This document shows positions 1 through 64,000 of a DNA stretch of 64,000 nucleotides, piece by piece (the first letter of the stretch is position 1; each line of letters opens with the position of its first letter). The notes below the pieces were generated by a model, which saw only the letters and a list, made by a program, of their open reading frames with translations, did no database searches and was not told the DNA's origin. The translations under genes and the position numbers were made by a program. The DNA is from Mucilaginibacter sp. (GTDB lineage Bacteria > Bacteroidota > Bacteroidia > Sphingobacteriales > Sphingobacteriaceae): assembly GCA_035492275.1 (NCBI GenBank), contig DATJJI010000163.1, forward strand, positions 3,141-67,140, read 5' to 3'.

Positions 1-478
1 ATATTTTTTTCCCTTTGGTACTATTTATAGGCTCGCTAATGCCCAGGTATCGCGCCAGCACACGGTACACATTGCCATCAACAACGGCCCTGGCTTCGTT
101 GCTTGAAAAAGAGGAGATAGCAGCGGCCGTATATTCGCCAATACCTTTTAGTTTGATCAGTTCATCGTAAGTATCCGGAAAGCGGCCGTTGTATTGCTCT
201 TGCACCATGCGGGCGGTTTTAAGCATGTTACGGCCGCGCGAGTAGTATCCCAATCCCTGCCATAGCTTTAATATGTCGTCTTCGCCGGCTGCGGCAAAGC
301 TGCTCACATCCGGATATTTTTCGACAAAACGATAAAAATAAGGCAAGCCCTGCTCAACGCGGGTTTGTTGTAAAATAACTTCCGAGAGCCATATAATATA
401 CGCGTTTTTGGTGTGTCGCCAGGGCAGGTCGCGTTTGTTGTAATTGTACCATTTTACCAGCTCGTCAGAGAAATTCAT
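1..478 (-). CDS. mutY: A/G-specific adenine glycosylase MutY (5' part; runs off the window)
   Basis: Manual translation from ATG at 478: MNFSDELVKWYNYNKRDLPWRHTKNAYIIWLSEVILQQTRVEQG...LGYYSR...GIGEYTAAA, the typical MutY HhH-GPD N-terminus. Not in the ORF track. Confidence 0.95.
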   Translation of the reverse strand, partial: MNFSDELVKWYNYNKRDLPWRHTKNAYIIWLSEVILQQTRVEQGLPYFYRFVEKYPDVSSFAAAGEDDILKLWQGLGYYSRGRNMLKTARMVQEQYNGRFPDTYDELIKLKGIGEYTAAAISSFSSNEARAVVDGNVYRVLARYLGISEPINSTKGKKI

Positions 479-608
479 GACTGGCAAAAATATGCGATTA
501 ACTGCTTAATTGAATGGCATTTGTAAAGATTATGTAGTAATTATATAGTACTTTTCGCTCTATCGAAAAAAAATGCGCTAATTATTTCGTGCTTTAGTAA
601 TAAAGCAA

Positions 609-616
609 TACTTTTG
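609..616 (+). promoter_or_regulatory. Bacteroidota sigma-A -7 box (TACTTTTG) for the HU operon
   Basis: Matches TAnnTTTG, about 50 nt upstream of the HU start. Confidence 0.6.
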
Positions 617-666
617 CAACCCCAAAACAGTTAAGTAATTATATTTTAATTAAAGGAAAATCGGAT

Positions 667-966
667 ATGACTAAAGCAGAAATTATAACTGAAATCTCAT
701 CAAAAACAGGAATTGAAAAGATTGATGTACAAGAAACCGTTGAGGCGTTTTTTAAGGTAGTTAAAAACTCGATGGTTGGCGGCGAAAATGTTTATGTGAG
801 AGGATTTGGTAGTTTCGTAGTAAAGAAAAGAGCCAAAAAAACAGCGCGTAATATTTCAAAAAATACTGCTATCATCATCCCTGAGCACTTTGTGCCAAGC
901 TTTAAACCAGCTAAAACTTTTGTTGAGAAAGTTAAAACCGGCAATAAAACAGCTAAAGCAAAATAA
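667..966 (+). CDS. HU/IHF-family DNA-binding protein
   Basis: MTKAEII...VYVRGFGSF...ARNISKN..I.IP...PSFKP motif. Confidence 0.95.
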   Translation: MTKAEIITEISSKTGIEKIDVQETVEAFFKVVKNSMVGGENVYVRGFGSFVVKKRAKKTARNISKNTAIIIPEHFVPSFKPAKTFVEKVKTGNKTAKAK

Positions 967-972
967 GCAGCG

Positions 973-1830
973 ATGAATAAGAAACAAATAGTTGTAGTAG
1001 TAGCTGTAGTAGCTATCATGGGCTATTTGTATTCGTTACCCGTTAAGGGTTTAATAAAAGCCAGCGAAACGCACGACAACGCCAAGGCCGCCCCGGCTGC
1101 CACAGCAACTCCGCGCCCAGCTGCAACAGCGACCGTCGAAATGGTATCTGAACCGGCAAAAGCAGCCATTGGCCCGGCTTTATCGGCAAAGATCAATGAC
1201 CTGGAAGGCCAGTTAAAAAATGCCACCAGCGATGCCGACAAGCTGAAGCTTGAAAAACAGTTAGCCAGCCATTGGGACGATGTTAATCAACCTGCACCGG
1301 CTGCATTCTATTACCTGGAAGCTGCCCGCAAGGATAATCAGCTAAGCGATTGGTTAAATGCCGGAAACCGCTTTAATGATGCCTTTAAGCTTACCCAGGA
1401 TACAACAGTTATGCCAACCTATCTGGCAAATGCAGTTGAGGCATTTCAAGGGGTGTTAAAACTTAAGCCTGAAAGTTTAGACGGAAAAACAGGATTAGGT
1501 GTTGCTTACGTAAATGGCGCGGCAAGCCCTATGCAGGGAATTGCCTTATTGCTTGAAGTAGTTAAGCAAGACCCAAACAATGAAAGCGCAAACCTTAATT
1601 TAGGTTTGTTCTCCATGAAATCGGGCCAGTACGATAAGGCTGTACAGCGTTTTAAAACCATTATTGCGCATAAGCCGGCGTTCGAGCCATACTTTTACCT
1701 GGCCGAAACGTATAAGCAGTTAGGGCAAAAAGCAGAAGCGATTGCAGCTTATCAAAAATGCAAAGAAATAATGCCCGACCCGGTTTTCGGTCAGCGCATT
1801 GATCAATATATTAAGGAATTAAAAAATTAA
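973..1830 (+). CDS. Membrane-anchored tetratricopeptide repeat protein
   Basis: N-terminal hydrophobic anchor and TPR-like helices (GQYDKAVQRF, LAETYKQLGQKAEAIAAY). Confidence 0.85.
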   Translation: MNKKQIVVVVAVVAIMGYLYSLPVKGLIKASETHDNAKAAPAATATPRPAATATVEMVSEPAKAAIGPALSAKINDLEGQLKNATSDADKLKLEKQLASHWDDVNQPAPAAFYYLEAARKDNQLSDWLNAGNRFNDAFKLTQDTTVMPTYLANAVEAFQGVLKLKPESLDGKTGLGVAYVNGAASPMQGIALLLEVVKQDPNNESANLNLGLFSMKSGQYDKAVQRFKTIIAHKPAFEPYFYLAETYKQLGQKAEAIAAYQKCKEIMPDPVFGQRIDQYIKELKN

Positions 1831-1850
1831 ACATTTAAAAAATTATTATT

Positions 1851-1940
1851 ATGCCAAGCGGTAAAAAACGTAAAAGACACAAAATGGCCACTCATAAACG
1901 TAAAAAACGTTTAAGAAAAAACAGGCACAAGAAAAAATAA
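1851..1940 (+). CDS. Small basic protein, 30S ribosomal protein bS22 (AURKAIP1/COX24/mS38-like), 29 aa
   Basis: ATG at 1851 gives MPSGKKRKRHKMATHKRKKRLRKNRHKKK*. A-rich leader, followed by a hairpin. Below the ORF-track cutoff. Confidence 0.9.
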   Translation: MPSGKKRKRHKMATHKRKKRLRKNRHKKK

Positions 1941-1941
1941 G

Positions 1942-1965
1942 CAAGCTGTTTAGCAGCTTATTTTT
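1942..1965 (+). terminator. Probable intrinsic terminator after bS22
   Basis: AAGCTG-tttag-CAGCTT followed by ATTTTT. Confidence 0.55.
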
Positions 1966-2078
1966 GCCTGATTTTATGGCGCGCAATTGCGCATACATTA
2001 TTGTTTTTACCCTATTATTTTAATATGCGGCAACCTGGCAACTATTGCCGGGCTTCCGTTTAAGAAATGGAGTAGCAG

Positions 2079-3629
2079 TTGATAAAAGAATTAATTATCG
2101 ATTCATCCCCCAACGGGGCTACCATTGCATTATTACAGGATAAACAACTTGTAGAACTACACAAAGAACAGATAAGTAACAATTATACTGTTGGCGATCT
2201 TTATCTGGGCCGTATTAAAAAAATAATGCCCGGTTTAAATGCCGCTTTTGTTGATGTAGGTTATGAGAAGGATGCATTTTTGCATTATCTTGATCTTGGT
2301 CCGCAGGTGCAAAGCCTGCTGAAATTAACCAAGCAAGTGCGTAGTGGTGGATACCAGTCGAAACTGTTAGATAATTTTAAGCTCGAGGGCGATATTAACA
2401 AAGGCGGAAAGGTCTCTGAAATATTAACCAAGAATCAGCTTATTCCTGTACAGATAGCAAAAGAGCCTATATCTACAAAAGGCCCGCGCTTAAGTTCAGA
2501 TATCTCGATAGCCGGCAGGTACGTAGTATTAGTACCCTTCTCTGAGGTGATCTCTATATCAAAAAAGATAAAGAGCAACACAGAGCGTAACCGCCTGCGT
2601 AAGATCGTAGAAAGTATAAAGCCAAAAAATTTCGGTGTTATTATCCGTACCGTTTCCGAAGGGAAGGGTGTGGCCGAGATGCAAAAGGATTTGCTCGACC
2701 TGATCTCGAAATGGGAGCAGTTCATTACCCGCCTGCCATCGGTTGAGCCGGGTAAAAAGGTTTTAGGTGAAATTGGCCGTACCTCGACCATCCTGAGGGA
2801 CATATTAAACCCCGATTTTCAGAACATCTATCTAAACGATGCCGGCCTGTATGAAGAGGTTAAGCAATACGTTCATGATATTTCGCCTGATCTGGAAAGC
2901 ATTGTAAAGCTGCACAAACACAAAGAACCGCTGTTTGAGCACTTTGGTGTTGATAAGCAAATAAAAGGCGCCTTCGGCAAAACGGTAAACCTAGCAGGCG
3001 GTGCTTACCTGGTTATTGAACATACCGAAGCGCTGCACGTTATTGATGTGAACAGCGGTAACCGCACAGCTAATAAAGAAAACCAGGAAGAGAACGCTTT
3101 CCAGGTTAACAAAGAGGCTGCTAAAGAAATTGCACGCCAGTTGCGCCTGCGCGATATGGGCGGTATTGTGGTGATCGATTTTATCGATATGCACAAACCT
3201 ACCAACCGCAAAGACCTGTTCGATTACCTGCGTACCGAAATGTCGTTGGATCGTGCAAAGCATACCATTTTGCCGCCAAGCAAGTTTGGGCTGGTACAAA
3301 TTACCCGCCAGCGCGTAAGGCCAGAAATGAACATTGTTACCAGCGAGGTTTGCCCGGCCTGCCACGGCACCGGCACCATACGCCCAACCATATTACTGCT
3401 GGACGATATTGAAAACAACTTTAACTACGTTTTAACCGAACAAAACGAAAAAGGCATTACCCTTTGCATACACCCCTACATTGAGGCTTACATACGCCAG
3501 GGCTTTATAACCCGCCAAATGAAATGGTTCTTTAAATACGGCCAGTGGATAAAAGTTAAAAGCAACCCGGCTTACCAAATTACCGAGTTCCATTTCTTCT
3601 CCTCAAAAGACGAAGAGATTAAGTTATAA
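2079..3629 (+). CDS. Ribonuclease E/G (Rne/Rng family)
   Basis: S1 domain (GLNAAFVDVG), KGPRLS, VIDVNSG, RLRDMGGIVVIDFIDM, CPACHGTG Zn-link. Confidence 0.95.
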   Translation: MIKELIIDSSPNGATIALLQDKQLVELHKEQISNNYTVGDLYLGRIKKIMPGLNAAFVDVGYEKDAFLHYLDLGPQVQSLLKLTKQVRSGGYQSKLLDNFKLEGDINKGGKVSEILTKNQLIPVQIAKEPISTKGPRLSSDISIAGRYVVLVPFSEVISISKKIKSNTERNRLRKIVESIKPKNFGVIIRTVSEGKGVAEMQKDLLDLISKWEQFITRLPSVEPGKKVLGEIGRTSTILRDILNPDFQNIYLNDAGLYEEVKQYVHDISPDLESIVKLHKHKEPLFEHFGVDKQIKGAFGKTVNLAGGAYLVIEHTEALHVIDVNSGNRTANKENQEENAFQVNKEAAKEIARQLRLRDMGGIVVIDFIDMHKPTNRKDLFDYLRTEMSLDRAKHTILPPSKFGLVQITRQRVRPEMNIVTSEVCPACHGTGTIRPTILLLDDIENNFNYVLTEQNEKGITLCIHPYIEAYIRQGFITRQMKWFFKYGQWIKVKSNPAYQITEFHFFSSKDEEIKL

Positions 3630-3712
3630 CAGATTTGCAAATGTATCCCGAAGGTTCGGGACCGAATGTGCAGATGTTTTTAGTAGCATCTGCACATTTG
3701 TTTTATGCACAT

Positions 3713-3805
3713 TTGTCATTTTGAGCATAGCGAAAAATCTTCTCAAAGCTATCAGTAATCGGGATGCAAAGTGTATAAGATCCTTCGCTATGCTCAGGAT
3801 GACAA
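3713..3805. repeat. REP-like inverted-repeat doublet (TTGTCAT..GAGCATAGCGAA...)
   Basis: TTGTCATTTTGAGCATAGCGAAAAATCTT ... AAGATCCTTCGCTATGCTCAGGATGACAA. Confidence 0.8.
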
Positions 3806-3807
3806 TC

Positions 3808-3966
3808 TTATTTAATTTTTAGCTTCTTTTTGACTGGATATAAACCGGTTGACTTTACAATTGGAGCAACAGGCTTTGATACAATCGTCTCCTTCGGCAC
3901 GCTTTCTTTATCCTCAGCATACGCATTGGGTATCCATTCTAAATTTATTTTGCGATGAGCTTCCAT
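3808..3966 (-). CDS. Small hypothetical protein (52 aa) between two REP-like doublets
   Basis: MEAHRKINLEWIP...KKKLKIK. A -7 box TAAATTTG lies at 3989-3982, just upstream of the ATG at 3966. Confidence 0.45.
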   Translation of the reverse strand: MEAHRKINLEWIPNAYAEDKESVPKETIVSKPVAPIVKSTGLYPVKKKLKIK

Positions 3967-3992
3967 TACACTAATATACCACAAATTTATCA

Positions 3993-4107
3993 TCTTGTCA
4001 TTTCGATAGAGCCGGATAGGTATAGCGTTGGCGCGAAAGAGAAATCTTATATAAGCGATTATTAGCGCGACGTATAAGATTTCTCTCTATCGTTCGAAAT
4101 GACAAGA
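3993..4107. repeat. REP-like inverted-repeat doublet (TCTTGTCATTTCGA...TCGAAATGACAAGA)
   Basis: 14-bp terminal inverted repeat plus inner GAGAAATCTTAT/ATAAGATTTCTC arms. Confidence 0.8.
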
Positions 4108-4207
4108 ATTATTAGGCAAAGTATTTTACTAAATTACTTAGCAAAATACTTTGCTATCTCCAAACAAATCCGCACATTTGCACATATACATATCTGCATA
4201 TCTTAAC

Positions 4208-5719
4208 ATGGCCAAAACCAAAATCGCTTATTTTTGCCAAAGCTGCGGCTTCGAATCGGCCAAGTGGCTGGGTAAATGCCCTTCGTGTCAGCAATGGAAC
4301 ACTTTTGTTGAAGAGGTGATTGAAAAGGACAATAAATCCGTCCCCACCTGGAAAGTAAGCAGCACCACCCAGCAGCGCGCCAACAAACCCGTTGAGGTTG
4401 CCGATATCACTTTTACCGAAGAGGACCGCCTGATCACATCAGACAAAGAGTTTAACCGCGTTTTAGGTGGTGGCATTGTAGCAGGATCATTAGTGCTGAT
4501 AGGCGGTGAGCCGGGCATCGGTAAATCAACCCTGATGCTGCAGCTGGCATTGAATATGCCAAATTTGAAAGTACTTTATATATCGGGCGAGGAAAGTGAG
4601 AAGCAGATCAAGATGCGGGCGGAGCGTCTCACAGAAGTTGGCAGTAAACCGTTGACAGTTGACAGTCAAAATAAATCCGAAATCGAACATCCGAAACGGC
4701 GTAGCCCTCTTGAACACCTTGAAAAAACAAACGATGGTGAAAAATCCGAAATTAATAATGGCTGTTACATTCTCACCGAAACATCTACCCAAAACATATT
4801 TAAGCAGATTGAAGAATTGGAGCCCGACCTGGTAGTGGTGGATTCTATACAAACTTTGCACTCATCACACATAGAATCTACGCCGGGCAGTGTATCGCAG
4901 GTGCGGGAGTGTACGGCCGAATTGCTTCGTTTTGCGAAGGAGAGCGCTACCCCGGTATTCCTGATCGGCCATATCACCAAAGATGGAATGATTGCCGGCC
5001 CCAAAATACTGGAGCACATGGTTGATACCGTTTTACAGTTTGAGGGCGACAGGCATCATGTTTACCGCATTTTACGCACGGTTAAAAACCGGTTCGGTTC
5101 AGCATCCGAGCTGGGCATTTATGAAATGCTGGGCGAAGGTTTGCGCGAGGTATCAAACCCATCAGAGATATTGCTTTCGCAACGCGATGAACCTTTGAGC
5201 GGCATCACTATATCGGCCACTTTAGAAGGGATGAGACCTATGCTGATAGAAACCCAGGCATTGGTGAGCACATCGGCTTACGGTACGCCTCAGCGTAACG
5301 CAAATGGCTTTGACGGCAAACGAATGAGCATGCTGCTTGCGGTGTTAGAAAAGCGCTGCGGATTTAAGCTGGGTGCGCAGGATGTTTTCTTAAATATCAC
5401 CGGTGGTATAAAGGTAGAAGACCCTGCGATTGACCTGGGATTGGCGGCCGCTATTATATCATCTTACCAAAATATTCCAATCCCCTTTAAAACCTGCTTC
5501 GCTGCCGAGATCGGTTTATCAGGCGAGATAAGGGCGGTTAACAGGGTAGAGCAGCGTATAGCCGAGGCACAGAAACTGGGCTTTGAACGCATATTTATTT
5601 CGAAATATAATATGCCATCGGTCGCGCATGATAAAAAGCGCATGGACCTTTCACGCTACAGCATCGAGATCATAACCGTTTCGGCTGTTGAAGAAGTGTT
5701 TGAATTACTGTTCGGGTAA
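4208..5719 (+). CDS. radA: DNA repair protein RadA/Sms with an in-frame insertion of about 40 aa
   Basis: C4 Zn finger (CQSC..CPSC), Walker A GEPGIGKST, KNRFG motif, Lon-like C-terminus. ATG at 4208 preferred over the TTG at 4151. Confidence 0.97.
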   Translation: MAKTKIAYFCQSCGFESAKWLGKCPSCQQWNTFVEEVIEKDNKSVPTWKVSSTTQQRANKPVEVADITFTEEDRLITSDKEFNRVLGGGIVAGSLVLIGGEPGIGKSTLMLQLALNMPNLKVLYISGEESEKQIKMRAERLTEVGSKPLTVDSQNKSEIEHPKRRSPLEHLEKTNDGEKSEINNGCYILTETSTQNIFKQIEELEPDLVVVDSIQTLHSSHIESTPGSVSQVRECTAELLRFAKESATPVFLIGHITKDGMIAGPKILEHMVDTVLQFEGDRHHVYRILRTVKNRFGSASELGIYEMLGEGLREVSNPSEILLSQRDEPLSGITISATLEGMRPMLIETQALVSTSAYGTPQRNANGFDGKRMSMLLAVLEKRCGFKLGAQDVFLNITGGIKVEDPAIDLGLAAAIISSYQNIPIPFKTCFAAEIGLSGEIRAVNRVEQRIAEAQKLGFERIFISKYNMPSVAHDKKRMDLSRYSIEIITVSAVEEVFELLFG

Positions 5720-5722
5720 TTA

Positions 5723-7114
5723 CTATTGAACCGTCACTACAATTTTACGGATCACGTTATTACCAAAATCAGCCACGTACAGGTTTCCTTGCGCATCAAT
5801 GGTCAAACTGCTTGGGCTGCTAAATTTAGCGGCAGCACCAACACCGTCAGCATAACCGGTTGTATTTGCCGAACCTGCCAGCACATACAACACTTTTGAC
5901 GCGGTTATCTCCAGTATACGTCCTGAACTGTCTGCTATAAACAAATTGCCTTTCGAGTCAACCGCCAATCCTGTTGGTGTTCCAACCAGGGTTGGGAAAT
6001 TTAAATTACCTGCATAGGTAGAAACCGTACCGGTAGAGGTTATTTTACGGATAGCCTGATTTTTGAAATCGGCTACGTATACATTGCCTTGTGCGTCAAC
6101 AGTTAATGCCGTAGGGTAATTAAACAATGCAACACTTGGGTCGCCGTCAAGATATCCAAATACTGATGATTGGGTGTATCCTGTAGCAGCGATAGCACCC
6201 GCAAAAACACTTGCCACGCCGGCAGGTGTAATTTTACGGATCAAATTATTTGAACGATCGGCCACGTACACATTCCCCTGTGCATCGGTCGCGGTGCCTT
6301 GCGGGTTAAAGTACTCGGCTACTGTGGCCGCGCCATCAACATAACCTGCAGACGCATTGCCCGAAAACGTACTTACCGTACCGCCCGGGGTTATTTTACG
6401 GATAACGTTATTCCCCAGGTCTGCCACATAGGCATTGCCCTGTGCGTCAAATGAAATTCCTTTAGGGCCATAAAACATTGCTGTTGCAAGGGAGCCGTTT
6501 GCATAACCAATGGTAGCGTTGGATAGCGTAGCTGTGGTGCCGGTTGTTGTAACTGTTCTGATCAGATTATTGAAAACGTCACTTACATATAACAACCCCG
6601 TGCTTGAATTATAAGCTATATTTTGCGGACCGTCAAACAATACGCTTGCTCCGGCTCCGTCAGCAAAGCCCGAATTACTGGCACTGCCTGCAATGGTAGT
6701 CACTGTACCAATCGGCACAGCCGAAGTAGCATTGGTTGTAAAACTTATTACATCGCCGTAACCGGTACCTGTACTACCTGTAACATAAGCCCTTAAGTAA
6801 TACGTTGTATTAGGTGTTAACCCGGTTAATTTACTTACAAAACGAACCTGTATGCTGTCTGTAGTTTTTGGATCGGCAATTGTTGGTGTGTGGTTGGTTG
6901 TACTGTAACACACGCCGTTGGCAGCAATGTTATCCACGTTTAACCTGATGCCACCGGTGCTTACCGAGGTCGATGTCAGATTGGTTAAAACATTATTGGT
7001 TGCCACTACCGGTACCGAGTAAGGGGTATCGGGAGCTTTTTTACATCCGGTTACTGATGCTATAACAGCTATAAAGAATATAATTAAAAAAGTGCCTTGT
7101 AGCGATTTGTTCAT
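5723..7114 (-). CDS. NHL-repeat beta-propeller lipoprotein with an N-terminal Fn3-like domain
   Basis: Lipobox VTGC, LTGLTPNTTYYLRAY, repeated D.QGN.YVAD..N..IRKIT. Confidence 0.88.
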   Translation of the reverse strand: MNKSLQGTFLIIFFIAVIASVTGCKKAPDTPYSVPVVATNNVLTNLTSTSVSTGGIRLNVDNIAANGVCYSTTNHTPTIADPKTTDSIQVRFVSKLTGLTPNTTYYLRAYVTGSTGTGYGDVISFTTNATSAVPIGTVTTIAGSASNSGFADGAGASVLFDGPQNIAYNSSTGLLYVSDVFNNLIRTVTTTGTTATLSNATIGYANGSLATAMFYGPKGISFDAQGNAYVADLGNNVIRKITPGGTVSTFSGNASAGYVDGAATVAEYFNPQGTATDAQGNVYVADRSNNLIRKITPAGVASVFAGAIAATGYTQSSVFGYLDGDPSVALFNYPTALTVDAQGNVYVADFKNQAIRKITSTGTVSTYAGNLNFPTLVGTPTGLAVDSKGNLFIADSSGRILEITASKVLYVLAGSANTTGYADGVGAAAKFSSPSSLTIDAQGNLYVADFGNNVIRKIVVTVQ

Positions 7115-7452
7115 GTGTATTGAATAATATTACAATTCTGTTAGTCCGGCCCCGCTTTCCATTTTTGCCCCCGGCCTTATGCTTAACGCGGGTGCAAAGA
7201 TAGTTGTTTATTACGGCTTTAAAACCAAACTATTGTTTATGCTATATATATGGTTTACAAAAATAATTTTTAAATATAATTTATTTCATAGCTATTTATC
7301 TAAAGCGACAGCCTATTATGGCTTTTTTAACAAATATTAACATAATTAACGTGGTGATAGCCTGACTACAACGCAACATGGTTACGCTTAGTGTTTGATT
7401 TTTAAAAACTAATGTAAAAACAGCTTGTTGTACTTATGAAAAAACTATCGCT

Positions 7453-7914
7453 ATGAAAACGCTCCTTTTGTTATTTGCTGTTATTTTTTCTGTGCCGTTT
7501 TTGCCGCAAAGTCAGGCCCAGCTGCCGCATGGAACTATATATGGTACTAAGCCAAGTAAGGTTGCCATGGTTGAAGCCACCAAATTAGAGGCCTTTATGA
7601 ATAAAGAAACACGGACCTCTACAACCGTGCATGGCCGCGTAATCAAGGTAACCAAAGAAAAAGGCGGCTGGTTTGATATTGATGCGGGCGGGGGTAAAGT
7701 AATTGCCGCACACTTTAAAAACTACGGCATCAACACCCCGGCAAGTTTGGCCGGCCATATGGTAATTGCTGAAGGTGTGGCCCAAAAAACATTTATTGCC
7801 GATGATCTGCAGCATTTTGCAGGCGATACCGTAACCGGTAAAAAACAACACCAGGTAAAAACAGACCCAAAACGCAGGCTTACATTTGAGGTGACGGGAT
7901 TGATGGTGGAGTAA
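7453..7914 (+). CDS. Secreted OB-fold protein (DUF4920-like)
   Basis: Signal peptide, then YG...GRVIKV..EKGGW...EGVA...DDLQHFAGD pattern. Confidence 0.7.
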   Translation: MKTLLLLFAVIFSVPFLPQSQAQLPHGTIYGTKPSKVAMVEATKLEAFMNKETRTSTTVHGRVIKVTKEKGGWFDIDAGGGKVIAAHFKNYGINTPASLAGHMVIAEGVAQKTFIADDLQHFAGDTVTGKKQHQVKTDPKRRLTFEVTGLMVE

Positions 7915-8045
7915 CCCCCCCCAACCCCCTAAAGGGGGAGTTGATTTGCAGATTCATCAATTTAGATATCACATAAAAAGGCGATGTGTGTACATCGCCT
8001 TTTTATTATAAACCCATTTTACTCCCCCTTTAGGGGGTCGGGGGG
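7915..8045. repeat. REP-like inverted repeat (CCCCCCAACCCCCTAAAGGGGGAGT) enclosing a terminator
   Basis: Mirror copy ACTCCCCCTTTAGGGGGTCGGGGGG at about 8021-8045, between convergent genes. Confidence 0.8.
7973..8006. terminator. Bidirectional intrinsic terminator
   Basis: ATAAAAAGGCGATG-tgtgta-CATCGCCTTTTTAT between convergent genes. Confidence 0.8.
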
Positions 8046-10865
8046 TTACTTACTCAAATACATTGATTTCTCTTTATACAGGTGTCTGAAGTATGGATCC
8101 TGCAGATCGGGTATAAAACGGATAGCCTCGCCGGTTGATTTCATTTCAGGGCCCAGTTGTTTTTCAACCTCAGGGAACTTATCGAACGAGAATACCGGTT
8201 CTTTTATGGCATAGCCTTTAAGCTTACGCTCAATGTTAAAATCCTTTAGTTTATTAGCACCCAGCATGATCTTGGCGGCAATATTAATATAAGGCACGTC
8301 ATATGCTTTCGCGATGAAAGGCACTGTACGTGAAGCACGCGGGTTAGCCTCGATCACATAAACCTCATCGTCTTTAATAGCGAACTGTATGTTCAGCAAA
8401 CCGCGGACATTCAGGGCCTGGGCAATCTTCTTAGTATAGGCTTCCATTTTGTTGATCACGTTTGCCGACAGATCGAACGGTGGCAATACCGCAAACGAGT
8501 CGCCGGAGTGGATACCAGCGGGCTCAATATGCTCCATTAAACCAACTATGTGTACATCCTCGCCATCACTGATAGAATCAGATTCCGCTTCAGACGCACG
8601 GTCAAGGAAGTGATCGATCAATACACGGTTGCCCGGTAAGTTTTTCAATAAACCAACAACGGCTTTCTCCAGGTCCTCATCATTTATCACAATACTCATG
8701 CCTTGTCCGCCTAACACGTAGCTTGGGCGTACCAATACCGGGTAGCCAACATGGTGAGCAACTTCCAGCGCCTCTTCCGCGCTTTCGGCTACGCCATATT
8801 TTGGATAAGGGATGTCCAGATCTTTCAACAGGTCAGAGAAACGGCCACGATCTTCGGCAATATCCATATCGTTAAATGAAGTACCGATGATCTTGATGCC
8901 ATGCTCGTGCATTTTCTCGGCCATCTTCAAAGCGGTTTGCCCGCCCAGCTGAACAATTACTCCCTCGGGTTTTTCAAGTTCTATGATCTCGCGCACATGC
9001 TCCCAGAAAACCGGCTCAAAGTATAGTTTATCGGCCATGTTAAAGTCGGTCGATACCGTTTCGGGGTTACAGTTAACCATAATGGCTTCGTAGCCGGCTT
9101 CTTTAGCGGCAAGCAGGCCGTGAACACAGCTGTAATCAAACTCAATACCCTGGCCTATACGGTTAGGGCCCGAGCCTAATACAACTATTTTTTTCTTATC
9201 AGATGAGATCGATTCGTTCTCGCCCTCGTAAGTTGAATAGTAGTAGGGCGTTTTGGCAGGGAACTCCGCGGCGCAGGTATCAACCATTTTGTAAACACGC
9301 TTAATGCCTAACTCCTTGCGGCGCTGGTATACATCCTCTTCGGTAGTGTTATTATGCAGGATGTACGCGATCTGCGCGTCCGAAAATCCTTTTTGTTTCA
9401 GTGTATACAAAAAGTCTTCGGGTATATTACCTACCGAGTAGCGGCGCAGCTCTGTTTCCAGGTTTACAATATCCTGTATCTGGTTCAGGAACCAGCGATC
9501 TATTTTAGTAGCTTTACGTATAGATTCAATAGGCACGCCTAAGCTCATGGCGTCGTAAATATGGAACAATCTGTCCCAGCTTGGATGCTCCAGGCTTTGC
9601 ATGATCTCGTCCAGGTTACGGCTTTGTTTACCATCGGCACCTAAACCGGCACGGCCTATCTCTAAACTCTGACAGGCTTTTTGCAACGCTTCAATAAAGC
9701 TGCGGCCAATGCCCATTACTTCACCTACCGATTTCATTTGCAGGCCCAGCTCGCGGTTGGCGCCTTTAAATTTATCAAAGTTCCAGCGTGGTATTTTTAC
9801 GATCACATAATCAAGCGTTGGCTCAAAATAAGCCGAAGTGGTTTTGGTGATCTGGTTTTCAATTTCGTCCAAATTATAACCAATAGCCAGTTTCGCTGCG
9901 ATCTTAGCGATCGGGTAACCGGTAGCTTTTGATGCCAGTGCCGATGAACGTGAAACACGCGGGTTAATTTCGATAGCTATAATTGCTTCGTCGGCCGGGT
10001 TAACCGAGAACTGTACGTTACAGCCCCCTGCAAAATTACCGATGGCACGCATCATTTTTATGGCCTGGTTACGCATTTCCTGATAACAGCGGTCGCTGAG
10101 GGTCATAGCCGGGGCCACGGTTATCGAGTCGCCGGTATGAATACCCATCGGGTCAAAGTTTTCGATAGAGCAGATGATGATCACGTTATCGTTATTATCA
10201 CGCAGCAGCTCCAGCTCGTATTCTTTCCAGCCCAAAACAGCCTGCTCCACCAAAACCTCGTGGGTTGGCGATGCCTGCAGACCGCGGCTCAGGGCAGCGT
10301 CAAAATCTTCTTTTTTATGTACAAAGCCTGCGCCTTTACCCCCCAGGGTATAGCTTGGGCGTATTACCAGTGGGAAACCGATCTCTTGTGCAGCCTCTTT
10401 GCCTTCAAGAAACGAGTTGGCAATTTTTGATTTGGCAACACCTACGCCAATATCAACCATCAGCTGGCGAAAAGCCTCACGGTTCTCTGTTTTTTCGATA
10501 GCGTCTAAGTCAACACCAACTATTTTTACCCCGTATTTTTCCCAGATACCACGCTCGGCACAGGCTATGCAAAGATTCAGCGCTGTTTGGCCTCCCATAG
10601 TAGGTAATACGGCATCAATTTTTTGTTCCTGAAGTACCTTTTCAATACTTTCGGGCTCAAGCGGCAACAGGTATACATGGTCGGCAATAACGTTATCCGT
10701 CATGATGGTAGCCGGGTTACTGTTAATGATGGATACCGAAATACCTTCATCTTTTAATGAAAGCGCGGCTTGCGAGCCTGCATAATCAAATTCACAAGCC
10801 TGGCCAATAATGATTGGGCCTGAACCAATAATGAGTACGGATTTGATGGAGTTGTCTTTTGGCAT
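8046..10865 (-). CDS. carB: Carbamoyl-phosphate synthase large subunit (short Bacteroidota form without the MGS domain)
   Basis: IIGSGPIIIGQACEFDYAG, two ATP-grasp halves, GPEMKSTGE. Confidence 0.98.
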   Translation of the reverse strand: MPKDNSIKSVLIIGSGPIIIGQACEFDYAGSQAALSLKDEGISVSIINSNPATIMTDNVIADHVYLLPLEPESIEKVLQEQKIDAVLPTMGGQTALNLCIACAERGIWEKYGVKIVGVDLDAIEKTENREAFRQLMVDIGVGVAKSKIANSFLEGKEAAQEIGFPLVIRPSYTLGGKGAGFVHKKEDFDAALSRGLQASPTHEVLVEQAVLGWKEYELELLRDNNDNVIIICSIENFDPMGIHTGDSITVAPAMTLSDRCYQEMRNQAIKMMRAIGNFAGGCNVQFSVNPADEAIIAIEINPRVSRSSALASKATGYPIAKIAAKLAIGYNLDEIENQITKTTSAYFEPTLDYVIVKIPRWNFDKFKGANRELGLQMKSVGEVMGIGRSFIEALQKACQSLEIGRAGLGADGKQSRNLDEIMQSLEHPSWDRLFHIYDAMSLGVPIESIRKATKIDRWFLNQIQDIVNLETELRRYSVGNIPEDFLYTLKQKGFSDAQIAYILHNNTTEEDVYQRRKELGIKRVYKMVDTCAAEFPAKTPYYYSTYEGENESISSDKKKIVVLGSGPNRIGQGIEFDYSCVHGLLAAKEAGYEAIMVNCNPETVSTDFNMADKLYFEPVFWEHVREIIELEKPEGVIVQLGGQTALKMAEKMHEHGIKIIGTSFNDMDIAEDRGRFSDLLKDLDIPYPKYGVAESAEEALEVAHHVGYPVLVRPSYVLGGQGMSIVINDEDLEKAVVGLLKNLPGNRVLIDHFLDRASEAESDSISDGEDVHIVGLMEHIEPAGIHSGDSFAVLPPFDLSANVINKMEAYTKKIAQALNVRGLLNIQFAIKDDEVYVIEANPRASRTVPFIAKAYDVPYINIAAKIMLGANKLKDFNIERKLKGYAIKEPVFSFDKFPEVEKQLGPEMKSTGEAIRFIPDLQDPYFRHLYKEKSMYLSK

Positions 10866-11118
10866 AGTTTTTTTAAGTTGATAGCTGATGGTTAGTGCAT
10901 TTGCATTGATCCAGAAACTAAATTCTATGCGCTGAAAGCGAGAATCCCGACCTCAGCGTCGGGGTGCAAAGATAGAATTTTATACAGCTACTTCCTTGTC
11001 TTTTTTCAAAAAACAATATCAAGGTTTGTGAACATCTTTAAACTTTACGCAATACCGACACTTTCATTCAATTTACCATAATTAATATTAAATTTATACA
11101 CCATTTCAATCAGCCATT

Positions 11119-11646
11119 ATGAAAAAACATTTTCCTTTTGCTTTGATCATTTTGTTAGCATTATGTAGTAGTTGCGGCATGATGGAATCTATCGTCAAAT
11201 CATCGTTTCCATATACGGCTACGCTGGTAGTGCCCGCCAGTTCGCAGGTTGGCAAAAGCTACGCGGCGGTAAGTTTGGCTAACAGCTTTGATCAAAACTT
11301 TTCAAAAAAAGGGAACAATGCCGATAAGGTAAGCGAGGTAACCATTATTTCGGCCAAGCTGCAATCAACCGAACCGTCTGATTTTAATTTGGGTGATCTG
11401 AAGTCGGTAAGTATCTACCTGTCAAAAGAAAACGAGAAGGAAGAGGTGCTGGTAGCGTCACGCACAGATATAACTCCCGGTGTTGGCAACACAATGACCC
11501 TTGATATTGACAACTCGAAATTTTTAGACCCCCTGGTGCGTGAACCGGACATTAGAATAAAAATGGTTTATGAGCTGCGCAAAAAAACCAATGTAGATGT
11601 AAGCCTGCACCTGGTTTTAGGGCTAAATGCTTATCCGGCGAAATAA
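11119..11646 (+). CDS. Hypothetical lipoprotein
   Basis: Signal peptide with lipobox (CSSC); 175-aa ORF. Confidence 0.75.
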   Translation: MKKHFPFALIILLALCSSCGMMESIVKSSFPYTATLVVPASSQVGKSYAAVSLANSFDQNFSKKGNNADKVSEVTIISAKLQSTEPSDFNLGDLKSVSIYLSKENEKEEVLVASRTDITPGVGNTMTLDIDNSKFLDPLVREPDIRIKMVYELRKKTNVDVSLHLVLGLNAYPAK

Positions 11647-11695
11647 AAAACTCATGGCAATAAGCCCAAAACCGCTCGCGTATCTGATTTAACTG

Positions 11696-12673
11696 TTATT
11701 CAAAAAGGCCTACACTACCCCTGGTTTTTAAGCTAAAGGGCATGGTATAAACGCATTTTTCGGGGATGCCATATATTACTGCAGGCTCCCAGCCTTTCGC
11801 CGACATGCCGATAATCCGTTTCAGATCGGTAGTTACCGATTCGTCAGCTGAATTTGCAACCTCAACATGGTCTACCTTTCCGCCAGGAATAATCACGAAC
11901 GAGATAAAAGCGGTACCGTTTAAGTTTGATACAACATCGTCCCGCAAGGAATTGAACGAGTTTTGCAGGAATTGATGTAAAGCCACAGGGCCTTTACGAT
12001 AATAAGCCGCAACAAAACGTTGCTGATATTCATGTTTATTACCGGCCTCGTCAATAGCGATACCGCTCAGTAAGGCCCCGTTATCATAGTGCTCGGTATA
12101 GGTAACCTTAACAGTGGCATCCTTTCCTTTCCAAGCCCCGTCACGTAAGCCATTTTTAATTGCGCCTTCTTCTGCTATATATTTAAACGCGCTATCATAG
12201 CCCACGTAGTACCCTTCACCATTATTAACCAGCGCTTTTCCGGCCGAATCCAGGCAGGTGACTATGCGGTATTTGTTATCCTTGTAGTTTACAGGTTGGG
12301 GGGAGTAATCTTTTACCGAATAAATTTTACCGCTGGGATAGTATTCATAAAGCAAGCCGGTTAGTTTATCATCCTTATAGGTTGCCAATTGTTGTCTTTT
12401 ACCGTTCGGGAAAAAGCTGGCTACCTGCCCCTGGTATAACAATGGCGAAACGGTTGATGATTTACCGATCAGCTTTTTTTGGCCGTTAACGTAATACTCG
12501 TAAACATTAAATAAATCCGACCCTGCGTCTGGCTCCTGTACCACCCGGTAGTAATCGGCATCGCCTTTTTTTGACACGGAGGTACCATCGTTCTTAAAAA
12601 AATAAACATTTTGTTTTTGCGCGAAACAAGCGCTCAGGACAAAAACTAGCGCCAGGGTAAAGGTTGCTTTCAT
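11696..12673 (-). CDS. MORN/YwqK-like repeat protein with a TonB C-terminal-like domain
   Basis: Signal peptide, YYVNGQKK/FFPNGKR/YYPSGKI repeats, C-terminal GTAFISFVI..GKV..V...WEPA...G.P. Confidence 0.7.
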   Translation of the reverse strand: MKATFTLALVFVLSACFAQKQNVYFFKNDGTSVSKKGDADYYRVVQEPDAGSDLFNVYEYYVNGQKKLIGKSSTVSPLLYQGQVASFFPNGKRQQLATYKDDKLTGLLYEYYPSGKIYSVKDYSPQPVNYKDNKYRIVTCLDSAGKALVNNGEGYYVGYDSAFKYIAEEGAIKNGLRDGAWKGKDATVKVTYTEHYDNGALLSGIAIDEAGNKHEYQQRFVAAYYRKGPVALHQFLQNSFNSLRDDVVSNLNGTAFISFVIIPGGKVDHVEVANSADESVTTDLKRIIGMSAKGWEPAVIYGIPEKCVYTMPFSLKTRGSVGLFE

Positions 12674-12703
12674 GCTCAAAACTATTAAATTACTTAAAAA
12701 AAG

Positions 12704-13054
12704 CTATTTAATCAGTTTATTATCAATATCGGGGAATACTAAAATAGGTTCGTAGTTGCGGGCTTCGTCCATTTCCATGTAGGCGTATGACATGATGATC
12801 ACCACATCACCCACCTGCGCAAGCCTTGCCGTAGCGCCATTTAAACATATGGTACCGCTGCCGCGCTCACCCTTTATTACATAAGTTTCAAAGCGGGCAC
12901 CGTTATTATTATTTACAATCTGCACCTTCTCGTTGGCAATAATGTTTGCCGCGTCCATCAAATCTTCATCAATGGTAATACTACCTACGTAGTTTAATTC
13001 GGCCTGGGTAACCCTTGCCCTGTGAAGCTTTGATTTTAATACCTCAATGATCAT
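12704..13054 (-). CDS. panD: Aspartate 1-decarboxylase
   Basis: [20 protein letters not shown] self-cleavage motif; NGARFETY. Confidence 0.97.
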
Positions 13055-13175
13055 GGTGCAAAGTTACAGTTTTAGTTATTAAAGAATAAAGATTGAAGAT
13101 TAGTTGACTTTATTATGTTAAACATATTGGAGTTCAATTTATTAGGACCGATCTTTAATCTTCAATCACTAATCT

Positions 13176-14012
13176 TTAAAACAACATATTATCTATCAAC
13201 CTTGTTTTGCCAACGGTTGCGGCTACCAGCGCAACTATATTTTTAGTGTTTTGATTCGCGGGGTGTAAAGTACCGGCATCGGCCAGCTCAAAATAGGCCG
13301 GTTTCACATCTGGCTCGTTGCTTATCATTTCTGTCGCTCTTTGTATGATAGTGCTTAATGGGGCGCCTTGTTCAAAATCATATTTAGCCTGGTTAAGCGC
13401 TTTCGATAATACCAGTGCATGCCGTCTTTCTTCGGCCGATAAGTGTATATTCCTTGAGCTCATTGCCAAGCCATCGGCCTCGCGCATAATGGGGCACATT
13501 ACCAGTTTAACGGGCATATTCAGCAGGTTTATCATTTTGCTGATCACTAAAAACTGCTGATAATCCTTTTGTCCGAAAAAGGCGGCATCGGGCATAACAA
13601 TATTGAACAGCTTGCTTACTACCTGTGTAACCCCCTGGTAGTGCCCGGGCCTGAATTTTCCTTCCAGCAAACCTTCCAGATCGCCTATTGCTAAATGCCA
13701 TTTTTCATTCCCGGCATACATTTCGCTAACCGGGGGATTAAACAAAATATCACAGCCCGCTTGCTCCAGCTTTTTTATATCATCTTGTATGGGCCGGGGG
13801 TATATTTCGAGGTCTTTTGGATCGTTAAACTGCGTTGGGTTTACAAAAATGCTGCATACTACCACACTACATTGTTGCTGTGCCTGCTCTACTAATGATA
13901 AATGCCCCTGGTGCAGTGCACCCATGGTTGGCACCAGCCCAATAACGGCTCCATTGGCCCTTAATAGGGCCAAATGCTGCTGTAACTCTGCTTTTGTGGT
14001 AAATATTTTCAA
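13176..14012 (-). CDS. panC: Pantoate--beta-alanine ligase
   Basis: VPTMGALHQGH, FVNPTQF, GQKDYQQ, GLAMSSRN, TRLIDN. Confidence 0.97.
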   Translation of the reverse strand: MKIFTTKAELQQHLALLRANGAVIGLVPTMGALHQGHLSLVEQAQQQCSVVVCSIFVNPTQFNDPKDLEIYPRPIQDDIKKLEQAGCDILFNPPVSEMYAGNEKWHLAIGDLEGLLEGKFRPGHYQGVTQVVSKLFNIVMPDAAFFGQKDYQQFLVISKMINLLNMPVKLVMCPIMREADGLAMSSRNIHLSAEERRHALVLSKALNQAKYDFEQGAPLSTIIQRATEMISNEPDVKPAYFELADAGTLHPANQNTKNIVALVAATVGKTRLIDNMLF

Positions 14013-14163
14013 TATAATAGCTTACAAAAAGTGGGCGAAGTTGCACAAATCATTAAAAATAACCAAAACTACTTGCACAATTGATTGATAGTTCATATAT
14101 AATGCTTATATTTGCAAACTCAAATTTTTTGGGTTCTTACATAAATTTAATTCTGATTTGGAG

Positions 14164-14988
14164 ATGGGTAAATCTAAGCTTTTGTTTATAACTCATGAAA
14201 TGTCGCCTTTCCTTGAACTCTCAAAAATTTCTGAAATAACACGTCAGCTTCCGCAGGCCATGCAGGAAAAGGGCTACGAAATTCGTATCCTGATGCCGCG
14301 TTTTGGAAATATTAATGAGCGTAGGAATCGCCTTCATGAAGTGATCAGGCTATCGGGCATGAATATTATTATTAATGACAATGATAATCCGCTGATCATA
14401 AAAGTTGCATCTATCCCTGCGGCGCGTATGCAGGTGTATTTTTTAGATAATGAAGAGTACTTTCAGCGCAAGCATGTGTTTGAGGATAAGGACGGCAAAT
14501 TTTACGCTGACAACGATGAGCGTATGATTTTCTTTTGCAAAGGTGCATTAGAAACAGTAAAAAAATTAGGTTGGGCGCCTGATGTGATTCACTGCCACGG
14601 CTGGATGAGCGCATTGGTTCCGGCTTATTTAAAAACTACTTATAAAGACGACCCTACTTTTAAAAACTCAAAAATTGTTTACTCAATTTATGAGAATGAT
14701 TTTAAGGGACAAATGAATGCCGATTTTGCACAAAAAGCAGTTATGGGCGATATGACCGAAAAGCATACTGATATGTATAAAGCCGGTACTAATACTGCTT
14801 TATACGAAGGAGCTATTCACTACAGCGATGGAATTGTGCTTGGCAGTGAGAATATCGATGGGGATGTGTTAAATAATGTTAAAAACAGCCATAAATCGGT
14901 TTTAGAATTCAATTCTACTGCAGATTTCGAAAATTATTACAATTTTTACGACGAAATTGCCAACGAAGAATTGGCGAATGTTGTATAA
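14164..14988 (+). CDS. Glycogen/starch synthase-like protein (GT5 N-terminal domain only)
   Basis: EIRILMPRFG, PDVIHCHGWMS; about 270 aa. -7 box TATATTTG at 14107-14114. Confidence 0.88.
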   Translation: MGKSKLLFITHEMSPFLELSKISEITRQLPQAMQEKGYEIRILMPRFGNINERRNRLHEVIRLSGMNIIINDNDNPLIIKVASIPAARMQVYFLDNEEYFQRKHVFEDKDGKFYADNDERMIFFCKGALETVKKLGWAPDVIHCHGWMSALVPAYLKTTYKDDPTFKNSKIVYSIYENDFKGQMNADFAQKAVMGDMTEKHTDMYKAGTNTALYEGAIHYSDGIVLGSENIDGDVLNNVKNSHKSVLEFNSTADFENYYNFYDEIANEELANVV

Positions 14989-15003
14989 GCTTTGAGATCA
15001 TAT

Positions 15004-16389
15004 ATGAAATTTTTCAGATTAGACTTATTAACCCTGTTGATAAGTCTTTTTATTTTAAATAGTTGTAAAAACCAGGATACCATTGGCTTGGGCGTGAACA
15101 CATCAACCCAACTAAGCGGTAACCTCATCGATACTTCGACCATTATAGTAAATACTATACCTGAAGACAGCGTTATAACCAGCGGTTTAGGAAATACAGC
15201 ATTGTCTTATTTTAAAGACCCTGTTTTGGGTACATCCGAAGCTAATATAGCTATGGACCTGAATTTACCGGGAAGCGCCGCCTATGTAATTCCGCCCGGA
15301 ACCATAACTATCGACTCTGCTTTATTGGTATTGCGATACTCGCCCAGCCATTTTTACGGTGATTCGATCGCTTCAAGATATAAGGTAAACGTATACCAGC
15401 TTAATGAACGCTTGTTTGCAACCTCAAAATACCTTAGCAACAAGAGATGGAACTACAATAATTCAACCATACTAGGCACAAAAACCTTTTTTTCAAGGAC
15501 CAACGACTCTATAAAAATTGTTAACCCGGTTGGTGGGGGGCCCGATACACCTGTACTGGTACCACCCCAGTTAAGAATTCCGATTAACACCAGCTTTATA
15601 AATAATATTTTATATAACGCAAGCAGTACACAACTGGGCTCAAACCTGGTATTTAAAAATAATGTGAAGGGCCTGTATGTTACGCTTGATAAAAATCAGG
15701 CCGGGCCGGGCGGTACATTTATGTTTGCTTTAGATTCGGCTGCTGCCATACAAATATATTTCAGAAACTATGATGGTACAGCCATTGATACAGCTGTTAT
15801 ATCATTGCCAAGCACCCTTCATGCTTCCGAAATTAAACATACTTACAGTACTGCCGTCCAAACCGAGCTTGCCAATACTACCACCAATCGAAAAACATTT
15901 TATTTACAGGGGCTTGCCGGCTTACGAAGCAAAATAAGTTTCCCTTATATTAAAAGTCTTATAAAAACAATCGGAGCTAATATAGCCGTGAACCGTGCCG
16001 AGCTGGTTATAACGGTGGTCCCGGGCTCAACCATACCTTTTGCACCGTTGCCCAAATTAGCCATGTACCGGTATGATCTGGCTAACCAGCGCATACTAAT
16101 TCAAGATGCCGCGCAGGGCGACCCCCGAGCATTCGGAGCGACCGCTTTTGGTGGTTTTTATAATCCGCCCACGCAACAGTATCATTTTCTTATCACCGGG
16201 TATATTCAGGATCTGCTACGCGGCGTAACAACCGACCTGGGCACCTTTATAGGCCCTGTAGCACCCGACCTATCGGGCGTGGTAGGCGCTACCCCACAAA
16301 TTGACGGAAGAACAGTAGCTGTTGGCTTTGATAAGTCTTCGCAATATCGTATAAAGCTAAACCTTTACTATACTAAACTTCCCCAATAA
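15004..16389 (+). CDS. DUF4270-family lipoprotein
   Basis: Lipobox LNSC, D.VLG.SEA, IDSALLVL; lies between the GT5 gene and glmS as is usual in Bacteroidota. Confidence 0.8.
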   Translation: MKFFRLDLLTLLISLFILNSCKNQDTIGLGVNTSTQLSGNLIDTSTIIVNTIPEDSVITSGLGNTALSYFKDPVLGTSEANIAMDLNLPGSAAYVIPPGTITIDSALLVLRYSPSHFYGDSIASRYKVNVYQLNERLFATSKYLSNKRWNYNNSTILGTKTFFSRTNDSIKIVNPVGGGPDTPVLVPPQLRIPINTSFINNILYNASSTQLGSNLVFKNNVKGLYVTLDKNQAGPGGTFMFALDSAAAIQIYFRNYDGTAIDTAVISLPSTLHASEIKHTYSTAVQTELANTTTNRKTFYLQGLAGLRSKISFPYIKSLIKTIGANIAVNRAELVITVVPGSTIPFAPLPKLAMYRYDLANQRILIQDAAQGDPRAFGATAFGGFYNPPTQQYHFLITGYIQDLLRGVTTDLGTFIGPVAPDLSGVVGATPQIDGRTVAVGFDKSSQYRIKLNLYYTKLPQ

Positions 16390-16408
16390 AGGTTATATCT
16401 AAACTAAA

Positions 16409-16449
16409 CAATAGCAATTAGTTAGTGTTCCATTAACTAATTGCTATTG
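16409..16449. terminator. Long AT-rich hairpin between the DUF4270 gene and glmS
   Basis: CAATAGCAATTAGTTA ... TAACTAATTGCTATTG, 16-bp perfect arms. Confidence 0.55.
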
Positions 16450-16501
16450 ATATTGTCATATAGCTGAGTATTTTTGCTTAATTACCATTTAATTTTTTTG
16501 T

Positions 16502-18337
16502 ATGTGTGGAATAGTAGGCTACATAGGTCATAGAGAGGCTTATCCAATAATTATAAAAGGTTTACACCGGCTTGAATATCGCGGATACGACAGTGCTGGT
16601 ATTGCCCTGATTGATAAGGAATTAAAGGTTTATAAAAAAGCCGGAAAAGTTAGTGACCTGGAAAACTTTGTTAAAGATGTTAACCTTAAAGGCTCTATTG
16701 GTATGGGCCATACACGCTGGGCAACTCATGGCGCACCCAGCGATCGCAACTCGCACCCGCATTCATCAAGCGACCGTAAGCTTACTATTATTCATAACGG
16801 AATAATTGAGAATTATGGTGTAATTAAAGAAACACTCCTGGCCAAGGGGCATGTTTTTAAAAGTGATACCGATACTGAGGTTTTAATTCACCTTGTTGAA
16901 GATATACAAAAAGAAACCGGTCTTGATTTGCTTGAAGCCGTTAGAATAACGTTAAATAAAGTTATTGGCGCATATGCTATCGTTATTATGAGCGCCGATG
17001 AGCCTAATGAGCTGATAGCGGCACGCAAAGGCAGCCCCATGGTTATCGGGGTAGGTGAAGGTGAATATTTTGTTGCATCAGACGCTACACCAATTGTTGA
17101 ATACACCAAAAACGTTATTTATTTAAATGATAACGAAATAGCACGTATCCATCGTGATGATCTGCTGATCAAAAATATTGATAATACCATCCAAACGCCA
17201 TATATACAGGAGTTGGATATGCAGTTGGAAATGCTTGAAAAAGGCGGCTACGATCACTTTATGTTAAAAGAGATCTATGAGCAGCCCCGCTCTATTCATG
17301 ATTGCCTGCGCGGCCGCATTTACCCCACACAGGGCAAAATACAAATGAGCGGCCTCAACGAGTACCGGGACAAGCTTAAAAATGTTGATCGTATCATTAT
17401 TATAGCCTGCGGTACTTCATGGCATGCCGGCCTGGTTGGCGAATATTTAATAGAGGAACATGCGCGCATACCTGTTGAAGTAGAATATGCTTCCGAATTC
17501 AGATATCGTAATCCTATTATTACGCCGAAAGATATTGTCATCGCCATATCGCAATCAGGCGAAACAGCTGATACCATGGCAGCGCTTGAATTAGCGAAAG
17601 AAAGAGGTGCCACTATTTTTGGCATTTGCAACGTGGTTGGCGCTTCTATTCCGCGCATTACCGACGCGGGTATTTACACCCATGCCGGCCCCGAAATTGG
17701 GGTGGCCTCAACCAAGGCTTTTACTGCACAGGTTACTATATTAACTTTGGCGGCATTTTATCTTGCTCAACTACGCGGAACAATTGCTCAAAGTAAATTG
17801 ATAGAGTATTTAACAGAGTTGAACAACATACCCGAACTGGTTGAAAAAACATTGCAATGCAATGATCGGGTAGTAGAGATTGCGGCACGTTTTAAAGATT
17901 CGAACAATTGCCTGTTCTTAGGGCGTGGCAGCTCGTTCCCGGTTGCATTGGAAGGGGCATTAAAATTAAAAGAAATATCATATATACATGCCGAAGGTTA
18001 CCCGGCTGCCGAAATGAAACACGGCCCCATAGCCTTAATTGATGACGCGTTACCGGTTATATTTATCGCGACCAAAAACTCATCATACGAAAAAGTGGTT
18101 AGCAATATTCAGGAGGTAAAAGCACGTGGCGGGCACGTTATTGCCATTGTTACCGAAGGCGATACCCAGGTGCGTGATATGGCAGAGTATGTGATAGAGA
18201 TACCACAAACGGACGACGCATTTGTACCATTGTTAGCCACCATTCCTTTACAGTTATTATCCTACCATATAGCTGTAATGCGCGGTTGTAACGTTGATCA
18301 GCCACGTAACCTGGCTAAATCGGTAACAGTAGAATAG
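16502..18337 (+). CDS. glmS: Glutamine--fructose-6-phosphate aminotransferase
   Basis: MCGIVGY, GHTRWATHG, SQSGETAD, C-terminal PRNLAKSVTVE. Confidence 0.98.
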   Translation: MCGIVGYIGHREAYPIIIKGLHRLEYRGYDSAGIALIDKELKVYKKAGKVSDLENFVKDVNLKGSIGMGHTRWATHGAPSDRNSHPHSSSDRKLTIIHNGIIENYGVIKETLLAKGHVFKSDTDTEVLIHLVEDIQKETGLDLLEAVRITLNKVIGAYAIVIMSADEPNELIAARKGSPMVIGVGEGEYFVASDATPIVEYTKNVIYLNDNEIARIHRDDLLIKNIDNTIQTPYIQELDMQLEMLEKGGYDHFMLKEIYEQPRSIHDCLRGRIYPTQGKIQMSGLNEYRDKLKNVDRIIIIACGTSWHAGLVGEYLIEEHARIPVEVEYASEFRYRNPIITPKDIVIAISQSGETADTMAALELAKERGATIFGICNVVGASIPRITDAGIYTHAGPEIGVASTKAFTAQVTILTLAAFYLAQLRGTIAQSKLIEYLTELNNIPELVEKTLQCNDRVVEIAARFKDSNNCLFLGRGSSFPVALEGALKLKEISYIHAEGYPAAEMKHGPIALIDDALPVIFIATKNSSYEKVVSNIQEVKARGGHVIAIVTEGDTQVRDMAEYVIEIPQTDDAFVPLLATIPLQLLSYHIAVMRGCNVDQPRNLAKSVTVE

Positions 18338-18388
18338 TGATTGGTGATTAGAGGTTAGTGATTAGTTTTCTTCTGATTTAGAATAAAC

Positions 18389-18417
18389 ATAAAAGCGCCT
18401 ATAAAGGGCGCTTTTAT
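18389..18417. terminator. Bidirectional terminator between glmS and katA
   Basis: ATAAAAGCGCC-tataaag-GGCGCTTTTAT. Confidence 0.8.
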
Positions 18418-18457
18418 ATTATAACTAATCTCCAATCACTATTCCTCTAATCACTAA

Positions 18458-19951
18458 CTACGCCGGCATATGTTTCATGGTTTCCTGCAGATCAAGTTCA
18501 AGCCCTTTGGCTATAGCCATCCCCAAGCCTATATCTGCTCTAAACCAGTGGCAAAGCTGTCGGTTAACTATCAGTTCTTTTTTAGGGCCATCTATTCCTT
18601 TCATAGAGTGCGTAATGTTCTTGATCAGGTCCTGCTTTTGCTCTTCGTTCATTAAGCGGTACAGGTTGCCCGGCTGGGTATAATGATCGTTTTCGCCTTC
18701 GGCGTTACGGTCGTACCAGTCGCCTATTGATGAACCAAAATCCCAGGCAGGTTCCTTATACGCCGGATCGGCCTCAATATCGTCGAAACTGTTCGGGAAA
18801 TAGTTAGGCGCCGATCCCTGGTTACCGTCTACGCGCATGTGCCCATCACGCTCATAATTATTCACCATAAACGGGCATTTGTTTACCGGGATCTGTTCAT
18901 AATTGCCGCCTAATCGGTAACGATGCGCGTCAGGGTATGACAACAACCTTCCCTGCAACATTTTATCGGGCGAGTAACCTATGCCATCAACCACGTGCGC
19001 GGGTGCAAAAGCAGCCTGCTCAACGTGTGCAAAATAATTGTCCGGGTTTTCATTCAGCTCCAGTTCGCCCACATCAATCAACGGATAATCAGCATGTGGC
19101 CAAACCTTGGTCAGGTCGAATGGATTGATATGATACGTTTTAGCATCCGCCTCAGGCATCACTTGTATTTTCATGGCCCATTTCGGGAAGTCACCGTTAT
19201 CAATAGCGGTTAGCAGGTCATGTTGGGCAAAGTCTGGATTTTGTCCGCGCATAGCGCCGGCTTCTTCGTCTGTAAAATTCTTTATTCCCTGCAATGTTTT
19301 AAAGTGAAACTTTACCCAAAAACGCTCATTTTTACTGTTGATAAGGGAGAATGTGTGGCTGCCAAAACCATCCATGTGGCGGTAGCCGTAAGGCGTGCCA
19401 CGGTCTGACATCAAGATAGTAACCTGGTGCAAACTCTCGGGATTCAACGACCAAAAATCCCACATCATGGTGGCGCTTTTGCAATTGGTATACGGGTCGC
19501 GTTTTTGTGTGTGGATAAAGTCGCTGAACTTTTTAGGGTCTTTCACAAAAAACACCGGGGTGTTATTGCCTACCAGGTCCCAGTTGCCTTCTTCGGTATA
19601 AAATTTAATGGCAAAGCCACGCGGGTCACGCTCGGTATCTGCCGATCCTTTTTCGCCGCCAACGGTTGAAAAGCGAAGGAATAACTTTGTTTTTTTGCCT
19701 ATCTGGTTAAATATTTTAGCGCGGGTATATTGCGATATATCATGAGTAACGGTCAAGGTACCATACGCGCCCGAACCCTTTGCGTGGACTACCCGCTCGG
19801 GTATACGCTCCCGGTTAAAGTGGGCCATTTTTTCGTGTAAAATAAAATCCTGCAGCAAAATTGGTCCCCGTGGACCAGCCGTCATCGAATTTTCGTTTTC
19901 TACATACGGGATGCCTGACGCGGTGGTCAGCTTTTTCTTCGGAGTTTCCAT
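18458..19951 (-). CDS. katA: Monofunctional heme catalase (small subunit)
   Basis: [32 protein letters not shown]. Confidence 0.97.
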
Positions 19952-19998
19952 AGTTTTCGGTTTTAATTATATACGTCAAACTTGGTGATAATATTTTA

Positions 19999-20043
19999 AT
20001 AGAAAAAATCAATAATTATTATATTTGTATAGATTTAATCTAT
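19999..20043. promoter_or_regulatory. OxyR operator overlapping the divergent katA/oxyR promoters
   Basis: ATAG-N7-CAAT (19999-20013) and ATAG-N7-CTAT (20029-20043) flank the -7 box TATATTTG (20020-20027). Confidence 0.75.
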
Positions 20044-20047
20044 ATAT

Positions 20048-20983
20048 ATGACCATTGTTCAACTGGAATATCTGATAGCTGTTGATACTTATCGCAGCTT
20101 TGTAGCCGCTGCCGAAAAATGCTTTGTTACCCAACCTACGCTAAGCATGCAGATACAAAAGCTGGAAGATACGCTTGGCGTAAAGCTTTTTGACCGCAGT
20201 AAACAGCCCGTTACCCCTACCGAGATCGGCATTGAAATTATTCAGCAGGCCCGTATTATGCTGGCCGAGAGTGAAAAGATCAAAGAGATCGTATCCGACA
20301 GGCAAAAGGAATTATCGGGCGAGTTAAAAGTAGGTATTATCCCCACCGTATCGCCTTACATTTTGCCCAAGATACTGCATGGTTTTATAGAAAAATATCC
20401 GCAGGTAAAGCTCATCGTGTGGGAACAAACTACCGAGCAGATCATTCAGCAATTAAAACTGGGCACTATTGATTGCGGCCTGCTGTCGACCCCGCTGCAT
20501 GAAAGCAGCCTAATCGAAATCCCTGTTTTTTATGAAAACTTTGTGGCCTATGTATCAAAAAACAGCAAGCTATCTAAAAAGAAAAACATCAGCCCGGATG
20601 ATATTGATATGGAGGAAATATGGGTGCTTAACGAGGGCCATTGCATGCGCGAGCAGGTTTTAAATATTTGCCAGCGCCGTAAATCAACGCAGGGATTTCA
20701 GCATTTTGAATATAATACCGGCAGTGTTGAAACGCTGAAACGAATGGTCGACCAAAATAATGGCGCTACCATTTTACCCGAGCTGGCCCTTGCCGAGTTG
20801 ACCGATAAACAACTGGATAAAGTCCGCCATTTTAAATCGCCCGAACCCGCGCGCGAAGTAAGCCTGGTTATTCAACGTAATTACCTGAAGCGCCGAATGA
20901 TAGAGGCGCTGAAAAATGAGATCCTGGAGTTTGTGCCAAAACGAATGAAGAACAAGAAGAAAAAAGAGGTAATGGAATTTTGA
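20048..20983 (+). CDS. oxyR: Hydrogen peroxide-inducible LysR-family regulator OxyR
   Basis: LysR HTH (AAEKCFVTQPTLS), redox motif EGHCMREQVLNIC; divergent from catalase. Confidence 0.93.
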   Translation: MTIVQLEYLIAVDTYRSFVAAAEKCFVTQPTLSMQIQKLEDTLGVKLFDRSKQPVTPTEIGIEIIQQARIMLAESEKIKEIVSDRQKELSGELKVGIIPTVSPYILPKILHGFIEKYPQVKLIVWEQTTEQIIQQLKLGTIDCGLLSTPLHESSLIEIPVFYENFVAYVSKNSKLSKKKNISPDDIDMEEIWVLNEGHCMREQVLNICQRRKSTQGFQHFEYNTGSVETLKRMVDQNNGATILPELALAELTDKQLDKVRHFKSPEPAREVSLVIQRNYLKRRMIEALKNEILEFVPKRMKNKKKKEVMEF

Positions 20984-21058
20984 CTATGATTTTTAGGATT
21001 AGTGGATCGCTCCCCGTTAATTAAATCATATAATCCCTTAATCCTAAAAATCATAGTC
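20982..21058. repeat. 20-bp perfect inverted repeat between convergent genes
   Basis: GACTATGATTTTTAGGATTA (20982-21001) and TAATCCTAAAAATCATAGTC (21039-21058). Confidence 0.8.
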
Positions 21059-21062
21059 CGGC

Positions 21063-22442
21063 TTACATACTCATCATCATTTTTTTCATCATAGACGGGC
21101 TAACGCGTATATAAACTTCAAACCCAATAGGCGCAGCGCCATACAAGCCCTTAACCGCAGAAGGCGACACATTTAGCGTAGCTTGTACGCCTCCTGTCAG
21201 ATTAGTGTTTTTTACCGTGCTTAGTATATAGCTTGTACCCAGCGTTACCGCGTTAATATTCAGGAAAGGGTCCTGCGGTAGAGTGGCCAACATATCCAGT
21301 TCTTCCGCGTCTTTTTGCACAAATTCGTAGCGGCCATAAACGGCTGCCCTGTGCATTTGCCATGTGGTTTCCAATAGTACCGATGGTTCGGTTTTTTTAT
21401 TGTCAGAGTAATGATTTTGCCCGTACACCAAAGTGGTGGCTATATAACCATCATCGCCAATTGTTTTGGTATGCATGGCCGATGCGGTGAACCGGTCAAC
21501 GTTTTGCTGCGGTTCGGCAACTTCGGGGCTGTGCAGCCAGCCGTTCGACACCTGCAGCGCCCACTCTTTTGAAGGATTATATGACAGGCGCAATGAATAC
21601 GAATCTAAATGAACAGCATCAAAATTATAGCGGAACTCGTCAGGTTCTCGGCCGGTAAAGGTGGAGCCTTCCAGCTTAAGATCTTTGTACCTGAAGCCCA
21701 ACGTAGCTACGCCAAAGGTAATATGGGTGGCATCCTGGTAATGGTGCCCCAGCGGCGCGTCAGGATCATTCATAGCCGACAAGCGGTGCATAAACACAGG
21801 CGGACCAAGCGCGGGCTCGCCGGGATAACCGAATGATACAGAAACATCCGCATCTTTAGCTACACGTTGCGTATAACCCACGCTCAGCTCGGCAAACAGA
21901 TCGTGCGGGTGCTGTTTATCAACCAGCTTTTGGCCCCGGTACGATTCGCCGGTTTGGTATAGCAGCGGGTACCCGGCCGCGCCAACGGTGAACGGATCGA
22001 AAGAAAACATGGTATTAATAGCAAACAAACCATTGGTGCCTACTTTGGTTTGGGTCATGGCCATGATCATGTTGGGTGCATCAAACTTTTGCCCGCCGCG
22101 GGTGCCCGATTTAAAAAGGTCCTGGTTATTGTAGCGGGCAAAGAAATTGCCATGTATCATGGTCATCCATTTTTTGCCATGTATCATGTAGGCATAAGTA
22201 GGCGAGGCATCAGGAACCCATGATGTACCTGAACCATCGCGGCTCATAGGCACATCGAGCGAATATTGGCTGTTCATATCCATGGACATGTCCATCATAT
22301 CCATATCGTCCATTTCCACGCCGTTCATGTGATGCGTATGACTTTTAGGTTTTGCGGTTGTATCTGTTTGGGTTTGCCGGGCAAACGCGGGTATAGTTAA
22401 AGCTACGCAAGCGGCAGCTATCAGTATTTTTAAGGGATTCAT
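21063..22442 (-). CDS. Putative outer-membrane protein with a His/Met-rich N-terminus (probable metal binding)
   Basis: Signal peptide, SHTHHMNGVEMDDMDMMDMSMDM, GSGTSWVP, DKQHPHDLFAELS, LGHHYQDATHI, Met-rich C-terminus. Confidence 0.75.
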   Translation of the reverse strand: MNPLKILIAAACVALTIPAFARQTQTDTTAKPKSHTHHMNGVEMDDMDMMDMSMDMNSQYSLDVPMSRDGSGTSWVPDASPTYAYMIHGKKWMTMIHGNFFARYNNQDLFKSGTRGGQKFDAPNMIMAMTQTKVGTNGLFAINTMFSFDPFTVGAAGYPLLYQTGESYRGQKLVDKQHPHDLFAELSVGYTQRVAKDADVSVSFGYPGEPALGPPVFMHRLSAMNDPDAPLGHHYQDATHITFGVATLGFRYKDLKLEGSTFTGREPDEFRYNFDAVHLDSYSLRLSYNPSKEWALQVSNGWLHSPEVAEPQQNVDRFTASAMHTKTIGDDGYIATTLVYGQNHYSDNKKTEPSVLLETTWQMHRAAVYGRYEFVQKDAEELDMLATLPQDPFLNINAVTLGTSYILSTVKNTNLTGGVQATLNVSPSAVKGLYGAAPIGFEVYIRVSPSMMKKMMMSM

Positions 22443-22518
22443 AGCTCATCAAAAATTAATCGTAAAAAATAAACACGCGGTAATATTAACCACGGCAACG
22501 CAACGATTGGATGATGAA

Positions 22519-22902
22519 TTAAATACGGAGTGTCCGGTTTTTTATAACCGGGTCAGTTTTGGCAGGAGGGGGGGATGCCGGCTGATCAGACAGTTTTTCT
22601 AATAAAGCCTGTTGTGCCGAAAAAAAGAAATCGCTAAAAGGTATTTTTGGTATTTCAATACCGAAAAGCTGGAAATTGGTGCTTGTAGTTTCAGCCTGGT
22701 GCGAGTCTTTTACTTTAACATCAATTTCTTTTTCTTTGCAGCATTTCATTTTTTTTGCTGCGGATGGCTGGCAGGTTTTAACCGGTGCATTAACTTTTAC
22801 GCCGGCTAATACGGTACCACAATAATGAAGATTAAGCACAAAGCCCAGTACTGTAACGATGTACAGTTTGGTTAAAAACATTGCGCTTATTTTCTTGATC
22901 AT
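22519..22902 (-). CDS. HYC_CC_PP family protein
   Basis: Hydrophobic N-terminus, LHYCG, KCCK, SPPP, C-terminal ...TLRI. Confidence 0.85.
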   Translation of the reverse strand: MIKKISAMFLTKLYIVTVLGFVLNLHYCGTVLAGVKVNAPVKTCQPSAAKKMKCCKEKEIDVKVKDSHQAETTSTNFQLFGIEIPKIPFSDFFFSAQQALLEKLSDQPASPPPAKTDPVIKNRTLRI

Positions 22903-22994
22903 AACACAAAGCTAATTTAAACATTTTACAAAACAAAGCCCCGGCGTAATGCCGGAGCCAAAAAAACTATATAGATGTTAAATTATTAGCTAAA

Positions 22995-23663
22995 TCACTG
23001 TCCCTGACCGGCTTGTTTCTTCATTTGGTCGTTAGCTACAATGGCTATTTCAACGCGGCGGTTTTGCGTGCGGCCATCAACGGTAGCGTTGTCGGCAATA
23101 GGTTCTGTAGCGCCTTTTCCCTGGGTGCTTAACCTCGAGGCGCTCACATTATTTGAAATGATGTATGATTTTACCGCCTCGGCGCGCTCAACCGAAAGGT
23201 CCTGGTTATGCGAGGCTGTGCCGGTATTATCGGTATGGCCCACGATCAGGATATTGGTTTCGGGATTTTTTTGCAGGGATATGGCCAGATTTTGTAAGTT
23301 GGTTTGAGCCGCCGGCTTTACTTCCGATTTATCGGTATCAAACAAAATACCCGAGTCAAACTTCACAATAATGCCTTCACCCTGCCTTACCACCGTAGCG
23401 CCGGGAATGCTTTGCTTTAATTCGGCTGCCTGTTTATCCATTTTATGGCCGATGAAAGCACCTGCAGTACCGCCAACCGCACCGCCTATTATAGCGCCCA
23501 AGGCCGTATTGCCCGCGCTATGCCCAATAAACGCGCCAATGGTACCACCGGCACCCGCACCAATGGCAGCGCCTTTTTGTGTTTTGGTAAGCGAGTGGCA
23601 GCTGGTACCTGCAATACATACCGCTAATCCTAAAATCGCTATCTTATTTTTTATCGTTTTCAT
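22995..23663 (-). CDS. OmpA-family lipoprotein with glycine zipper
   Basis: Lipobox GTSC, GAAIGAGAGG zipper, GHTDNTG, NRRVEI. Confidence 0.93.
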   Translation of the reverse strand: MKTIKNKIAILGLAVCIAGTSCHSLTKTQKGAAIGAGAGGTIGAFIGHSAGNTALGAIIGGAVGGTAGAFIGHKMDKQAAELKQSIPGATVVRQGEGIIVKFDSGILFDTDKSEVKPAAQTNLQNLAISLQKNPETNILIVGHTDNTGTASHNQDLSVERAEAVKSYIISNNVSASRLSTQGKGATEPIADNATVDGRTQNRRVEIAIVANDQMKKQAGQGQ

Positions 23664-23823
23664 AACTATTATATACTCATATTATAATAAGTAAGGCAAA
23701 GTAAGTGCCAGCTATGCTGTGCCATAAAAACACGCCAAACAACAACTATGGCAACATTTTTTTAATACAGGATAAAAGCTTTTTCGCTTATTGAATATAT
23801 AGCGACAGGCTATTGGCTTATAT

Positions 23824-25143
23824 TTAGTACAATCCGGGTTTGCGCCAGCGGATGATCTGCCAAACAACTTCAGCGCTGCATAGCGTTAAAATAGCGAACA
23901 CAGCCGGTTTTATGGTTTCTTCGGATGAGGAAAATGCGCCACCTAATGCAACAAAATAAACTGATAACGGCAATATTAATAATAGGCAAAGCCCGGTAAT
24001 CCCGAATGGGATTTTAAACGGGCGATGCGTATCTGGTTCGGTAATGCGGAGCTTGATCAACGAGATATATTCCAGCGATAAGCCCGCGCCGTAAACGGTA
24101 ACATCAATGATCAACAGGTCAGCAAAGGTCCATAATATCATCAGGCTTACTATTACCGAGCAAATAATAATGGAGATATAGGGTGTTTGAAAGCGTGAAT
24201 GCAGACGGTTCAGATGATCAGGCAGTAAACTATCTTCAGACATTACCTGCGGCACCCGCGATACGGATAGCAGTACTGCCGCGTAAATACCTAATGTGCT
24301 TGCCATGCCGCCTAATGCCAGCAATGCGCCCAGCCAATGCCCGCCAATTAATTCGCCAAGGGCCGGAAAACCTTTGTCTGTAAATACATTGGCATTTATT
24401 CCTGATAATTGAGCGACCCGGATCGCCAAAAAATAAATGACGATAACCAGCGCGAACGCTGCAAACATAGATACCAGGTAAGAGCGGATAGGCTTTTCAA
24501 CTTCCTCCGCATAAGTAGTGGTGTTATCCCAACCCAGGCAGTTCCACATTACGGTATACAGAGCCATGCCTAATGATGGAAAAGCCACATCTTTTAACGA
24601 CGGCGCCGGAATAAACAGCACCCCGCTATGGTGATAAAATGCAAGCCCAAAAAGGATAATAAACGGGGTAAGTACGGCCGCTCCCAAAATGAGCGATACC
24701 CGCCCTACCGGTACAATGCCTAATATATTTAAGCCGGCCGATGCCCATATTATAACCAGGCAAACCGGCACTTTATAAGCCGCGAGCTCCGGGAAAAAGA
24801 AAGATGCGTATTGAACAAACAGAACCGGGTAAATTGCCAGGTCGACAAAGGTGTAAAGCCAGGTCCACCAACCTTCATAAAAACCCCAGCGGGTGCCTAA
24901 AGCATATTTTACCCACTTATAATAACCGCCGGTTACAGGCATCATGCTGTTGAGTTCCAATACGGTAAATATAGCGGGGACATCCCACAATAATGGGGTG
25001 ATAAGCAGCACCAGTAAAGCGCCATGCTGCCCGGCATAGCTCAACAATGGCTCCAGCCCGTAAGGCCCTCCCGAAACGGTAAAAAAGATGACAGCGATAA
25101 GCTGTAGAGGTCTGATCTTTTTTAAATAGGGTTTCGTTGGCAT
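23824..25143 (-). CDS. APC-family amino acid/polyamine permease
   Basis: FFTVSGGPYGLE, GGYYKWV, WN.LGWD, AEEVEKP; about 12 hydrophobic segments. Confidence 0.9.
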   Translation of the reverse strand: MPTKPYLKKIRPLQLIAVIFFTVSGGPYGLEPLLSYAGQHGALLVLLITPLLWDVPAIFTVLELNSMMPVTGGYYKWVKYALGTRWGFYEGWWTWLYTFVDLAIYPVLFVQYASFFFPELAAYKVPVCLVIIWASAGLNILGIVPVGRVSLILGAAVLTPFIILFGLAFYHHSGVLFIPAPSLKDVAFPSLGMALYTVMWNCLGWDNTTTYAEEVEKPIRSYLVSMFAAFALVIVIYFLAIRVAQLSGINANVFTDKGFPALGELIGGHWLGALLALGGMASTLGIYAAVLLSVSRVPQVMSEDSLLPDHLNRLHSRFQTPYISIIICSVIVSLMILWTFADLLIIDVTVYGAGLSLEYISLIKLRITEPDTHRPFKIPFGITGLCLLLILPLSVYFVALGGAFSSSEETIKPAVFAILTLCSAEVVWQIIRWRKPGLY

Positions 25144-25204
25144 AAGGCATAAAAATATTGTTTTAGGTGCAATTATCCATCATTGCATCTAAAACAATAT
25201 AGCC

Positions 25205-26575
25205 TTATTGAAAAGAGGTGGGCTCTGTTGATGTATACGGTATAGTTCCTTTTATCATTTTACCGCCATCGTTCACCAGCCTCAAATAAAAGTCGGACGA
25301 TACGTGGGTGCCATCGGCATCCAGCGTTAAAAAATATTGCCCGGCCGGTATCATCGACGCGTCCTCAGCGCATTTAAATATCGATGTCGCTTCGTTCAGC
25401 TCATCAAACATGGCCACATACACGCTTCGTACACCCACGTTTTTAAACGTAGCAAACTGCGACCATAAAAAATTACCATGATCGCGCGGGAATTGATTTT
25501 TGGCCGATTTTGGCCCGTTTGTGTTATAGAATGCCGTTCCGGGATAGGCGCATGGCTGATAATCGATACCGTTGGCTGTACAAAAATCATTATCGCCAAC
25601 AACCCATGGTGTATAGTTTCCGTCTACGGCTCTACCCACGGCCCAGCCCGATATCATGTTAAATGCTTTATAGGTATCAGTAAATCCGGCTTGCGAGTCG
25701 CCCGTGCCTGTGCGCCATTGTCCCGGCACCGAACCAATTACATAACATCCCTGGTTTTTAAACCAGTTGATCAGATCAAGCGCCTGCGCCGGAGTTGAAG
25801 GGTGGCTGGCATATCCTAAGCCGTATATAGATACTACAGGCTTGCCATTTTGCTTAGCATAAGCACTTGAGGTTAATAAATTCAGGCTACCGGTTATCGT
25901 GTTGGTCCAGTCGGTCTTTATAGCATCAAGGTTTCCCCAGCCGGAGGCATCGTACATGATATAAAATTTCACGTTATTGTTCTGCGCCGCGCTTTGTACG
26001 CGCATGGCAATGCCATCTCGAAAGGCTTTAATGCTGCTGCCTGGTGTAATTTCATTGCAGAAACGTTGCAGTGCCGCGCAATCAATGCCGTATTGCTGCA
26101 TCCATTTAAAATGCAGGTCAACGGTCGACTGGTCCCAGGCAGAGTACATTTTTGCCGGCTGCCCGTTACCTAAATTTCCGGTAAAACCGGGCTGCGATAC
26201 ACCCGCCTGGTTAAAATTACTGCCCGAGTAGGTTTTAGTGTATTCGCGCGTATCGGGCCACATTTCCAGGTTTTGATGCCCCCATTTATTTTCGGGCGAC
26301 CCATCGCCGGCGGCGGTGAACCATCCCTGGTAGCCTACAACAATCTTACCTACCACATCGCCCACAGGCGATTGCGGAGGTGTTACCGGCGGCGTCACCG
26401 GCTGTGTAGGCGGGTCTACAACAGGCGGCGGTGTGCTTTCTGATTTTTTTGAACAGCCCGAGGCAAAAATGCTAAGAGCAATTAAGGTTGCCGCGCCTAT
26501 AGTTTTTACGGGCTGCAATCGATTGGAAGAATGGCGCTTAGCGCGCACCTGTTCCATGAAATTCATAGAAGTCAT
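25205..26575 (-). CDS. Glycoside hydrolase family 71/99-like lipoprotein
   Basis: Lipobox ASGC, Pro-rich linker, VGYQGWF, HFKWMQQYGID..ALQRF, YVAMFDELNEAT. Start codon uncertain. Confidence 0.8.
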   Translation of the reverse strand: MTSMNFMEQVRAKRHSSNRLQPVKTIGAATLIALSIFASGCSKKSESTPPPVVDPPTQPVTPPVTPPQSPVGDVVGKIVVGYQGWFTAAGDGSPENKWGHQNLEMWPDTREYTKTYSGSNFNQAGVSQPGFTGNLGNGQPAKMYSAWDQSTVDLHFKWMQQYGIDCAALQRFCNEITPGSSIKAFRDGIAMRVQSAAQNNNVKFYIMYDASGWGNLDAIKTDWTNTITGSLNLLTSSAYAKQNGKPVVSIYGLGYASHPSTPAQALDLINWFKNQGCYVIGSVPGQWRTGTGDSQAGFTDTYKAFNMISGWAVGRAVDGNYTPWVVGDNDFCTANGIDYQPCAYPGTAFYNTNGPKSAKNQFPRDHGNFLWSQFATFKNVGVRSVYVAMFDELNEATSIFKCAEDASMIPAGQYFLTLDADGTHVSSDFYLRLVNDGGKMIKGTIPYTSTEPTSFQ

Positions 26576-27027
26576 AAATAGTATTTTAGGGTTGATGTAT
26601 CGGGCAAATTGGTAAAGCCCTTGTTTATAATTACGCAATATTAACAAAAAACTTTATAAGGATAACTTTCTATCGGTCTGCTTTGTTTCAAAATTTGCCC
26701 GTCAGGCAAAAACAGGCTTAACTTTTAGTTGATGATTTGCTCTAAATCGAGTTGCTTAATGACAGTCGATCCAACAAGTTATTAACAATTATTAACAACT
26801 TTTGTTAATAACCTAAACTACTAACTTATTGATTAAAAATAACTTATTTTATGATTTTTTCTGACGGGACTATCCGGCACCCAAAATTGGTGATTAAAAC
26901 CGGCGTCATTGTTTAAAATACTTTTTGGGAGCAAATACTTTTCTAAGAAATTTTTTAACCTATGTAACACTTATACAGAAGATTACGTAAAAAGCCGTAC
27001 TTGTTAATATTGACAAAACGGTAAAGA

Positions 27028-28161
27028 ATGCGAGCGCTAAGATCTTCCCCTAAAACACTGACCATTTGCGGCTTTATGCTGCTTGGTTTGTCTTGCCTTT
27101 CATTTACCGGCAAGCCCGACCCAAAAAAACATTTTAGTTTATTCGGTTTCTTCGCCCTTCCATCTGTAGATACAACAGTGGTTGCCTGCGGTACAAGCAT
27201 TGTGTTAAACACGGTTCCGGTGGCTGGTTATAACAACCCGGTATGGAGCACCGGTGCAACCGGCAATTCAATTACCGTTACATCGCCCGGCGATTATTCG
27301 TGGTACACTACCGGGGCTACCGTAGTAACCAACGGGGATTTCTCTGCATCAATCAGTACCCCGGCTTCGCGCGGGTTTACCAGCGATTATACTTACCTGG
27401 ATACATCAAGCCCCAATGGTGGCTGCTGCGGTATATTAAGCGCAGAGGGTACTTATGTGGTTGGTAAAAACCCACACACCTATCATACCAATTTCGATTC
27501 ATTCGGCGACCATACAACCGGAACCGGTAGAATGCTGATCGTAAATGGCGCGTCGGTGCCCAATGTAACCGTATGGGCACAAACCATCACGGTTATGCCG
27601 AATACCGACTATATCTTTTCGGTTTGGGCTACTTCAGTTAACCCCGTAAGCCCGGCCATATTATCGTTTTCAATTAACGGCACCCAGCAAATCGGCACGG
27701 TTAATCTTTCGCCAACGCTGTCAGATGGCACATGGCAATATTTTACCACCGTATGGAATTCGGGCACTACCAGCGGAGCCGTACCTATCGCGTTGGTAAA
27801 CCAAAATACAGCGGCAAACGGTAACGACTTCGCGGTTGATGACATTGTGTTTGCACCCATTGTGAAGCAAAACATTCATGTGTCATTTAACCCGCTACCT
27901 ATCCTGGCATTGAACGGCCCGCATGAAACTTGCGGAACCTATGACCTGACACAGGCTATTGTTGGCTATGACCCAACTAACTATATCTATTTTTTTAAAG
28001 ACAGCAGCGGCACTATTGTAACCAGCCCGCAGGCTATAACACATAGCGGTGTTTATACCATCACCGAGCAAAGTAAAGCAACCGGCTGCACATCGCTGCC
28101 GCAACAAACAACGATCACAATCGACCCTAATCCGGCTAAACCTAACATCACATCTTTATAA
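27028..28161 (+). CDS. Secreted Ig-like protein with an inserted carbohydrate-binding-type domain; no T9SS CTD
   Basis: Signal peptide, WSTGATGNSITV.SPG.Y, NGDF...DHT.GTGRMLIVNG...NDFAVDDIVF, second Ig-like repeat; ends PNPAKPNITSL. Confidence 0.75.
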   Translation: MRALRSSPKTLTICGFMLLGLSCLSFTGKPDPKKHFSLFGFFALPSVDTTVVACGTSIVLNTVPVAGYNNPVWSTGATGNSITVTSPGDYSWYTTGATVVTNGDFSASISTPASRGFTSDYTYLDTSSPNGGCCGILSAEGTYVVGKNPHTYHTNFDSFGDHTTGTGRMLIVNGASVPNVTVWAQTITVMPNTDYIFSVWATSVNPVSPAILSFSINGTQQIGTVNLSPTLSDGTWQYFTTVWNSGTTSGAVPIALVNQNTAANGNDFAVDDIVFAPIVKQNIHVSFNPLPILALNGPHETCGTYDLTQAIVGYDPTNYIYFFKDSSGTIVTSPQAITHSGVYTITEQSKATGCTSLPQQTTITIDPNPAKPNITSL

Positions 28162-28207
28162 ATTATGTAACAGCAAAGACTATCAAACAAAAAATTATCA
28201 AACAAAC

Positions 28208-28891
28208 ATGAAAAGCAAATTATTTACTCCGATTCTGATCTTACTGATGGCCTTCACTACAGGAGCCGCGTTTGCCCAGGTTACAGCAGGCCCAAGCGAT
28301 GCCACCACAGCGCCGCCGGCTACAACTGCGGGCGCTGACAAGATCTTATGTTCTGGCTCAACCATCACCTTAACCGGCCCGCAGGATGCCGGAGGTGTTG
28401 ATTATACCAAATACCACTGGTATAAAATTGACGCGGGCGGTAACAAGCAGGAGGCGACCACAACAGGCCGCACCTATACCGAAACCGCTACTACAGCAGG
28501 TTATTATAATTATCAGGTGGTTACCGAGAATGCGACAGGCTGTACCTCGCCAATATCTGATGTGTATAAAATATTTGTATTGCCGCCATTAACAGTTTCT
28601 ATAACTACGCCAACCAGCACTATGTGCGCTATGGCTACCAATAGCAGTCTGTTAACGGCTAACGTAACTCCTTCAACAGGCTATACGTTCAATTATCAGT
28701 GGACAAGGAATGGTGTAGCCATACCGGGTGCAACATCAAGTACATACGATGTAACCGGCGAAACTACAGCAGGAACAGTAACCTTTGGCGTAAATGTGAG
28801 CTATACCCTTAACTCAACATGCCCGGCTTCGGCGACTAAAGATCTTATCCTGACCCCAATACCGGGCAAACCAATGATAACAGCTAATTAA
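28208..28891 (+). CDS. Secreted protein with two Ig-like repeats; no T9SS CTD
   Basis: ATG at 28208, signal peptide MKSKLF...AFAQ, LCSGSTITL..Y.W, YQWTRNG.AIPGATSSTY; ends PIPGKPMITAN. Confidence 0.8.
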   Translation: MKSKLFTPILILLMAFTTGAAFAQVTAGPSDATTAPPATTAGADKILCSGSTITLTGPQDAGGVDYTKYHWYKIDAGGNKQEATTTGRTYTETATTAGYYNYQVVTENATGCTSPISDVYKIFVLPPLTVSITTPTSTMCAMATNSSLLTANVTPSTGYTFNYQWTRNGVAIPGATSSTYDVTGETTAGTVTFGVNVSYTLNSTCPASATKDLILTPIPGKPMITAN

Positions 28892-28935
28892 TTGAATTTG
28901 AAACGCACTAAAAAGCAACCGCAGGAAAACGCTAA

Positions 28936-29898
28936 ATGAAGCTTCTGTATAAAATAATAGTTATTTGCTTATTGTTGACTGGTATAGGTGCAACAACCTT
29001 AAAGGCTATGGCCGGCGAGGTAACCTATACCATCAACCAGGGGCAAACTATTACTTTACACGGAAGCACTGCTAATGCCTCGGCTTACCAATGGTTTAAA
29101 GACGGTATAAGTATAAGCGGCGCCGTATTGAAAGATTACAAGGCAAGTGAAGCGGGAGAATACACCGTGGTGGCCTTTAACAGCGAAGGCTGCCCATCGG
29201 TACAGTCTGACCCGATACGTATTATCATTAATCCGGTTATCCCGGTTAAGCCTGATACGGTTGTTGATTTGCAGGTTACTATACAGTCAACCAATATACA
29301 CGCGGCACCAGGCGACAACTTTACCTATATATTAACTGCCAACAATAACAGTGTAATAAACGGAACACATGTACAAATAAAATACACTGTTCCGCCAAAC
29401 CTGGTGTACGTGCCGCAACCTGCTGATAAGGGAACAGTGGTTTACGATAGCAACACCCACACCATAACCTGGAGCATTGATCGCTTAAAGGAAAATGACC
29501 CTATACAATTGGTGGTTGGTGTAAAGGTTTTAGCACCCGGCGTTATACAAAGTGTGGTTGATATTAAGGGCAAAGAGATCGACCCGATATTGGCGAACAA
29601 TATTGACCAAACCGTTCAGCAGGTTTACCCGCTGGTGGTGCCCAATGTGTTTACGCCTAACGGCGATGGCAAGAATGATACGTTCACCATCCCGGGGCTG
29701 GATACTTACTCTGACAATGAGATCGTCATCATCAACAGGTGGGGCAATACTGTATATCAAAAAACAAATTATAAAAACGACTGGGACGGCAGCGGCCTGG
29801 TTGAGGGTACCTATTTCTATCTTCTTAGAGCGAAGAATAAGGCAGGTGTATGGGATGTTTATAAAGGTTATTTAACCTTACTAAGAACGAAAGTATAA
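28936..29898 (+). CDS. T9SS type-B CTD (gliding motility-associated C-terminal domain) protein with Ig-like and DUF11 domains
   Basis: YQWFKDG.SISGA, DLQVT...GDNFTY.LTA.N...D...ANN, then [20 protein letters not shown]....Y.N.WDG...GTYFY. Confidence 0.92.
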
Positions 29899-29900
29899 AG

Positions 29901-30899
29901 ATGATCAGAAAACTAATATTTCTTTTTGTTTTAACATTGGGTTGCCTTACAGCCTGGGCACAGCAGGATGCGCAGTTTAGCCAGTATATTTTTAATGGCC
30001 TGTACATTAATCCTGCTTATGCCGGTTATAAAAGCGATTTGAATATTAACAGCTTTTACCGCTCGCAGTGGACCGGCATGACCGGCGCGCCTACCACGGT
30101 TTCGCTGGCAGCCGATGAATCGTTTGCGCATGATAATGTGGGTTTGGGTATCTTATTTCAGCATGACCAGATAGGTGCGCAAAGCAATGTTGCCATGTAT
30201 ACCAACTATGCCTATCGTTTACAAATTGGCGAAGATGAAGATTCAAGGCTGGCCTTTGGCGTTGGCCTGGGCTTTATACAAAGCGGTATTGACGGCAATA
30301 AGCTGAACCCGGTTCAAGCCGGCGATGATTATATACCTAACGGCACCCATAGCTTCCTTTCGGCTGATGCGCGCCTGGGCTTTTTATACACTAATAACAG
30401 CTACTTTATCGGCGCTTCGGTTGATAACCTGCTGCCGCAATATATGCACAGCTCGCAAACATTAGACGCGCTGGGCGTACCGGTACCCAAACCGCACGAG
30501 TACTTTACCATGGGTGCCTTGTTTGATGTAAATGACGAAACCAAATTCAAGCCATCCATATTGATCAAAGACACGCCTACGGCGCCAACCAGCATGGATA
30601 TTAACGCTTTTATGCTGATGAATGATAAGTTATGGCTGGGTGCTACTTATCGCACCGCCATTTCGCTTTACAACAAACCCAACCTGCAGAAGGATCTGCC
30701 TACAGCGAGTGCAGCGGTGGCTATCGTAGAGTTTTTCCCGACCGAGACCCTGCGCATAGGTTATGCCTTCGATTACTCGCTGAACAAGATAGGTACCTAT
30801 GGCTATGGCTCGCACGAGTTATCTATCGGTATCCTGCTAAAAAACAGCAAAAGCTCACGCTCGCGCTTTAACGACCCAACCCGTAAGTGTTATTTTTAA
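29901..30899 (+). CDS. T9SS membrane protein, PorP/SprF family
   Basis: AQQDAQFSQY.FN.LYINPAYAG, YRSQWTG..GAPTT, IGYAFDY, GSHELSIG. Confidence 0.95.
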   Translation: MIRKLIFLFVLTLGCLTAWAQQDAQFSQYIFNGLYINPAYAGYKSDLNINSFYRSQWTGMTGAPTTVSLAADESFAHDNVGLGILFQHDQIGAQSNVAMYTNYAYRLQIGEDEDSRLAFGVGLGFIQSGIDGNKLNPVQAGDDYIPNGTHSFLSADARLGFLYTNNSYFIGASVDNLLPQYMHSSQTLDALGVPVPKPHEYFTMGALFDVNDETKFKPSILIKDTPTAPTSMDINAFMLMNDKLWLGATYRTAISLYNKPNLQKDLPTASAAVAIVEFFPTETLRIGYAFDYSLNKIGTYGYGSHELSIGILLKNSKSSRSRFNDPTRKCYF

Positions 30900-30979
30900 C
30901 ACCCTCTTATTCTTAATACGTTGTTATATTTATTTGATGCTGTTATATTAGCTTATTATTAATAAGCCAATTAGCAGGT

Positions 30980-31333
30980 ATGAGATCAGTAGAGTTAATT
31001 TCGGTCCCGGTTACGGACCAGCAGCGAGCCAAAGCGTTTTATTTACGCATGGGCCTTACTTTGGTTGTTGAAACTACGTTTGGTAACGGGCAGCAATGGA
31101 TACAACTGCGCTTTCCTGAAGGCGGCGCGGATATTACCCTGGTAACCTGGTTCGAGCAGATGCCGCCCGGCTGCCTGCAAGCCGTGGTAGTGCACAGCGA
31201 CGATATTGAAAAGGATGTAGCGGTATTAAAAGACAAAGGCATTGAAACCGGCACCATCGACAAAACACCCTGGGGCCTTTTCTGCTCCATACCCGACCCG
31301 GATGGCAATCGCTTTGTGCTGCATCAAAAGTAG
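30980..31333 (+). CDS. VOC/glyoxalase-family protein
   Basis: VPVTDQQRAKAFY ... TPWG ... DPDGN. Confidence 0.88.
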   Translation: MRSVELISVPVTDQQRAKAFYLRMGLTLVVETTFGNGQQWIQLRFPEGGADITLVTWFEQMPPGCLQAVVVHSDDIEKDVAVLKDKGIETGTIDKTPWGLFCSIPDPDGNRFVLHQK

Positions 31334-31360
31334 ATCAAGCCCGCTTGTTTAACGGGTTAC

Positions 31361-31469
31361 TGTTTCACGCGAGGGTGAATCAGATGAAACATGTGAAACA
31401 ATTTTTTGACCTATTTTATTGATAATGAGATTTTTATAAAAATTGGGTGAGACAAAATGAAACAGTTTT
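31361..31469. repeat. Intergenic element with repeated TGAAACA motifs
   Basis: TGTTTCA at 31361, then ATGAAACA, GTGAAACA, GTGAGACA, ATGAAACA. Confidence 0.5.
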
Positions 31470-31470
31470 G

Positions 31471-31947
31471 TTAAATATATCGGGCTTCGCGTAATACATC
31501 GATAAATTCAACGACCCCGCTAAAAAATATTAAAATTATTCCCAATGTTAGCAGCACTTTTCTCCTTTTTACAGCCTTCTCTTCTGTATATTCTTTGATT
31601 TCATTTTTTCTCTTTCTTAGTTTTTCTATATCATCTGGAGTCCAACTAAACATTTGCGAATGGTTTCCAATCTGTGTCTGTAATTCTGCAGGCGTAAACT
31701 TATTTACCAGATCAGTCGCTGTGTATTGGTCGTAATCAAAAATTTCTATAAAAACGGATATTAATATCTCTTTGTACATTTTTTTATCGTACATAACCGC
31801 CCGCTCTCTTATCAATTCTAATCCTTTTACTATTTCCTTACCTTCGTCTACTTTATATCCGGTTCTAACTTCCCGGTACAAAAACCATGCGCCCAAAAGT
31901 GCGAGCGCAATTTTTAAAATCGTTAAGATTAAGTGTGTTGTTTCCAT
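31471..31947 (-). CDS. Hypothetical membrane protein (AT-rich, two hydrophobic segments)
   Basis: 158-aa ORF with N- and C-terminal hydrophobic helices. Confidence 0.7.
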   Translation of the reverse strand: METTHLILTILKIALALLGAWFLYREVRTGYKVDEGKEIVKGLELIRERAVMYDKKMYKEILISVFIEIFDYDQYTATDLVNKFTPAELQTQIGNHSQMFSWTPDDIEKLRKRKNEIKEYTEEKAVKRRKVLLTLGIILIFFSGVVEFIDVLREARYI

Positions 31948-32073
31948 GATCGTGATTTAGGTATAAGTTATTTGAAATCAATGTTTTATTAATGTAAATA
32001 TATACAATACAACTGATTTTTATAAATAAATTTTTTAGGTACGCAAATTTGTTTGAGGCCGATATAAAAACAC

Positions 32074-32103
32074 AAAAAAATGCCCGGCAACTCTGCCGGG
32101 CAT
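32074..32103 (-). terminator. Intrinsic terminator of the DUF5010 gene
   Basis: ATGCCCGGCA-gagt-TGCCGGGCAT followed by a T-run on the minus strand. Confidence 0.8.
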
Positions 32104-32141
32104 CAAACTAACAATATAAAAGATAGGTAGGGATAAACTAT

Positions 32142-33653
32142 TTAAAAACTAACGCGGTTAAAGTAATTCACAGCGCATGATCCGGATACCGATGTTATCC
32201 TAACAGTGTGCAGACTGTTAGCCGAGAAGGTTTGTGTACCCACATCAATAGTTGAATATACACCGTTACCGGTAATAGGCAGCGTAACCGTTGGCAGGTC
32301 AACCCCATCAACAGAGAACTTGATTGATGCCGCCTGGTTTGATGAATAGCGCAACTGGAACTTGGTATGCGCCAGCAATGGCAATTCTTTCCACTCCAGC
32401 CATTCGCCGGCCTGGAACGCGGTTACGTGCCAGCCGCCGCCGGTATCGCCTGTTTTAACAATATCAATATCGCCGGCCCTGAAGGTACCACCGCTGTTGC
32501 CTGCTGTTACATCATGAAAACTGTCGCAACCCTCGGCTTCAACCTTTAGGGTTGGGGCGTAGGCTTTGCTGGTAAAGCGGCGCAATATATTTATCCTTTG
32601 GTTCGGATAATCGTAATAGGTTACGTCGCTGCTGCGCCACATGGCCGCGGTTTCTGAGGCATCGGTAAAGCCTTCGCACAAAGTTACCAGGGTGCCCGCG
32701 TTAACCGTATTGGTTAAGCCCGTGGTTAACAGCTGGCCGTGGTTAGGGTCAAGGAAGCTGCCATTGCCTGCGGTTTGGAAACTTGGTACTGCTACACCTG
32801 CATTAACGCTATTAAATGTTCTGAAAGAATACGATGATGGCGGAACGAACCAATTATGTACCGCGTCGACAACCGCAGGGTCATTACAGGTTGGGTCCTG
32901 GTTAAGCCATGATTGATCAACGATAAGGAACGGGTTAAAGCCAAAGGTCGACTGGCACTGGGTGCGTATGTACTGCGCAATTTTTTTAAGGTTGCCTGAT
33001 TGGTTGGTGCAAAATGGTGAGTTTACGCTCCAGAAAAATATTACCGGGCGGTTGCTCAGTTTAAACCGTTTAGCATCGGGCACATTCTGGAAACACAATT
33101 TAATGTTGTCATCCCATATGTATTTATAGTTGGCTGTGTTTCCGCAATCAAATGGTGGGTTGTAGCCATAGCCACTGCCATTGTCCTTGTTTCGATTAGC
33201 GGTCCATGAAGCAGGAATGTCATCAAATATAGCCACCTTGAACGCGTTGCTCAAGCCGCGACGGTCCATAGCGGCGCATAAGTTTGCCAGTTTGTTAGGG
33301 TCGCCGGCATCAATTGTTGGGTAATTGGCTAAAAAGCCGCGGTCAATAGGCGCTATGTAATCAACACCGCTGTAAGCCACTTCTTCTACCATGTTATCCC
33401 ACCAGTCGGCTTCGGTAGTGTTTGACAGGAAAATAGATTGATTGTAAGGGTATTGCATACCGCCCGCACGTTCGGCACTGTTATAACAAAGCGTTACGCC
33501 CAAATAATTGGGATTGGCTGCGGGTAAAGCGCCGGTAGTTTTACCATCAGCATTAATTGCACCGGTAGCCCCCTCCTGTGTAATTTCTTTCTTGCTACAG
33601 CCCACAATAAGGGCCAGTACCAATACTGGTAATAGTAATTTAATCCTTCTCAT
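32142..33653 (-). CDS. DUF5010-like glycoside-hydrolase lipoprotein with a C-terminal CBM6-like module
   Basis: Lipobox VGCS, DWWDNMVEE, YIWDDN, EGFTD..E, EAEGCD..HD...GN.GG.FR..D.DI, AGEWLEW. Confidence 0.7.
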   Translation of the reverse strand: MRRIKLLLPVLVLALIVGCSKKEITQEGATGAINADGKTTGALPAANPNYLGVTLCYNSAERAGGMQYPYNQSIFLSNTTEADWWDNMVEEVAYSGVDYIAPIDRGFLANYPTIDAGDPNKLANLCAAMDRRGLSNAFKVAIFDDIPASWTANRNKDNGSGYGYNPPFDCGNTANYKYIWDDNIKLCFQNVPDAKRFKLSNRPVIFFWSVNSPFCTNQSGNLKKIAQYIRTQCQSTFGFNPFLIVDQSWLNQDPTCNDPAVVDAVHNWFVPPSSYSFRTFNSVNAGVAVPSFQTAGNGSFLDPNHGQLLTTGLTNTVNAGTLVTLCEGFTDASETAAMWRSSDVTYYDYPNQRINILRRFTSKAYAPTLKVEAEGCDSFHDVTAGNSGGTFRAGDIDIVKTGDTGGGWHVTAFQAGEWLEWKELPLLAHTKFQLRYSSNQAASIKFSVDGVDLPTVTLPITGNGVYSTIDVGTQTFSANSLHTVRITSVSGSCAVNYFNRVSF

Positions 33654-33700
33654 AAGTTTTGGTTTATTTAAGTTTAACGATAGCTAATCTCGGCGCGTCA

Positions 33701-33742
33701 ACTTAAAAAAACCTAAAAAAAATCTTAAAAGTTTCTTAAAAG
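33701..33742. promoter_or_regulatory. Four direct repeats C(T/C)TAAAA at about 11-bp spacing, putative wHTH operator
   Basis: Copies at 33702, 33712, 33724 and 33735, upstream of the DUF5010 gene. Confidence 0.5.
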
Positions 33743-33774
33743 GAAACTTTTAGTTCAAGAGAAAGGGCGCGGGA

Positions 33775-36345
33775 TCAATTATTATTTAAAACCGTATGAA
33801 AGTCTTTCTTAAAATTCTCATCGTATATGCTTTTATACTCGCGGGCAAAGTTTTCGAACGCGCTTTTAGCTAAAGAGTGTTTGCCCAGATGCGATAAGGT
33901 TTTGCACTTAATAACCATGGCCTCCTCGTTAACCGGGTCGAAGTTGAAAACATAGTTTGCCAGCTGTACCAAAAACTCCGGATCGTCTGCAATTTTAATA
34001 GAGTTCGCAAAATCAAGATATATGTTAACCACCTCGTTAGTTATTTCGGCTTTAAATACATCGAGCCACTCAAACTCTACGCCCGACAGGAAACCGCCCC
34101 TGCGTATGATTTTAGTGAAATCCTCTATACCTTGTTTATTAATATCTTCGCGGGCATTAATTATATCGAGGTAGCTTTTATAATCAACCATAACCAGCTG
34201 CTCATCCATATTAATTTTCCAGTAACCGCTTTCTTTTGATATGGTACAGCCAACTAACTTTTCAAGTATGGTTCGTAACCGGGCAATATTAACATAGCGG
34301 TTATTGTGGGCGTTATTTATCGACTTATCAAACCAAAGCAACTCTTCCAGTTTTTCAGAACTGATGCCCCGGCCCCAGCGTATGCTGTATAGCAGAATGA
34401 TCAAAAAAAGCTCTTTGATTAAGGGGGTGAATGATTTTGTAAGCTCGTTTCCCTCGGCATCAAAAACCTGCAATCCTCCAAATAAAAAGATAGCGTTTTT
34501 AAATTTTACAGGCTCCTCTTTAACCGGTGGCTTTACGCGGATAACCGGTTCTATACTTTCTTTTTCATGGTCATTGATGGCACCTGGCTTTATCGCTGCG
34601 GTTTTTTTCGTCAGCCTCATTCTTTTATAAGCAAAAACACCAATAGCGCAACATAACAAAAACCCGATCAGGTACAACATGTTAAAATGAAACCGGCCCG
34701 GCGCAGCCCCGGCCTGCAGATCAATCGCTACCGGAGGGCTGTATATAGAATAAATTGTGGCCCTGGTTTTATTATTCTCGTTACGGTTAAAGGTAACGGC
34801 AATAAAGCGACCGCTTTTAGCGCTGTAAAACAGATCGGCAAATGAGCTTACATCCTGAAAGGTGTAGGGGATGGCGTTCCCAACTTTACGAAAACCCGGC
34901 CTGTTCAGCGATCCGGTGATGAGCTGCAGTTTAGATTCGTACTTGTTTTTATCAAACAACAGCGCGTAATAGGTGCTGTCGCCCTCATTGATGACCATCG
35001 AGTTGGCTAAGGCAAAATCCTGCGCGGGCACTTTCAGGTCGTAAATCTTTTTGAACGTTTTGGTTTTAGCATCAAAATAAATGAGGCTATAAAAGTACCG
35101 GGGGTTCAGGTTCTGCTCGCCGGTCAGGCTGCCATATCCCCCTAAAATATAAGCGCCTGATTGGGTGGCCCCCAGCGCGGCCAGGTAATGCGGCGGGATA
35201 AAAGCCCCGCCGGGTTTTATAATTTGCCATTGTTTGGTGGGGATATGGTAGCGCTGTACACTGTTTTTATAGTTAAGAAGGCCGTACCCGCCTATCACAT
35301 ACAGCGAGGAATCGACCGGCGAAAAAAACTTATTGAAATGCCAGTAACAGGTGCTTACCAGCGAATCGCTTAGTTTTTGGCTCCATTTTTTATGGACGAT
35401 ATCAAACCGGGCGGCCTGTTTGCTGTCTACATTAATATCAAAAAAGCTGCCGGTGTAAGGCACGTATATAGCTTGCGTGCCCCGCATTAAATATTGTTGC
35501 GCATGGCAGTTAAAAACAGTCAGCGCCTTATCAGGAATGGAATAGCTAAGCACGGAATCGTTGCCGGAGAGGTACAGTTTTTCATTTTGCTGATCAAAGG
35601 CCGCAGCCGCTTCACCATTAAACAACACCGATTGCTGCTGCTCCCAGTTATAGTGTTTTTCTTTTATCCATAAAGGATTGGTAACGCCGGCGTTTTCCTC
35701 GCGCACATCTTCGTAGGCGGTTGTGCCGGTATGCTCATTGAGTTCCCAATGGTATTTTAATTTGTTTTCCTGGCTGATCTGTACATCGCGCACCTTCATG
35801 GGCGGCACATCGGTAGTTTCGAAGGTATAGTAACTGTTGGCGCCGAACAGAATTTTATAGCAACTGTTTCTGTGCAGGCTGATGGATTGCGAAACGGATG
35901 AGCTGCCCGAATACAGCGTGAGCCTGCTTTTGTCATAATCAAACCGCAGGCGGATGTTGTTCCATTGCGTAAAAAGCTTGTCTTTAGGTATCTCGAAGGC
36001 CAGTTTCGAATAGGTATCGCCTATAACCAGTTTAAAGTGTTTATGGTCCTTCGACAGATCGTTATGAATAATATCGATATTGGTACGGTTATCTTCAATA
36101 ATGCGCACAATGTAACCGAAATAGGTTTTTTGATTAGGGCGGAAAGCGACATCAAAGCTCAGGTCGAAGTTGTCAGAAAAACACAGCGTTTTGCCGGGAC
36201 TCAGGTCAAGGCCAGTCCTTTTTTCCTGGTGCACCTCGTACCCGTAAAACCCTAACCCAAACGACTGGCCATACGCTCCCCGAAACAATACCAGCACAAA
36301 AAATAAACAAAGCGTAAAAACTCTATTAATTTTAATAGTATTCAT
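33775..36345 (-). CDS. Membrane-spanning one-component regulator: periplasmic Kelch/galactose-oxidase-like sensor, TM helix, SARP-like wHTH/BTAD output
   Basis: Signal peptide, Kelch motifs (YVIGGYG, YILGGYG), TM LYLIGFLLCCAIGVFAY, then LFGGLQV..KELFL..LW.DK...NNR.VNI.RLR and FDPVNEEAM..KC..L...GKHSLA. Confidence 0.8.
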   Translation of the reverse strand: MNTIKINRVFTLCLFFVLVLFRGAYGQSFGLGFYGYEVHQEKRTGLDLSPGKTLCFSDNFDLSFDVAFRPNQKTYFGYIVRIIEDNRTNIDIIHNDLSKDHKHFKLVIGDTYSKLAFEIPKDKLFTQWNNIRLRFDYDKSRLTLYSGSSSVSQSISLHRNSCYKILFGANSYYTFETTDVPPMKVRDVQISQENKLKYHWELNEHTGTTAYEDVREENAGVTNPLWIKEKHYNWEQQQSVLFNGEAAAAFDQQNEKLYLSGNDSVLSYSIPDKALTVFNCHAQQYLMRGTQAIYVPYTGSFFDINVDSKQAARFDIVHKKWSQKLSDSLVSTCYWHFNKFFSPVDSSLYVIGGYGLLNYKNSVQRYHIPTKQWQIIKPGGAFIPPHYLAALGATQSGAYILGGYGSLTGEQNLNPRYFYSLIYFDAKTKTFKKIYDLKVPAQDFALANSMVINEGDSTYYALLFDKNKYESKLQLITGSLNRPGFRKVGNAIPYTFQDVSSFADLFYSAKSGRFIAVTFNRNENNKTRATIYSIYSPPVAIDLQAGAAPGRFHFNMLYLIGFLLCCAIGVFAYKRMRLTKKTAAIKPGAINDHEKESIEPVIRVKPPVKEEPVKFKNAIFLFGGLQVFDAEGNELTKSFTPLIKELFLIILLYSIRWGRGISSEKLEELLWFDKSINNAHNNRYVNIARLRTILEKLVGCTISKESGYWKINMDEQLVMVDYKSYLDIINAREDINKQGIEDFTKIIRRGGFLSGVEFEWLDVFKAEITNEVVNIYLDFANSIKIADDPEFLVQLANYVFNFDPVNEEAMVIKCKTLSHLGKHSLAKSAFENFAREYKSIYDENFKKDFHTVLNNN

Positions 36346-36497
36346 AAAAAGCTTATCCTATCCGGTTAGTAAATAACCACATTGCAGCAAAAAACGGCGA
36401 ATAGTTAAAATGGTTTAAATTGGAATTTGAATATACAACTTTATACGGGTATACTCAACATAAAGATAGGGATGTGGAATATTTAATAAAGTGGGGT

Positions 36498-36530
36498 TGC
36501 ACACGCGGCACGCGTGCGCCAGCGGAGGGG
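36498..36530. repeat. REP-like palindrome GCACACGCGGCACGCGTGCGCCAGCGGAGGGG
   Basis: GC-rich hairpin (GCACACGCG / CGCGTGCGC) in AT-rich intergenic DNA. Confidence 0.55.
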
Positions 36531-36586
36531 GATTTCACAATCGACAGGTCATACGGTCAAATGGCAGTGAGGCGGTCTCTTATTAA

Positions 36587-36622
36587 TAAAGCGCAGGCCT
36601 CCCGATGGAAGCCTGCGCTTTA
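36587..36622. terminator. Hairpin terminator downstream of the cassette-like genes
   Basis: TAAAGCGCAGGC-ctcccgatggaa-GCCTGCGCTTTA. Confidence 0.6.
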
Positions 36623-36698
36623 TTGTTATTACTTGATTAGTGGGCAGAAAAAAAATGAAGCGGCTTGAGCAGAATGTAATCTATTCAGCTTTTCATTT

Positions 36699-37226
36699 TC
36701 AAGGGCCGCCAAGATATTTAAAATTAGATTGTCGCCAATGATTATCTATATACACCAGAAAATAAGCCATCATGCCGCCATGGATCTCCTCTACGGTAAA
36801 AACAGCAAACTTCCTGTCTTTTGAATAGATTACTGGCGACAAAATAATTATATGATGCCCGGGATTCTGTTCTTCAGTGCCTTCGGGCAAATCATCAACA
36901 AATTGATAATTTCCAATTTGTATTTTAAGTTCATGAGGCTTAAAGTTAAGTTCGTCAGCATAATCAAAGAATCTCTTCATTCCTTTCACCGTATCTGCCG
37001 GTTGCCATCTGGATACGCCGGAAATATCAATACGAGAAAACTCAATATATTTTAATTCTTTTGTGGATGCTATTTTGTAAATCCGATATTTTTGAGCGCT
37101 CCATTCAGATTGCTTTAGCACAGCATCGTAAACAGCAATATCGCTCTTTAAGTCTATTTTTTGTGAATAAGTCTGCGTAATAGATGCCGCCAGCAACAAA
37201 GCTATCCAAAATTTTTTATGATTCAT
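36699..37226 (-). CDS. Hypothetical secreted protein (AT-rich, cassette-like)
   Basis: Signal peptide MNHKKFWIALLLAASITQTYSQ; SPVIYSKDRKFAV. Confidence 0.75.
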   Translation of the reverse strand: MNHKKFWIALLLAASITQTYSQKIDLKSDIAVYDAVLKQSEWSAQKYRIYKIASTKELKYIEFSRIDISGVSRWQPADTVKGMKRFFDYADELNFKPHELKIQIGNYQFVDDLPEGTEEQNPGHHIIILSPVIYSKDRKFAVFTVEEIHGGMMAYFLVYIDNHWRQSNFKYLGGP

Positions 37227-37250
37227 TTTTAGTAATTTTTCTTCTTATCC

Positions 37251-37299
37251 GCTGTCCGTAGTTTCCAACTACAGACCATTATGCCCGGAGACTCTGTCT
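37251..37299. repeat. 49-bp palindromic direct repeat, copy 1
   Basis: GCTGTCCGTAGTTTCCAACTACAGACCATTATGCCCGGAGACTCTGTCT; 47/49 identical to 37887-37935. Confidence 0.92.
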
Positions 37300-37309
37300 A
37301 CGCTCAAAC

Positions 37310-37855
37310 CTATTGCTCTACCCGCAGGATGGGCGGCTTGCCTTTTATCATGTAAATCGATGTCCCGCTGTAATGAGTCGAAGCCCCGCTCTGCCCTTTT
37401 AATGGCGCACCCAGAGTCTTGTCGATCATTTTTCTGATCTTCCTTTTTGTTTTTTCAGTATAGGCTCTTTCGCCAAACTCCCTTGTTATAGAGTCATAAT
37501 ATATCAAGACAAGCCAGCCCTTGCAATAACTGTACCCATCTGGATACCGCAGTTCGTTTGTAGTGGGTTTGAATTGGTCCGATTCCGGAATTATGGAGTA
37601 ATGGATTAGCGTGTCTTTCCTGGGGTAGTCAACGACGTAAAGGGCCACATACCCCATCCCCTTCTTAAATGGGCTAGCTCGAAACGCATCACTCCTGAAT
37701 TTGTCGATCACGTTAACGATGTTCTTAGTCAGGACGGTATCGGTTATCGTTATGTAGGGCAAAAAATCAAGATTTGAGAATTGCTTTTTCGCCTGGCAGA
37801 ATGCCTTCGAGGTGAAAAGAGTCAGTAATAAAGCCAAAACAAATTTTCTTTCCAT
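37310..37855 (-). CDS. Hypothetical secreted protein (cassette-like)
   Basis: ATG at 37855 gives signal peptide MERKFVLALLLTLFTSKAFCQ. The upstream extension in the ORF track overlaps comM and is spurious. Confidence 0.75.
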   Translation of the reverse strand: MERKFVLALLLTLFTSKAFCQAKKQFSNLDFLPYITITDTVLTKNIVNVIDKFRSDAFRASPFKKGMGYVALYVVDYPRKDTLIHYSIIPESDQFKPTTNELRYPDGYSYCKGWLVLIYYDSITREFGERAYTEKTKRKIRKMIDKTLGAPLKGQSGASTHYSGTSIYMIKGKPPILRVEQ

Positions 37856-37886
37856 AATTTTATAAATGCGCTTTTTATAGTTTGCT

Positions 37887-37935
37887 GCTGTCCGTAGTTT
37901 CCAACTACGGACCATTATGCCCCGAGACTCTGTCT
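37887..37935. repeat. 49-bp palindromic direct repeat, copy 2
   Basis: GTCCGTAGTT-tcc-AACTACGGAC hairpin plus GAGAC-tct-GTCTC hairpin; 9 nt past the comM stop. Confidence 0.92.
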
Positions 37936-37944
37936 CCACACAAT

Positions 37945-39483
37945 CTACCCCGCCCAGCCCTCTCTGTCCAAACTCCTGAAATGTATGGCTTCGGCCAGGT
38001 GTTCCAGTTGAATATCTTCGCTCCCGGCCAGGTCGGCTATGGTGCGCGATACTTTGAGGATGCGGTCGTAAGCCCGGGCAGATAGTCCCAGCTTTTCCAT
38101 CGCTTTTTTGAGCAGATTTTGCCCGGCCTCGCTGATCCTGCATAGGTCGCGCACCATTTGCGGGCTCATCTGGGCATTGGCGTGCAGATCAGGTTTGGCG
38201 CCGAAACGTTTTATCTGTACCTCGCGCGCTTTGATGACTCGGTCGCGGATGTGTTCGCTTTTTTCTGTTAACCGTTCGGATGCCAGCTCATTAAAATTTA
38301 CCGGTGTTACCTCTACATGCAGGTCGATACGATCTAACAGCGGGCCCGAAATTTTGCTCAAATATTTCTGCACCATCCCCGGCGGGCAAATGCATTCCTT
38401 TTCCGGGTGATTATAATAGCCGCATGGGCATGGGTTCATACTGGCTACCAACATAAAGCTGCTGGGGTAATCCACCGTAAATTTGGCTCTTGATATAGTT
38501 ACCCGGCGCTCCTCCAGCGGTTGGCGCATTACCTCGAGCGCGCTTCGTTTAAACTCGGGCAGCTCATCCAAAAATAAAACCCCGTTATGCGCCAGTGATA
38601 TTTCGCCGGGCTGCGGGTTGCCGCCACCACCTACTAAAGCCACGTCGCTGATAGTATGGTGCGGCGAGCGGAATGGCCTGATGGTCACCAGCGCATCGGC
38701 GGCCGATAACTTACCCGCTACCGAGTGTATCTTAGTGGTCTCTAACGATTCATGTAAACTCAGCGGCGGCAGTATAGATGGCAGCCTGCGTGCCAGCATG
38801 GTTTTGCCCGCCCCCGGCGGACCGATCAGTATCACATTATGGCCACCCGCGGCAGCAATCTCTAAAGCGCGTTTTATGTTTTCCTGCCCCTTTACTTCGC
38901 TAAAGTCGCTGTCGTAATTGCAAAGGCTGTTGTAAAATTCTTCGCGGGTGTTTACCTGCTCGCGGGGCAGTTCTAAATCGCCATTGAAAAATCCGGCTAC
39001 CTCTTTAATGCTTTCCACACCGTAAACTTCCAGATCGTTCACAATGGCGGCCTCTCGGGCGTTTTGTTTGGGCAGGATGAAGCCTTTAAAGCCGTCTTTG
39101 CGGGCTTGAATAGCAATGGGTAAAGCGCCTTTTATAGGCTGCAGCCCGCCATCAAGCGAAAGCTCGCCCATGATGAGGTATTTATCCAGGTTTTCGGGCT
39201 CTAACTGGCCCGACGCGGCTAATACACCGGTGGCAATGGTCAGGTCGTAAGATTAGCCTTCTTTTTTAATATCGGCCGGAGCCATGTTAACTACCACTTG
39301 CTGGCGCGGCATACGGAAACCACAGTTTTTTAACGCCGATTCGATACGGAAATAGCTTTCTTTAACCGCGATATCGGGCAGGCCTACAATAAAGTATTTG
39401 GTGCCGGCGGCAATATTTACCTCAACCGTAATAGTTATGGCCTCAATGCCATAAACCGCGCTGCCGAATGTTTTAACTAACAC
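37945..39483 (-). pseudogene. comM: ComM/YifB Mg-chelatase-like AAA+ ATPase interrupted by an in-frame TAA
   Basis: ...[18 protein letters not shown]...MGELSLDG reads in one frame across TAA at 39255-39253. Walker [36 protein letters not shown]. Confidence 0.9.
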
Positions 39484-39572
39484 TTATGATAATAATTTAG
39501 ATAAGCGTAAGATATAGATTTTATTCGGCGCTGTAAAGTGTTTGGTATTTGTTGGTGATAAAAAGAATATTG

Positions 39573-39670
39573 TTCCCCTCTTGAGAGGGGGCGCGTTGGC
39601 AGGTGCGGTTACAGGAGTGTGTTATACCCGCGAAAGGACACACCCCTACCCCCCTCTCAAGAGGGGAATC
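39573..39670. repeat. REP-like inverted repeat (TTCCCCTCTTGAGAGGGG / CCCCTCTCAAGAGGGGAA)
   Basis: 18-bp inverted arms, each itself a hairpin. Confidence 0.8.
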
Positions 39671-39698
39671 GCACGGCCCAGCTTTTTTTTGTGTTAAG

Positions 39699-41282
39699 TT
39701 AATTTCCCGTAACGGTAAAGCTTGCCAGCAGGTTTACATTAGGGTCTGCCTGTAGGTTAGTCGGCTTTGAAGCAATAGTAAAATCTGTTGTGCTAACCGT
39801 ATTTTTTATGTTGATGGTGTATATATGCCCGTCTACGGCTACTTCTAAAGGCATAACGTAACTATTTTTCTGTTTTTGGGTGATCTGTATGTTGAGCCTG
39901 TGCGTATTGTTATCGTACTTCCATACAATCCCCAGATCAGGGTGCCCGGCCGTATGGAGCCATTGCTTAAAAAACAGCGCCAGGTTTTGTCCGCTAACCT
40001 GCTCCATCACCCGGCGAAAATCAGTAGTATTGGCATTGCCGCCTTTATATTTGGCGTAATAAGCGCTTATGCCTTTCCAGAAAGCCGTGTCGCCTAATTT
40101 GCGGCGCAGCATGTGCAATGCCCAGGCGCCTTTTTCATAACTATTGGCGTTAAGCAAAGGCATAAAATTATCTTTTACCGCCGAATCAACAACCGGGGTA
40201 AATCTTTGCTTTTCAAACGCTATCACTTTGCGCCTGTCGGCATCCATTCGTTTTTTTAGGGTATCGATGCCGTATTTGTTTTCGAGGTAATAGTTGGTCA
40301 AATACGTTGCAAAGCCTTCGCTGAGCCACAGGTGATGAAAATCTTTTTCGCTCACGGCATCGCCAAACCATTGATGGGCAATTTCGTGCGCCATTAGTTC
40401 TTCTATCCCCCTGTCGCCAACCGAGTTTTCGAAATAGAAAATGGCGCTGGCGTTCTCCATCCCGCCAAATATGGTTTTTGATTGCACATTGGCCAGTTTT
40501 TGATAAGCGTACTGACCAATTTTACCCATATAAAACGGCAAAATATCAGCCGCTACGGCATAGCTTTTAAATCCTATATCCTTGTTTTCGGGAAACACAT
40601 AGGTATAAACCGGTATGCCATTCACATCTTTGGGATGGTCAATGGCAAAATCAGCCACGCCAATTACCATTACTTTGGTGGGCAGCTGCGCGGTTTCTTT
40701 CCAATGGGTAAGTTTGAGCTGGTTGGGCAGTTTTGTTTCGCTAACTTTTAATCCGTTGGCAACAACCTGGTAATAATCGGGCGCGGTAATGATGAAATCA
40801 ACCGGGGCCTTATCGGCGGGTTCATCAACACAGGGCAGCCAGTTGTGGGCACGGTTGGGCCAGTTATCGCCAAAAAAAGCACGGTGGTTAAATTTATTGG
40901 TAGATATAATGAGGCCATCGGCAGGTATGCCTTCATAAATAATGGAGTAGGTTTTTTGTGTGCCGGTGGTTAGATGGGTGTTTATTTTTACATCATCACT
41001 ATCCTGCCTAAAGGTTATTGGCTTGCCTCCTTCCAGCACCCGGCTTACCAGCATGCCTTTACCGGCCGCGTTCTTTTTTACCAGGTCGATGTTAAATGAG
41101 CTACTGTTTTTTAATGCTTTTATGGTTATGTCAGCTTTGCCTTTTATTATATTATCCTCGTCGTTTAGCTGTAGGGCGAAGGTATAGTGCTGTACGTCAA
41201 TTGTTGCACCGAGAATCTGAGCCTTAGCTGATAAATAAAAAAAGGTACACCCTAAAAGTAAATATGTGTGCCGTGTCTTCAT
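39699..41282 (-). CDS. M1-family zinc aminopeptidase
   Basis: GGMEN, HEIAHQWFG...LSEGFATY, YEKGAWALHMLR. Confidence 0.93.
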   Translation of the reverse strand: MKTRHTYLLLGCTFFYLSAKAQILGATIDVQHYTFALQLNDEDNIIKGKADITIKALKNSSSFNIDLVKKNAAGKGMLVSRVLEGGKPITFRQDSDDVKINTHLTTGTQKTYSIIYEGIPADGLIISTNKFNHRAFFGDNWPNRAHNWLPCVDEPADKAPVDFIITAPDYYQVVANGLKVSETKLPNQLKLTHWKETAQLPTKVMVIGVADFAIDHPKDVNGIPVYTYVFPENKDIGFKSYAVAADILPFYMGKIGQYAYQKLANVQSKTIFGGMENASAIFYFENSVGDRGIEELMAHEIAHQWFGDAVSEKDFHHLWLSEGFATYLTNYYLENKYGIDTLKKRMDADRRKVIAFEKQRFTPVVDSAVKDNFMPLLNANSYEKGAWALHMLRRKLGDTAFWKGISAYYAKYKGGNANTTDFRRVMEQVSGQNLALFFKQWLHTAGHPDLGIVWKYDNNTHRLNIQITQKQKNSYVMPLEVAVDGHIYTINIKNTVSTTDFTIASKPTNLQADPNVNLLASFTVTGN

Positions 41283-41389
41283 AAATTACAAACTATCGCG
41301 CTAAGTCAATTTGTTTACATACAAAATCGGCGATTTGCCGTTTTTATTAATTTTTAGCTTTATAAAGCTATTCAGTAAACAGTACTAAA

Positions 41390-43108
41390 TTATTTTAACC
41401 TTACCAAGGTACGATCATCTGGGCTTTTACAATTCCCTTCCACCTGGTATGTTTGTGTTCTGCCAATTGTATCTCTAACAGTAAACCTGATCTTAAAGTC
41501 GTTACCATTTTTTACGGTGCCGCTTATTTCGAACCCGGGCGCATTCTCATACAATGTTGATGGCAAATGCTTTGGTATAGTCGTTTCAAACGCTATATCA
41601 CCGCCAACAGATTGTATGCTTATCAAATCGGCAGCCCAGCCCGTGTTTTTCAAGCCAACGTGCAAATAATGTTCGCCATATCCATTTGCCCCACTTAACG
41701 TTATATGGGTCATGAAATATGTTTCAATATTGTTAATGCAATATTTTTTATTGTTTACAATTAACTCTTTTCTGTCTTTTTGTTCTATCTGGAAGTTTGA
41801 ATTAATGGCATCCTGTAGTTGCTGCCGGCTAAAAGTAACTTGCTGAAAGGTTTCTTTAAACATTTTGTACAGGTGCTCTATTCTTGTTTGTGAAATCTCT
41901 CGTGAGTCTCCTGCATCAACAAAAGAAAACGTTATGCTATCTTTTTTAACCTTTTCAACTTTTAAAAACACACCTTTCAGGCTGAAAAATCCATATTCAT
42001 CGAACTCTTTCAATTCATAAAAATCATTGGTGTTTACTTCTCCTAATTTTTTGATCAGGTTTTCGTTCTCTTTCCGTTGTTTCGAATGATATTTAAATAT
42101 TTGATATTGTGCGCTACCAAAACTATAAGCTCCCCACAATAATAAGCCTGCGGGTATGATAAGAAAATAAAATTTACCCTAAACACCCTCCCGTTTTTCA
42201 TTAACTACAGCAGTACCCGACCATCGGTCGTGCCATGGGCGGGCACCGTCAAATGCTGAAAAGGCCTCGAAAGGCACAAATCTTGCAACCGTTCTTCCTG
42301 ATATTACTTTAAAGGACGGATGACTGCCATCGTGCATTATAACGCGGGTTTCGGTAAGCAGCTTTCCTGGTGTTGCACCCAGCAACAACTCAAAAAACAT
42401 GTAATATAATGAGCGGCAAACACCTACAACCACGAACAGGGCTATTTTATCGTTAGTTGCGGCCTGTAGCTTCATAAGTATATTATCGAAATGATTGCTG
42501 CTGACGAGAGATAAGATAAACGGCGAAAATATTAGTATACAAATCATTACATCAACAAGTAAGTTCATAAATCGCTTACCCAAAGATGCGGAGACATAGG
42601 TTTCTGATACCACATCGCCGTACACGTTCGTATCTATATCGAGCGACTTTTCTACTTTGCAATAGGTTAATCCTTTGTAGGCTACCCAAATCCAAAGCAG
42701 CCGAGCAACAAGATAAAATAGAAATAGTAAGAATGATTCATTGTAGCCGTCGGTTTGAATGCCGCTACTGGTTAACCGGTGACAGATTGCATAAACTGTA
42801 AATAGCCCCTTGTCGAATAATATTATGGCGAAAACAAAGCGGATAAGTCGGGCTTCCCGGCCTTTTGATAAGGCAAACAAGGCGGCACCTAACAACAATA
42901 AAAAATAAACTAATATGTTAAGTGCCTGTGCCCCTAAATATCCATTATTATTGGATGAAAGCCACGAAAGATTAAGCGGGTTAATTGCACCGAATAAAAA
43001 ATATAATATACGGGAGCTTAAAAAATTGGTATAGGAAATTAGACCTAAACCCGAAACAACAAAGGCAATAACTGTTATACTTTTTGCAGAAATTGGTTTG
43101 TTTAACAT
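41390..43108 (-). pseudogene. RDD-family membrane protein interrupted by an in-frame TAG
   Basis: RDD motifs (KRFMNLLVD, TPGK, R..RFVPFE, WHDRWSGT.VV). ...EKREGV*GKFYFLIIPAGLLLWGAY... continues in frame across TAG at 42181-42179 into ORF 41390-42139. Confidence 0.75.
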
Positions 43109-43126
43109 ATGTTTATATTATAAGGA

Positions 43127-44452
43127 CTATCTCGGCATCCGCTTCATCATGCTGGCCATGGCTGCCGGGTTGCTCATTTGCTTCATCACCTTACGCATAT
43201 CCTCAAACTGTTTAATGAGGCGGTTTACCTCGGTAAGGTCGGTGCCCGAGCCTTTGGCTATACGGTTACGGCGGCTTTGGTTAATGCTGTCCGGGTTTTC
43301 TTTTTCGTGCGGGGTCATGGATTGAATGATGGCTTCGATATTTTTAAAGGCATCGTCCTGTATCTCTACATCTTTCATCATTTTGCCCACGCCGGGTATC
43401 ATGCCCATCAGATCTTTCATGTTACCCATTTTTTTGATCTGCTGTATCTGGCTGTAAAAATCGTTAAAGTCGAATTTATTTTTGCGGATCTTCTTTTGCA
43501 GCTCGGCGGCTTCTTTCTCGTCAAACTGCATCTGCGCGCGCTCCACCAACGATACCACGTCGCCCATGCCCAAAATACGGCTGGCCATACGGTCGGGGTG
43601 AAAAACGTCTATCGCTTCCATCTTTTCGCCGGTACCAATAAACTTGATGGGTTTATTTACGACAGATTTGATAGAAAGCGCCGCGCCACCACGAGTATCG
43701 CCATCCAGCTTGGTTAATACCACACCGGTAAAGTCAAGGCGATCGTTAAATACTTTGGCGGTGTTTACGGCATCCTGGCCGGTCATCGAATCCACCACAA
43801 ACAAGATCTCCTGCGGATTCACAGCAGCTTTTACCTGCTCAATCTCTACCATCATAGCCTCATCAATAGCTAAACGGCCGGCGGTATCAATGATGACCAC
43901 GTTATGGCCGTTCTGTTTGGCAAAGGCAATACCTTCTTTGGCAATGCCAACCGGGTCTTTCGATTCGCGGTTCACAAATACCGGCACACCTATCTGCTCG
44001 CCCAACACCTGCAGCTGATCAATAGCCGCCGGGCGGTAAATATCATCGGCAACCAATAATGGTTTTTTGTTTTTTTGTGTCTTTAAAAAATTAGCCAGCT
44101 TACCGGTAAAAGTAGTTTTACCCGCGCCGTTCAAGCCTGCTATCAATATAATGGTTGGCGATGACGTAAGGTTCAGGTCGGCTGTGGTGCCGCCCATTAA
44201 TGCCGCCAGCTCATCGTTCATGAGCTTGGTAAGCAGTTGCCCCGGCGAAACGGCGGTTAATACGTTAGCACCTATGGCTTTTTGCTTTACATCATCCGTA
44301 AAGGCTTTCGCGGTTTTATAGTTAACGTCGGCATCCAGAAGGGCTTTGCGTATTTCCTTCATGGTCTCGGCCACGTTTATTTCTGTAATGGTTCCCTGTC
44401 CCTTCAGGACCTTAAACGCCCTGTCGAGTTTATCCGATAGATTTTCAAACAT
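43127..44452 (-). CDS. ffh: Signal recognition particle protein Ffh
   Basis: GLNGAGKTT, DTAGR, TKLDGDTRGGAALS, Met-rich M domain. Confidence 0.98.
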   Translation of the reverse strand: MFENLSDKLDRAFKVLKGQGTITEINVAETMKEIRKALLDADVNYKTAKAFTDDVKQKAIGANVLTAVSPGQLLTKLMNDELAALMGGTTADLNLTSSPTIILIAGLNGAGKTTFTGKLANFLKTQKNKKPLLVADDIYRPAAIDQLQVLGEQIGVPVFVNRESKDPVGIAKEGIAFAKQNGHNVVIIDTAGRLAIDEAMMVEIEQVKAAVNPQEILFVVDSMTGQDAVNTAKVFNDRLDFTGVVLTKLDGDTRGGAALSIKSVVNKPIKFIGTGEKMEAIDVFHPDRMASRILGMGDVVSLVERAQMQFDEKEAAELQKKIRKNKFDFNDFYSQIQQIKKMGNMKDLMGMIPGVGKMMKDVEIQDDAFKNIEAIIQSMTPHEKENPDSINQSRRNRIAKGSGTDLTEVNRLIKQFEDMRKVMKQMSNPAAMASMMKRMPR

Positions 44453-44508
44453 TATCTTTTATACTCCAGTTTTTTAGAGTTACAAAGTTATGATTTTGAA
44501 GCGAGTTT

Positions 44509-45522
44509 TTATGGAAAACTATAGGCTATCCCCAAAGCCAAACCTTCTGTTCCCTGCGGTTGGGTAGGCAGGCTTTTATCGGGCGACGCGCTTTTGTCAT
44601 ATAGCAGCGTTCCGTTCATGGTTACATTGATTAAACGGTTCACTTTCGCGGTTAGCGTGGCGTCAATACGGTGGCTCACATAGGCGAGCGATTGCTGGTA
44701 AGGTACAAACAGGGCATAACGGGCGTTAATGTGCAGGTTCTTCATCAGGTCCTTATCTACCGTAGCCACTACCTGAAAAGCGAGGTCGTTCCTGAAAGTA
44801 TGCCCCGGGCCCACGTTATAGTTAGCGGCCAGGTTATGATAGATAGTGGTATCGCGCACAAAAGTTTGGCGGGCGGTGCCCGTACCTATACGCAGGTCGA
44901 AATATTTTACCGGCTTGTACTCAAAACCCAGCGATTCGGTCAGGTAACCTGGCGCTAAAAAGTTTGATATCAGCTGCGGGGTACCGTCGGCTAAATATTG
45001 GTAACCGCGGTCAAACTGCGATTCAAAGCTCAGCGAGCCGAAAAAGAACCAGTGTTTTGATAATTGTGTGGCTATCTTATTATCAAAAAATATCCGGTCA
45101 TTCGTTTTTCGTGAACCCTGGCCTTTATTTTTTGAGATACCGTAAATGAGGTTCAGTTCCGAGGTGTAATCAAACGGAGCCTTATTGTATTCAGTTTTAT
45201 AATCAAAATTGGTTCCTAAAGCAACCGCGCTCACACCACCGGCGCTGTAATTTTTACTAAATGCCGATTGGCTAAAGTTTAACGCGAAGGTGATCCATTT
45301 GTGCCAATAATTAACGTGATAATCCAGCATGGAAACAGGTACCAGTTCGGGCTGTATCTGTAAGGCACGCACACGTACCGGCAAGGCGTTTTTTGGCGGA
45401 TCTATACGGTATCTGTTCAGTAACGCGGTATCTATTTTAACACTATCGGTTTTTTGTGCCGATGCAGATAGTGCGGCAAATAATATCACCAGGAAAACAA
45501 CTGCGTATCTTAGTTTTAACAT
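44509..45522 (-). CDS. DUF3078-family outer-membrane protein
   Basis: SQSAFS.N..AGG, RKTNDRI, F.APGYL..SLGFEYKP. Confidence 0.85.
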   Translation of the reverse strand: MLKLRYAVVFLVILFAALSASAQKTDSVKIDTALLNRYRIDPPKNALPVRVRALQIQPELVPVSMLDYHVNYWHKWITFALNFSQSAFSKNYSAGGVSAVALGTNFDYKTEYNKAPFDYTSELNLIYGISKNKGQGSRKTNDRIFFDNKIATQLSKHWFFFGSLSFESQFDRGYQYLADGTPQLISNFLAPGYLTESLGFEYKPVKYFDLRIGTGTARQTFVRDTTIYHNLAANYNVGPGHTFRNDLAFQVVATVDKDLMKNLHINARYALFVPYQQSLAYVSHRIDATLTAKVNRLINVTMNGTLLYDKSASPDKSLPTQPQGTEGLALGIAYSFP

Positions 45523-45596
45523 GGGTATGCAAAGAAACGCAATTTTATTTTTTTCTTAAGCATTTCGTAATAACTCGGTTCAATTTTAATTTGCTG

Positions 45597-46160
45597 CTAA
45601 AAGTCTGTGGTTGTTTTGCCCATTTCGTTTTTTAGGGATAAAATAGCTTCTTGTATCAAACTATTGTTTTGAACCAATGTGTTTTTAGCTGCATTTTTTG
45701 TCCAGGACCATTTTTGGGTACCTAAAACCACTCCCAACACCTGTTCGATGTTAAAATTAGTACCACCAGAGTCGTAGTTGTTAGCCAGCATATTATAAAA
45801 TGAATACCTGTATTTATTATCCTTACACTCTATTTTAATGGTAACATGGTTGGCCCAATTCACGGTCTGGCCCAATCCCACACCAATGGTAAAATAAAAA
45901 ACACCCCGGCCAAATAGCAGCCCATCTTCCTTATCCTTGTTTTGTATAACGTCCTTCTGGCTATAAAAATAATCTATAAACCACTGTTGTGCGTTTCGGT
46001 ACAAATCATCTTTTGTTTTACCGGCTACTTCAACTACGCCGGTATAAATAACCTGACCCTCCTTTACGGGTACGTTCAAGCCTACCGTATCTTTATTTAT
46101 TTGTGCTTTTGCCGTAATAAACACCGAGATAAACGCAAGAGTAAAAATTAGTTGTTTCAT
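45597..46160 (-). CDS. DUF4468 (TBP-like fold) secreted protein
   Basis: P...G.V.Y..VVEV.GKTKDDLY..A..W, I.CKDNKYRY, C-terminal ..DF. Confidence 0.75.
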   Translation of the reverse strand: MKQLIFTLAFISVFITAKAQINKDTVGLNVPVKEGQVIYTGVVEVAGKTKDDLYRNAQQWFIDYFYSQKDVIQNKDKEDGLLFGRGVFYFTIGVGLGQTVNWANHVTIKIECKDNKYRYSFYNMLANNYDSGGTNFNIEQVLGVVLGTQKWSWTKNAAKNTLVQNNSLIQEAILSLKNEMGKTTTDF

Positions 46161-46255
46161 AAGAGATCGCTGTTTTAAATGGGTAAATTATAAAAAAATG
46201 GCTATTGGCCATAAGTAAATCTATGACACCACCAACCATTAATAGTTTAATAAAA

Positions 46256-47020
46256 CTATGGCGCCGGCTCGTTTTGTTTCCGTACCGGGTACAGTGGCTG
46301 TAAAGGGCGGGCACGTGTATTGCGCAAATACCGTTTATAGTTATTTTTTATAGACGATATAAATTCATACTCGGTAGCGTTGGTCACAAAAAAATAGCCG
46401 GGGCGGTATCGAACCATAAAATCGGCTAATTGCTTGTCCTTTAGCCCCGTTACACGGCCTACCAATGTTTTATTGAAACGGTAATCAATCACATCCTGGT
46501 GATAATCCAGCTCAATGGTTTCGCGTAAATGAGCCGCGTTGCGCCCAGACCGGCTTAACGAGTTCCATATGGCATCAATGCCCAGGCCAGCGCCGCCGCC
46601 TGGTGAAAGGGTTAAAAAATCCTTATCGGCCAGCGATCCGTAAGCCTTACCAAAATCGCGTTTATTTGCCGCCAGGCGTTTCTGCGGATCCATGGCGGTA
46701 TCTTTTATAGTAACCTCTTTTAATTGTATGGCTTTTGATTTCATGTATATGGCCAGCGGTATAAAATCTTTCACCTTAATCGTATCGGCAAAATGCTCGG
46801 TTTGGCTAAATATCAGCAGGTCGCCGGGTTTGGCATCAACCGCAAAAACACCATTCAGATTGTCGTAAACCGATTTGCCGGTGGTTGAATTCAGCACGTT
46901 TACTCTTGCCAGCCTATCTTTGGTATCGGTATCAAATATAATACCGGCCACCGAGGTTTCCTGGGCGAACACCTTTGTGGTAATTGTAAAGAATAAAAGC
47001 AGCAGTAGTACAGGTTTCAT
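46256..47020 (-). CDS. Hypothetical secreted protein with an N-terminal carboxypeptidase-regulatory-like domain
   Basis: Signal peptide, V.G.I.D.DTK..L..VNV, IQLKEVTI, F...YRP.Y. Confidence 0.7.
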   Translation of the reverse strand: MKPVLLLLLFFTITTKVFAQETSVAGIIFDTDTKDRLARVNVLNSTTGKSVYDNLNGVFAVDAKPGDLLIFSQTEHFADTIKVKDFIPLAIYMKSKAIQLKEVTIKDTAMDPQKRLAANKRDFGKAYGSLADKDFLTLSPGGGAGLGIDAIWNSLSRSGRNAAHLRETIELDYHQDVIDYRFNKTLVGRVTGLKDKQLADFMVRYRPGYFFVTNATEYEFISSIKNNYKRYLRNTRARPLQPLYPVRKQNEPAP

Positions 47021-47080
47021 TAAAAACTAAGCTAAAATTTAATCTTGTTGTGTTAAACTATTTAACACAAATTAACAGGA

Positions 47081-47944
47081 TTATTTAGCTATAACCAGTT
47101 TCTGGCCTATTTTGATGCTATTATCGGCCATGTTGTTTAGTGTTTTAAGTTCATCAACAGTCAACCCAAAACGTTTAGAAATGTTGTATAGTGTGTCGCC
47201 TGTCTTTACGGTGTATAATTTATTGTCGGGCGTGTTGTTTGTCAATGAGTCTTTGGTTGCCTTGCCAATGTTTTGGTTGATCTCGGTAAATACCCTGTCC
47301 TCGCGCTTAATTTTCTGTGCTTCGCCTTCAGGGCGGTCGTACTGGTCAAGGTTATATTTTTGAATGATGTTTATTAACAGCTGCGGATACTTGGGGTTAG
47401 TAGCGTAGCCTGCCTGCTTTAAACCATTTGCCCAGCCCACATAATCGTTTTTATCCAGCTCAAATAAAAAGGCGTAGCGTTTTCTTTTTAAAAAGTCGGA
47501 ATGGTCGCGGTACGAATCTTCGGGGTTATCATATACCCTGAAACAATCGTTCGTGTTATCATCATCCTTATAATAGCTTTTGCCTTTCCAGTCGCTGGTG
47601 CATTTTATGCCGAAGTGGTTGTTGGCAATTTTGGCCAGGTCGCCATTGCCGTTGCCCGACTCAAACAAACCCTGCGCCAGGGTAATGCTGGCCGGTATAC
47701 CGTACTGGTTCATTTCCTGTATGGCCACGCTTTTAAACCGCTCGATGTACGAAACCGCGGTATAGGCTGTATAGCTGGCAATAGCTGCGCTGTTTTGTTT
47801 TTGAATACTGTTGTTATTGCGCTTTGCTTCCCGGTTAGAGATGGAACTGCTACTACTTTTTTTCAAGGCAGAGCACGAGGTAAATAATACCGTGATGATG
47901 AATAAAAGGCTTGAATTACGCTTTAGGTGTTTGGCAAATATCAT
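47081..47944 (-). CDS. GH73 glucosaminidase lipoprotein with a LysM domain
   Basis: GIPASITLAQG..ES, NNHFGIKC, GYATNPKY; LysM YTVKTGDTLYNISKRF. Confidence 0.92.
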   Translation of the reverse strand: MIFAKHLKRNSSLLFIITVLFTSCSALKKSSSSSISNREAKRNNNSIQKQNSAAIASYTAYTAVSYIERFKSVAIQEMNQYGIPASITLAQGLFESGNGNGDLAKIANNHFGIKCTSDWKGKSYYKDDDNTNDCFRVYDNPEDSYRDHSDFLKRKRYAFLFELDKNDYVGWANGLKQAGYATNPKYPQLLINIIQKYNLDQYDRPEGEAQKIKREDRVFTEINQNIGKATKDSLTNNTPDNKLYTVKTGDTLYNISKRFGLTVDELKTLNNMADNSIKIGQKLVIAK

Positions 47945-47973
47945 TGCGCCAAATTAAGCTTTATTACCGAAAT

Positions 47974-48504
47974 TTATTTATTAGCCTGTGCCAGTTGTTT
48001 CTCTTCCGGCTTTTCGTCGAACTCGTTGAGCTGGTATTTGCGGATAATGCCTAATACCTGAGCGGCCCATTTGCGGCTGCTGGCATAGCCGCTGCGCTGA
48101 ATACCTTTAACCCATTTCTCATAATCGTACTGCGACAGATCGGATGCCAGGCGGCCAAGCTGCTGTCGCTGGGTAATGATACGGGCAAAATCATCGAACG
48201 ATTCTAATACCGAGTCGTATTTTTTATAGGCCGAGTGTACTTTCTTTTTGTTTTTATAGAAAACAGCGCCACCGCCGCCTTTTACCCCGAACTGGTTGTT
48301 CAGGTTTTTGGCTATCGTGCTGTTGCCGTTGCCCGACTCGTGCATGGCTATACCCAGTATAATGCTGGCAGGTATACCCGTTTCGTGCATAATACTTACG
48401 GCATTATCTTTGAACTGTTCGATGTATGATTGTGAAGTGTTCTTTTGGGCGAATACCGCAAAAGATGATAAGATCAACGTGGTAATCAGTAAGGTTTTCT
48501 TCAT
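47974..48504 (-). CDS. GH73 glucosaminidase (single domain)
   Basis: GIPASIILGIAMHESG, NNQFGVK, GYAS. Confidence 0.88.
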   Translation of the reverse strand: MKKTLLITTLILSSFAVFAQKNTSQSYIEQFKDNAVSIMHETGIPASIILGIAMHESGNGNSTIAKNLNNQFGVKGGGGAVFYKNKKKVHSAYKKYDSVLESFDDFARIITQRQQLGRLASDLSQYDYEKWVKGIQRSGYASSRKWAAQVLGIIRKYQLNEFDEKPEEKQLAQANK

Positions 48505-48506
48505 AA

Positions 48507-49145
48507 TTATTTTTTTCTGATGAGCAAAAGGCCATCGCGCACGGGAAGTATTAATTTTTCAACCCTTGTGTCAACAGCAATCTGGTCATTTAGTTTGCGG
48601 ATGCCTTCGGTATCGGCGTCTTTTTCGGCGCCGAATACTTTGCCTTTCCACAAAACATTATCAATTATTATTAATCCTCCGGATCTGACTTTGTCAAATA
48701 TTAGTTCAAAGTAACGGTAATTATTCTTTTTATCAGCATCAATAAACACCATATCGAAGCTTTTTTCGTCCATATCGGCTATTATCTGTTCGGCAGCGCC
48801 AAAATGAAGCCTTATCTTTTTTTCCACATTTGTTAAGGAAAAGTGTTGGCGAAGCATTTCTTCCAGCTCCCTGTTAACCTCAATGGTGTGTATTATTCCG
48901 TTCTCCGTTAAGCCTTCGGCCAGGCAAATGGTGGCGTATCCGGTAAAAGTGCCAATCTCCAATATGCGGCCTGGTTGCATCATTTTGCTGAGCATGCTCA
49001 GCACCCGCCCTTGGTAATGGCCCGATAGCATGTGCGGCTTAAGTACCTTTAAATAGGTTTCCCTGTTTATAGTTTGCAGCGCCTGCGGCTCGGGGTCGCA
49101 ATGGTTATCTAAGTACGCTTGAAGGGCGTCGTCTAAAATTTCCAT
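48507..49145 (-). CDS. O-methyltransferase (caffeoyl-CoA OMT/TrmR-like)
   Basis: LEIGTFTGY, FIDADK, DNVLWKG, PVRDG. Confidence 0.92.
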   Translation of the reverse strand: MEILDDALQAYLDNHCDPEPQALQTINRETYLKVLKPHMLSGHYQGRVLSMLSKMMQPGRILEIGTFTGYATICLAEGLTENGIIHTIEVNRELEEMLRQHFSLTNVEKKIRLHFGAAEQIIADMDEKSFDMVFIDADKKNNYRYFELIFDKVRSGGLIIIDNVLWKGKVFGAEKDADTEGIRKLNDQIAVDTRVEKLILPVRDGLLLIRKK

Positions 49146-49198
49146 GGCGCAAAGATACGCATTTTGAATTTAATGGTATTTTGGCCTTGCTTTCTCGT

Positions 49199-49302
49199 CG
49201 TCATTGCGAGCGTAGCGTGGCAATCTCTGCGCGATAGGTATCCTCTAAATTATCCGCCTGGCGTGTAGGGATTGCCACGTCGTTTCACTCCTCGCAATGA
49301 CG
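49199..49302. repeat. REP-like inverted doublet (CGTCATTGCGAG...GCAATC / GATTGC...CTCGCAATGACG)
   Basis: 12-bp terminal inverted repeat plus CGTGGCAATC/GATTGCCACG inner arms. Confidence 0.82.
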
Positions 49303-49306
49303 CACC

Positions 49307-49720
49307 TTAAAAGCGCTTTTCCATCCAACTCTGCAATAAAATCACCGCCGATATATTATCAACCAGCTCTTTATTTTGCCGTGCTTTTTTACCCATACCG
49401 CTTTGAGCAATAACCGCCGATGCCATTTTTGAGGTAAAGCGCTCATCGAGCATCTCGACAGGGGTTTCGGGGAAAGTTTTTTTGAGCAGATTAACAAAGC
49501 CCCTAACATGCTGCGCCGATTGCGATGGCGTATTATCCATTTGCTTGGGCTCGCCAACTATAAAGCGTTCTACCTGTTCGGTTTGCAGGTATTTTTTCAG
49601 GAACCCGATAATTTGGTTAGGGTGGATGGTATCCAGCCCGGTCGCGATGATCTGCAAGGGGTCGGTAACCGCAATGCCGATGCGCTTGGTACCATAATCG
49701 AAAGCCATAATGCGAGGCAT
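49307..49720 (-). CDS. ruvX: Holliday junction resolvase-like / pre-16S rRNA nuclease YqgF
   Basis: AFDYGTKRIGIAVTD, DERFTS, VDNISAVILLQ. Confidence 0.95.
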   Translation of the reverse strand: MPRIMAFDYGTKRIGIAVTDPLQIIATGLDTIHPNQIIGFLKKYLQTEQVERFIVGEPKQMDNTPSQSAQHVRGFVNLLKKTFPETPVEMLDERFTSKMASAVIAQSGMGKKARQNKELVDNISAVILLQSWMEKRF

Positions 49721-49869
49721 AGTGAGTAGTGGGTGGTGAACAGTGAGTAGTTATTTGCAAATGTATTTGTTAATAATGAAAGTTAGGTTATTTGTAAAAT
49801 AAAACGCCGACTGCAAAAAACTCACCACTCCTTATTCACCACTCACTACAAATTATTACCTTGCACCAA

Positions 49870-51015
49870 ATGCAGTTTAAACAAATAGTTGGGCAAGCGG
49901 CCATCAAGCAAAGGCTGATCAATTCGGTAAAAGAGAACCGGGTTAGTCATGCGCAATTATTTCTGGGGCCTGAGGGGAGCGGTGGTTTGGCTTTAGCGGT
50001 GGCTTATGCTCAATATTTGTCGTGTTTAGATCAGCAGCCCGATGATTCGTGCGGCGAATGTTCATCGTGCCGAAAATATCAGAAGCTGATGCACCCCGAT
50101 CTGCATTTTTCGTACCCTTTCTTTGCCAAACATAAAGACGATAATGCGTTAACCTTTATAGAACAGTGGCGCGAGGCTTTCAGCGCGTCGCCATATTTGA
50201 GCCTCGATATCTGGCGCGATTATCTGGATGCCGAGAACAAGCAGGCCAATATCAATATTGCCGAGTGCCACCAGATCATTAAAAAACTCAGCTTTAAGCC
50301 GTTCGAGTCTGATTATAAGATCATGATATTGTGGCTGCCTGAGTATTTAGACAAGGAAGGCAACGCGCTGCTCAAAATTATTGAGGAGCCACAGCCAAAC
50401 ACCCTGTTCTTGTTGGTGGCCCAAAACCAGGACCAGATACTCAATACCATATTATCGCGTACCCAGCTCATAAAAGTTCCGGCTTTAGGTTATGAGGATA
50501 TCAAACAAAATTTAATAAGCCACCAGCAGCAAACCGAAAGCGCGGCCGCCGAAATTGCTTATTTAGCCAACGGCAACCTAACCGAGGCACTGGTAATGAT
50601 ACAGCAGGATAACAACAGCTATCATCATCTTTTTGTACAATGGCTGCGCTTGTGTTTCGCCAATAAAGGGATCGAAATTGTGAGCTTTGTTGATCAGCTG
50701 GCTAAAATGGGGCGCGAAAACCAAAAAAATTTTTTACGGTACGGCATTAGTTTTATACGCGAGTGCTGCCTGCTGATAGCCGGGGCTGGCGAGCTGGTAC
50801 ATTTGCCCGCGGCCGAACTGGAAACGGCACAAAAAATGACCGCAATCATGAATGTTTCCATGAATCAGGCCATTATTACCGAGCTGGAAAGGGCGCATTA
50901 TCATGTTGAAAGAAATGCAAACCCTAAAATTTTATTTTTAGATGTATCTTTACAGCTAATCAGTTTTTTAAAACTTAAATCAAGCCCGCAAGGGAATCAA
51001 TATATAGCGAACTAA
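49870..51015 (+). CDS. holB: DNA polymerase III subunit delta'
   Basis: HAQLF.GPEGSG, C..CGECSSC, HPDLHF, NALLKIIEEP, TILSRTQ. Confidence 0.9.
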   Translation: MQFKQIVGQAAIKQRLINSVKENRVSHAQLFLGPEGSGGLALAVAYAQYLSCLDQQPDDSCGECSSCRKYQKLMHPDLHFSYPFFAKHKDDNALTFIEQWREAFSASPYLSLDIWRDYLDAENKQANINIAECHQIIKKLSFKPFESDYKIMILWLPEYLDKEGNALLKIIEEPQPNTLFLLVAQNQDQILNTILSRTQLIKVPALGYEDIKQNLISHQQQTESAAAEIAYLANGNLTEALVMIQQDNNSYHHLFVQWLRLCFANKGIEIVSFVDQLAKMGRENQKNFLRYGISFIRECCLLIAGAGELVHLPAAELETAQKMTAIMNVSMNQAIITELERAHYHVERNANPKILFLDVSLQLISFLKLKSSPQGNQYIAN

Positions 51016-51017
51016 CT

Positions 51018-52352
51018 ATGGGATGTGGAAGTTGTTCAACCGGTGGCGGATGTACACCGGCAGGCTGCAAAAGTAATGGCTCATGCCTTACTAATGGCTG
51101 CAGCAAATTAGATGTTTACGATTGGCTGTCGCAGATGGACATGCCTGTTAATTATAAGCCGTTTTCAATTGTCGAGATAAAATTTAAGGGTTCAAGAAAA
51201 GAGTTCTATTTAAATAACGATAATATTTACATTGAAAATGGCGACCTGGTGGTGGTTGAAGCTGCTACCGGCGGTTATGATATTGGCCACGTATCTGTAA
51301 CCGGCGAACTGGTGCGCATGCAAATGACCAAGCGCCGGGTTAAAGAGGAAGATGTTTTAAAGAAGATATACCGCCGTGCTACCCCTGCCGATGTGGACAA
51401 GTGGAAGGCCGCCAAGGATATAGAATGGGAAACCATGCATAGCGCGCGCAAGCTGGCATTGAGCCTTAACCTGTCAATGAAGCTAAGCGATGTAGATTAC
51501 CAGGCCGATAAAACCAAAGCTACCTTTTATTATACGGCTGAAGGCCGCGTTGATTTCAGGGAACTGATCAAAAAAATGGCGGAAACTTTCCGTATACGTA
51601 TAGAAATGCGCCAGATAGGCATGCGCCAGGAAGCTAGCCGTTTAGGCGGCATTGGCTCATGCGGCCGCGAGCTTTGCTGCTCAACCTGGTTAACCGATTT
51701 TAAAACGGTTTCTACTTCGGCAGCGCGTTACCAAAACCTGTCATTAAATACTTTAAAGCTAGCCGGCCAGTGTGGTAAGCTGAAATGCTGCCTTAACTAC
51801 GAGCTGGATACCTATATGGATGCGCTCAAACACATCCCCGATAATGTTAACTACTTAAAAACCTTAAAGGGTGATGCCCGCCTGCAAAAGACAGACATCT
51901 TTAAAAAGCAGATGTGGTTCAGCTATCCGCGAGAGGAATCGTGGATACCGCTTACCATTGCCCGTGTTAAAGAGATACAGCAAATGAACAAGGAGGGCAT
52001 ATTGCCTGATGATCTGGGCGTTGCTGTTGAAATAGAAACACAATCGATAAAAGTACTGGATTACGAAAATGTGGTCGGGCAGGATAGCCTTACCCGTTTG
52101 GATGAGCGTAACCGCAACAATAAAAAGAAAAATAAGAACCGCAACAAAAACAAACCGAACCCGAATAACCCCAATCAGCAAAACGCCACACCGCGCCCGG
52201 CCAATGCCGCCGCGGGTCAGCCGAATGCGCAGGGGCCAAAGCCAGAGGGCGGCGGTAATAACAACCCTAACCGCAACCGGAACAGACATCATAACAGAAA
52301 TAAACCTAACCGCCCCGATGGCAACAAAGGGGGCGATCAGCCAAAACCATAA
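51018..52352 (+). CDS. ricT: PSP1/RicT (YaaT)-family protein with a low-complexity C-terminal tail
   Basis: GGIGSCGRELCC, LAGQCGKLKCCLNYE, RVDFRELI. Confidence 0.9.
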   Translation: MGCGSCSTGGGCTPAGCKSNGSCLTNGCSKLDVYDWLSQMDMPVNYKPFSIVEIKFKGSRKEFYLNNDNIYIENGDLVVVEAATGGYDIGHVSVTGELVRMQMTKRRVKEEDVLKKIYRRATPADVDKWKAAKDIEWETMHSARKLALSLNLSMKLSDVDYQADKTKATFYYTAEGRVDFRELIKKMAETFRIRIEMRQIGMRQEASRLGGIGSCGRELCCSTWLTDFKTVSTSAARYQNLSLNTLKLAGQCGKLKCCLNYELDTYMDALKHIPDNVNYLKTLKGDARLQKTDIFKKQMWFSYPREESWIPLTIARVKEIQQMNKEGILPDDLGVAVEIETQSIKVLDYENVVGQDSLTRLDERNRNNKKKNKNRNKNKPNPNNPNQQNATPRPANAAAGQPNAQGPKPEGGGNNNPNRNRNRHHNRNKPNRPDGNKGGDQPKP

Positions 52353-52355
52353 GCA

Positions 52356-52832
52356 ATGAAAAGCGCTTTAAATTATTTTTTACTGGGATTGACGGCCTGT
52401 ATATTGCTTTCGGCAGCGGGCTGTACCGACCCTAAAATGGTAGTAGATCAAAATACAGCCATACCTAACCACAACTGGGCCTATTCAAACAAAATAACCA
52501 ATACGGTTAAAATTGATGACGAAACCGTCCCGTACAACCTGTACATGAACCTGCGGATAGGCGGCGGCTATAAATACTCGAACCTTTTTGTGCTGATATA
52601 CCAGGCTGGTACCGATAAAAAAGCGGTACGCTACGAGTTTAAGCTGGCTAACCCAGATGGCGAATGGCTGGGCCAGGGATCTGGAAATTTGTATAGCTAC
52701 CAGGTACCTTTCCGCCAAAACTATAAATTCCCGGCAAAGGGCACCTATACCTTTACCATCGAACAAAATATGCGCGATAACCCGCTGCATGAAGTGAGCG
52801 ATGTTGGCCTGCGGGTTGAAAAGGCGCAGTAA
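52356..52832 (+). CDS. gldH: Gliding motility lipoprotein GldH
   Basis: Lipobox AAGC, YKYSNLF, LANPDGEWLG.G.G, EQNMR, DVGLRVEK. Confidence 0.92.
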   Translation: MKSALNYFLLGLTACILLSAAGCTDPKMVVDQNTAIPNHNWAYSNKITNTVKIDDETVPYNLYMNLRIGGGYKYSNLFVLIYQAGTDKKAVRYEFKLANPDGEWLGQGSGNLYSYQVPFRQNYKFPAKGTYTFTIEQNMRDNPLHEVSDVGLRVEKAQ

Positions 52833-52880
52833 TTTTACAAACCCATACGGCTACTGTTTGTTGTTGAATAAATTGCCGAC

Positions 52881-53129
52881 ATGAAAAAGATATTTGTTGC
52901 TTTAGCCATAACCCTTGTTGTTTCATTTACCGCCTGTAACAGCGCGCATAATAAAACCGGCGGCGCCACCCGCGACTCGAGCGCGAGCCATGGCAATTCG
53001 GGGCCAGATACCGCTTTCGGCGCCGGGGTGCCCGAAGCACAATCAACCAGCGGAACCGATACCAGTACAGACGGGCATGATGTTGATGCTCCCGTTGCCG
53101 ATACGGTTAAACCCAAAAAACACCATTGA
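52881..53129 (+). CDS. Small hypothetical lipoprotein
   Basis: MKKIFVALAITLVVSFTAC lipobox; disordered body. Confidence 0.7.
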   Translation: MKKIFVALAITLVVSFTACNSAHNKTGGATRDSSASHGNSGPDTAFGAGVPEAQSTSGTDTSTDGHDVDAPVADTVKPKKHH

Positions 53130-53273
53130 TTTTGATGTGCAGATGCGTGAATATGCAGATGTGCGGATGGGTCGGCCTGATTTAAGGTTACGTTAAAATA
53201 TTAACATTCCTGAACATTTTATTTTCATTCGCACATTTTTTCCTACTTTCGTTTTGCTAATATTTTTATCAAA

Positions 53274-54662
53274 ATGACCGTTGCCGTATTAATTGTTTCG
53301 CTTGTGCTCTTGCTGGTTTCTGTAATGCTTTTTTTAAAGCGGCCAACTACTGCTGATGGTATTTCGGCGGATGAATTTAACCGCCTTAAAAATGATAACA
53401 GCGCGCTAAGTATAACTTTAGCCAAAGCCGAAGAACGGGCCCTGGGTTTAAGTTTGGAGCGCGATAAGGCCGATAAACAATTACAGGACGAACGCGAACG
53501 TTATGATAATGCCATCAATACCCTTAACCAAGAGCTGCTGGCCGAAAAAAATCGCATGGCAAAAGCCGAGGAGGCCTTTAAGGCCCAGCGCGAACGCCTG
53601 ACAGACCAGGAAAAAAGCATCCAGGAAATACAGCAAAAGTTTCAGAAAGAGTTTGAGAATGTGGCCGAAAAGCTGCTAAAAGAGAAATCGAAAGAGTTTA
53701 TTGATGTAAACCGCAATAACCTCGACACTATATTAAATCCGCTTAAAGAAAATTTGAAGGCCTTTGAGGATAAGGTAGATAAGGTTTACAATATGGAGGC
53801 TGCCGAGCGCAACACCATGAAAGGCGTGATCACGCAACTAATGGAACTTAACAAGCAGATTAGTGACGAAGCCCAAAACCTGACCAAAGCCTTAAAGGGC
53901 GACAATAAAAAACAAGGCAACTGGGGAGAGGTTATTTTAGAGCGTGTTTTAGAACGCTCGGGCTTGGTTAAGGACCGCGAATATCGCCTGCAGGCCAGTC
54001 TTACCGGCACCGACGGCAGCCGCTTACAGCCCGATGTAATTATTGACTTACCGGATGAAAAGCATTTGATCATCGACTCGAAAGTATCCCTGATAGCTTA
54101 CGAGCGCCTGGTGAATTGCGAAACCGAGGATGAGCGCAAGCTGTTCTCAAAGGCGCATGTTGAATCTATCCGCAGCCATGTGCATGGCTTATCTTCAAAA
54201 AACTATCATGATCTGTATCAGATCAACTCGCCCGATTTTGTGCTTTTGTTTATCCCGATTGAATCATCGTTCAGCTTCGCGGTACAGATAGACGCGGAAC
54301 TGTTTAGCGATGCCTGGGATAAACGGGTGGTAATCGTTAGTCCGTCGACCCTGCTGGCTACGCTTCGCACTATTGCCAGTATATGGAAACAGGAGCGCCA
54401 AAATCGCAACGTGCTCGAAATTGCCCGGTTAAGCGGCGCCATGTATGATAAGTTTGTAGGCTTTGTGAACGACATGGAAGGCATCGGCAAAAACATCAAG
54501 CTGAGCCAAAACGCCTACGATAACGCCATCAATAAACTAACCGAAGGCAACGGCAATTTGGCCAAAACCGCCGAAAGGATCAAGGGACTGGGTGCCAAAG
54601 CAAATAAGCAGTTAGATCAGAAATATATTGAGATTGGCGATGATGAAGCGCCTGCAGAATAG
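53274..54662 (+). CDS. rmuC: DNA recombination protein RmuC
   Basis: TM anchor, coiled coil, QGNWGE, PDVII.LP, IDSKVSL, DFVLLFIPIE. Confidence 0.95.
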   Translation: MTVAVLIVSLVLLLVSVMLFLKRPTTADGISADEFNRLKNDNSALSITLAKAEERALGLSLERDKADKQLQDERERYDNAINTLNQELLAEKNRMAKAEEAFKAQRERLTDQEKSIQEIQQKFQKEFENVAEKLLKEKSKEFIDVNRNNLDTILNPLKENLKAFEDKVDKVYNMEAAERNTMKGVITQLMELNKQISDEAQNLTKALKGDNKKQGNWGEVILERVLERSGLVKDREYRLQASLTGTDGSRLQPDVIIDLPDEKHLIIDSKVSLIAYERLVNCETEDERKLFSKAHVESIRSHVHGLSSKNYHDLYQINSPDFVLLFIPIESSFSFAVQIDAELFSDAWDKRVVIVSPSTLLATLRTIASIWKQERQNRNVLEIARLSGAMYDKFVGFVNDMEGIGKNIKLSQNAYDNAINKLTEGNGNLAKTAERIKGLGAKANKQLDQKYIEIGDDEAPAE

Positions 54663-54693
54663 ATTTGACAACTTTTAGAAAGTTGTCAAATCT
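54661..54693. terminator. Perfect hairpin between convergent genes
   Basis: AGATTTGACAACTTT-tag-AAAGTTGTCAAATCT. Confidence 0.65.
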
Positions 54694-54722
54694 TAAAAAT
54701 AATCTCTTAGTGATCGGGCTGA

Positions 54723-55564
54723 CTATTTACCTATATCATTCTTCATCGCCATTACCATCTTCATTTTTACTTCCATTGGCTTACCTGGCATTTCCATGCT
54801 ATATTTCATATCCAGAATGTTATTCAGTGTGATGAAATTATTTTCGGCTATGTTATATACCATTTTGCCGCTACCAGTGCCGTTACCGGTCATTGTTTTT
54901 CCTGTTTTAGCAATATCGCCGCCAAAGGCCATGTCAACTTTTGTGTCAAAAAAAGCCAAGTTTCCTTTAACTGCGGTTAGTTTATAGGTTGTTTTAGCTT
55001 TTACACCCATATTCATATGGCCTGTAGGCATATTGATCGGCGCATCCTGGGTAAATGATTCACCTACAACTAACGCTTTTGTCGGAAATTTTATTTGATC
55101 CTGCATATGGTTCATCATCTGCACCAGACCGATTTTTGTCGTCTCTTTTGCATCTGCCGATTTAATTGTATTTACATGCATTCTTCCATCGGCATCGCAT
55201 TGCCCGTAATCACTTGCCCGGCCATCGGGCTTTTCATATTTTGCAGATTTGATTGCGCCCCATTTATTTTGGCATTTATTTTCATATCAACAATCTGCAT
55301 TTTTATAGGAAAAGTATGGTCGGCCTTAGCCGCGCCCGTAGTTACTATTGATTGTATAGTGGTATTTGACGTTTGTTTACGAACCTTGGGCATCGACTTA
55401 ATTTCTTCACCTGTTGGCATAGCCATTTCCATATTTGTCTCCACATTCATGCTCATTTTGTAAACATGGTTGGGCAAATATTTAATTTTAAATAGTATAG
55501 GTTGCTGGGCTTTTACCGATACGGCCAAAAGCGACAAAGCGAGTACGCGGGCAAGAGTTTTCAT
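54723..55564 (-). pseudogene. Secreted hypothetical protein split by a one-base frameshift
   Basis: ...CAA GTG ATT ACG GGC AA TGC GAT GCC GAT GGA AGA ATG CAT...; adding one base near 55201 joins ORFs 55172-55564 and 54723-55181 (QVITG-x-CDADGRMHV). Confidence 0.7.
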
Positions 55565-55650
55565 TTGATACAGATTTTAGGTTTAATTATTATATAATAT
55601 TAGCCAAAAAAATATCGATACAAAGAATTATTTTGATGGGACAATTATTA

Positions 55651-55666
55651 ATCGTAATATTGCGAT
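55651..55666. promoter_or_regulatory. ArsR operator palindrome ATCGTAATATTGCGAT
   Basis: Near-perfect palindrome just before the arsR start; second copy ATCGCAATATTACAAT at 56020-56035. Confidence 0.8.
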
Positions 55667-55669
55667 ATA

Positions 55670-55999
55670 ATGGGGGCTACTAAAACAGAAATATTCTCGA
55701 AACAGCAAAATGAACTGGCTTTGCTATTAAAAGCGATGGCGCATCCGGCGCGTATTGCTATACTGCAGCATATAATGGCTGCAAACTCCTGCATATGCGG
55801 CGATCTGGTTGATGAATTGGGCCTGGCACAGGCAACGATATCGCAGCACCTTAAAGAGCTAAAAAATGCAGGCATCATACAGGGCAGTATTGAGGGTGTT
55901 AAAGTTTGTTACTGCATTGATGCGAAAGCCTGGAAACTTTTACAATCTGAGCTGGGTGCATTTTTTGGAACTTATAAAGTTCCGGTATCCTGCTGCTAA
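55670..55999 (+). CDS. arsR: ArsR/SmtB metalloregulator
   Basis: KAMAHPARIAIL, SCICGDLV, QATISQHLKELK, VCYC, C-terminal CC. Confidence 0.93.
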   Translation: MGATKTEIFSKQQNELALLLKAMAHPARIAILQHIMAANSCICGDLVDELGLAQATISQHLKELKNAGIIQGSIEGVKVCYCIDAKAWKLLQSELGAFFGTYKVPVSCC

Positions 56000-56033
56000 A
56001 AAATTTTTTTGAGTTTTTAATCGCAATATTACA

Positions 56034-56204
56034 ATGAATGCGTTTTTAAAAATTGTTAAATCTTATCCTTTATTAACATTATTATTAATGCTGCGTCAGT
56101 ATAAAAAGCAAATTATTATTACCACTTCGGTAATAGCCTTACAGTTAATTTTTGGTTGGGATGCAAAGTTTTGCATCATTAACCTGATTTGGTTATTCGT
56201 TTAA
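56034..56204 (+). CDS. Small hydrophobic protein (56 aa) inside the ars operon
   Basis: MNAFLKIVKSYPLLTLLLMLRQYKKQIIITTSVIALQLIFGWDAKFCIINLIWLFV*. Fills the arsR-arsC gap; ATG abuts the second operator. Confidence 0.6.
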   Translation: MNAFLKIVKSYPLLTLLLMLRQYKKQIIITTSVIALQLIFGWDAKFCIINLIWLFV

Positions 56205-56213
56205 ATATAATTT

Positions 56214-56627
56214 ATGAAAAAAGTATTGGTGCTATGTACCGGAAACAGCTGCCGAAGTCAGATAGCAGAGGGTTATTTAAAACATTTTGCCCGCCATGCC
56301 GCAATAATATACAGTGCTGGTATTGAAACCCATGGTGTTAATCCAAAAGCTATCGAAGTAATGAAAATGGATGGGATTGATATATCCCATCATACATCAA
56401 ACAATATCAACGAATACCTAGATGTTAATTTTGACTACGTAATAACCGTATGCGATAATGCCCGGGAAAGCTGTCCGTATTTTCCAACAAGCGCGGTTAA
56501 ACTACACTATAATTTTCCCGATCCGGCAAAAGCTGTGGGCACTCCGGAGCAAATAATGGCTGAGTTTGTAGCTGTACGTGATATGATAAAAGGTTATGTA
56601 CAGGATTTTGTGAATGATTATTTATAA
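56214..56627 (+). CDS. arsC: Thioredoxin-type arsenate reductase (LMW-PTP fold)
   Basis: CTGNSCRSQ, TVCD..RESCP.FP, F.DPA. Confidence 0.93.
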   Translation: MKKVLVLCTGNSCRSQIAEGYLKHFARHAAIIYSAGIETHGVNPKAIEVMKMDGIDISHHTSNNINEYLDVNFDYVITVCDNARESCPYFPTSAVKLHYNFPDPAKAVGTPEQIMAEFVAVRDMIKGYVQDFVNDYL

Positions 56628-56638
56628 TTAAAAAATAG

Positions 56639-56720
56639 CTTGTCATTTCTCCCAATGGTCGAAATGACAAGTATGTGTTAGCGAGTTTAGAGATTGCCAC
56701 GCTATCGCTCGCAATGACGT
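56639..56720. repeat. Two REP-like units
   Basis: CTTGTCATTTC..GAAATGACAAG hairpin (same family as 3993-4107) and GAGATTGCCACGCTATCGCTCGCAATGACG (same family as 49199-49302). Confidence 0.75.
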
Positions 56721-56727
56721 GGTTTTA

Positions 56728-57789
56728 TTAATTCTCTTTTTTATCTTCTTCTTTCGGAAAAGCGTTCCAGCCCTGCGCTTTCAGCGGATGTATGTTGCCT
56801 GATTTGGTAATTAAATTACAGCCCGATGCCGGTTCGGTGATGTGGCCAATAATGGTGACATCCATTTTAAACTTGATCTTTTCGTAATCAGCCTGTTTTA
56901 TGGTGAATAGCAACTCGTAGTCTTCGCCGCCGCTCAGGGCGCAAATGGTTGGGTCAAGGTTAAACTCGCGGGCAGTTTCGAAGGTCATCGGGTCTAATGG
57001 TATTTTCTCCTCATAAATGCTGCATCCTTTGCTGCTTTGCTTACAAATATGCATGATCTCTGAGGCCAAACCGTCGGATACATCGATCATCGCCGTAGGC
57101 TTGATATCTATTTCCTTTAACAGGTCGATAATATCGCGCCTGGCTTCGGGTTTTAACTGGCGCTCTACAATATAATCTTTACCTTCCAGGTCTGGCTGAA
57201 TATTGGGGTTTTCCAGATAGATCAGTTTTTCGCGCTCCAATAATTGCAAACCTACATAAGCGCCGCCCAAATCGCCCGATACACAGATCAGGTCACCTTC
57301 CTGTGCGCCATTACGGTAAACTATATCTTCTGCATTAGCATAGCCTATAGCGGTTACGCTTAGTACCAAACCTTGTTTTGATGCCGTGGTATCGCCGCCT
57401 ATCAGGTCTACCCCATATTTCTCGCAGGCAATGTAAATTCCTTCATATAGCTCTTCAACCGCTTCTATCGGGAATTTGCTTGACATGCCTATAGATACGG
57501 TTACCTGTGTAGCCATGCCATTCATGGCATAAATATCGCTTAAGTTTACCTGTACCGCTTTATAGCCCAGGTGCTTTAATGGTGTGTAAGCCAGGTCGAA
57601 ATGTATCCCTTCCAGCAGCATATCTGTAGAAACCAGCATACGCTTGCCTTCAAAATCAAGCACGGCGGCATCATCACCAACCCCTTTTATGGTACTTTTT
57701 TGCACCAGTTCAATATTCTTGGTCAGGTGATTAATCAGGCCGAACTCGCCTAAAGCTTCTATATTGGTTTTTTCCTTGTTATCAAACAT
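56728..57789 (-). CDS. thiL: Thiamine-monophosphate kinase
   Basis: GEFGLI, GVGDDAAV, NLSDIYAM, GGDTT, IDVSDGL, GGEDYELLF. Confidence 0.95.
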   Translation of the reverse strand: MFDNKEKTNIEALGEFGLINHLTKNIELVQKSTIKGVGDDAAVLDFEGKRMLVSTDMLLEGIHFDLAYTPLKHLGYKAVQVNLSDIYAMNGMATQVTVSIGMSSKFPIEAVEELYEGIYIACEKYGVDLIGGDTTASKQGLVLSVTAIGYANAEDIVYRNGAQEGDLICVSGDLGGAYVGLQLLEREKLIYLENPNIQPDLEGKDYIVERQLKPEARRDIIDLLKEIDIKPTAMIDVSDGLASEIMHICKQSSKGCSIYEEKIPLDPMTFETAREFNLDPTICALSGGEDYELLFTIKQADYEKIKFKMDVTIIGHITEPASGCNLITKSGNIHPLKAQGWNAFPKEEDKKEN

Positions 57790-58001
57790 AGCTATACGCA
57801 ATATTTTTTGCGAACTGCAAAAATACGAAAGCTAAATGCAAATTCATGCCATCTGTTAAAACAACTTGTAGGTACATTTAATTAATAGATTATCAATTAG
57901 TTCGAAAAATAATTACTTATTCGTCAGTCTTTATCTAAAGTAGAATTATTTAATACAGAATTAACATTTGTTCCCGATATTTACCCGCAAAACAAATATC
58001 T

Positions 58002-59468
58002 ATGAAATTTAGAAAATTACTTATTTACATGGGCCTTGCCATGATCGTTGTGGAAGGTTGTAAGAAAAATAACGATACACCACCAACCGGCTCGACAGGT
58101 ACTACAGGCAGCACCGGGATGACCGGAAGTACAGGTTCAACAGGTACCACTGTTACTAACTATAGCCTTACAGAAACTTTTGAAAGCGGCTCAAAAACAG
58201 CTTATGCCGCGGCCGATGTTATTTTAAGTACAGGCAGCTGGAATTTTAATGATGCCCTGATAGGCAATTTAGCGGCTGATGCCAAAGACGGCAATCAATC
58301 AGTTCGTATACGTACCGGTGATATCGCTACTAATTTTGATATCAACGGCCTTACACAAATTATTGTAAAACATGCCAAATACGGTAATGATGCAGCATCA
58401 ACCTGGATGTTAAAAATATCGACAGATGGCGGTGCTAATTATACCCAATTAGGCCAAACCATTAATGAAACCAGCACTACTTTAGTGGCTGATACATTTA
58501 AGGTAACTACTACCGGAAAATTAAGGTTTGAAATTATAAAAACCGGCACTAACCGTATTAATATTGATGACATTACATTTAAAGGTACCGGCGATCCGGG
58601 CATTACTATAGGTTTGCCTGATACCGGCGGAGCTGATACAACCGGTACTTCAACATCGGCAGCTACCAGGGGTGTAACTGTTGGTACTGATGCCCCACCT
58701 GCAAGCGGCGACAACAGCAACTTATTGCTGGGTAACCCATCGGCTGCAATGGCAACAATGGCTTCTAATACCAATTATTTGCTTGACCAGGGCTATTATG
58801 TCGAATCATACAATAGTGTAAAAGGTGAACCAAACTGGGTAAGCTGGCACCTGGACGCATCAAACATTACCAACGCAACCGGCCGTTTAGATAATTTTGC
58901 AGGATACAATGGTTTGCTTGCAGGCTGGTATACTGTACAAAGCAACAGCTATAGCGGTTCAGGTTTCGACAGGGGTCATAACTGTCCATCGGCCGACAGA
59001 ACAAGCTCGGTTAATGCAAACTCTGCAACCTTCCTGATGACCAATATGATACCGCAGGCACCGCAAAATAACCAGCAAACCTGGGCTAATCTTGAAAACT
59101 ACCTGCGCGACCAGGTAGTATCAGGTAACGAGGTTTATATTATTATGGGCAGCTATGGCTCGGGTGGTATTGGTTCAATAGGTACAACTCCGGTTACATC
59201 TATTAACGGCGGCCATGTAAACGTGCCAAGTAATGTTTGGAAAGTAGCTGTAATATTACCTGCAGGCAATGGTGATATCAGCCGTATAACTTCGTCAACA
59301 AGAGTTATAGCGGTGAATACACCTAACGTTAATACAATAAATTCCGACTGGTCACAATACATCGTTACCGTTCGCGATATTGAAACCGCTACCGGTTATA
59401 ACTTGTTCTCTAATTTACCTCAAAGTGTTCAGGACGCTATTGAAACTAAAAAAGATGCGGGTAAATAA
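58002..59468 (+). CDS. Surface lipoprotein DNA/RNA non-specific endonuclease (NucA/EndoG family)
   Basis: Lipoprotein-type signal (EGC), TGSTG linker repeats, N-terminal beta-sandwich, FDRGHNCPSADR, TFLMTNMIPQ. Confidence 0.92.
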   Translation: MKFRKLLIYMGLAMIVVEGCKKNNDTPPTGSTGTTGSTGMTGSTGSTGTTVTNYSLTETFESGSKTAYAAADVILSTGSWNFNDALIGNLAADAKDGNQSVRIRTGDIATNFDINGLTQIIVKHAKYGNDAASTWMLKISTDGGANYTQLGQTINETSTTLVADTFKVTTTGKLRFEIIKTGTNRINIDDITFKGTGDPGITIGLPDTGGADTTGTSTSAATRGVTVGTDAPPASGDNSNLLLGNPSAAMATMASNTNYLLDQGYYVESYNSVKGEPNWVSWHLDASNITNATGRLDNFAGYNGLLAGWYTVQSNSYSGSGFDRGHNCPSADRTSSVNANSATFLMTNMIPQAPQNNQQTWANLENYLRDQVVSGNEVYIIMGSYGSGGIGSIGTTPVTSINGGHVNVPSNVWKVAVILPAGNGDISRITSSTRVIAVNTPNVNTINSDWSQYIVTVRDIETATGYNLFSNLPQSVQDAIETKKDAGK

Positions 59469-59485
59469 TAATTAACTCATTTTAA

Positions 59486-59523
59486 AAAAAGACCTGTTCA
59501 GTGTATATTGAACAGGTCTTTTT
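59486..59523 (+). terminator. Intrinsic terminator after the nuclease gene
   Basis: AAAAAGACCTGTTCA-gtgtatat-TGAACAGGTCTTTTT. Confidence 0.85.
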
Positions 59524-59540
59524 ATTTAACCTTTATCCAC

Positions 59541-60062
59541 ATGAAAAACATCTTATCCTTAATTATTATTGCTTTGATCTGTTTTACAGGTATAACTTAT
59601 TCACAAACACCAAAGCCCAGCAACCGCATTAATTATGACGATCTTTTCCTGGTTTATAAGCAAACCCATATTAAAGTTGCCGCCATCAACCCAAAAAATA
59701 TTGTAAGCCTGTTAGGTAAACCTTTTCAGATTAAAACAGAGCAGTCAAAAATGAGCAACGCAATGATTACAACTTACTATTATCATTATTTTGGCGAGGT
59801 ATACTTTGAAAAAGATCAGTTAACCGGCATTGATATTCGGAATAAAGCGTGGGCCTTTATTTTTAAAATAAATAATAAAATGAGTTTACCCTATACGATG
59901 GGTTCTGATATAACTCCGTTAAAAACTCTTTTCCCGCAATCATGGGCCAACAGGCATGATAATTTAATGCATGTTTTTATAGGTAACAGCGATACAAGTG
60001 TTGTATTTGAAATAAAAGGAGATCGTATTATAAATCTTAATTTATTTTCTGACGAATCCTGA
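59541..60062 (+). CDS. Hypothetical secreted protein
   Basis: ATG at 59541, signal peptide MKNILSLIIIALICFTGITYSQ. Confidence 0.7.
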   Translation: MKNILSLIIIALICFTGITYSQTPKPSNRINYDDLFLVYKQTHIKVAAINPKNIVSLLGKPFQIKTEQSKMSNAMITTYYYHYFGEVYFEKDQLTGIDIRNKAWAFIFKINNKMSLPYTMGSDITPLKTLFPQSWANRHDNLMHVFIGNSDTSVVFEIKGDRIINLNLFSDES

Positions 60063-61055
60063 TCACAAACCCAACTTTGCTGATATCTCCAGCATACGCC
60101 CAATTGGTTTTACCGCTTTTTCAGTAATATGTGCCGGAACTTCAATTTCCGGCATTTCATTTTTAAGGCATAAATAAAGCTTCTCAAGCGTGTTCCGTTT
60201 CATGTGAGGGCAATCATTGCAGGCGCAATTATTGTTTGGTGGAGCGGGTATAAACACCTTATCCGGGTTTTCTTTTTGCATCTGATGAATGATGCCCGGC
60301 TCGGTAGCTACAATAAACTCTTTATCGGGATGACTGGTAGCGTATTTTAGTATACCGGTTGTTGAGCCAATATAATCAGCCATCTGCAATATCACTTCTT
60401 CACATTCAGGATGGGCCAGTAATTTTGCTCCCGGATGGCGCTCTTTTAGTTTGGTTATTTTCTCCCGCGAAAATATTTCATGGACCATACAGGCTCCGTT
60501 CCATAAAACCAGGTCGCGGCCGGTTTTTTTGGCGACGTAGGCGCCCAAATTTTTATCAGGACCGAATATTATTTTTTGGTCGGCCGGTAAGCTTTCCACA
60601 ATTTGTATGGCATTGCTTGAGGTACAAACAATATCACTCAACGCTTTTAATTCGGCCGTGCAGTTTACGTAGGTGATCACCAGGTGGTCGGGATATTGCT
60701 CCTTAAACTTTTTAAACAAGTGCGGCGGGCAGCTATCGGCTAAGGAGCATCCGGCCTTCGCGTCGGGCAGTAAAACCTTTTTTGCTGGTGATAATATCTT
60801 CGCTGTTTCGGCCATAAAGTGCACCCCGGCGAAAACAATAATATCGGCATCGGTTTTTGCGGCTTGTTGTGATAAACCCAAACTATCTCCAATATAGTCT
60901 GCAACGTCCTGTATATCAGGTTCCTGATAATAATGAGCCAGTATAACCGCATTTTTTTCTTTTTTTAATTTTTCTATTTCATCAAAAAGGTCAAGCGATG
61001 GATCTATAAATTCATCGGCGTAGCCTTTCAGGTTTATTTCTTCGAAGGTATTCAT
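60063..61055 (-). CDS. nadA: Quinolinate synthase
   Basis: [37 protein letters not shown]. Confidence 0.97.
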
Positions 61056-61463
61056 TTCAACAATTCAATTAATAACAACTAATTATTTATATAAAAAGAA
61101 ACTATTGTTATTGGTGTGTTAGTTATGTTTAAAAATAGACTGCAAAAGTGTAACTAATTTTTCTTTCAACCATTTATTAACACGAAATGTAACTTTCATG
61201 TTATACACTATATTGATTATTAGATTGATATGATAATCAAGTTTTATTTTAAAAACATATTTGTTAATATTTTATTGGTAGATATAATGTTAGTTTCGCA
61301 GTTAAATAAGCTCAAAAGTCGCTCAAAAAATGATAGCATTATCAGCAAAAAGTAAGGTTATCCACTATTTAATTATTTATTAAGTTTTTGCTTACACAAA
61401 ATTAACATCTTTGAACCCTATTGTTAACATACTTTTAATTTTTACACATATAACATCTATTTT
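61056..61463. other. Candidate chromosomal replication origin (oriC)
   Basis: 408-bp very AT-rich spacer with several DnaA-box-like 9-mers and a box-box-trio-AT run on the minus strand (61134 to 61081). Confidence 0.55.
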
Positions 61464-63056
61464 ATGACCAGAACTGTGGATTTCCTGGTAGTTGGTTCGG
61501 GCATTGCCGGATTAAGTTTTGCACTAAAAGCGGCTAATCATGGTAAGGTTCTGATAGTTACAAAATCAAACGAAGATGAATCAAACACTAAGTATGCCCA
61601 GGGTGGTGTCGCGGTGGTTGTTGATAAAAAAGAAGATTCTTTTGAAAAACATATAAAAGACACCTTAATTGCCGGTGATGGCCTTTGTGATAAAGAAGTT
61701 GTTGAAATTGTTGTTAAAGAAGGACCGGATCGGATCAATGAAATTATTGATTATGGAACCAGTTTCGATAAGACAAACGAAGGGTTTTATGACCTGGCAA
61801 AAGAAGGAGGGCATTCCGAATTCAGGGTATTACATTATAAAGATATTACGGGCTTTGAGATAGAGCGTTCATTATTAGAACAGATCCATCAAAATCCAAA
61901 TATTGAAATACTAACACATTATTTTGCTGTCGACCTGATTACGCAGCATCATTTAGGAGCGTTTGTTAGTAAAGCATCTGACGATATAACCTGTTATGGT
62001 ATTTATGCCTTAAATACGATTAATAACCAGGTAGAAAAGATATTGTCGAAAATTACCGTGATGGCATCAGGTGGTGCAGGCCACATTTATTCGGTAACTA
62101 CCAATCCTACCATTGCAACCGGCGATGGTGTGGCCATGGTTTACCGGGCTAAAGGTAAAGTACGGAATATGGAATTTATACAGTTCCACCCTACTGCCTT
62201 ATATAATCCGGGCGATTATCCATCATTTTTAATATCAGAAGCCGTACGAGGTTTTGGTGGGATACTAAAACGTACCAATGGTGAGGAATTTATGCAGGAG
62301 TATGACGAGCGTAAATCGTTAGCGCCGCGTGATATTGTTGCCCGCGCCATTGATGCCGAGATTAAAAAATCAGGTGAAGATTATGTTTATTTAGATATCC
62401 GTCATCGCAGTAAAAAGGATATTCTGGCTCATTTCCCTAATATTTATGCTAAATGTTTGGAGATTGGTATAGATATGACTAAAGATATGATCCCGGTATC
62501 GCCGGCCTGTCATTATATGTGTGGCGGGGTATTGGTTGATCACGAAGGGGCATCATCTATTATGCGTTTATATGCCTGCGGCGAATGTTCTTCAACGGGC
62601 TTGCATGGCGCTAATCGTTTGGCATCCAATTCATTATTAGAGGCTTTGGTATTTGCGCACCGTATTTATAAAAGTGCTATAGGTCAGTTTGATCAAATTA
62701 CTATTCCTGAAAATATACCTGACTGGGATGAAAAAGGCGTAAAACTATCAAACGAAGACATTTTGGTTACCCACAACATCCGCGAAATGCAGCGCCTAAT
62801 GACTGATTATGTTGGCATAGTACGTTCTGATTTCAGGCTGGAAAGAGCCATGCGCCGTTTGGGTTTACTGTATGAAGAAACAGAATCGTTTTATAAACAA
62901 ACCAAAATATCAGTAAAGCTTTGTGAGCTGCGTAATTTAATACAGGTATCTTTCCTGGTAGTAAAATCGGCCATGATGCGTAAAGAAAGCCGGGGACTGC
63001 ATTATACTACGGATTATCCGCAGCACCAGGAGGTTTTGGAGGATACGGTGTTTTAG
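61464..63056 (+). CDS. nadB: L-aspartate oxidase
   Basis: GSGIAGL, YAQGG, EGGHS, QFHPT, HGANRLASNSLLE, ESRGLHY. Confidence 0.97.
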   Translation: MTRTVDFLVVGSGIAGLSFALKAANHGKVLIVTKSNEDESNTKYAQGGVAVVVDKKEDSFEKHIKDTLIAGDGLCDKEVVEIVVKEGPDRINEIIDYGTSFDKTNEGFYDLAKEGGHSEFRVLHYKDITGFEIERSLLEQIHQNPNIEILTHYFAVDLITQHHLGAFVSKASDDITCYGIYALNTINNQVEKILSKITVMASGGAGHIYSVTTNPTIATGDGVAMVYRAKGKVRNMEFIQFHPTALYNPGDYPSFLISEAVRGFGGILKRTNGEEFMQEYDERKSLAPRDIVARAIDAEIKKSGEDYVYLDIRHRSKKDILAHFPNIYAKCLEIGIDMTKDMIPVSPACHYMCGGVLVDHEGASSIMRLYACGECSSTGLHGANRLASNSLLEALVFAHRIYKSAIGQFDQITIPENIPDWDEKGVKLSNEDILVTHNIREMQRLMTDYVGIVRSDFRLERAMRRLGLLYEETESFYKQTKISVKLCELRNLIQVSFLVVKSAMMRKESRGLHYTTDYPQHQEVLEDTVF

Positions 63057-63146
63057 CCCCCTCTAAATCTCCCCCGGAAGGGGAGACTTTAAAAATCTTG
63101 TTTAATTTTATAAGCCCTCCCCGGAAGGGAGGGTTTGGAAGGAGCT
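63055..63146. repeat. REP-like inverted doublet between nadB and tRNA-Gly
   Basis: AGCCCCCTCTAAATCTCCCCCGGAAGGGGAGACTT ... AAGCCCTCCCCGGAAGGGAGGGTTTGGAAGGAGCT. Confidence 0.7.
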
Positions 63147-63147
63147 G

Positions 63148-63220
63148 AGCGGAAAACGGGATTCGAACCCGCGGCCTTCAGTTTGGGAAACTGATGCTCT
63201 ACCAACTGAGCTATTTCCGC
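63148..63220 (-). tRNA. tRNA-Gly (anticodon CCC)
   Basis: GCGGAAATAGCTCAGTTGGTAGAGCATCAGTTTCCCAAACTGAAGGCCGCGGGTTCGAATCCCGTTTTCCGCT folds as a cloverleaf; anticodon loop TTCCCAA. Confidence 0.96.
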
Positions 63221-63287
63221 TTGTGATATGTGAATCAAATATAGTAAATTCACTCATTCAATAATTCGCTCATTCACACATTAAAAT

Positions 63288-63803
63288 ATGCCTGTAATAT
63301 TACCTGTAAAAGATAAACACCCAAGTTGGGGAGCCGATTGCTTTATTGCCGAAAACGCGACCATTGTTGGCGATGTGATCATGGGCGATAATTGTTCGGT
63401 ATGGTTCAACGCGGTAATACGAGGCGATGTACACTATATAAAAATAGGCAATAACACCAATATACAGGATGGGGCTGTTATTCACGCTACTTATCGTTAT
63501 GCGGCAACTAACATTGGCAATAATGTTTCTATTGGGCACAATGCGCTGGTACACGGCTGTACACTTAAAGATCATACACTGGTGGGTATGGGAGCCATTG
63601 TAATGGATCATGCCGTGGTTGAAGAATACGTGATTATAGGTGCAGGCTCAGTAGTGCTCGAAAAAACTGTTTGCGAGTCAGGCTACTTGTATGCCGGTAC
63701 ACCCGCTAAAAAAATAAAACCGCTTACAGATGAGCAGCGCGCCATGCTTGACAGACTACCCAATAATTACATCATGTACTCCGGCTGGTTTACCGGGAAA
63801 TAG
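63288..63803 (+). CDS. Gamma carbonic anhydrase family (hexapeptide repeat) protein
   Basis: ATIVGDV..G..CSVWFNAVIRGDV, NIQDG..IH, GH.A.VHGC. Confidence 0.93.
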   Translation: MPVILPVKDKHPSWGADCFIAENATIVGDVIMGDNCSVWFNAVIRGDVHYIKIGNNTNIQDGAVIHATYRYAATNIGNNVSIGHNALVHGCTLKDHTLVGMGAIVMDHAVVEEYVIIGAGSVVLEKTVCESGYLYAGTPAKKIKPLTDEQRAMLDRLPNNYIMYSGWFTGK

Positions 63804-64000
63804 GTTCCTTTGGTATAATTAGCGGTTCTTCCAGTTCCCAATTAGCCCGCAGATCAATGATCTTATCGCTTATCCAGATATTCTCGGGTTGTGTGTTACG
63901 TTTAATGCTTCCCGGATCCCACTTGCCGTTCTTGTTATCATCATAAACTACCCTTACTGTATATTTTCCGGTAGGATAGCTTTTGTATAACAAGCTTGTA
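63790..64000 (-). CDS. 3' end of a probable Ig-like (Big_5) domain lipoprotein (partial)
   Basis: GKY.VRVVYDDNKNGKWDPG...QPE.......LRANWE; open to the window end. Confidence 0.65.
   Translation of the reverse strand, partial: TSLLYKSYPTGKYTVRVVYDDNKNGKWDPGSIKRNTQPENIWISDKIIDLRANWELEEPLIIPKEPISR

Follow-up and report, generated by a model that had tools for sequence, protein, structure and literature searches.

A candidate pilus of Mucilaginibacter and related genera with predicted C-terminal strand swapping and disulfide joints and a type IX secretion anchor

A four-gene locus of Mucilaginibacter quite probably encodes a thin adhesive fibre, in which many shaft subunits are joined head-to-tail and by disulfides, one exchangeable tip is carried, and an anchor bearing a type IX secretion system (T9SS) C-terminal domain (CTD) exports and holds the chain. 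The locus lies in a stretch of 64,000 nucleotides (the window), in which a first-pass annotation had proposed either a pilus assembled by strand complementation or piggy-back secretion. Of these alternatives, the polymer is favoured over a simple 1:1:1 piggy-back complex, and in silico work, by sequence comparison and structure prediction, gives good support to a pilus.

Results

Gene layout and secretion context

The four co-oriented genes described in the first-pass annotation were all found as open reading frames (ORFs) on the forward (+) strand, which also applies to all features below: g1 (27028–28161; 377 aa; predicted tip), g2 (28208–28891; 227 aa; predicted shaft subunit), g3 (28936–29898; 320 aa; predicted anchor) and g4 (29901–30899; 332 aa). 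We took the ATG at 28208 as the start of g2, which the ORF list begins at an upstream GTG. Signal peptides were assigned from hydrophobic cores and from helix 6–23 of the g2 model, not by a predictor.

Family searches bore out the identity of g4 as a PorP/SprF-family outer-membrane shuttle for type B CTDs (TIGR03519 at 250.9 bits, cut-off 90.55; PF11751 also matched). The product of g3 carries a type B CTD (CHU_C/TIGR04131 at 55.6 bits, cut-off 35; PF13585) and a DUF11 domain, and by family search g3 and g4 are a T9SS type B cargo and shuttle pair. As previously proposed, g1 and g2 gave no CTD match in the same search. A SprA gene scored above the cut-off in all five genomes examined, including the Mucilaginibacter genome of the window, and GldN in four of the five, with a partial match in the genome of the window. 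A neighbouring PorP gene is not required for anchor loci; of the 40 loci selected by their anchor, only 19 have PorP downstream of it. In the 79 and 40 loci read, only tip, shaft, anchor and PorP recur; no usher or periplasmic chaperone gene was recurrent, and no other exporter gene was conserved. Promoter and terminator scans gave results at chance level.

The shaft head lacks a strand that its tail carries

In the AlphaFold2 monomer of g2, which comprises two Ig domains, domain 2 has a first (A) strand at residues 129–133, domain 1 begins at A' (residues 45–47) without an A strand, and the C-terminal tail (residues 217–227; 28856–28888) is unpaired. According to this model, the shaft head is an acceptor devoid of strand A and the tail is a donor copy of that strand. 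The g1 and g2 tails quoted in the first-pass annotation were confirmed letter for letter. Its caveat that the N-terminus of g2 (APPATTAGAD) might supply its own first strand did not hold in the AlphaFold2 model, which has no strand there; residues 26–43 form no strand in the monomer and lie outside the dimer interface described below.

The two tails are not a chance resemblance, because a tail profile derived from relatives singles them out (below E 0.03, only g1 and g2 matched among 2575 ORF ends of the genome) and because P222 and I224 of g2 are invariant among 109 homologues. Shaft length and tail are conserved in at least ten genera. An isopeptide link via the terminal Asn was considered and dropped, as this residue is conserved in only 46% family-wide. 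Pfam assigns g2 to Ig_7/PKD, and fold searches returned general Ig/PKD matches (best Z 10.7); the listed fold and sequence matches of g2 are Ig/PKD proteins, with no type V pilin among them. The mature shaft begins near Gln24 and its first cysteine is residue 48, so that no lipidation cysteine is present at the signal cleavage site.

A predicted head-to-tail joint with an inter-subunit disulfide

Folding of a g2+g2 complex, the check that the first-pass annotation had suggested, placed the C-terminal tail of one copy in the head groove of its partner. The homodimer model scored 0.51, compared to 0.00 for the best of three controls; of proteins with known structures, 20 of 30 true pairs but only 1 of 23 single chains attain the mark for this score, a calibration that holds only roughly since our own alignment was used. 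The runs agreed in at least 96% of contacts, with a pLDDT of 91. The modelled dimer is asymmetric and head-to-tail with its free ends open, and tail residues 216–227 together with residues 138–142 pack against residues 44–45, 53–58 and 102–122 of the other copy; the tail proper (217–227) lies on residues 53–58, 102–108 and 110–122. As the predicted interface reproduces the junction by which tandem Ig domains are covalently linked, the pass may in part stem from the predictor having learned such structures.

In the model, Cys140 (28625–28627; A' strand of domain 2), the predicted donor cysteine, contacts Cys112 (28541–28543; F-G loop of the head domain), the predicted acceptor cysteine, of the other copy with an expected error of 3.0 Å. 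All 180 shafts compared have both residues, and this central pair recurs in another 38 of 38 shafts that were reached by way of the anchor. When repeats are covalently joined in one protein, the A' cysteine of repeat n goes together with the F-G cysteine of repeat n+1 (129 of 144 pairs; odds ratio 93), with odds ratios of only 3.4 and 6.1 for the other registers. Cys112 and Cys140 represent the two halves of the disulfide that connects domains in giant T9SS adhesins. The inter-subunit disulfide, which the first-pass annotation had overlooked, is probably the main lock of the joint, given how short the donated strand is.

Two further cysteines, Cys48 (28349–28351) and Cys205 (28820–28822), are predicted to form an intramolecular disulfide: among the 180 shafts, both are present in 168, both absent in 11 and discordant in one (covariation z 7.1). 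They are separated by 157 residues, compared to 152 for the Cys2988–Cys3140 disulfide of the GhpA structure, as given in the portion of that report available to us (bioRxiv 10.1101/2024.01.29.577165).

The tip is exchangeable and ends in the donor tail

The g1 product comprises a signal peptide, an Ig domain with a lectin-like insert (27316–27861; approximately residues 97–278; galactose-binding/DUF642-like), a second Ig domain and a donor tail (28126–28158; residues 367–377); it lacks a CTD and has a donor end only. This layout and the tail agree with the first-pass annotation, and its lectin label stands as a lead only, as the insert matched CBM_4_9 at an E of 0.002, under the cut-off, and otherwise has look-alikes among DUF642 and galactose-binding-like domains (atlas 0.90–0.93). 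Compared with domains of CTD-bearing Bacteroidota proteins, the insert reached TM-scores of 0.84–0.86; a PDB sequence search with g1 found no match. One relative encodes a lectin-Ig-CTD protein as a single chain, with a domain that resembles the g1 insert by eye, not by alignment.

Across loci the tip is exchangeable and sometimes absent. The g1 slot in relatives holds unrelated proteins of about 270–1300 aa that all end in the tail, and the tail is kept on tips even when the tip gene sits behind PorP or is unlinked. Cys302 (27931–27933), on the A' strand of the last g1 domain, is invariant in 19 aligned last domains; its bond with shaft Cys112 is predicted from the shaft covariation, the register of covalent repeats and the dimer model. 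Whole-protein cysteine parity of the tips is mixed (32 odd, 22 even; n = 54).

The anchor has an acceptor head and one natural fusion to a shaft

The anchor consists of a signal peptide, an Ig domain without strand A, a DUF11 domain (29266–29610) and the type B CTD (29635–29880), and has an acceptor end only. The earlier claim that its head lacks the first strand was corroborated in 71 relatives with a readable head, in which the domain begins at A' after a short variable stretch. Cys86 (29191–29193), the sole cysteine of mature g3, is the predicted partner of shaft Cys140; it is invariant in a 71-row anchor alignment, and the mature cysteine count is odd in 69 of 71 anchors.

In P0253, which is a natural fusion, an entire shaft runs into an anchor head, and the protein bears its own type A CTD; it stems from one soil sample, on one contig at a depth of 8.5. 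Because a whole-fusion alignment slid anchor heads onto the wrong repeat, only the tail and third domain were folded, and the alignment used for this had no rows that covered the tail. In the resulting model, the shaft tail forms a strand on the anchor head, with only three residues as strand, and the linker is disordered. A second candidate fusion, at locus L119, was rejected, as it is a normal four-gene operon. This leaves a single shaft-anchor fusion; tip, shaft and anchor are encoded separately, by three genes, in 75 of 79 loci of one set and 38 of 39 of another.

Polymer or fixed complex

A fixed 1:1:1 split adhesin would have the same links, but with a shaft tail specific to the anchor head and a tip tail specific to the shaft head, so that a short piggy-back complex would form instead of a fibre. 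We regard this alternative as rather unlikely. It draws on the consistent difference between tip and shaft tails within loci, on the sole fusion found being shaft-anchor, and on the harm that an uncontrolled periplasmic polymer could do when no chaperone gene is present at the locus; against it, two shaft copies associate head-to-tail in the model. Tail Lys221 also covaries best with Asp118 of the shaft itself (z 5.5; concordance in 69 of 76 loci), compared to 56 of 70 for the anchor's equivalent of Asp118 and 33 of 50 for the tip tail versus shaft Asp118, although by independent pairs, of which too few were supported, the Lys221-Asp118 covariation is not significant (five starred pairs, 2.5 the same way and 0.1 opposite).

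Loci without tips also argue against a fixed complex, as Cys112 is kept in 13 fully flanked loci that have no adjacent tip. A search for orphan tips in five tip-less genomes with a 40-position tail profile, which a divergent tail could escape, found no other tail-bearing protein; the best match was the shaft's own tail in four of the five, and the remaining matches were mostly frames of more than 600 aa. The one such match that was read, at locus L129, was rejected as an orphan tip, being internal to a CTD-bearing adhesin. Since Cys112 is kept and no other tail-bearing protein was found, another shaft is the only evident partner in tip-less loci.

Expression proxies bear on the same question. 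The g2 translation start region (28178–28207) is A-rich, G-free and unstructured, and its A content lies at the 99th percentile among 622 signal-peptide-like genes of the genome. With start sites chosen by script, the shaft start is more A-rich than that of the tip in 37 of 39 loci and than that of the anchor in 54 of 60. Adenines at the start region raise initiation in Flavobacterium, according to the part of the study that we could consult (PMC6847099). From sequence, the shaft is predicted to have the strongest translation start, well ahead of both tip and anchor, which speaks against a fixed 1:1:1 complex. A codon index that compares C- with U-ending codons for Phe, Tyr, Ile and Asn did not point to high expression of the shaft, which exceeded the anchor in only 25 of 74 loci, an outcome that would suit that complex; the index was rejected as a proxy, as the single reference gene found lay at the genome mean. 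Taken together, the g2 homodimer model, the P0253 fusion and its fold, the conserved gene order and start-site strength support the first-pass proposal that tip, shaft and anchor are joined by C-terminal strand donation.

Proposed assembly and route of export

For the pilus, we envisage that the subunits would cross the inner membrane by Sec and that joining and oxidation would take place in the periplasm. The joint would be the ordinary inter-repeat junction of giant T9SS adhesins of the SprB/GhpA type, with a break that separates strand A from strand A', and the finished chain would therefore resemble one long covalent adhesin to the SprA translocon. The CTD would dock on the PorP/SprF shuttle and the chain would thread out behind it, distal end last. 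Tip and anchor, having only a donor and only an acceptor end, respectively, would therefore act as chain stoppers, with length governed by how much shaft is made relative to stoppers, a ratio that the start sites would bias toward shaft; the tip may bind a glycan or a surface. Exit behind a single CTD, the contacts in trans of the shaft with tip and anchor, and the length of the fibre are inferred.

Alternatively, the polymer may be real and its exit not behind the CTD, with another route (leak, vesicles or an exporter), assembly outside on a displayed anchor, or a periplasmic role. In the literature searched, we found no paper in which untagged subunits travel through a T9SS on a tagged partner, and the lack of a precedent for passengers through SprA favours such an exit, as do two shaft-like genes without an adjoining anchor (loci L072 and L106) and, in the part of the source available, type V pilins that surface without the T9SS, which only Mfa5 uses (PMC8512630). 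The loci have no other conserved exporter gene, however, and the shaft has no lipidation cysteine at its signal cleavage site. Disulfide formation is periplasmic, which also argues against this alternative, and P0253, with its own type A CTD, indicates that a shaft can be T9SS cargo. On balance, we consider an exit other than behind the CTD improbable.

Distribution

The four genes are conserved within a family of soil Bacteroidota, and the anchor query matched 124 of 401 genomes of that family. Outside the family, shaft and anchor queries matched only frames of at least 634 aa (any match in 27 of 401 and 10 of 301 genomes), and three such loci that were read hold ordinary multi-domain proteins. 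Short degenerate duplicates occur at loci L054 and L057.

A fragmented or decaying giant adhesin, whose tails would be leftovers of a stop-cut repeat without function in trans, would account for a tail that is the exact start of the next repeat, for the motif being internal in giant adhesins and for the degenerate duplicates, but it is highly improbable and already largely refuted by the signal and start site of each gene, the shaft length and tail kept across genera, the unrelated tips that all end in the tail even behind PorP or unlinked, and the invariant orphan cysteines.

Discussion

We think it fairly likely, if less so than the fibre as such, that a new class of pilus is common in Mucilaginibacter and related genera: a giant T9SS adhesin split into interchangeable parts, self-polymerising without chaperone, usher or sortase by a C-terminal A-strand swap and a disulfide, with tip and anchor stoppers setting length by expression ratio and the whole chain leaving through SprA on a single CTD, tip last. 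No comparable pilus system was found in the literature searched.

The closest relatives of the proposed joint are the giant T9SS Ig adhesins (GhpA of Aureispira, SprB of Flavobacterium johnsoniae), whose Ig repeat is of the same kind as that of g2; GhpA fragments gave the highest query-normalised TM-scores for g2 among the listed Foldseek rows (up to 0.57). Their tandem repeats with A'(n) to F-G(n+1) disulfides are matched by the shaft, the GhpA cysteine spacing is alike, and their C-terminal T9SS sorting domain corresponds to that of the anchor. These adhesins are single polypeptides of about 6000 residues, and GhpA is a side-by-side heptamer, whereas here tip, repeatable shaft and anchor are separate genes, and the strand and disulfide that lie within one chain in giant adhesins are modelled between molecules.

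A tip/shaft/terminator logic and an Ig fold that stays incomplete until a neighbour contributes a strand are shared with chaperone-usher pili and other fibres that have an N-terminal donor strand (type 1, CupE, TasA and TLP-1), so far as the available part of the source describes them (PMC11494351). Polymerisation by donor-strand complementation of an Ig fold, as in chaperone-usher pili, is shared by g2 in the model only. Chaperone-usher pili and other such fibres have an N-terminal donor, whereas the modelled g2 donor is C-terminal (216–227) and replaces strand A. In chaperone-usher pili, the donor extension replaces strand G. The g2 system further differs from the N-terminal donor-strand fibres in its predicted disulfide lock and T9SS anchor, with no chaperone or usher gene recurrent at the locus.

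The type V pilins of Bacteroidia are protease-matured lipoprotein precursors, probably of another fold. In contrast, the shaft has no lipobox cysteine and Ig/PKD family matches, and a type B CTD held by PorP/SprF would form its base. Type V pili (FimA, Mfa1) belong to the same phylum and share with our system a C-terminal donor strand, in the g2 and fusion models, as well as tip and anchor subunits; their accessory Mfa5 uses the T9SS, as stated in the accessible text (PMC8512630). A C-terminal donor strand of AbpX was rejected as a natural parallel, as that strand is engineered. The archaeal thread filament (Saci_0406) likewise combines donor strands with a covalent inter-subunit link and a low-expression cap gene in the operon, and differs in its N-terminal donor, its isopeptide from n to n+2 and the lack of an outer membrane or T9SS, as judged from part of the report (PMC9715654).

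By family search, g3 and g4 resemble the PG1035-PorP-PorE and SprB-SprF systems, in which a type B CTD cargo is paired with a PorP/SprF shuttle. Anchorage of type B cargo on the shuttle has been proposed (PMC9143113), and orphan type B cargos are described as using an unlinked shuttle (PMC12618676), in both cases in the sections available to us. Known type B cargos bear functional domains of their own, whereas g3 would be a small docking base for tag-less partners.

If correct, these proposals would define a class of pilus with a different joint, a disulfide-locked C-terminal A-strand swap, and would connect giant repeat adhesins with pili in evolution. The predictions are few and cheaply testable, involving one tail, two cysteines and one CTD, and the two-domain monomer with self-locking ends is a candidate modular display scaffold. 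The type IX system would be able to carry untagged proteins out as passengers on a tagged partner, and CTD-based secretome prediction in Bacteroidota would miss a class of surface proteins. Root- and soil-dwelling Bacteroidota could then vary the tip of an adhesin without re-encoding a 6000-residue stalk.

Operon genes and their shared C-terminal strand

The four open reading frames lie on the forward strand as the first-pass annotation had placed them: g1, the predicted tip (27028–28161), g2, the predicted shaft (28208–28891, with its start at ATG 28208), g3, the predicted anchor (28936–29898), and g4, the predicted shuttle (29901–30899). In family searches, g3 showed an Ig domain at its N-terminus, then DUF11 and a type B CTD, the CTD over cut-off; g4 belonged to PorP/SprF, and neither g1 nor g2 matched a CTD, in line with their earlier description as tag-less. 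SprA is encoded in the host genome, whose completeness is 63%; named homologues are from Mucilaginibacter, a group of the Sphingobacteriaceae. Near the operon, the minus strand encodes a DUF5010 and CBM35/CBM6 protein (32142–33653; Pfam), and an ORF of similar look (25205–26647) gave no good Pfam match.

The C-terminal segment said to be shared by g1 and g2 proved genuine. Among 2575 ORF ends of the host genome, a profile built from relatives picked out that of g2, at E 3e-17, and that of g1, at E 5e-12; the next-best match reached only E 0.04. Among 756 candidates, 127 were g2 homologues, nearly all of 224–253 aa and ending in the same tail, in which P222 and I224 are invariant in 109 aligned shafts. 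Tips vary in length between about 270 and 1318 aa and are unrelated to one another in their N-terminal parts and last domains, the tail being kept in all; in anchor-side loci, the tails of some tips close with a conserved Ser-Gln-Tyr extension. The tail is a real first (A) strand of an Ig fold.

An AlphaFold2 model of g2 (pLDDT 92.5) showed two Ig domains. In domain 2, strand A spans 129–133 and A' 138–140; domain 1, the head, has A' (45–47) as its first strand and no strand A, residues 26–43 form no strand, and the tail is unpaired in this monomer model. The missing first strand proposed for the g3 head was likewise borne out, as anchors, like the shaft, begin at A'. A conserved N-terminal stretch of the mature shaft (Gly28–Pro37; window 28283–28336), missing in several genera, covaries with Lys73 and may act as a head-domain latch, not as a strand.

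Gene order across relatives

Of 84 shaft-side loci fetched, 79 were kept after removal of two duplicates and three that were not shaft genes. Anchor and PorP were each found downstream of the shaft in 75 of the 79. A tail-bearing gene lay directly upstream of the shaft in 56 (52 recognised by pattern and four by eye) and behind PorP instead in three; 13 loci, all fully flanked, had no adjacent tail-bearing gene, and the rest were four loci at contig edges, one broken locus and two lone shaft-like genes. The anchor Ig-DUF11 query matched 124 of 401 family genomes and 17 of 35 genera, some matches lying inside giant proteins. Forty short-frame matches, none of them in the shaft-side set, made up an anchor-side set, where a tailed shaft gene was present in 38 of the 39 loci having upstream sequence. 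An additional gene lay directly upstream in 37 of these loci, with a tail in 33 by pattern and 37 by eye, and PorP directly followed the anchor in only 19 of the 40; an unlinked shuttle serving orphan type B cargos is known (PMC12618676). Outside the family, shaft and anchor searches matched only long multi-domain proteins.

Individual loci showed further arrangements. Extra tips were encoded on the opposite strand or at unlinked sites (L070, L143). L054 and L057 carry a mini-tip of 74–75 aa (signal, last strands and tail) beside full-length copies, flanking the shaft, together with a truncated anchor of 84–90 aa; their full tips (765 and 1026 aa) have extra Ig repeats, and the short forms could be remnants or minimal chain stoppers. 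In L072 (6983–7684), an anchorless shaft homologue whose tail is shortened lies in apparently prophage-like surroundings, adjoining a putative lysozyme-like ORF and a putative collagen-like repeat protein. L150 bears a lone 199-aa shaft homologue (6638–7237, minus strand), and a shaft-anchor-PorP operon lies on another contig of the same genome. In L100 and L103, two complete operons follow one another in tandem; each brings a shaft, an anchor and a PorP of its own, the tails differ between the two, and the second tip is truncated or missing, an arrangement that suggests two non-mixing fibres per cell. Upstream of the operon, L053, L091, L094 and L153 carry an extra PorP-like gene and/or a gene of about 660 aa that looks OmpA/PorE-like, hinting at a cell-wall-tethered, static anchor, by analogy with that proposed for PorE-linked cargos.

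Predicted head-to-tail joining of shafts

Joining of one g2 to another, as the earlier reading envisaged, was recovered in a two-copy model of residues 24–227, which scored 0.51 (best of three controls, 0.00); in calibration, 20 of 30 proteins with structures solved as pairs attained the pass mark, as did 1 of 23 with structures solved as single chains. Runs agreed in at least 96% of contacts (pLDDT 91). The interface, whose contacts had been predicted from covariation before the model was made, is one-way: residues 138–142 and 216–227 of one copy pack on 44–45, 53–58, 60, 66, 102–108, 110–118, 120 and 122 of the other, the tail being predicted to insert into a head groove with Ile224 amid 55–57, 102–104 and 117–120 and Cys140 touching Cys112. 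Both outer ends of the pair are free, as a polymer requires. The model, which was built on an alignment made for this analysis and whose interface resembles covalent tandem Ig junctions that it may remember, supports head-to-tail self-binding of the shaft.

Three further observations also point to shaft-shaft binding. Firstly, Cys112 is kept in 13 tip-less loci, and no orphan tail was found in five tip-less genomes. Secondly, Lys221 of the tail and Asp118 of the same shaft agree in 69/76 loci, Lys221 and the anchor equivalent in 56/70, and tip tails and shaft Asp118 in 33/50, an agreement not significant with independent pairs. Thirdly, the start region of the shaft is A-rich, G-poor and unstructured. 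With the best ATG taken for every gene, and with kin among the loci not independent, it is richer in A than that of the tip in 37/39 loci, of the anchor in 54/60 and of PorP in 46/67; in A content, g2 ranks at the 99th percentile among 622 signal-peptide-like genes of the host genome. In Flavobacterium, initiation is stronger where adenines lie upstream and structure is weak (PMC6847099). Higher shaft expression found no support in a codon index. Weighing these points, we regard a fixed trimer instead of a polymer as unlikely, though it is the strongest competitor of the polymer that we favor.

A predicted disulfide lock

A predicted cysteine lock, unnoticed in the first-pass annotation, is an addition to that account. 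Across 180 distinct shafts, covariation links Cys48 with Cys205 (z 7.1, the second-highest pair; both in 168, neither in 11, discordant in 1), and none of the 180 lacks Cys112 or Cys140; all 38 anchor-side shafts have a cysteine pair at the Cys112–Cys140 spacing. Ig topology places strand A' at a domain's C-terminal end and the F-G loop at its N-terminal end; the predicted Cys48–Cys205 bond therefore spans the two shaft domains, and Cys112 and Cys140 lie at opposite ends of the rod. Many shafts of other genera (L155–L166, L179, L183, L187, L188) reach greater lengths, up to 365 aa, with two cysteines only, the central pair.

Covalent repeat proteins obey this rule. Among 259 long ones, 11 had mixed cysteine use, giving 144 repeat pairs; A'(n) and F-G(n+1) cysteines agreed in 129 of these (odds ratio 93), the other two registers in 98 and 106. 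For GhpA, a cryo-EM preprint (bioRxiv 10.1101/2024.01.29.577165) describes disulfides that connect nearby Ig domains, one of them across 152 residues. The anchor head has the F-G cysteine in 71/71 aligned rows, and the mature cysteine count is odd in 69 of 71 anchors (Cys86 is the sole one in g3). The last tip domain has the A' cysteine in 19/19 aligned rows, whole-tip parity being mixed (32 odd, 22 even). By this pattern, only the shaft combines a donor with an acceptor end; the tip can only donate and the anchor only accept.

A natural shaft-anchor fusion

P0253, a 783-aa protein (L118:400–2751), consists, in order, of an entire shaft, the tail, a 7-residue linker, a head of the anchor type, IPT repeats and, last, a type A CTD. 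It is the only such fusion among the matches listed (150 and 120) and, coming from one contig (depth 8.5) of one soil sample, a single witness. Folded without alignment rows over the tail, its model placed the tail Ile-Thr-Ala as a strand on the head domain, the linker being disordered (pLDDT <50). P0253 retains the free cysteine of the head (Cys114), and upstream of it there is no tip gene; it may therefore serve as an alternative anchor accepting donors in trans.

A proposed fibre and its relation to known systems

Based on these results, we consider it probable that the operon builds a disulfide-locked tip-(shaft)n-anchor fibre exported behind the anchor CTD. Subunits would be exported by Sec, tails would dock into heads in the periplasm, and junction cysteines would be oxidised there. 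The joined chain would copy the junction between repeats in SprB/GhpA-type adhesins and could therefore be handled by the translocon like a single long cargo. Type B cargos exit the translocon carrier-bound, with the carrier as surface anchor (PMC10994853, PMC9143113). The chain would thread out behind the CTD with its free acceptor end last; the tip would therefore be added last, stopping growth, and the ratio of two-ended shafts to one-ended stoppers would set fibre length. A polymer leaving by another route is improbable, more so than the trimer, and a decaying adhesin is hardly credible.

The predicted system works like donor-strand pili. It differs from chaperone-usher pili in its C-terminal donor and in a locus without usher or chaperone, from type V pili in a shaft without a lipidation cysteine, and from giant T9SS adhesins, with which it shares a building block, in not being one single chain. 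The literature searched, with few subscription papers and no supplements, yielded no description of this operon or of a T9SS-anchored, C-terminal-strand, disulfide-linked pilus.

The operon is a real, conserved system, and its product, judged from sequence and models, is most likely a new kind of pilus, most likely a categorically new assembly system from known parts. The lectin label of g1 is a lead, and the fibre would probably serve to adhere to glycans or surfaces.
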